Of a stretch of DNA of 15,654 nt, positions 1 to 15,654 are shown in pieces. The notes below the pieces were generated by a model. It saw only the letters and a list, made by a program, of their open reading frames with translations, was not told the DNA's origin and ran no database searches. Origin of the DNA: Candidatus Thorarchaeota archaeon (lineage in GTDB: Archaea > Asgardarchaeota > Thorarchaeia > Thorarchaeales > Thorarchaeaceae). How positions within the stretch are numbered: position 1 is the first letter of the stretch; each line of letters starts with the position of its first letter. The stretch is taken from assembly GCA_020348985.1 (NCBI GenBank), contig CP070761.1:2114016-2129669 (forward strand), in the 5' to 3' direction. Made by a program: the position numbers and the translations under genes.

Positions 1-3000
1 AATCTGTCGTTGACTGACCTTCTTGGTGCTGTTTACCTGTGGGCATCATATACAAGCACGAGTCCACTGCTCTGGGAGGATGCAGATTCACTTCCTGCTT
101 CGCAAGTCACGCTCACCAAGTATCTTTTCGACCTCTCAATTGCATCAAACGGCACGAACTTCCATCTCGATGAGATTGTGCACGTATGGGGCCAGCTGAC
201 GTATCAGCATAATGGTACAGAGCTGGCTGGCCAGCCTATCCGTATATACTGGACCAATTTGACTGGGCAGACTGTATTCCAGTGGTACACCACTAATCTC
301 ACAGGCTGGTTTGACTTCTACTATAACATCTCAATCTCCAATGATGCGCCGGGGTCAGTCAGCATATACGCTGAATTTGTATCAGGAAGTCAATGGTGGA
401 ATGACAGTAGTTCCTCTTCTCTGGGATTCAATCTGGACAGATACTCATTTGATCTGACAATCACAACTAACTTCCTGTGGTATTACCTAGATGAAGTCGT
501 CCAAGTTTCTGGACAGCTCACGTATCAGACCAATGGCACTGGGCTTGCATTCTGGCCGATTCGAATATACTGGGATTGGAACAATGGTACTCTGGTTTTC
601 TTTGATGGGCCCACAACAGACGGCTCAGGAAACTACAATTTCAACTATAATCTGACTCCAGGAGTCGACAATGAAGCCACAGTCACAATCTGGGCGGAAT
701 TTGCACATTCCAATCCACTATGGAATTATAGGGACTCGACAACCACAGACATCGATCTCTTCAAGCGAACATCAATACTGTTGATGATTCCGACACCGAA
801 TGTGTTGTACCTAAACGAGTCAATTACGTTCACAGCCTCGCTAATCCTTCAGAACACTACTCCGATTGTGGGGGCGCAAGTTTCGATCTGGTGGAACTTC
901 CTGAACGGCACAACTATCCGCATCACGACACAAGCCACAAACGGGAGCGGCATTGTTGAATGGCTCTTCTCCGGAATGGATGACTTTCCACCGGGTGCAT
1001 TTCTGGTATACGCAGACTGGGCTGGCGATGCTCTCATCAATGGCGATTCATCACCAGCACAAGGCGTCACGGTTCAGAGATGGGCCACTGATATCACAGG
1101 GTTCAGTACCGGTGGTGCCACTGACTATCGCCCAACAGAAACTGTTCCCATCACAGGCACCCTGAGATATGTCTCAGGTCCCACTCCGTATGGAGGTGTC
1201 TTGGTAAGGATCCTAGTCGAAGGATTCGAGGTAGGCACGGCTCCAACACAATCGGATGGATCTTTTTCATTCAACTGGTACATCCCTGCTGACACTACCA
1301 CAGGGGCCTACGATGTTACAGTCTCCTTTATCTCCAGTGTGAATTGGATCGCAGATTTCACAACTGCTCCGATAACACTAAACATAGACGCATTCGATCT
1401 GGATTCAAGCACGTTCATAGTAATTCCAGTAGTCCCGACTGTTCTGTATCTTGACGGCCAACTGAATATTTCCGGCATTCTGCAGCTCGACAATGGCACC
1501 TTCTACTCAGGTGCGGAAGTGTATCTATACTGGGACCACGCCAATGATGTAACTGGACCTCTTCTCATTCGTGTCACGCCTCTGATATCTGCAGGTGACG
1601 GAAGGTTCCAGTATGTGTTCACGCCAGATTCTGCAACTCCTCTAGGACTCGCAGATGTCTGGGCTGAAGTGACACCCGCCGAGGCATACATAACGCAATG
1701 GACGTCGCCTATCAGAGTGATAGACATTCAACAGATTCCGGTTAACCTAGTCTCAGACGCAAGTGATTTTCTCAGATATAGGGGAGACTCGCTGACCATC
1801 TTCGGTAACTTGACTTTTGCCAATGGTAGTGGCATGGATGGTTTCGATGTCATTCTTGAATGGGATGGAGTACCTACTGACAGAACTACAGTGACCGATG
1901 CCATCGATGGCTATTTCGAGTTCACTCTTAGTATCGCGTGGAACCAGGACCTTGGAATGATCACTTATCGAGTCATCTTTGATCGCCCTACAGTAGCTTT
2001 TGAGGCCGCGGAATATTCAGCACAGATTGAGATCAGAGACCTTGTAACCGTATATCTCGATACATCAAGTGTTACGTACGTGGTCCGTGGTAATGACCTA
2101 GTACTTACGGGCTTCATTGAGAACGCGAATGGTAATGTTCCAGGTGTACCTCTCGAGGCTTTCATAGATGGAAACCCCGAGATTACTGGAGCATCCTCTA
2201 GCGATGGCACTTTTCAACTGACTTTGCCAATAGATATTGCATACTCTGGAGGGTCACACACAATAACAGTAGATCTGCAGTCAGGATTCTACTATGAGGG
2301 CACCTCAGATTCCTTCACTATTGACTTCCGCATTGCTACAACTCTCGTCGTCCGTTTTGACCAGATAAGTGATGTCATGCCAGGAGAGAGATTCGGAGCT
2401 GTCATTTCACTGTTTGACGATCAAGGAGCTGCGGTTCCTGGAGCTATGTTGACCTTCTATCTCAATGGAACTGAAATCCAAGCTGTTGGCTCCATTGATA
2501 CCACAGGAACAAGTACGACGCAATTCGAAGTTGCTTCTAGCATAGACCAGCGCGGATTGTACGTTCTGGAGGCAAGTTTCGCAGGATTTGGAGACTATGA
2601 AGGCAACATAGCGGAGACTGCCGATTCAATCCACGTATTTACTGATGTCTATTTCGTGAACAATTCGCCACAAGCTGTCACGGTGGGCCAGACGCTCACC
2701 CTTCGGGGTCAGCTTCTTGACGCGCCCCTCGCCGAAGGAGGTATGCCCATAGTGCGTCGGTCCATTACTGTCAATCTCAATGGAACCGGCACTGCCAATC
2801 TAGTAACAGACTTAGACGGACAGTTCAGCCATGTCGTCGGGACAGTCCGTGATGATTTCGTAAGTTACAGTTTCTACGTCACATTGAATTCATTAGTGTC
2901 TTCAATTCAATCAGATTCATTTCAAATCGCATTACAAACAGGAGGTTTTCCGTTGCAATTAGGTGACTACTTACTACCATTTCTAGCGCTTGCAGGTGCA

Positions 3001-3414
3001 ATCGTGGTAGTCCTGCTCTACCTATACTTCGTCAAGGGAATGTTTCGGGGGCCGATTATCTCGCCCACGGTTGACATTCCTTCGAAGCTTCGTAACATAA
3101 AGAAGCTTGCAGATGCTGGGAAGTACAGTGCAGCTATAACACTAGCGTACCGTACATTTGAGCAGATGTGTGGGACGAAGATTGGGTCCGAGCGGTTACA
3201 CTCAGAGACAGCACGCGAATACATTGAGAGAGTGCTTAAGTCACTCCCATTGGATGCAGCGTCTGTCGAGGAGTTCGTGCAGGCCTATGAGGAGGCACGT
3301 TTCTCCGACCACGAGATAAACCGCGAGCGATATGAGCTAGCGATAAAGATCTTCACAGATCTATATCCACGAATAGAGAGAACTAGTGCTACAGTTCCGA
3401 CCGCAGAAACATAG
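1..3414 (+). CDS. Giant membrane-anchored surface glycoprotein (5'-partial) with tandem Ig/macroglobulin-like beta repeats, one C-terminal TM helix and a cytoplasmic DUF4129-like domain
   Basis: Frame 1 is open from base 1 (aat ctg tcg ttg...), so the true start is probably upstream of the window. About 9 repeats of ~100-120 aa with pattern (Y/F)xx(D/G)Exhxh(S/T)GxLx...NG..h.Gxxhxhxw. Many N-x-S/T sequons. TM segment YLLPFLALAGAIVVVLLYLYFV at ~2968-3033. C-terminal AITLAYRTFE...SETAREY...YEEARFS matches DUF4129 motifs. Confidence 0.85.
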   Translation, partial: NLSLTDLLGAVYLWASYTSTSPLLWEDADSLPASQVTLTKYLFDLSIASNGTNFHLDEIVHVWGQLTYQHNGTELAGQPIRIYWTNLTGQTVFQWYTTNLTGWFDFYYNISISNDAPGSVSIYAEFVSGSQWWNDSSSSSLGFNLDRYSFDLTITTNFLWYYLDEVVQVSGQLTYQTNGTGLAFWPIRIYWDWNNGTLVFFDGPTTDGSGNYNFNYNLTPGVDNEATVTIWAEFAHSNPLWNYRDSTTTDIDLFKRTSILLMIPTPNVLYLNESITFTASLILQNTTPIVGAQVSIWWNFLNGTTIRITTQATNGSGIVEWLFSGMDDFPPGAFLVYADWAGDALINGDSSPAQGVTVQRWATDITGFSTGGATDYRPTETVPITGTLRYVSGPTPYGGVLVRILVEGFEVGTAPTQSDGSFSFNWYIPADTTTGAYDVTVSFISSVNWIADFTTAPITLNIDAFDLDSSTFIVIPVVPTVLYLDGQLNISGILQLDNGTFYSGAEVYLYWDHANDVTGPLLIRVTPLISAGDGRFQYVFTPDSATPLGLADVWAEVTPAEAYITQWTSPIRVIDIQQIPVNLVSDASDFLRYRGDSLTIFGNLTFANGSGMDGFDVILEWDGVPTDRTTVTDAIDGYFEFTLSIAWNQDLGMITYRVIFDRPTVAFEAAEYSAQIEIRDLVTVYLDTSSVTYVVRGNDLVLTGFIENANGNVPGVPLEAFIDGNPEITGASSSDGTFQLTLPIDIAYSGGSHTITVDLQSGFYYEGTSDSFTIDFRIATTLVVRFDQISDVMPGERFGAVISLFDDQGAAVPGAMLTFYLNGTEIQAVGSIDTTGTSTTQFEVASSIDQRGLYVLEASFAGFGDYEGNIAETADSIHVFTDVYFVNNSPQAVTVGQTLTLRGQLLDAPLAEGGMPIVRRSITVNLNGTGTANLVTDLDGQFSHVVGTVRDDFVSYSFYVTLNSLVSSIQSDSFQIALQTGGFPLQLGDYLLPFLALAGAIVVVLLYLYFVKGMFRGPIISPTVDIPSKLRNIKKLADAGKYSAAITLAYRTFEQMCGTKIGSERLHSETAREYIERVLKSLPLDAASVEEFVQAYEEARFSDHEINRERYELAIKIFTDLYPRIERTSATVPTAET

Positions 3415-3424
3415 GTGAAATCGC

Positions 3425-4816
3425 TTGGGATGGAAAGAGACCCTTCAAGTTGTCCTCTTTGTACTGTCTTGGTTTCCAGTCGGCTTCTTGATTGGCTCGA
3501 CACTATTTGGTGTTGGAGGTACATATCCACAGGACTTCAGCATCTACAATGAGGAATACAATGGTCTCTCCGACTTCCGAACGCGACTTGAGACCGACCA
3601 ATACACTGTCCAGGCTATACAGTCGTCAATGAGCGTAGTCTCCAGGTATAATGGCAGTGCGGTTCTCGTCATCATGGGCCCTGTCAGGGATTTCAGCTTT
3701 GATGCCATACTGACGTTGACTTTACATCTGCAAGCAGGAGGTAGCGTGCTAATCGCAGACGATTTCGGGTCTGCCAACAGCTCATTCTACTGGTTCAATG
3801 AATACCTGATCAACTTCTTTGGTGGCGATCAACTAGCGGCATTCGGTGTTCAGGGCTTTCTATCCTATACAGGCGGCGTTCTATATGATCTAGACTCCTA
3901 CTATGAGAGTCCTAGATTACCTGTCATTCATGATTTTGATAGCCTCATGTATGGCAACATGTTCGGCCAAGGGGTCAATGCCCTTGGAGGGCTTCATCTA
4001 AACTGGGCATCAACTTTGAGTCCGCGATGTCTACTGGGAGCTGCCGGAGTTGGCTGGAGCACCGTTCGGGCATGGAGTGAGACAGATGTCAACTCCACAG
4101 ACCCGGTTCCTGATGACTATGAATGGGCCGGAAGACTGCCGGTAGCAGGAGCGATTGAGCTGGGTCCAGGCAGACTGTTTGCCATGAGTGACCCCAGCGC
4201 ATTCATGAATGACATGTGGCAAGAGTTCCCAGGCAATGAGCAGTTCGCAATGAACGTAATCAATTGGCTAACACATGGAGACACAAGTGTCCCAATACTC
4301 TTCTCAGAGCAGCTCCTAGTTCAGCCTTGGAATTCTGCAGAGCTGTTCTATGGGCTCTATTTGGGACGTGCGCTGTGGATGACAACCAACATCTTCATGG
4401 CACCCTTCTATCCCTTGACGACGGCGATTGGAATCAAGAAGTATCTCCCAGACATGAAGAAACCTGAAGTGAAGAGCGTTTCAGATGTATTCATGCGCCG
4501 TGGACAGACTTACTTCAGTGAACGAATGACGTATTATCGGACCGAAGGAAACTATGCACGAGTAATCAAAATGTTGTATCGTAAGTTGAGACGTGGGCTC
4601 AAACGTAAACATATGTGGCAGCAATATGACCCCAGGCGGCTTTGGGACTTGTACCGCTACAAGGACCCAAGCATGAAAGAAGGGGAATTCTTCAAGAAGA
4701 TCAAACGGATTGAGGAGATATCATCTGATCCCTCAATGAAGATCAAAGAATCAGAGATGATGGAGTTATTCTTCTGGATGAGAAATATCCAGGCTTTACT
4801 AATCGAATCAAAATGA
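3425..4816 (+). CDS. DUF4350-like (GIFT/GldG-related) membrane-anchored protein of MoxR operons
   Basis: TTG start 6 nt after AGGTGA (3413-3418, which overlaps the previous stop). N-terminal signal/TM. Motifs FSIYNEEYNGLSDF, LVIMGP, GGSVLIADDFG, GRLFAMSDPSAFMNDM and NEQFAMNVINWL are typical of DUF4350 proteins. Gene context next to MoxR and DUF58. Confidence 0.8.
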   Translation: MGWKETLQVVLFVLSWFPVGFLIGSTLFGVGGTYPQDFSIYNEEYNGLSDFRTRLETDQYTVQAIQSSMSVVSRYNGSAVLVIMGPVRDFSFDAILTLTLHLQAGGSVLIADDFGSANSSFYWFNEYLINFFGGDQLAAFGVQGFLSYTGGVLYDLDSYYESPRLPVIHDFDSLMYGNMFGQGVNALGGLHLNWASTLSPRCLLGAAGVGWSTVRAWSETDVNSTDPVPDDYEWAGRLPVAGAIELGPGRLFAMSDPSAFMNDMWQEFPGNEQFAMNVINWLTHGDTSVPILFSEQLLVQPWNSAELFYGLYLGRALWMTTNIFMAPFYPLTTAIGIKKYLPDMKKPEVKSVSDVFMRRGQTYFSERMTYYRTEGNYARVIKMLYRKLRRGLKRKHMWQQYDPRRLWDLYRYKDPSMKEGEFFKKIKRIEEISSDPSMKIKESEMMELFFWMRNIQALLIESK

Positions 4817-4837
4817 AATGAGGTGGAAGACAAAAAC

Positions 4838-5824
4838 ATGACATCAGAAGCAAATGGCCAAGGCCTTGGCGATCTGGGTCCGCCAATGACCATAGACGAA
4901 GTTCATGCGATGACCTCTGATATAATCAGAGAGTGTGGACGAATCATTGTAGGAAAGACTGACATCCTTCGTGATGTCCTAATCGCATTCCTATCAAACG
5001 GCCACGTGGTCCTAGAGGGTGTCCCTGGTCTGGCAAAAACCTACATGGCACGCACTTTTGCGTCCATTCTCGGTTGTGCCTTCAAGCGTATTCAGCTGAC
5101 AGTAGACACGCTGCCAGCAGACCTGCTTGGAAGTAACGTATTCAATCAGAAGACGGGAGAATTCTGGTTCCGTAAGGGACCCGTATTCGCTAATCTCGTC
5201 CTTGCTGATGAAATAAACCGTTGTCCTCCCAAGTCACAGAGTGCGTTGCTGGAAGTGATGGAGGAGCGACAGGTTTCAACCGAAGGAATCACAAGAAAGC
5301 TACCAGATCCGTTCCTGATCATTGCGACACAAAACCCCGTTGAACAGGAGGGAACGTATCCACTACCTGAGGCTCAACTTGACCGATTCATGTTCAGGTT
5401 GATCCTTGACTATCCGACAGGTAGTGAGGAGGCTGAGGTAATCCGAAGAAAGCATGTCGGAGAGGCAAGCGATCTCCGAGTCCTTACCGATCCTACTTTG
5501 CTAGTACGAATGCAGAACGCGTGTGCAACAGTGTTTCTTGAGGATGATATCATTAGCTACATACGTGACATCATAGTCCGAACAAGGAACGATCCACAGA
5601 TTTTGTTGGGCGGGTCTCCGAGAGCGTCACTTGTCTTGATGAATGCATCAAAGACCCGGGCCGCAATGCACGGACGTGACTATGTCGTACCAGAAGATGT
5701 CCGGAAGCTTTCGGTTCAGACGCTGAATCATAGGCTCATCCTGAAGCCTGAAGCCGAACTTGAGGGACTCACTGTCGATAGAGTTGCGGCAAAGATACTT
5801 GGTGAGATCGACTGTCCTAGGTGA
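4838..5824 (+). CDS. moxR: MoxR-family AAA+ ATPase
   Basis: Walker A variant GVPGLAKT, RIQLTVDTLPADLLG, Walker B VLADEINR, QSALLEVMEERQVS, ATQNPVEQEGTYPLPEAQLDRF, GGSPRAS. ATG 4838 is preferred over GTG 4823 because that GTG lies inside the SD GAGGTGG (4820-4826). Confidence 0.95.
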   Translation: MTSEANGQGLGDLGPPMTIDEVHAMTSDIIRECGRIIVGKTDILRDVLIAFLSNGHVVLEGVPGLAKTYMARTFASILGCAFKRIQLTVDTLPADLLGSNVFNQKTGEFWFRKGPVFANLVLADEINRCPPKSQSALLEVMEERQVSTEGITRKLPDPFLIIATQNPVEQEGTYPLPEAQLDRFMFRLILDYPTGSEEAEVIRRKHVGEASDLRVLTDPTLLVRMQNACATVFLEDDIISYIRDIIVRTRNDPQILLGGSPRASLVLMNASKTRAAMHGRDYVVPEDVRKLSVQTLNHRLILKPEAELEGLTVDRVAAKILGEIDCPR

Positions 5825-5860
5825 ATGCTACAGTGGCGATGCAGCAGGAGAAGATGTGAA

Positions 5861-7183
5861 GTGATCACACAAAGAGGCTTCCTAGTGATGTTTTCAGGGG
5901 TCCTCCTACTGGCAAGTGGGTTCAGTTTTGTAAACTGGTATTTGACGGTCATTGGCGTTTACCTTCTTGTCGGTCTAGTGGTCACGTTGCCTCTCTTTGC
6001 CATGACAGCGAATATTGCAGGCATTGAAGTAGAACGAGATGTGGACAAGACTCAAGTTTTCTCAGGAGATTTCCTAAGAGTCAAAGTCACAATCCACAAT
6101 AGGTCTCGCAGACACTTCGACTTCATCGAGGTGCATGACGCATATCCTGAAACCTGGATTTTGGCGATTGGCGAGAATTTCATGGCCTCTCGAATTGAAC
6201 CGGGCCGAAGCATAACCTTTTCCTACATACTGCAGGCAAGAATGCGAGGTCGATACGAGCTTGGGCCAACCAATGTCATAATGCGTGATCGCCTTGGTTT
6301 TCACTACTACACTCGTTCGCTTGTAGCGCCAACTGAGGTTTTAGTTTACCCAACCTGGAAGGATGTTCGACGGTTGGAGGCTCTTGGCAAGCAGCGACAG
6401 CTGGGTCTCATGTTTGGCTCTCATCGGACTAAGATTGTAGGTATGGGAACTGAGTTTGCGGGCTTTCGTGAGTACGTTCCAGGTGATCCGTTCAGGCTCA
6501 TTGACTGGAAAAGCAGTGCCCGAAGGGGAGAGATGGTTGTAAAGCAGTTCGAAATGGAAAAGAACGTGCAAATCGTATGCATGGTCGATACAAGCGGAAG
6601 CATGGGAAACGGCTATCCCGAGAATACAAAGCTGGAATATGCAATACGAGCTGCTGTGATGCTCACTCACATGGGACTTGAGAAGAACGATCTTGTGGGA
6701 ACCTGTGTGTTCTCTGATGGCGTCCATAGTTATGTGCCACCAGGTACTCTACAGACGCACATGTATGACGTCCTAGAAACGTTGGCTATGGCCGAACCAA
6801 AGGGCTGGAGCAACTTCGAGGCCGCAATAGACTATGTGGTACAAAGAACTCGAAAGAGAACGGTCTTCTTCTGGCTAACTGATCTAGAGGAGTCTCCAGC
6901 GCCGCTGCTAAATGCGATGAAGACCCTTGTTGCAAATGGGCATCGTGCTTTCGTCATAAGTCCCTTCGGACCTTGGTTTGAAGCTCCCGTCGGGCAGTTC
7001 GGGCCGGTCGAGAGGGTTCTGTCCGAGGCTGTCTCAGAAGAGCTCTGGGAGAGACGTGGGAAAATATCCCGCGCCCTTGCACGGTTTGGTATACCCGTTG
7101 TCAACGTTGGCCCTGAAGACTTCCTGCCCACAATCATTCGAATGTATGAACAGGCCAAACAGAAAGGAGTTGGTTTGGTGTGA
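5861..7183 (+). CDS. DUF58 / vWA-domain protein (MoxR partner) with two N-terminal TM helices
   Basis: EFAGFREYVPGDPFRLIDWKSSAR is the DUF58 signature; MIDAS-like DTSGSM; RGRYELGP. In-frame GTG 5861 follows purine-rich GGAGAAGATGTGA and is a more plausible start than ATG 5825. Confidence 0.92.
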   Translation: MITQRGFLVMFSGVLLLASGFSFVNWYLTVIGVYLLVGLVVTLPLFAMTANIAGIEVERDVDKTQVFSGDFLRVKVTIHNRSRRHFDFIEVHDAYPETWILAIGENFMASRIEPGRSITFSYILQARMRGRYELGPTNVIMRDRLGFHYYTRSLVAPTEVLVYPTWKDVRRLEALGKQRQLGLMFGSHRTKIVGMGTEFAGFREYVPGDPFRLIDWKSSARRGEMVVKQFEMEKNVQIVCMVDTSGSMGNGYPENTKLEYAIRAAVMLTHMGLEKNDLVGTCVFSDGVHSYVPPGTLQTHMYDVLETLAMAEPKGWSNFEAAIDYVVQRTRKRTVFFWLTDLEESPAPLLNAMKTLVANGHRAFVISPFGPWFEAPVGQFGPVERVLSEAVSEELWERRGKISRALARFGIPVVNVGPEDFLPTIIRMYEQAKQKGVGLV

Positions 7184-8589
7184 AGGTTGTAACGTGGATT
7201 CTTCGGATCCTCTCAACGGCGGCCTTCATTGGAATGTGCTACTTAGTATATACAATCATGGACGTGAACGGGGTCTGGGGATGGGCTGCTCCGTACGAGT
7301 TTGTTGTCACTGTCTTCCGCCTCCTATCCCTATTCTTCTTCTTTCTTACCATGATTCTCATGTACGGACTTTCTTCAATGTTCATGGGTGCACAAGGCGC
7401 TGACCAGATTGCGGTCAACATATACAACACACTGGTCCTTAGAATGTGGTACATGCAGCCCTATGGAGTAGACAGCCCAATCGTGAGTGTTGGTGAAGTA
7501 TTCTCGCGTTTTGGCCAGGATTTCGCTGTCATTCTTGACATTCTCTGGAACAATACCTTTCTTTTCCTATACTTCCTGTGTGCAGGCATTGGCGTGGCGC
7601 TCTTCCTCCAATCAATCTACCGACTTGAGCACAAGTTCGTCGGAGGTGCATTCGTCGCTATTCAGGCTATTCTGCTTATAGCGGCTGCTCAGAGCTACAT
7701 CATGGCAACAGTCTCGTACACACTTCCCGACTTTCCAAATGGCTTTCCATTAGATTTCGTCGCCTTTCTTGGAGGCCAAGTTCAAATCGTGGCACTTGTC
7801 TCGTTTGCATATCTTGAGATTAGTTACCAGATGATCTACAGCAACTCAGTCGGCAAGCCCGTAGAGGATAGAGAAGAGACTCTCAAGAAGCAGTTGCTTG
7901 CTCTTCGGCAGGCCACCAGAAAACAAGATGCTATTGAGAAGGGTGAAAAAGTCAGCACTACGGGAATGAGCCGATCTTCCGGGGCCATAGCATTCTCGTT
8001 CTTGAGAGAAGCCATCGAAAGAAAGGTAATTGGCAGCCAATCTGCTCTCGAGAACCTAGATGCTGTGGCAGATGTGAGAAGATTACAGATTTTCGTAGAC
8101 GAGCTGCTCTCTGCCGACCCAAATGCGCGAGATGAGCTCACTGCCAAAGCTGCGTCTCCTTCCAGTAGCTATGTAATTGGTTCGACAGTGTTGGGGTCAG
8201 TAATTCGTTTCACAAGTGTTGTTGCTGTCTCATTCATACTGATGAGCCCACTTGTTCTTCTGAGCGCAATGGATCTGCCCCCTGGAATAGCAAACAGTGT
8301 GGAGCTTGTTCAGCCAGAGATTGTGCTTCTGTTCCTAGTGCCAATCGTGCTGCTGTTTCCATTCGCTGCGTCTGTCATTGGCTGGATAACTGGACGAGAG
8401 GAGACAGAGGAAATCAAACTGACGAAAGAAGAGAAGGAAGAACTGAAGAAGAAGAAGAAGGAGTTTGAGCAGAGAAAGAAAGATGCTGCAAAGGCCAGGA
8501 AGGCACGAGAGACGGCCAGAAAGGAGCGAAAGAAGGAAGAAGAGGCAGATGAATGGGACAAGGCACTGGAAGAAATTTACCGTGGATAG
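7180..8589 (+). CDS. Uncharacterised polytopic membrane protein with a soluble helical middle domain and a Lys/Glu-rich C-terminal coiled tail
   Basis: GTGA start/stop overlap with the DUF58 gene. Roughly 7-8 hydrophobic segments, a charged mid-region (EDREETLKKQLLALRQ...) and a tail KEEKEELKKKKKEFEQRKK...EEEADEWDKALEEIY. Confidence 0.8.
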   Translation: MKVVTWILRILSTAAFIGMCYLVYTIMDVNGVWGWAAPYEFVVTVFRLLSLFFFFLTMILMYGLSSMFMGAQGADQIAVNIYNTLVLRMWYMQPYGVDSPIVSVGEVFSRFGQDFAVILDILWNNTFLFLYFLCAGIGVALFLQSIYRLEHKFVGGAFVAIQAILLIAAAQSYIMATVSYTLPDFPNGFPLDFVAFLGGQVQIVALVSFAYLEISYQMIYSNSVGKPVEDREETLKKQLLALRQATRKQDAIEKGEKVSTTGMSRSSGAIAFSFLREAIERKVIGSQSALENLDAVADVRRLQIFVDELLSADPNARDELTAKAASPSSSYVIGSTVLGSVIRFTSVVAVSFILMSPLVLLSAMDLPPGIANSVELVQPEIVLLFLVPIVLLFPFAASVIGWITGREETEEIKLTKEEKEELKKKKKEFEQRKKDAAKARKARETARKERKKEEEADEWDKALEEIYRG

Positions 8590-8595
8590 CCAGAC

Positions 8596-9588
8596 ATGGA
8601 GGAGAATGGCGTGCCCACAGTCTGTCTGAGCCATGGTGATTTGGATGGTATAACATCCGGTGCCTTGGGTCTACTAGCTTTTCCGGGTTCAGATTTCTAT
8701 TTCACTCGCCCATCTCAGATACATCAAGATCTTTATCGCATTGCAAAGGACAAGCCTGAATCCGTTCTAGTGAGCGACATTGCCGTAAACGAGAGCAGAC
8801 TGAACGACATTCTGAGGGCTATCAGCCGTTTTCCGGACGAATCCAAGGTTATTTGGGTAGATCATCACCCCTTGGGCGCAGCTTACAAACGCAAGCTGGC
8901 CCAAAAGATCGAGTTTGTCCACGAGATAGGGCATTGTGCCGCTGAACTTGTATACCGTCGTTTTGAGCAGAGTCTTCCTGAAAATGCCCTTCGACTTGCA
9001 CTCTACGGGGCAATAGGGGACTACTGTGATAGTACGCCGTTTGCCAAGACACACCTTGACGATTTCGACAAAAGGACTCTTTATCTCGAAGCGGGACTCC
9101 TTGTTCAGGCGCTTCAGGAAATTGACTACAGGCGAGAATCGAAAGATCTCGTCAGGCAGCTCTCGCTAGGCGTCGAGCCAAGCTCTATGAATGACATCGT
9201 GACTCTGGCCATCAAAGCCACGCGAATAGAACACGAAGTCTTCAGATACGTTAGTAAGAACGCTCGAAAGATGGGGCCTATTGGATACGTATTGGATATG
9301 CCAATAGGAGGATACAGAGGAAAGTCTGCCAAGTTTGCCGCATATGTTACAGACTCCAAGGTGGGAATCAGTGCTCGGTCTACTGATGATGATGAAGTGG
9401 ACATTAGTATGAGGATTCGTCGCTCCTCTGTCAACCTCAACCAAGCCCTCAACAAGGTCTTGTCTGGCATCCCGGGAGCTCATGGCGGGGGGCATCCTGC
9501 AGCTGCAGGAGCTAGCATGAGCAAGGTATCGTTCCCGAAGTTCCTACAGGAACTAGCGGAATTTGTAAACCGCGCATCAAAGAGCTAG
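8596..9588 (+). CDS. DHH-family phosphoesterase with DHHA1 domain (RecJ/NrnA-like)
   Basis: Motifs SHGDLDG, SDIA, VDHH, GAIGD, DISMR and GGGHPAAAGA occur in the canonical order. Confidence 0.92.
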   Translation: MEENGVPTVCLSHGDLDGITSGALGLLAFPGSDFYFTRPSQIHQDLYRIAKDKPESVLVSDIAVNESRLNDILRAISRFPDESKVIWVDHHPLGAAYKRKLAQKIEFVHEIGHCAAELVYRRFEQSLPENALRLALYGAIGDYCDSTPFAKTHLDDFDKRTLYLEAGLLVQALQEIDYRRESKDLVRQLSLGVEPSSMNDIVTLAIKATRIEHEVFRYVSKNARKMGPIGYVLDMPIGGYRGKSAKFAAYVTDSKVGISARSTDDDEVDISMRIRRSSVNLNQALNKVLSGIPGAHGGGHPAAAGASMSKVSFPKFLQELAEFVNRASKS

Positions 9589-11787
9589 GAAAGCAAAAGC
9601 GCTGTACAAGACCCATATCACCGTCACAACTGCCTCTCCAGACACAACTCCACTCAAGAGGCGCGTAGTTCTATCTCTCAGAGGATCACAGAAAGTAGTC
9701 TGGGTTAATTCATCCGGGACTTCGCTCTGTTTCTTCAATCTGTAGTCCACAAATGCACCGAGAAGCATCGCAAACGATGTGGCAGGAGGAATAAGTATGC
9801 CCACAGCCAAACTGATTGCACTCAGTCCACGTTTCCCTAACTCCTTTCCTACAAGATATCCAACCACTCCAAAGGAAAAGAGGTAGACAAACGCAAGCAA
9901 GGGGCCTAGCTCTGGAAACTGGCTCAGTCCTGGCAATTGGAAGCTTCCTAGCCCCTGTAGACTGATGACCAAGAATCCGAAGAGCTGGGCAGAAGGACTC
10001 GGGAAGTCAGTTCCGCCGAAGTTGTATGTGACGTAGATGGTGTAGGTGATGAGGGAGCCCACGAATGTTCCAAGCATAGCACCAACAAAGACGGCTTTGG
10101 CTATGTCTCTTCCACGCACATTCGTCAACTGTCCAAGCTTCAAATGGACAAGAAGGGCAATAGCCGAATCCTGAAGAGCTCCCAGCATGGACATGAAGAC
10201 TGTTATCGCCGAGAAACCCACTCTGAACAGCAAGATAGCTGGTATCGCCACCATGTCTGAAATGTAACCCGCAAGCATGCCGGTCTCGCTTATTGCACGA
10301 GCAGTGAAATATGCAGAGACGATAACGATGGGAGTGCCGAAGACTATCAGCGCCCAATGGATCTGAAGCCCCCCAAATGGAATGAAGAACCAGAAAGCGA
10401 GAAGCCCGATAATTGTGAAGATGCCCAATGAGACCAGGGCGACCCATACAGGGAGCTGCCCTCGCCGGGTCTTGAGATACTCCCTTGGGTCTCTGACCAT
10501 ATCCCGGATTTCTTGCTTGAAGCGTTCGATATTGAACACCTCTTCTCTTAGACTGACAAGCCTCGGGACTTCTGAAACCTTGTGTGGCTCTTCCAACATG
10601 ATGAAATCATCAGAGCCATCTTGCTGACGAATGTTTGAGAACTCCTCAAACTCGGCCGTTGTTAACTCATCCTTTCGGCCTTTCAGTATGTCTCCAGCTA
10701 TTACCGCTGCGAACACGCCTAAAGCGAGATAGAGAATCTCTGGTCTTCGCAAGTGCTCACCGAATTCAATTGACGCAGCCCCCTCCAGAATCACCCAAAT
10801 AAGAAGAGAAGTAATGCTGCCTGCTACGAGTACAAGAGCACGCTTCCAGCCGATGAAGAACCCCATGCTAGCTATCAGGGGGGAATTAGATAAACCAACC
10901 CAGTCGGGGACCGCTGAAGCTGCTGGAATGACCGGAGATAGTGCATTCGGGAACGTCGAGAGTGACGCACCGCTGGCGCTTTCAGCTATCCTCGTTACTC
11001 CTACCCATGCGCCGGCTGCACCCATCCCCATTATGACATCCATTTTGGCCGATTCGTCAGCTCCCAATGCATTAATGCACTCAGCTTGTGGACGAACTTG
11101 CGGCCACGGTTCGTCCTCGAATCGCTCTCTCAGGGGTGCTAACAATAGAATCCCACAGATTGCGCTGACTCCTGTAATGAATGCAATGAAAGGATATGTA
11201 ATGATGGCCTGTGACACGGCCGGGGGCTCAAAGATAGCAATTGCTGGAAAGACAATAAGAACACCAATTGCAATCATTGAGGAACCGTTGGCAATGGAGA
11301 CAACGATTGTGTTCTCTTCTGGCGTATACTTTCCGTGGACACCAAGAATCAACGCGCCCAGCATCTCAGCACCAACGAAGTAGATGAGTCCGAGCTTTAG
11401 TGCTATGTAGATTCCTAGAAACGTCATGATTATTCCTACGACGACACCGGTTGCAATAGCACGCTTGGTCAATGGGAACTTGGGTTCGCTTTTCATAGCG
11501 CCGTAGATGAGAATGCCAACGGTTGCCATGACGACTACTTCTGTAAATAGCCCAAGGATCAACGCGGAGACTAGGTAAGCAGACGCTCCTAGGACGAGCA
11601 ATCCCAGCTGTTTCTTGTCAACAGGGCCGCTGACGATAGATGAGGCAGTGAGAAGGCCCTCAATTATCGCACCCAATACGACAGCTGGATCTGTCCAACG
11701 GCCCTGTGCCATCACGAAGAGGATATACAAGAGCCCTGCAAAGAAAAGACCTGCAAGCAGAGCTCTACTTGATCGGGTCTCACTCAT
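9577..11787 (-). CDS. OPT/YSL-family oligopeptide (or metal-chelate) transporter
   Basis: Highly hydrophobic. LTKRAIATG...IYIALKLG, EENTIVVSIANG, EPWPQVRPQAECI, RAISETG, LKLGQL, FPSPSAQ and SGVVSGEA resemble OPT family motifs. Start moved to ATG 11787 (MSETRSS), which is preceded by GGAGAG. The 3' end overlaps the convergent DHH gene by 12 nt. Confidence 0.85.
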   Translation of the reverse strand: MSETRSSRALLAGLFFAGLLYILFVMAQGRWTDPAVVLGAIIEGLLTASSIVSGPVDKKQLGLLVLGASAYLVSALILGLFTEVVVMATVGILIYGAMKSEPKFPLTKRAIATGVVVGIIMTFLGIYIALKLGLIYFVGAEMLGALILGVHGKYTPEENTIVVSIANGSSMIAIGVLIVFPAIAIFEPPAVSQAIITYPFIAFITGVSAICGILLLAPLRERFEDEPWPQVRPQAECINALGADESAKMDVIMGMGAAGAWVGVTRIAESASGASLSTFPNALSPVIPAASAVPDWVGLSNSPLIASMGFFIGWKRALVLVAGSITSLLIWVILEGAASIEFGEHLRRPEILYLALGVFAAVIAGDILKGRKDELTTAEFEEFSNIRQQDGSDDFIMLEEPHKVSEVPRLVSLREEVFNIERFKQEIRDMVRDPREYLKTRRGQLPVWVALVSLGIFTIIGLLAFWFFIPFGGLQIHWALIVFGTPIVIVSAYFTARAISETGMLAGYISDMVAIPAILLFRVGFSAITVFMSMLGALQDSAIALLVHLKLGQLTNVRGRDIAKAVFVGAMLGTFVGSLITYTIYVTYNFGGTDFPSPSAQLFGFLVISLQGLGSFQLPGLSQFPELGPLLAFVYLFSFGVVGYLVGKELGKRGLSAISLAVGILIPPATSFAMLLGAFVDYRLKKQSEVPDELTQTTFCDPLRDRTTRLLSGVVSGEAVVTVIWVLYSAFAFLAL

Positions 11788-11882
11788 TGTAAACTCTCCG
11801 CGTAGGCAGGTGTTGGTAATCCAAGAAGATGCAGTGCCAAATGCAGTCTTGGGGAGGGCACGGTTGCCCCGTCCGTTATATA

Positions 11883-12191
11883 TCAATTAGTATTCGCAGA
11901 GCGAAGCCTTCTCAGCACTTCGTCCTCGCTGAGGCTTCTCACTAGGAAGGTCTTCTCCTTGCTGCGTATGCCCGATGTCATCTTTAAATCTCCTGTAGAT
12001 ATTCGGAGTACCTTTGCGAGCCTCTTGAGTAACTCCGTATTTGCTTTTCCTTCTCTGGCCTGTGATTTCAGATTGAGTACAATCCTGGCTGGAGTCATCT
12101 CAGCAACAAAGGACTTGGATCTTGACCCGGGTCTCACAGCAACTCTAATCCAAGTCCCATCTTCGGTCTCCCAGACTGCTTGACCATCCAT
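11883..12191 (-). CDS. DUF167 / UPF0235 (YggU-like) protein
   Basis: IRVAVRPGS...AREGKANTELLKRLAKVL...SGIRSKEKTFLV matches the DUF167 pattern; 102 aa. Confidence 0.9.
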   Translation of the reverse strand: MDGQAVWETEDGTWIRVAVRPGSRSKSFVAEMTPARIVLNLKSQAREGKANTELLKRLAKVLRISTGDLKMTSGIRSKEKTFLVRSLSEDEVLRRLRSANTN

Positions 12192-12243
12192 AACGCTTCA
12201 ACTAAGCTCTCACTTATGAGTGTGATTCAAACAGCGGTGATAC

Positions 12244-12266
12244 AACCATCAAGAATGGTTTTTATG
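12244..12266 (+). promoter_or_regulatory. Putative promoter of the profilin pair (TATA-like TTTTTATG) with an overlapping inverted repeat
   Basis: TTTTTATG at 12259-12266, preceded by purine-rich AAGAA. Inverted repeat AACCAT-N5-ATGGTT at 12244-12260. Confidence 0.45.
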
Positions 12267-12327
12267 GAATCGTCACAGATACTTGTCCTAGTTGTCAGAC
12301 CAATGGTCTGGACGGAGTGAATGACAA

Positions 12328-12708
12328 GTGTCAGATCCAGTAATGGAAGCATATACCAAAGCATACAATGATTCAGGTCAGCAGATTCAGGCCTTCGGAG
12401 TAATCAACACTGGAGGACAGGTCCTTTGGCAGAGCAACAATTGGGATCTCACTGCAGACGCAGCCGCTCTTGTCGGTGCAGTAGCAGGGAATGCCCCCAG
12501 CGTTGTTCAGAATCAAGTCAAGTATAGTGTAATTGGTCGAGGTCCTGAGCGACTAGTGGCTCGCAGTGTTGCAGGCCACGGCGTTCTTGTCATGGCGAAG
12601 GTTGATGATGACAAGTGGGCTGTTGCTTGGGCGACCGCAGAAGCGGCACCTGATGCCGTTCATGTTGATGTCGATAGGGCAGCAAGGACAATCAAGGGGA
12701 AGATCTAG
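12328..12708 (+). CDS. Asgard-type profilin (actin regulator), copy 1
   Basis: 126 aa. IQAFGVINTGGQVLWQSNNWD, VKYSV...ERLVARSVAGHGVLVM and the C-terminal helix follow the Asgard profilin pattern (QxxNWD, KY, ER, GxG(H)). SD GGAGTGA at 12314-12320 precedes the GTG start. Confidence 0.85.
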   Translation: MSDPVMEAYTKAYNDSGQQIQAFGVINTGGQVLWQSNNWDLTADAAALVGAVAGNAPSVVQNQVKYSVIGRGPERLVARSVAGHGVLVMAKVDDDKWAVAWATAEAAPDAVHVDVDRAARTIKGKI

Positions 12709-12787
12709 CACATAGTATCCTTCTCCAGTTCGAGCTAGATTCGAAGTTCGAGCCTGGGAGCGCTCAATCTGAACAAGGTGCATTACC

Positions 12788-13162
12788 GTGGAAGCCATTA
12801 TCGACGGTGTCTGGCAGATACTGTATTCAAACAATCCGAAGATACAGGCATTCGCAGTCAGCAAGGACTCGAAAGTCATCTGGCAGACCTCGAATTGGGA
12901 TCCATCAAAGCAGATTGGTGATCTACTGGCTGCAGTCGATTCTGCTGCATCCTCCGTCACGCTCAACAAAGTCACGTACGACAGAGTCTCATCCAATGTC
13001 ACCTCTTACGTGTCATCAAATGGTAAAGGACAGGGTCATCTCTTAATGGCTCGGGTTGAGAAAGGCGTCTGGCTAATTGCTTGGGCGACTCCCGAATCCG
13101 TTCCGGAACTGGCTGCAGTCGACCTGCAAAAGACGGCGATAGATCTCACGGGTCAACTATGA
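12788..13162 (+). CDS. Asgard-type profilin-like protein, copy 2 (diverged paralogue)
   Basis: 124 aa, colinear with copy 1: IQAF, WQTSNWD, VTY, NGKGQGHLLMARV, WLIAWATPE. SD AGGTG at 12776-12780 precedes the GTG start. Confidence 0.8.
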   Translation: MEAIIDGVWQILYSNNPKIQAFAVSKDSKVIWQTSNWDPSKQIGDLLAAVDSAASSVTLNKVTYDRVSSNVTSYVSSNGKGQGHLLMARVEKGVWLIAWATPESVPELAAVDLQKTAIDLTGQL

Positions 13163-13207
13163 CCCGATCCTTTCACTCAGCCAAGAATATCGTTTAGGCT
13201 GCATTCC

Positions 13208-13957
13208 TCAATCGTTGGGGAAGACAATACTTCTCAACTTACGAAAGACTTCAACTACTCTATCATTTCCAAATGAATAGAGTTCAACAAGAGTATCGTA
13301 TTGCTTCAAGACTTGCTTGTCGGCAACATCGCCTCTGATTCGGCTGACAACTTTCTCGCGACCTTGTGCCTGCAACGCATTGAGTTCGACCCAAAGATCC
13401 ACGACCTCCTTCTTCTGTTCCTCTGTGAGGCCTAGGTTGAAAGATCTTGACATATCATCAACGTATGTTGTCAACTTCCTGCGCGCAGCTTTGCCTTCTG
13501 CGCCCAGGTGACTAGTAGTCACGACGAACCCTTTCGATGTCCTGCGATAGTAGTCAGTTGTTCTATTCCCCTTTGTAACAGTTCCGAATTTGATTACATA
13601 GCCAGCATCAATTAGCTTCGGCAGGTGATGGTATACCTGGTTCTTTGTGATCTCATCACATCCAACGCACTCGGGGGAAAGCTTGACAATCTCAACAACA
13701 GAAAGTGCATGTCTCTTAACTTCGCGCTGTCGGATTATTCTGTCTCCAGTCACCTCGTCCCTGCTTTCGGATGTGATAGTATCATCAATGCCCTCTCTCA
13801 GGACCTTGAGAATCTGAACCCTCACAGTATCGTCAAGTTCAGCTGCCCTCTTCGGATCCCTGACAAATTCAACATCAGTAACGACCCTCTTAGCTTCCTC
13901 GGTCATTTCAAACTCTATGTCTTCTCGCGTAAATGTATCTTGTAGTTCATCGGACAT
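13208..13957 (-). CDS. Winged helix-turn-helix (ArsR-like) transcriptional regulator with a C-terminal helical domain
   Basis: RVQILKVL...LSVVEIVKL...TKNQVYHHLPKLIDAGYV...TTDYYRRT is a wHTH signature. SD GAGGTGG lies just upstream of the ATG. Confidence 0.82.
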   Translation of the reverse strand: MSDELQDTFTREDIEFEMTEEAKRVVTDVEFVRDPKRAAELDDTVRVQILKVLREGIDDTITSESRDEVTGDRIIRQREVKRHALSVVEIVKLSPECVGCDEITKNQVYHHLPKLIDAGYVIKFGTVTKGNRTTDYYRRTSKGFVVTTSHLGAEGKAARRKLTTYVDDMSRSFNLGLTEEQKKEVVDLWVELNALQAQGREKVVSRIRGDVADKQVLKQYDTLVELYSFGNDRVVEVFRKLRSIVFPND

Positions 13958-14040
13958 CCAGTGGCCACCTCTTTACTCGCCCATCTTCATCATTTCCAAG
14001 CAAATTCAACTTTCAACTTCAATTAGAATACCTAGTTCAC

Positions 14041-14051
14041 AAATATATAAG
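14041..14051 (-). promoter_or_regulatory. Putative TATA box for the wHTH regulator gene
   Basis: The minus strand reads CTTATATATTT, about 85 nt upstream of ATG 13957, in an AT-rich intergenic region. Confidence 0.5.
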
Positions 14052-14346
14052 TTTGTTGGACACACCATTCATCAACTTTTGTTTGCCCAGCAAACAAACA
14101 ATCACTGCATTTGAACATTGCATCTCTAGTCAAACGGTTTAGACTGCCATTCTGCCGTTTAATATCGAAATTCAGAGCTTTCAGGCAATCATTGCATACA
14201 TCTCTCCAGGTTCCATAAGAAGCAGGAGCACAGAATAATAACTAACGTGTTTATCACTCTGGCCAATCATAGTCTTTTTGGCAATCAGAACCGTCCAAGT
14301 TTACAATTTGAACCATTCCATATCTGAATGGTTGGCTGACCAAACC

Positions 14347-14354
14347 TTTATATA
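14347..14354 (+). promoter_or_regulatory. Consensus archaeal TATA box (TTTATATA) for a + strand transcript starting at about 14375-14380
   Basis: Exact TTTATATA located upstream of the structured element and the micro-ORF string. Confidence 0.6.
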
Positions 14355-14389
14355 GATTCGGTGTGTGTGATATACGTGGTCAAAGTGAC

Positions 14390-14499
14390 GGTTTGGATTA
14401 CACACAAAAGCGAACGTGGTGGTTCGGAAATGAGCTGTCTTGGTATAGATGGCAGCGTTTCTCGTAACCCACCGGGTAACGAGAATAGATATCCAAACC
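14390..14499 (+). ncRNA. Candidate structured RNA or leader (four-way junction), family unknown
   Basis: Closing helix GGTTTGGAT (14390-98)/ATCCAAACC (14491-99) encloses three hairpins: CGAAC/GTTCG (14411-26), GCTGTC/GGCAGC (14434-56) and TTCTCGT-A-ACCC/GGGT-A-ACGAGAA (14459-85). Strand inferred from the TATA box. Confidence 0.45.
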
Positions 14500-14545
14500 T
14501 TGCGTTCGATTCGGTGAAGCAGACTGTTACAATCGGTGATATACA

Positions 14546-14653
14546 ATGGCTCTAGTAAAGAACACTCGAAAGAGAACTGTGATGAAGAACAAGAAAGTCG
14601 CACAGGCCCTAGTGGCGGATGCGATTGAATTCGCATACACTTACCGGAGGTAA
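14546..14653 (+). CDS. Small basic peptide 1, 35 aa: MALVKNTRKRTVMKNKKVAQALVADAIEFAYTYRR
   Basis: SD GGTGAT (14535-40) 5 nt before the ATG; similar to the next micro-ORF. Confidence 0.65.
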   Translation: MALVKNTRKRTVMKNKKVAQALVADAIEFAYTYRR

Positions 14654-14658
14654 ACTGA

Positions 14659-14745
14659 ATGGCACTTGCAAAGAGAAACAAGAATCTACTCCAGAAGAAG
14701 AGTATCTCGACAAAGGCTGTTGCTTACGCATACTTGCGCAGGTAG
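14659..14745 (+). CDS. Small basic peptide 2, 28 aa: MALAKRNKNLLQKKSISTKAVAYAYLRR
   Basis: SD GGAGGT (14646-51, overlapping the end of peptide 1) 7 nt before the ATG; similar to peptide 1 with synonymous codon differences. Confidence 0.65.
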   Translation: MALAKRNKNLLQKKSISTKAVAYAYLRR

Positions 14746-14751
14746 ATTGAG

Positions 14752-14871
14752 ATGATCCGAAAGACGGAATCTGATCAATCCGAGGTGCAAAAGCACAGTG
14801 ACGGCTCTGCTTACTCAACAAAGCGTCGAAGCATGACTCTGGAGGATGTGCTCGGGCTTGAACCAACCTGA
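14752..14871 (+). CDS. Small peptide 3, 39 aa: MIRKTESDQSEVQKHSDGSAYSTKRRSMTLEDVLGLEPT
   Basis: ATG 6 nt after the peptide 2 stop; weak SD AGGT (14740-43); internal AYSTKRR echoes the AY..RR ends of peptides 1 and 2. Confidence 0.4.
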   Translation: MIRKTESDQSEVQKHSDGSAYSTKRRSMTLEDVLGLEPT

Positions 14872-14942
14872 GCACTCCTAACTGTTTAGTTCTATCAATC
14901 CTGGTTCACTGCTAAATCTCGCTTTTGGCCAAATTTCGCCAA

Positions 14943-15654
14943 TCACTTTCTGAACACAATCTGGTAGAATGTATCGTTCATAACGTATGAAATCTCTATA
15001 TCTTTGGCCTTGTCAGGAAGGTGCTCCAAGGGCGGCGTGGCTGCAAACAACGAGTTTGCTTCAATAATCTGTTTTCCTCTCTCAGACTTGCGTACCTGAG
15101 GCGAAAGACCCTCATCAACGACAACCACAGTGCCCTCCTTTTTGACAATCCTCAACATCTCATTCAGGGCGCCAGGTATGTCCGAGAACGTGTTTATGCC
15201 TCCAGTGTGAAGCACCATATCGAAACACGAGTCAATGTAGGGAATGTTGAAGACACTGCCATAAACAAGATTCAATGGCAAATCGTTCTCCTTCGCTTTT
15301 CTTCTTGAGACTTCTAGCATACCTGTAGACAGATCCATGCCATGAAGGTTGAAGCGTCCCATTTCGGTGTCGTAGAGTTCAGCCAATGCCACGAAATTCG
15401 CTGCCGTCCCGATGCTCACGTCAATGATTCTCAACGGACCCTCGATCGGGATGAATTGGGCCATCTGTTGCCTTTCTTTCATCATATCAATACCGAGCCA
15501 TTCATCGTACTGTTTCACACGTTCGTCATACACTTCGGCCATTTCGTTGTATTCTGCAATCCACTTCGCATCCTCCTCGCTTATCTGTGGATACACCAAT
15601 GATGGTATCCCTTTGCTCACAGTCCATGCATGACCTTTCTCGCAAACAAGCGTA
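14943..15654 (-). CDS. Class I SAM-dependent methyltransferase (UbiE/Methyltransf_11-like) with an N-terminal Trm112-like segment; 5'-partial
   Basis: Motif I variant IIDVSIGTA, GMDLSTGML, IPYIDSCFDMV, ALNEMLRIVKKEG. The frame stays open to the window edge and reads TLVCEKGHAWTVSKGIPSL, so GTG 15620 is probably not the real start. Confidence 0.88.
   Translation of the reverse strand, partial: TLVCEKGHAWTVSKGIPSLVYPQISEEDAKWIAEYNEMAEVYDERVKQYDEWLGIDMMKERQQMAQFIPIEGPLRIIDVSIGTAANFVALAELYDTEMGRFNLHGMDLSTGMLEVSRRKAKENDLPLNLVYGSVFNIPYIDSCFDMVLHTGGINTFSDIPGALNEMLRIVKKEGTVVVVDEGLSPQVRKSERGKQIIEANSLFAATPPLEHLPDKAKDIEISYVMNDTFYQIVFRK

Follow-up and report, generated by a model that had tools for sequence, protein, structure and literature searches.

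A PH1932-like winged-helix regulator and its putative operator probably link a micro-protein pair and an MFS transporter in Thorarchaeota

PadR-type regulators control detoxification genes and efflux pumps, and LmrR is tied to a pump. In Firmicutes, circuits such as Rgg/SHP and other RRNPP systems, and psm-alpha/PmtR/Pmt in staphylococci, combine adjacent or tandem leaderless peptides of 20–35 residues with a dedicated regulator and a transporter. To our knowledge, gene regulation in Asgard archaea is almost unexplored. In Pyrococcus furiosus, the ArsR-like wHTH protein Phr (PF1790, PDB code: 2P4W) is a heat-shock repressor acting from a palindromic promoter site, in which TTTA, TGGTAA, and AAAA boxes lie over the transcription start (PMC6316755). 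PH1932 from Pyrococcus horikoshii (PDB codes: 1ULY and 2CWE) consists of a wHTH domain followed by a helical C-terminal domain, and the literature that we searched on this protein yielded no operator or regulon. Here, we compared these systems with a locus in a 15,654-nt stretch of DNA (the window) from Candidatus Thorarchaeota archaeon (contig CP070761.1), for which the initial annotation had proposed an integrated, self-contained module comprising a divergent wHTH regulator, operators, a structured leader, and a peptide array. No description of such a system was found in the literature on PH1932 or on small proteins and small ORFs in Asgard archaea and Thorarchaeota.

On the basis of sequence and its comparison among genomes, the locus probably encodes a regulator/operator/target module specific to Thorarchaeota, in which the regulator would control its own gene, a pair of micro-proteins and, in trans, an MFS transporter gene. 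From comparative evidence alone, a transcription factor can be matched with a probable operator, with its own promoter, and with a small regulon, and the match is open to direct test by EMSA or in vitro transcription.

The regulator gene (13208–13957, minus strand) encodes a PH1932-like ArsR/PadR-type winged-helix protein of 249 aa, and its ATG is preceded at 7 nt by the SD sequence GGTGG. An hmmsearch of PDB sequences with the regulator profile returned 1uly/2cwe (E = 3.5e-7), aligning regulator residues 102–242 with residues 47–190 of the PH1932 chain. The AF2 model of the regulator (pLDDT 85) showed the H-H-H-strand-strand topology of a wHTH domain; Foldseek matched it to 1uly (E = 1.2e-8), and VIA-align placed PH1932 far above the next rows, with 182 of 190 residues aligned at Z 14.0. 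Both hmmsearch and VIA-align indicated that the C-terminal helical domain is homologous to PH1932 residues from about 90 to 190. The resemblance to PH1932 covers the fold over its whole length, with detectable homology and the same domain order, but the Thorarchaeota regulator has about 25 additional N-terminal residues and the identity is 18–23%. Because no operator or regulon was found for PH1932, no function was transferred from it.

Pfam matches of the regulator to HTH_5 and PadR both fell below the cut-off, and the wHTH domains of ArsR, SmtB, and PadR superposed on the model at Z 7.5–8.7. Phr is comparable as an archaeal ArsR-like wHTH protein with a palindromic promoter site, but its alignment with the regulator was confined to the wHTH domain (Z 8.7 over 82 residues, tied with many unrelated ArsR/SmtB proteins), and 2P4W was not among the regulator profile matches to PDB sequences at E ≤ 1. 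The Phr operator is also unlike the ATGGTTTG-N5-CAAACC site described below in both sequence and position, the latter site lying upstream of the TATA box. PadR-type proteins (PadR of B. subtilis, LmrR) likewise combine a two-domain wHTH architecture with a palindromic operator and a membrane pump in the regulon; however, their Foldseek matches were weak (E of 1e-3 and above, TM about 0.25), and the main target of the Thorarchaeota module would be a micro-protein operon. An orthologue of the regulator was present in 23 of 24 Thorarchaeaceae genomes (hereafter, the family).

As the initial annotation had stated, the wHTH ORF is divergent from the small ORFs on the plus strand (14546–14653, 14659–14745, and 14752–14871), each side has its own TATA-like box, and the 588-nt spacer contains palindromes, which proved to be specific rather than diffuse: they are 5-N5-5 inverted repeats of GTTTG-N5-CAAAC or near variants (14051–14065, 14081–14095, 14331–14345, and a degenerate copy at 14391–14405). 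At the regulator gene, the putative operator O1 (14051–14068, minus strand; ATGGTGTG-TCCAA-CAAAC) is directly followed by the TATA box (14043–14050, minus strand; TTATATAT). O1 scored 12.9 with the PWM, shuffles averaging -3.8 (p 0.003), and is identical in L037, the locus of a close relative. Upstream of the regulator promoter lies an operator-like perfect palindrome, O2 (14081–14095; GTTTG-CCCAG-CAAAC), which is kept in L037 and in part in L036 and L038. On the peptide side, the putative operator O3 (14328–14346, plus strand; ATGGTTGG-CTGAC-CAAACC) abuts the TATA box of the micro-protein operon (14347–14354, plus strand; TTTATATA). A degenerate operator, O4 (14391–14405, plus strand; GTTTG-GATTA-CACAC), lies downstream, at a position where L037 carries a perfect ATGGTTTG-CGATA-CAAACC. 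Both divergent promoters carry the composite site ATGGTTTG-N5-CAAACC abutting a TATA box, and they are mirror images of each other (inverted repeat I1), with arms of 29 nt (14043–14071 and 14325–14353) that are 72% complementary.

This arrangement recurs among relatives. Of 22 related loci, 19 carry the site fused to the TATA box 5' of the linked peptide pair, and L017, L018, and L027 have variants of this peptide-side operator; on the regulator side, the operator with its TATA box was present in the window and at seven other loci. The DNA of O3 is 86–96% identical in three other genomes, with the remaining spacer unalignable. The composite is also rare: a loose regular expression for the operator and TATA box found six copies in the 3.16-Mb genome, two of them in this spacer. 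We then searched 25 genomes strictly for GGTTTG-N5-CAAACCTTTATAT with up to two mismatches. Each family genome contained 0–3 such sites, the majority of them in the regulator/peptide intergenic region; a single match occurred among nine non-family genomes, and a reversed control pattern matched once over all 25 genomes. We infer that the regulator binds this composite site, as a dimer. Just 3' of its own TATA box, a paralogue of the regulator encoded in the same genome carries two GTTTG-N6-CAAAC sites, an arrangement that fits a putative family of autoregulators reading GTTTG/CAAAC half-sites.

The first gene of the divergent operon, p1 (14546–14653, plus strand), encodes a 'long'-type micro-protein of 35 aa with a net charge of about +7 and is preceded by the SD sequence GGTGA (14535–14539). 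The second, p2 (14659–14745, plus strand), encodes a 'short'-type micro-protein of 28 aa, and its SD sequence GGAGGT (14646–14651) is made from the terminal Arg-Arg-stop codons of p1; the ending CGGAGGTAA closes the first peptide in most loci. The family HMM scored p1 at 62 bits and p2 at 42 bits. Peptide length, start, and stop are conserved among the orthologues, SD sites are present, and the codon-position entropy of 17 orthologues (0.87/0.61/1.42 bits) places the variation at the wobble position. Judged by this conservation, p1 and p2 are real, translationally coupled protein-coding genes.

The peptides form a multi-copy family of 28–38 residues, with members in 23 of the 24 Thorarchaeaceae genomes examined, compared with 0 of 16 genomes outside. 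The C-terminus reads ST-x-A-x-x-AY-x-YRR, the net charge over the whole peptide is +7 to +8, and the family alignments contained no signal sequence, hydrophobic stretch, or hydrophobic mature part. AF2 modeled p1 as a single helix (pLDDT 75). That the system appeared undescribed was borne out for the peptides: p1 and p2 had no match among Pfam, NCBIfam, and PHROGs profiles, the sole match of a sequence profile to the PDB was a spurious one to the uS11 N-terminus (E = 0.17), and the 25 representatives from a 1.8-billion-protein library were unnamed or 'hypothetical'. Gene callers almost always miss genes of this family, so that a conserved component under tight regulation is missing from Thorarchaeota proteomes.

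In the reading that we favor, the regulator, presumably as a dimer, would bind the inverted repeat ATGGTTTG-N5-CAAACC(AT). One copy of the repeat is fused to the upstream edge (BRE position) of the TATA box of the regulator gene itself, a mirror-image copy is fused to the TATA box of the divergent operon for the two coupled, strongly basic, helical micro-proteins, and a further copy usually lies 3' of the TATA box, ahead of the ribosome-binding site. Since mirror-image operators occupy both promoters, the regulator would control itself and the micro-protein pair jointly, and in trans it would also control the MFS transporter gene with the same operator and TATA box. It would probably act as a repressor until released by some signal, with the micro-proteins as the regulated output.

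The opposite sign of control has precedents, as TFB-RF1, Ptr2, and SurR activate from upstream sites, and an archaeal operator upstream of and abutting the TATA box can also mean activation. Bound just 5' of the TATA box, the regulator might bring TFB/TBP to the two divergent promoters and the MFS promoter. The best-conserved site is indeed always the BRE-position copy 5' of the TATA box (those 19 of 22 loci), the downstream site of the window is degenerate, and some loci have no visible second site downstream of the TATA box. However, many loci do have another site 3' of the TATA box and 5' of the SD sequence, which is perfect in L037, present in five other loci and recognizable by eye in five more; the operators of the paralogue lie downstream of its TATA box; and repression is what has been described for the ArsR, PadR, and Phr relatives (for Phr, PMC6316755). 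We consider activation unlikely.

Control in trans bears on the claim that the unit is self-contained, which did not hold: the same operator and TATA box also precede an orthologous MFS transporter gene elsewhere in seven genomes. These orthologues are 46–71% identical and account for the remaining matches of the strict search. In eight genomes, the best MFS orthologue lies directly 3' of peptide genes. No relatives of the transporter were detected by sequence in the PDB or NCBIfam, and in one genome (G000) the 70-aa ORF that separates the operator from the MFS gene had no tblastn match at other MFS loci. That the peptides are repeatedly linked to this transporter, both physically and through regulation, suggests a role in stress or in association with a transporter and offers a lead to micro-protein function. 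If that function is mundane, for example that of a stress-induced nucleic-acid binder, the value of the finding would lie mainly in annotation.

The initial annotation had regarded the occurrence of regulator and peptide-array homologues at unrelated loci as evidence against a module. Because a different dedicated promoter, with a GTCACA-N3-TGTGAC palindrome, precedes 41 of the 48 peptide clusters retrieved elsewhere, this is the situation of most family copies, but not of the linked pair. With most copies on the second promoter type, the regulator is evidently not the master of the peptide family. A paralogous regulator was considered as the binder of the GTCACA promoter type and rejected, the paralogues' own promoters having no such site. 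A common neighbour of the unlinked copies in G000 was likewise rejected, as the genes found there (S41 peptidase, GNAT, UvrA, Arf-like GTPase, and Roadblock) are mutually unrelated.

The transporter might alternatively close a peptide-sensing loop, in which the micro-proteins would be exported, with or without processing, the MFS protein would act as exporter or immunity pump, and the peptides would feed back on the regulator. The presence of tandem leaderless helical peptides beside the regulator, the position of the MFS orthologue next to peptide genes together with the shared operator, the MFS gene of G011 with both promoter types 5' of it, and an OPT oligopeptide transporter within the syntenic block would all suit such a loop, and the first of these, with a transporter in the circuit, recalls Rgg/SHP and psm-alpha/PmtR/Pmt. 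However, the regulator has no peptide-binding TPR domain according to Pfam and its PH1932-like fold, nor the GntR domain of the comparison, and the transporter is of the MFS rather than the ABC type. The peptides, strongly basic and hydrophilic, lack both a signal sequence and the hydrophobic secreted C-terminal part of Rgg/SHP peptides; any secretion or feedback in Thorarchaeota is putative. Furthermore, the OPT link is one of synteny only, and the S41 peptidase beside the G000 copies is not conserved as a neighbour elsewhere. Co-folding of two regulator chains with p1 gave a score of 0.00, which is uninformative either way. Such a loop seems improbable to us. The same low expectation applies to a broader Asgard peptide circuit, in which cationic leaderless peptides, produced from multiple genomic copies under two dedicated switches and handled by an MFS protein for export or self-protection, would act extracellularly or on the regulator; if real, it would amount to an archaeal equivalent of the peptide signalling or peptide antagonism of bacteria, assembled from unrelated components.

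The probable module of regulator, operator, and targets was also weighed against inherited synteny, under which the operator would belong to a different factor and the wHTH protein would have other targets, such as the profilins on its other side. Besides the window, 19 of the 20 loci retrieved from relatives have a family peptide (E ≤ 0.02) on the far side of the spacer from the wHTH orthologue. Adjacency by itself is weak evidence, because the whole seven-gene block (OPT-DUF167-profilin-profilin-wHTH-peptides-methyltransferase) is syntenic in about 20 genomes of the family. Two close relatives (wHTH 83% and 79% identical) that keep the regulator and its own operator with no peptide cassette also speak against the module. 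However, the same rare site is mirrored at the regulator's own promoter. The profilin promoter has a distinct conserved motif, CCATCAAGAAT...TTTTTATGG, and the AACCAT-N5-ATGGTT sequence seen in the window is not conserved; an operator at that promoter was rejected. From promoter comparison, the profilin pair, which the initial annotation had placed directly beside the system, is a syntenic neighbour only, and synteny as the whole explanation is very unlikely. The integrated module stands as a conserved divergent unit with a shared rare operator.

The structured leader fared less well. The long 5' leader (14375–14545, plus strand) contains a hairpin (14459–14485) and repeats the promoter core without a TATA box (14493–14516, direct repeat D3, 79% identical to 14340–14363). 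The segment 14375–14560 folds better than shuffled sequences (z = -3.2; 1 of 200 shuffles as good), but the leader is lineage-specific. Among relatives it was found in L037 only, where its core (14412–14520) is 82.6% identical, compared with 47% for the spacer at 14101–14310, and this sole alignable relative revealed no compensatory pairs. The distance from the site to the start codon is about 50 nt in most relatives, as against the 170-nt leader of this lineage, and in the leaderless G002, of the same genus, the operator begins 77 nt upstream of the ATG, compared with 217 nt in the window. A mobile element was considered for the leader and rejected, the genome containing no second copy. The co-occurrence of wHTH homologues with micro-ORFs and leader, put forward as a check, was seen for the linked pair, but the leader is missing in most relatives. 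The proposed output of small peptides and/or an RNA was upheld for p1 and p2; for an RNA, Rfam 15 covariance models gave no match in 13958–14942 at E ≤ 1, and a tRNA scan gave none. That the small ORFs are a non-coding RNA or regulatory uORFs (leader peptides), as the long structured leader and the placement of peptide ORFs immediately 5' of an MFS or GNAT gene in some genomes might suggest, is scarcely credible given amino acids conserved through synonymous codons, SD sites, the lack of an Rfam match, the rarity of the leader, and a following methyltransferase gene that is convergent, so that the window has no downstream gene to attenuate.

The peptide array is confined to p1 and p2 as coding genes, with p3 (14752–14871, plus strand; 39 aa) a candidate gene only. 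As a member of the peptide family p3 was rejected, the family HMM not detecting it in the window. A tblastn search matched p3 in the window alone; L037, the one close relative with p3, differs by three non-synonymous and four synonymous changes counted on the alignment, and the nucleotide identity of 94% is similar to that of non-coding flank. The conserved 3' flank (14872–14942), which separates p3 from the convergent methyltransferase gene, is 93% identical to L037, and a predicted stem begins within p3 and ends just beyond its stop codon (fold z -2.1 for 14746–14942).

The regulator gene (13208-13957, minus strand; 249 aa) lies in a 3.16-Mb, single-contig genome and is followed across a 588-nt spacer by three successive small plus-strand ORFs, p1 (14546-14653; 35 aa), p2 (14659-14745; 28 aa) and p3 (14752-14871; 39 aa), with a convergent methyltransferase gene next after p3. 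The source names attached to close homologues of the regulator assign it to the Thorarchaeota. Rfam and tRNA scans of the regulator/peptide region gave no matches. Elsewhere in the window, a weak SNORD64 C/D-box snoRNA-like match (9365-9418, plus strand; E 0.14 and 27 bits, below the gathering score of 40) sits within the ORF at 8596-9588 and is probably a chance match.

p1 and p2 are genuine genes and paralogues, with the consensus MALAKNxRxxSxxKKxxIxxxxSTxAIxxAYxYRR. A profile search revealed this peptide family in 23 of the 24 Thorarchaeaceae genomes searched and in none of 16 other genomes, at 1-12 copies per genome, with tandem long and short pairs predominating. Only 25 matches to the family were found among 1.8 billion representative proteins; the 24 that were fetched are all 29-59 aa long and unnamed or 'hypothetical', and no relatives were found in Pfam, NCBIfam, PHROG or PDB. 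GGTGA precedes every first peptide of a pair, and at most loci the first peptide's terminal codons (..CGG AGG TAA) form the GGAGGT Shine-Dalgarno (SD) sequence of the second. Across 17 orthologues, codon-position entropy was 0.87, 0.61 and 1.42 bits, and all four wobble bases were used at the invariant Ala. The AF2 prediction for p1 is a single helix (pLDDT 75). One genome (G011) carries five near-identical pairs at five sites (L052, L053, L059, L061 and L062), with identical second peptides and promoters, suggesting recent duplication or carriage by a repeated element.

Pfam matches of the regulator, to HTH_5 and PadR, were both sub-threshold. With a profile built from 40 homologues, residues 102-242 matched Pyrococcus horikoshii PH1932 (1ULY/2CWE; E 3.5e-7), Foldseek matched the AF2 model (pLDDT 85) to 1ULY at E 1.2e-8, and VIA-align superposed the model on PH1932 with a Z of 14.0 over 182 aligned residues. 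Phr (2P4W) tied with many ArsR/SmtB proteins at about Z 8.7, in the wHTH domain only. Based on the profile, Foldseek and VIA-align matches, the regulator is a PH1932-like two-domain ArsR/PadR-type regulator; the literature searched named no target of PH1932 itself.

The initial annotation had proposed a linked unit of divergent wHTH gene and micro-ORFs, and the gene neighbourhood bore this out. A regulator orthologue is present in 23 of 24 family genomes. Like the window, 19 of the 20 fetched loci have a family peptide (E <= 0.02) that diverges from the regulator gene across a 190-590-nt spacer; the twentieth (L035) has a diverged MALAKK... ORF at the peptide position. Because the entire OPT-DUF167-profilin-profilin-regulator-peptides-methyltransferase block is syntenic, adjacency alone is little proof, and the cis-element is stronger evidence for the pairing. 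Two close relatives, L036 and L038 (regulators 83% and 79% identical), are without the peptide cassette. At these loci (L036:2580-3000; L038:1205-1625) the methyltransferase, regulator and regulator-side operator are retained, only 420 nt separate the two genes, and a called 64-aa ORF occupies the cassette position.

The operator ATrGTTTG-N5-CAAACC is fused to TTTATATA in the peptide promoters of 19 of 22 loci; L017, L018 and L027 carry variants. The operator site is 86-96% identical between genera, and the remaining spacer is unalignable. The regulator promoter (14043-14071) is the mirror image of the peptide promoter (14325-14353; inverted repeat I1), and a regulator-side operator followed by a TATA-like box was also seen in L022, L024-L026, L028, L030 and L037. 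Many loci have a second operator between the TATA box and SD, degenerate in the window (14391-14405) and perfect in the close relative L037. The operator+TATA composite is rare: a loose regex gave six matches in the window's own genome (G000) and the strict pattern 0-3 per family genome, with one match in total for a reversed control pattern and one in nine outside genomes.

Contrary to what had been supposed, the system is not self-contained, since the same composite also precedes orthologues of one MFS transporter in seven genomes (G000, G002, G005, G007, G008, G011 and G014). Most strict matches outside the regulator-peptide spacer precede these orthologues (46-71% identity; related loci L088, L097, L102, L103, L085 and L092). 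In G000 the transporter gene lies at 570299-571891 (minus strand) and its promoter at 572100-572170. The transporter is directly downstream of peptide genes in eight genomes (G000, G002, G003, G005, G007, G016, G018 and G020), and the order in G005 is operator+TATA, peptides, MFS. A regulator paralogue in G000 (1073471-1074163; 38% identity) has two GTTTG-N6-CAAAC palindromes just after its own TATA box (region 1073471-1074270) and no peptide genes beside it. A further strict match in G000 (761107-761127, minus strand), with additional CAAACCAT half-sites nearby, lies upstream of a short ORF starting MEYRKLGKTGVKISEISIGTMY, aldo/keto reductase-like by eye in partly N-masked sequence.

The best-supported reading is that a dimeric PH1932-like regulator would bind 5-N5-5 palindromes in the two divergent promoters and in that of the MFS gene, autoregulating and co-regulating the micro-protein pair. 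Activation is allowed, as the operator position upstream of the TATA box is compatible with it; repression is favoured, given that the second site follows the TATA box and that the known relatives act as repressors. For micro-protein function, the chief lead is the peptide-MFS-regulator triangle; no description of this regulator/micro-protein system was found in the literature searched.

Regulator and peptide-array homologues at unrelated loci had been considered grounds for rejecting the module. Most copies of the peptide family do lie at such loci; the linked pair is nonetheless kept at 19 of 20 fetched regulator loci. A second promoter of about 86 nt, conserved across genera, precedes 41 of 48 peptide clusters fetched from elsewhere. 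It has the form tAGTCACA-N3-TGTGACt .. CTGTGACCC .. GTGGCTyyGCwTTATATAC, in which the palindrome AGTCACA-N3-TGTGACT is followed by CTGTGACCC as a third half-site and then by GTGGCTyyGC plus TTATATAC. A GTTTG-N5-CAAAC-type site was present in only three of the 48. Therefore, the regulator is a local control of one peptide pair and the MFS gene, not the master of the peptide family. In G000 the second promoter occurs exclusively ahead of peptide genes (572215-572304 and 573903-573992, minus strand; 1829159-1829362, plus strand); other loci are L043-L082.

The structured leader, initially counted as part of the module, is a lineage-specific addition and not a defining part. The distance from operator start to p1 start is 217 nt in the window, against 77 nt in G002, a genome of the same genus, and usually 56-99 nt elsewhere. 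The extra segment, which holds a TATA-less promoter-core duplicate (direct repeat D3) and a 12-bp hairpin (I4), is common to the window and L037 only (regulators 84% identical). It is possibly functional. The leader fold has a z of -3.2, and the leader core is 82.6% identical to that of L037 versus 47% for neutral spacer, with no compensatory changes between the two. p3 was likewise seen only in the window and L037. p3 with its 3' flank (14752-14942) is unexpectedly well conserved, 93-94% identical to L037, compared with 80% for the regulator coding sequence and 87-91% for p1/p2, and a predicted stem begins within p3 and finishes just beyond its stop; this region could be a small gene under constraint, or else a terminator or 3' UTR element.

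At the neighbouring profilin promoter, the window's AACCAT-N5-ATGGTT is not conserved in relatives. The profilin-1 promoter (12240-12330; homologous regions L017-L034) contains a family-wide element, CCATCAAGAAT(n)TTTTTATGG, and a conserved AGACCGT...ACGGGGTGA stretch directly ahead of the start codon, both unrelated to the GTTTG/CAAAC operator.

Follow-up and report, generated by a model that had tools for sequence, protein, structure and literature searches.

Is the 110-nt stretch at 14390-14499, located ahead of a micro-peptide operon in a Candidatus Thorarchaeota archaeon, a discrete structured RNA, or does its fold have another origin? The window analysed here covers 15,654 nt of a genome that consists of a single contig of 3.16 Mb. 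In this window, the element is flanked by a divergently oriented gene for an ArsR-type wHTH regulator (13208-13957, minus strand), the homologues of which are annotated as ArsR-type regulators of Thorarchaeota, and by a three-gene micro-peptide cassette (pepA, pepB and pepC, 14546-14871). A convergent UbiE-type methyltransferase gene follows the cassette, and orthologous loci in other genera retain the order of regulator, cassette and methyltransferase. To our knowledge, regulatory RNAs and promoter architecture are almost unexplored in Asgard archaea, and a literature search on Asgard or Thorarchaeota leader RNAs returned nothing relevant.

A sequence-only reading of this stretch had proposed a new four-way-junction RNA, either a riboswitch- or attenuator-like leader or a co-transcribed sRNA. 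As described below, the leader is clade-specific and most likely acts in cis, and the four-way junction is not supported as its functional unit.

The four-way junction in the isolated element

Every feature that had been described for the fold is present on the plus strand, and RNAfold reproduces the geometry exactly. The closing helix P1 is a perfect 9-bp helix (GGTTTGGAT/ATCCAAACC) formed by 14390-98 and 14491-99. It encloses hairpin H1 (14411-26) with 5 bp (14411-15/14422-26), hairpin H2 (14434-53) with 7 bp (14434-40/14447-53, including two G-U pairs), and hairpin H3 (14459-85) with 7+4 bp flanking an A-A mismatch. The minimum free energy of the isolated element is -40.1 kcal/mol, compared to a mean of -24.9 ± 3.4 kcal/mol for dinucleotide shuffles (z -4.54), and none of the 200 shuffles is as stable. 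The minus strand of 14390-14499 is likewise stable (z -3.9). For 254 segments of 110 nt in the first 10 kb of the window, the mean z is -0.19 (sd 1.15), and a value near -4.5 occurs about once per 250 segments. One segment of coding DNA (3081-3190), inside a gene for a giant Ig-repeat protein, reaches about -4.6 and equals the element. The z score of the element is therefore a roughly 1-in-250 event and not unique.

The element also has the location that had been claimed, within a long leader that separates the peptide operon from a canonical TATA box. The TATA box (TTTATATA, 14347-54, plus strand) is conserved in two relatives (L026 and L030, see below), and the ATG of pepA is at 14546. Transcription is predicted to start near 14376, based on the usual archaeal TATA-to-start spacing of about 26 nt, which would place the element in the 5′ leader. 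The two competing pairings that had been pointed out, including CGAACG/CGTTCG, are genuine inverted repeats (I9 and I4 in the repeat analysis), and they out-compete P1 and H1 in folds of the entire predicted leader.

The expectation that the element matches no known RNA is borne out by Rfam and ARAGORN. No Rfam 15 family is found in the whole window at the gathering threshold, and a permissive search gives only chance lncRNA and snoRNA matches, with 13-17 bits against thresholds of 40-75. ARAGORN finds no tRNA or tmRNA gene in the window. Inspection by eye reveals no convincing C/D or H/ACA boxes, and there is no Rfam match to an sRNA. The functional assignments fare less well, as the leader has no sign of a ligand-binding core, a terminator or an anti-terminator. 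No T-run is seen by eye in the leader, before the cassette, and nothing indicates an independent sRNA. A Shine-Dalgarno-like sequence, GGTGAT (14535-14540, plus strand), precedes the ATG of pepA; the GGTGA is conserved in four sequences, and its assignment as a Shine-Dalgarno motif is putative. The pairing of the Shine-Dalgarno/AUG region differs between homologues in the full-leader folds, with no conserved masking.

Conservation and phylogenetic range of the leader

The leader is present in three relatives, the metagenomic contigs L026 and L030 as well as L029, in which it is truncated. They derive from sediment samples (JGI 3300041075 for L026, 3300060479 for L029 and 3300041080 for L030) and were recovered via protein look-ups with the regulator and the methyltransferase, and the structure comparisons use the three full sequences (window, L026 and L030). 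The identity of the element is 76-81% between the window and the relatives and 90% between L026 and L030. In comparison, it is 28-50% for the spacer just upstream and 51-62% for third codon positions of the flanking genes. Because the element is 76-90% identical while the spacer and synonymous sites are near saturation, the leader is under purifying selection and, as judged from these alignments, is selectively maintained in the relatives. A block of 23 nt (14484-14506) is invariant across the three full sequences.

The window and L026 also share a tract with 88-100% identity at 14611-15090, which covers pepB and pepC together with the 3′ spacer and the methyltransferase gene's 3′ end; the identity of other coding DNA is 65-93%. 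The tract may be due to recombination or to constraint at the nucleotide level, and part of the measured conservation could thus be inflated by recombination.

The distance from the TATA box to the first peptide ATG is 199 nt here, compared to about 40-70 nt in the orthologous loci of other genera, where the long leader is missing. A covariance model built from the window sequence (R1) finds only chance matches inside coding DNA among 85 genomes of the family. A model built from the three sequences (R2) finds no full homologue among 86 genomes of the class. Two of its short matches (L033 and L036) correspond to the operator op2, described below, and the start of pepA, and two others (L034 and L035) have neither the operator motif nor a peptide cassette. 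Metagenome scans give no match for the regulator protein and a single unrelated chance match for a 20-mer, pattern scans of genome collections and the IMG/VR viral collection do not find the element, and exact look-ups of pepA and pepC return no record. The leader is thus found only in a narrow Thorarchaeota subclade, and does not constitute a discrete RNA family of wide distribution.

A 41-codon ORF (14430-14555, plus strand) overlaps the element and is open in all three homologues. It is not evolving as a coding sequence, and the overlapping frame is not the conserved element. The ratios of synonymous to non-synonymous changes among its changed codons are 5/11, 3/17 and 1/12, and the differences at the first, second and third codon positions (4, 7 and 10; 6, 12 and 9; 4, 7 and 5) show no 3-periodicity. 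With non-synonymous changes dominating and no excess at third positions, a coding uORF or leader peptide was rejected. A longer version of the frame (14361-14555) is broken in the relatives by indels upstream of 14430.

The favoured fold of the full leader

The four-way junction does not hold up as a functional unit when the relatives and the full leader are considered. P1 has a bulged C and has lost one pair in the relatives, H1 has lost one pair, the top of H2 has shifted its register, and the top of H3 has C-C or C-U mismatches. The stability of the isolated element is not conserved, with z scores of -4.4 (window), -2.5 (L026) and -1.15 (L030). On the three-sequence alignment, 87.5% of the cells in the four-way model are paired, with one double change, the same as for shuffles. 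No compensatory changes beyond the level of shuffles are found, although three full sequences give this comparison little power. The RNAalifold consensus differs from the four-way junction (column-shuffle z -3.3, structure conservation index 0.70). The isolated L026 element retains a four-branch shape, and the pairing probability of P1 in the isolated elements is 0.98, 0.96 and 0.54. In the full predicted leader, however, it is 0.00-0.02 in all three homologues.

A different fold is common to the three homologues in full-leader folding (14385-14530, plus strand). Its outer helix, P0, pairs 14385-95 with 14520-30 (probability 0.83-1.0 in three of three). Inside it, a long interrupted stem pairs 14411-28 with 14492-14508 and incorporates the CGAACG/CGTTCG pairing; its stem-B portion has a probability of 0.96-1.0 in all three. 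Together with H2 and H3, this gives a three-way junction. Hairpin H3 (14459-14485) has a pairing probability of 0.85-1.0 in each homologue; the pairs in its lower 7 bp either stay the same or become wobble pairs, and its top is variable. The consensus of this fold has 96% of its cells paired, with nine one-sided wobble changes. Double changes, which a riboswitch would be expected to show, number one in the four-way model (equal to shuffles) and zero here, counts from three full sequences and hence of low power. The z scores of the 150-nt core are -4.9 (window), -2.4 (L026) and -3.2 (L030) for the plus strand. In the folding models, the favoured fold of the full leader is the long interrupted stem capped by H2 and H3, not the four-way junction.

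Operators and a probable promoter duplication

The arms of P1 correspond to parts of a repeated palindromic operator. A predicted operator, op1 (GGTTGG-N5-CAAACC, 14330-14346), abuts the TATA box, and a second, op2 (14390-14405), is located after the predicted start. The left half of op2 (GGTTTG) is intact in the window and its right half is degenerate (CACAC); the right half is intact (CAAACC) in L026, L030 and the genera g11 and g7. Six loci from at least three genera have both sites as inverted half-sites with fixed spacing and promoter position across species, as in palindromic wHTH operators, with op1 at -17 and op2 at +36 to +43 relative to the start of the TATA box. The palindrome class is rare, with five sites in the 3.16-Mb genome. 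In loci without the long leader, the ATG of pepA is at +67 to +72 from the TATA box. A further palindrome lies upstream (14311-14333), AACCATTC-N7-GAATGGTT in the window and AACCATT-N9-AATGGTT in the relatives.

The 5′ arm of P1 is the left half of op2, and the 3′ arm is the right half of a relic operator, so the helix arms are explained by the GGTTTG and CAAACC half-sites. The 5′ arm in L026 and L030 instead forms an operator palindrome that is local and intact. H3 is not accounted for by the operator motif.

The relic operator half belongs to a relic second copy of the promoter (14493-14516). It contains the right half CCAAACC, a dead TATA box (TTGCGTTC, 14500-07) and then GATTCGGTG, and is a direct repeat of 14340-63 (D1, 24 nt, 79% identity), with differences only in the TATA core. 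The dead TATA sequence is itself conserved, as part of the invariant block 14484-14506. Direct repeats D3 and D8 also count toward a duplication. Moreover, the first 93 nt or so of the aligned region, from op1 to a relic ATG, match the promoter, op2, short UTR and pepA ATG of g11. Based on the direct repeats and this alignment, the most plausible reading of the leader is that the promoter/UTR module was duplicated in tandem. The middle 70 nt (14419-14488) were considered as a decayed copy of pepA and rejected, as their local alignment is no better than that of shuffles (z -0.9 to 1.1), which leaves the boundaries of the duplication uncertain.

TTTATAT and TTATATA are enriched about 7.5-fold upstream of long ORFs in the genome. 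TAGATAT (14485-91) is enriched only 2-fold upstream of genes and is unlikely to be a proximal TATA box.

The promoter of the divergent wHTH regulator gene carries the operator and TATA box in inverted and slightly degenerate form (inverted repeat I1, 14043-14071, minus strand), which suggests that the regulator may be autoregulated through its own operator copy. Elsewhere in the genome, GGTTTG-N5-CAAACC followed by TTATAT (G000:C1:761112-761128, minus strand) is located about 60 nt upstream of an ORF with an aldo/keto reductase-like N-terminus. This site could be an additional target of the same regulator.

Evidence for action at the RNA or DNA level

The minus strand of the 150-nt core has z scores of -3.6 (window), -4.2 (L026) and -4.2 (L030). 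As it is as strong as or stronger than the plus strand in L026 and L030, symmetric DNA palindromes could explain most of the stability. On the other hand, substitutions in the helices keep 10 pairs and break 5 on the plus strand, against 2 kept and 8 broken on the minus strand. This bias toward plus-strand pairing is mild (Fisher p 0.041; sign test on shared helices p 0.06). In addition, the only operator part within the invariant block 14484-14506 is an orphan right half-site that lacks a left partner at N5 spacing. These observations hint weakly that the stem and hairpins, once transcribed, have a structural role.

Proposed origin and function of the leader

The best explanation, which we would give about an even chance of being correct, is a subclade-specific transcribed leader of about 170 nt that arose by tandem duplication of a promoter and 5′ UTR, contains operator half-sites that pair with each other in the RNA, and acts in cis. 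The cassette promoter and 5′-UTR module would have been duplicated to give this leader, with the 110-nt stretch as its core. The upstream copy would have retained op1, the TATA box, op2 and the relic ATG, and the downstream copy would have lost its TATA box (now TTGCGTTC) and become leader sequence; the two copies are separated by about 70 nt of unexplained origin (H2 and H3). The scattered half-sites of the operator can pair with each other in the RNA because it is palindromic (GGTTTG-N5-CAAACC), and they would account for most of the leader's capacity for base pairing. This pairing would produce the four-way junction in the isolated window element, and the long stem and three-way junction in the full leader and the homologues. 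At the DNA level, op1 and op2 would bracket the TATA box and the predicted start, and would allow repression by the divergently encoded wHTH regulator. At the RNA level, to which the evidence points weakly, the probable role of the stem and hairpins in the transcript would be to tune the stability or translation of the micro-peptide mRNA.

How much of this takes place in the RNA can be answered in more than one way. The leader could be a lineage-specific regulatory RNA, with the long interrupted stem and the three-way junction (H2 and H3), that was born from a duplicated promoter, controls the micro-peptide operon post-transcriptionally and possibly binds the basic micro-peptides or another factor; we regard this as a tentative possibility. 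Conversely, the conserved blocks (op2, the relic half-sites and the H3 palindrome) may bind the wHTH regulator or other proteins in the DNA only, with incidental RNA folds. The conserved operator layout and offsets across genera, the coincidence of helix arms with half-sites, the equal or better minus-strand z scores in two of the three homologues and the lack of covariation are all consistent with such a DNA-only role. However, the orphan half-site in the invariant block and the preference of helix substitutions for plus-strand wobble pairing are not expected from it, and we consider it possible but less likely than the best explanation.

A discrete four-way-junction RNA, riboswitch- or attenuator-like or co-transcribed as an sRNA, would be new given the absence of an Rfam match, and the z score of -4.5 in isolation, the four-branched L026 element and the high P1 probabilities of isolated elements would fit it. 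It is nonetheless unlikely, as P1 is essentially absent from the full leader, its 5′ arm is an intact local palindrome in L026 and L030, the three hairpins are altered in the relatives, the z score falls to -1.15 in L030, and neither a T-run terminator nor a coding-type uORF is found. It is less likely still that the element is decaying debris of the promoter duplication with no role. The dead TATA box, the relic ATG and the degenerate right half of op2 in the window genome have the appearance of such debris, but the element has stayed 76-90% identical beside a spacer and synonymous sites near saturation, and even the dead TATA sequence is conserved. Finally, selection on the small ORF, either 14430-14555 or in its longer form 14361-14555, is highly improbable: its frame is open in all three homologues, but the excess of non-synonymous changes, the absence of a third-position excess and the indels that disrupt the longer version argue against it.

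Under the duplication scenario that we prefer, the locus is a traceable example of how tandem duplication of a promoter can give rise to a long 5′ leader. The micro-peptide operon is widespread in Thorarchaeota, and the locus also defines a layout with two operator sites (op1 and op2) for the operon's regulator. Moreover, it cautions that repeated palindromic operator half-sites can mimic a convincing multi-branch RNA with a strong z score.

Comparison with known systems

The predicted sites resemble the operators of archaeal ArsR/PadR-type wHTH regulators, which are likewise palindromic, have fixed spacing, and are located just upstream of the TATA box and after the predicted start. The divergent regulator gene with the same site in its promoter is a further similarity. 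There are also differences, however: the sites here are predicted from sequence, the operator parts are separated by additional orphan half-sites and by a 70-nt insert rich in hairpins, and some of the conserved block does not resemble an operator.

Autoregulatory mRNA leaders are found in operons of small basic proteins, for example the bacterial ribosomal-protein leaders and the archaeal L1 and L7Ae mRNA sites. Here too, the 5′ leader is long and structured, and the operon behind it encodes very small proteins rich in Lys and Arg. In contrast to ribosomal-protein-type leaders, this one does not mimic rRNA, shows no covariation and occurs in a very narrow phylogenetic range, and nothing points to RNA binding by the peptides.

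With riboswitches and attenuators, the element shares its location in a leader and its mutually exclusive helices, but it has no conserved ligand-binding core, Rfam match, terminator T-run or coding-type leader peptide. Its organization, about 110 nt between perfect 9-bp inverted repeats with flanking direct repeats, is also that of MITEs. A MITE or other repeat was rejected, as blastn-short and nhmmer find this locus alone in the genome; unlike in MITEs, the element is single-copy and its inverted repeats are operator half-sites.

Micro-peptide cassettes in other loci

In many Thorarchaeota genomes, members of the micro-peptide family (MAL.K...ST.A..YAY.YRR) are encoded in cassettes of two or three genes (loci L003-L021). 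Another genome, G011, has at least five distinct loci with an identical second peptide (L010, L015 and L017-L021). In L029 and L030, an extra insert of about 100 nt between pepA and pepB encodes a further peptide paralogue, the fourth, which apparently starts at a TTG codon. Genes for a radical SAM protein and a second methyltransferase lie between the cassette and the regulator in a 43-kb relative contig (L030:4680-6808 and L025:1-2080), a hint that the peptides might be modified.

The window genome has two more paralogous peptide loci (G000:C1:1829160-1829480, plus strand, and 1706414-1706503, minus strand). The paralogous cassettes have another promoter type, in which GTCAC-N5-GTGAC palindromes and repeats of a TGTGAC-like motif precede ATTATATA, which is located about 40 nt before the ATG (G000:C1:1829016-1829160, and upstream of L006, L008, L010, L017, L020 and L021).

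Follow-up and report, generated by a model that had tools for sequence, protein, structure and literature searches.

The window analysed here, that is, the whole stretch of 15,654 nucleotides, carries a cassette of three small ORFs that, judging from their conservation, are real genes forming an operon, and whose peptides appear to have no known relative in the databases and literature searched. The cassette is divergent from the gene of a PH1932-like winged-helix (wHTH) regulator, and both are preceded by the same putative operator. We tentatively regard the cassette as contributing the small proteins to a peptide-handling regulon gated by a repressor, in which the peptides would be cytoplasmic binding effectors acting on a circuit of MFS transporter and regulator; this reading is held at a tentative level because the only positive evidence on a partner is the association with MFS genes. 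The features of the region are listed below.

13208-13957, minus strand: gene of the wHTH regulator, 249 aa, PH1932-like (ArsR/PadR-type wHTH and C-terminal helical bundle)
14043-14065, minus strand: TATA box of the regulator gene (14043-50) and abutting operator copy (14051-65)
14081-14095: perfect operator palindrome GTTTG-N5-CAAAC, kept in the close relative L087
14331-14354, plus strand: cassette operator (14331-45, one mismatch) directly 5' of the cassette TATA box (14347-54)
14390-14498, plus strand: long 5' leader, specific to this sub-lineage, predicted to fold well
14391-14405: second copy of the cassette operator, 3' of the TATA box, with one mismatch here and none in L087
14535-40: SD-like site of ORF1, GGTGAT
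14546-14653, plus strand: ORF1, 35-aa basic A-type peptide, tail A-I-x-[YF]-A-Y-x-Y-R-R
14646-51: SD-like site of ORF2, GGAGGT, within the final codons of ORF1
14659-14745, plus strand: ORF2, 28-aa basic A-type peptide, paralogue of ORF1
14740-43: SD-like site of ORF3, AGGT, within ORF2
14752-14871, plus strand: ORF3, encoding a 39-aa member of a second peptide family, in which an acidic C-terminal motif is conserved
14848-14875, plus strand: RNA hairpin of 11 pairs, spanning the last seven codons and the stop of ORF3
14943-15654, minus strand: class I SAM methyltransferase gene (Pfam Methyltransf_11), tail-to-tail neighbour of the cassette

Elsewhere in the window, positions 1-9588 form one run of genes for a large surface protein, a DUF4350-like protein, a MoxR AAA ATPase, a DUF58 protein, a membrane protein and a DHH phosphoesterase, beyond which lie an OPT-family transporter and a DUF167 gene on the minus strand (all identified by eye).

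Three coupled small genes restricted to Thorarchaeaceae

The sequence-only reading had described three micro-ORFs of these lengths, with SD sites embedded in the preceding genes, and both points were confirmed by the ORF coordinates and by the match of all three SD-like sites to the 16S tail GGATCACCTCC of the same genome. The ORFs do not overlap, being separated by 5 nt (ORF1/ORF2) and 6 nt (ORF2/ORF3), and their coupling is predicted to operate via the embedded SDs, not via ORF overlap.

By short-peptide tblastn, four further places in the same genome were found to encode paralogues of the first two peptides. A profile of the A-type peptides, built from 21 members, recognised nine copies in this genome, spread over five loci (E 8.5e-11 to 7e-9), supporting the proposed paralogy of the first two peptides. 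It also matched 82 of the 85 other Thorarchaeaceae genomes, with 1-13 matches per genome, and none of the 224 genomes from 29 other Asgard families; one of the three Thorarchaeaceae genomes missed by the profile carries a diverged cassette (L117). The earlier proposal of a new Asgard small-protein family was thus upheld as to the family and not as to its breadth, which is Thorarchaeaceae-specific and not Asgard-wide.

The expectation that the peptides are under selection was likewise borne out. Seven independent pairs of close cassettes gave dN/dS values of 0.21 for the last 13 codons of ORF1 and 0.34 for the rest, 0.17 for the tail of ORF2 and 0.50 for the rest, and 0.15 for the last 10 codons of ORF3 and 0.50 for the rest, each of them significant in a Fisher test; these codon comparisons (0.15-0.5) indicate purifying selection on all three ORFs. 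ORF1 had 35 codons in 21 of the 22 complete cassettes, and the lengths of ORF2 and ORF3 were 26-30 and 37-39 codons, respectively. The cassette was missing at this locus in the close metagenomic relatives L086 and L088.

Two other arrangements were observed. A sub-lineage (L098, L099, L101 and L106) combines a fast-evolving regulator with a single diverged 36-aa peptide ending in Y-R-x-S-F-x-R, and represents a natural test of regulator-peptide co-variation. At L016:6200-8100, a gene for an S41 peptidase is placed between two near-identical promoter and peptide units, upstream of an MFS gene, an arrangement that looks like a recent duplication or insertion.

Peptide anatomy and searches for relatives

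The A-type peptides (ORF1 and ORF2) frequently start with M-A-[LI]-A-K, followed by a Lys/Arg-rich linker and the tail consensus [ST]-T-x-A-I-x-[YHF]-[AS]-Y-x-Y-R-(R), in which bulky and small residues alternate, with an aromatic at every second position and then R-R; the conserved tail is preceded by an invariant small residue. This tail is conserved throughout the family, not diversified, and the ORF1 N-terminus drifts although its codon count is nearly constant. The caveat raised earlier, that the terminal AGG codon could be forced by the overlapping SD, was correct in part: ORF1 always ended in xGG AGG or AGG AGA, and one paralogue retained the SD without YRR; yet terminal copies that have no downstream ORF kept basic pairs, coded by CGT, CGC, AGA or AAG-CGG, indicating that the basic C-terminus is also selected as protein. 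The final R-R would accordingly be due partly to the SD of the next gene and partly to selection on the peptide.

ORF3 has the conserved C-terminus [TS]-x-E-[ED]-V-L-x-[LW]-E-A-T and a mostly acidic composition across cassettes, and A-type copies also exist without it. Its supposed kinship with the other two peptides through an internal AYSTKRR did not hold, as AY..RR was confined to the ORF3 of this window and its nearest relative (2 of 22 orthologues), suggesting that the motif is incidental.

The 1.8-billion-protein search returned only family members and one repetitive false positive (P0149), and no family was recovered in Pfam, NCBIfam, the PDB sequence search or the ESM Atlas. Viral contigs gave no match to a single-sequence query or to the hairpin pattern, both of low sensitivity; Rfam produced only chance lncRNA matches, and no description of the peptide family was found in the literature searches. 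Two other ideas were discarded: the tails as mimics of a host protein (0 matches in the proteome), and a fusion of ORF2 and ORF3 by TAG read-through, which is unlikely since the frame is broken in L011, L017, L072 and L079. Three ENA proteins render the ORF2 TAG as Q, and the ARAGORN tRNA listing, an incomplete list, contained no CUA tRNA.

Net charge was +4 to +11 for ORF2 and +2 to +11 for the basic peptides overall, median GRAVY values for the peptides were -0.66, -0.74 and -1.01, and the highest 11-residue Kyte-Doolittle mean was at most 1.59. No signal segment or membrane segment was found in the peptide sequences scanned, making the membrane toxin among the functions first suggested unlikely for want of a hydrophobic segment; the toxins of type I toxin-antitoxin modules differ in having a membrane-spanning helix.

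These properties bear on a leaderless multi-peptide antimicrobial, with the MFS protein as exporter or immunity factor. Aureocin A70 and garvicin KS consist of three or four tandem cationic leaderless peptides of about 30 aa, accompanied by an HTH regulator and a transporter (PMC6131525), and the cassette resembles them in its tandem cationic leaderless peptides of 26-36 aa (ORF1 and ORF2 only), its HTH regulator and its transporter. However, the GRAVY of multi-peptide leaderless bacteriocins is mostly +0.2 to +0.7, the lowest being -0.19 (PMC6131525), against about -0.7 here, so that the peptides are hydrophilic and not amphipathic; the third peptide is acidic-tailed; and the cassette is chromosomal, near-universal and conserved in one family, unlike the patchy, plasmid-borne bacteriocins. 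We consider this function improbable.

RNA elements of the cassette transcript

The cassette mRNA is predicted to be structured (z -4.0). In the 3' hairpin, 91% of the cells were paired among 50 sequences, three pairs showed two-sided changes, and the covariation score, which is inflated by kinship, exceeded all 500 shuffles and all slid controls. Mismatches were G-U in 45 cases and A-C in 9, an excess indicating that the hairpin acts as RNA on the coding strand, and by which a dif-like DNA site (11-6-11) was rejected. Selenocysteine read-through at the hairpin UGA was also rejected, given that several loci use TAG or TAA as the stop and that the two arms form Watson-Crick pairs.

A silent change in both arms (CTC to CTT together with TGA to TAA) was found in L068, L122 and L123. 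The hairpin was retained despite ORF3 decay in L018 and L042, and the acidic motif was retained despite replacement of the hairpin in L003/L071; these patterns point to a double constraint on the ORF3 3' end, from the peptide motif and from the hairpin. A T-rich run follows the hairpin in 15 of the 22 loci and is weak in this window. The hairpin probably forms the 3' end of the cassette mRNA and stabilises it.

The 5' leader gave folding z values of -4.8 here and -2.8 in L087 (two sequences only), and a metagenome scan for it yielded no match. Since its closing helix is composed of two operator half-site words about 95 nt apart, the DNA-site and RNA-helix readings are confounded. The segment 14519-14535, directly upstream of the ORF1 SD, can pair with the 5' end of the transcript or with ORF3 (repeat D1). 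A fourth ORF at 14430-14555 (41 codons, overlapping the ORF1 start and open in L087) was not supported as a gene: its score against the upstream-ORF profile did not stand out from those of shuffled sequences (73 of 500), and its codon changes were 11 non-synonymous and 5 synonymous. A conserved upstream ORF with the motif E-S-L-[YF]-x-D-[YF] was observed at L060-L075, L018, L042 and L043, and is perhaps a diverged A-type paralogue.

The regulator and its putative operator

The AF2 model of the regulator (pLDDT 87) comprises a wHTH and three to four long helices, and its Foldseek match was 1uly (E 5.6e-9). The comparison with 2cwe gave Z 13.9 over 183 residues (VIA), and that with Phr (2p4w) gave Z 8.1 over 83 residues; on this model the whole chain resembles PH1932 in fold, and the likeness to Phr is confined to the wHTH. 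PH1932 of Pyrococcus horikoshii (PDB 1uly/2cwe), an archaeal ArsR-type wHTH protein, has in common with the regulator the wHTH and the C-terminal helical dimerisation bundle over those 183 residues, whereas the two are about 20% identical and the regulator has an extra N-terminal arm and a beta-hairpin. To our knowledge, no regulon or peptide link is known for PH1932. The regulator had no HTH_3 or TPR match, and its homologues were named Thorarchaeota.

The sequence-only reading had drawn attention to synteny with the wHTH gene, and the cassette was found divergent from this gene at 37 of the 38 assessable loci. That reading did not include the operator, the regulon or the 3' RNA hairpin. When the regulator dimer was co-folded with peptide 1, the score was 0.01, which counts neither for nor against an interaction. 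Two tandem paralogous genes of 124-126 aa without a Pfam family (12328-13162) are kept 3' of the regulator in many loci.

In 38 loci, which supplied the consensus, the cassette TATA box is directly adjoined by the palindrome GGTTTG-N5-CAAACC. Operator plus TATA yielded 28 exact matches, compared with none for a reversed control pattern; across all GTDB species there were 34 exact matches, 27 of them archaeal, the bacterial number being about the chance expectation. The regulator TATA box and its operator are identical in L087 despite a diverged spacer, and second operator copies of a similar kind occur in many loci. Most regulator paralogues carry the palindrome 5' of their own gene, which ties it, by inference, to the regulator family; the palindrome is very probably the binding site of the wHTH regulator. 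The operator copies on both sides of the TATA box suggest repression, and the regulator probably represses both itself and the cassette.

Genes linked to the operators and to the regulator family

Operator plus TATA in 28 loci headed only the peptide cassette (n = 19) or one orphan MFS family (n = 9). Four of the nine operator-headed MFS genes were preceded by an A-type peptide or by a 36-aa ORF ending in F-x-R; the order of peptide then MFS was also found in this genome and in genera g4 and g10, and most cassettes had no adjacent MFS gene. The MFS family, with one gene at G000:C1:570296-571891, showed no close solved or curated relative, with only generic MFS fold matches at 11-18% identity.

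ORFs of 34-36 aa directly 5' of MFS genes, and the 35 codons of ORF1 in 21 of 22 cassettes despite N-terminal drift, would fit cis-acting leader or arrest peptides, in which a 35-residue nascent chain stalls at R-R-stop and so controls the next gene. Most cassettes, however, end in the hairpin without a long downstream gene, and ORF2 has the same tail at 26-30 codons, leaving such a role with little probability.

Regulator paralogues headed TldD/TldE operons at nine loci (Pfam-checked in this genome), an M32 carboxypeptidase with the same MFS family at two, and a large solute-binding protein (by resemblance) at two more; three paralogues had no evident peptide-handling neighbour. In the regulator tree, whose backbone support is weak, the peptidase-linked paralogues form separate clades nested among the peptide-linked regulators. 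Two genomes of another Asgard family have a TldD/E-type regulator and no detected A-type peptide, implying that the regulator family can work without the peptides. The unit of TldD/TldE and regulator paralogue is present in these two genomes as well; at L051:2722-6268, L129 and L131 the paralogue is predicted to be co-transcribed with TldD/TldE, and operators with a 6-nt spacer lie 3' of the TATA box. At L054:3690-7710, an ABC-2 exporter operon and a DUF998 gene of this genome each have a perfect GTTTG-N5-CAAAC; these genes were kept out of the regulon because the palindrome lies about 25 nt before the TATA box, they share another motif, and a small HTH gene of their own lies between them.

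The divergent layout of regulator and small ORFs recalls the rgg/shp systems of streptococci, in which small ORFs are divergent from the regulator (PMC5167397). An exported signal of this kind would be moved by the MFS protein and trimmed by peptidases, and its C-terminal piece would re-enter the cell and switch the wHTH regulator in positive feedback. The divergent small ORF, the peptidases, solute-binding proteins and peptide transport around the regulator family, and the invariant small residue before the tail are consistent with it. The regulator, however, is PH1932-like and not of the RRNPP type, lacking an HTH plus TPR-like domain and having an unrelated fold; the peptides are hydrophilic and end in R-R, with several paralogues per operon; the tail is family-wide, with no pherotypes; many copies are under a second operator; and in the two genomes of the other family the TldD/E-type regulator occurs with the peptide undetected. 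Taken together, such signalling is unlikely.

A second operator type, GT[CA]ACA-N3-TGTGAC, lies before other peptide copies. In 30 loci it preceded peptide cassettes (n = 13), a bactofilin-domain beta-helix protein (n = 14) or a membrane protein (n = 2), and no regulator was found for the bactofilin-domain gene. This gene, of about 415 aa, is represented by L055:5090-6438 (G000:C1:2787096-2788440) and is conserved across genera.

The two operator types, together with up to 13 dispersed copies, strong SDs and the 3' hairpin, would also suit abundant nucleic-acid- or ribosome-binding stress proteins, similar to SASPs or hibernation factors, with RNA or DNA gripped by the basic linker and the alternating Tyr tail, and with peptide 3 acting as a buffer; the net charge of +2 to +11 and the alternating aromatic tail before R-R agree with this. 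Like the alpha/beta SASPs, the A-type genes are dispersed as a multi-gene family and have strong SDs, terminal hairpins and variable N-termini, but the peptides are half the size of SASPs, have no sequence match or sporulation context, and are encoded in operons rather than single genes. Searches of Pfam, NCBIfam and PDB revealed no similarity to SASPs or ribosome hibernation factors, nor to a ribosomal or chromatin protein, the best match being E 0.22 to the basic uS11 N-terminus, and the link to MFS and peptidase genes is left unexplained. Binding of this type, which was among the functions first suggested, is a rather unlikely explanation, albeit one to be kept in mind.

Multi-copy small genes, structured mRNA, basic together with acidic peptides and an adjoining conserved methyltransferase could indicate a toxin-antitoxin module or RiPP precursors. 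The methyltransferase is tail-to-tail with the cassette at 33 of 41 loci and is 47-84% identical across most of the family; as an enzyme for RiPP precursors it is the sole candidate, but it lies on the opposite strand and is retained at loci that have lost the cassette. Modifying enzymes (radical SAM, P450, YcaO, Lan) were not seen 3' of 28 GGTTTG-type (type-B) and 30 second-operator (type-A) promoters, making RiPPs, one of the functions first suggested, unlikely; toxin-antitoxin modules are opposed by the lack of a membrane segment and by A-type copies without ORF3. Both functions are very improbable. Each of the readings as bacteriocin, arrest peptide, toxin-antitoxin module or RiPP either lacks a feature that was tested for or accounts for few of the copies. 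An antisense TATA-like site was found within 157 nt in 2 of 22 loci, and read-through from the convergent gene might also supply antisense RNA; relatives of the methyltransferase (L057) have an N-terminal Cys-rich piece resembling, by eye, Trm112.

Discussion

In the mechanism proposed, a wHTH dimer would bind the palindrome at the BRE position and again 3' of the TATA box, keeping both its own gene and the cassette repressed. Repression might be lifted by an effector, probably a peptide or a product of peptide breakdown, that binds the C-terminal bundle of the regulator, a step to which we give somewhat less than an even chance. A single hairpin-capped mRNA would then yield the three peptides in similar amounts; the A-type peptides would remain cytoplasmic, their aromatic/Arg tail and basic linker binding a partner within the circuit; this would most likely be the co-regulated MFS protein, contacted on its cytoplasmic face and tuned as by SgrT or MntS. 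Peptide 3, with its acidic tail, would be a partner or counterweight of the A-type peptides.

This role as cytoplasmic effectors is favoured by the exclusive placement of operator plus TATA before cassettes (19) or MFS genes (9), the recurrent order of peptide then MFS, the regulator paralogues heading TldD/TldE, M32 carboxypeptidase with MFS and solute-binding genes, and peptides that have no signal or membrane segment and a tail conserved family-wide. Against it, most cassettes lack an adjacent MFS gene, 1-13 dispersed copies seem too many for one transporter, some copies share the second operator with the bactofilin-domain gene, L086 and L088 have lost the cassette, and three regulator paralogues have no peptide-handling neighbour.

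SgrT, MntS and AcrZ are small-protein modulators of transporters in E. coli, the first two soluble and AcrZ a membrane helix. The cassette is similar to them in that tiny genes belong to the regulon of a transporter, the operator plus TATA being common to peptides and MFS; it differs in having no sequence match, multiple copies, two peptide families per operon and no AcrZ-type helix, and binding is here a prediction only. By analogy, the cassette seems to work like bacterial circuits of regulator, small protein and transporter, but to belong to none of those compared.

A further, also unlikely, reading is that the orphan MFS protein transports the A-type microproteins, or their trimmed tails, and that these also serve as the ligand of the PH1932-like repressor, in cell-to-cell signalling or a bistable switch. 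If true, such a circuit would be Asgard-native peptide sensing built from parts unrelated to bacterial RRNPP.

Because the peptides are only 28-39 aa long and the regulator is small and predicted to be soluble, binding, signalling and ribosome assays would be cheap. The finding describes a near-core trait of one Asgard family, whose genomes have up to 13 copies of microprotein genes for which no name or paper was found, and it suggests peptides as a candidate class of effector for PH1932-like regulators. It also provides a regulator, a probable operator and a regulon for Thorarchaeota, an Asgard lineage related to eukaryotes in which almost no transcription control has been mapped.
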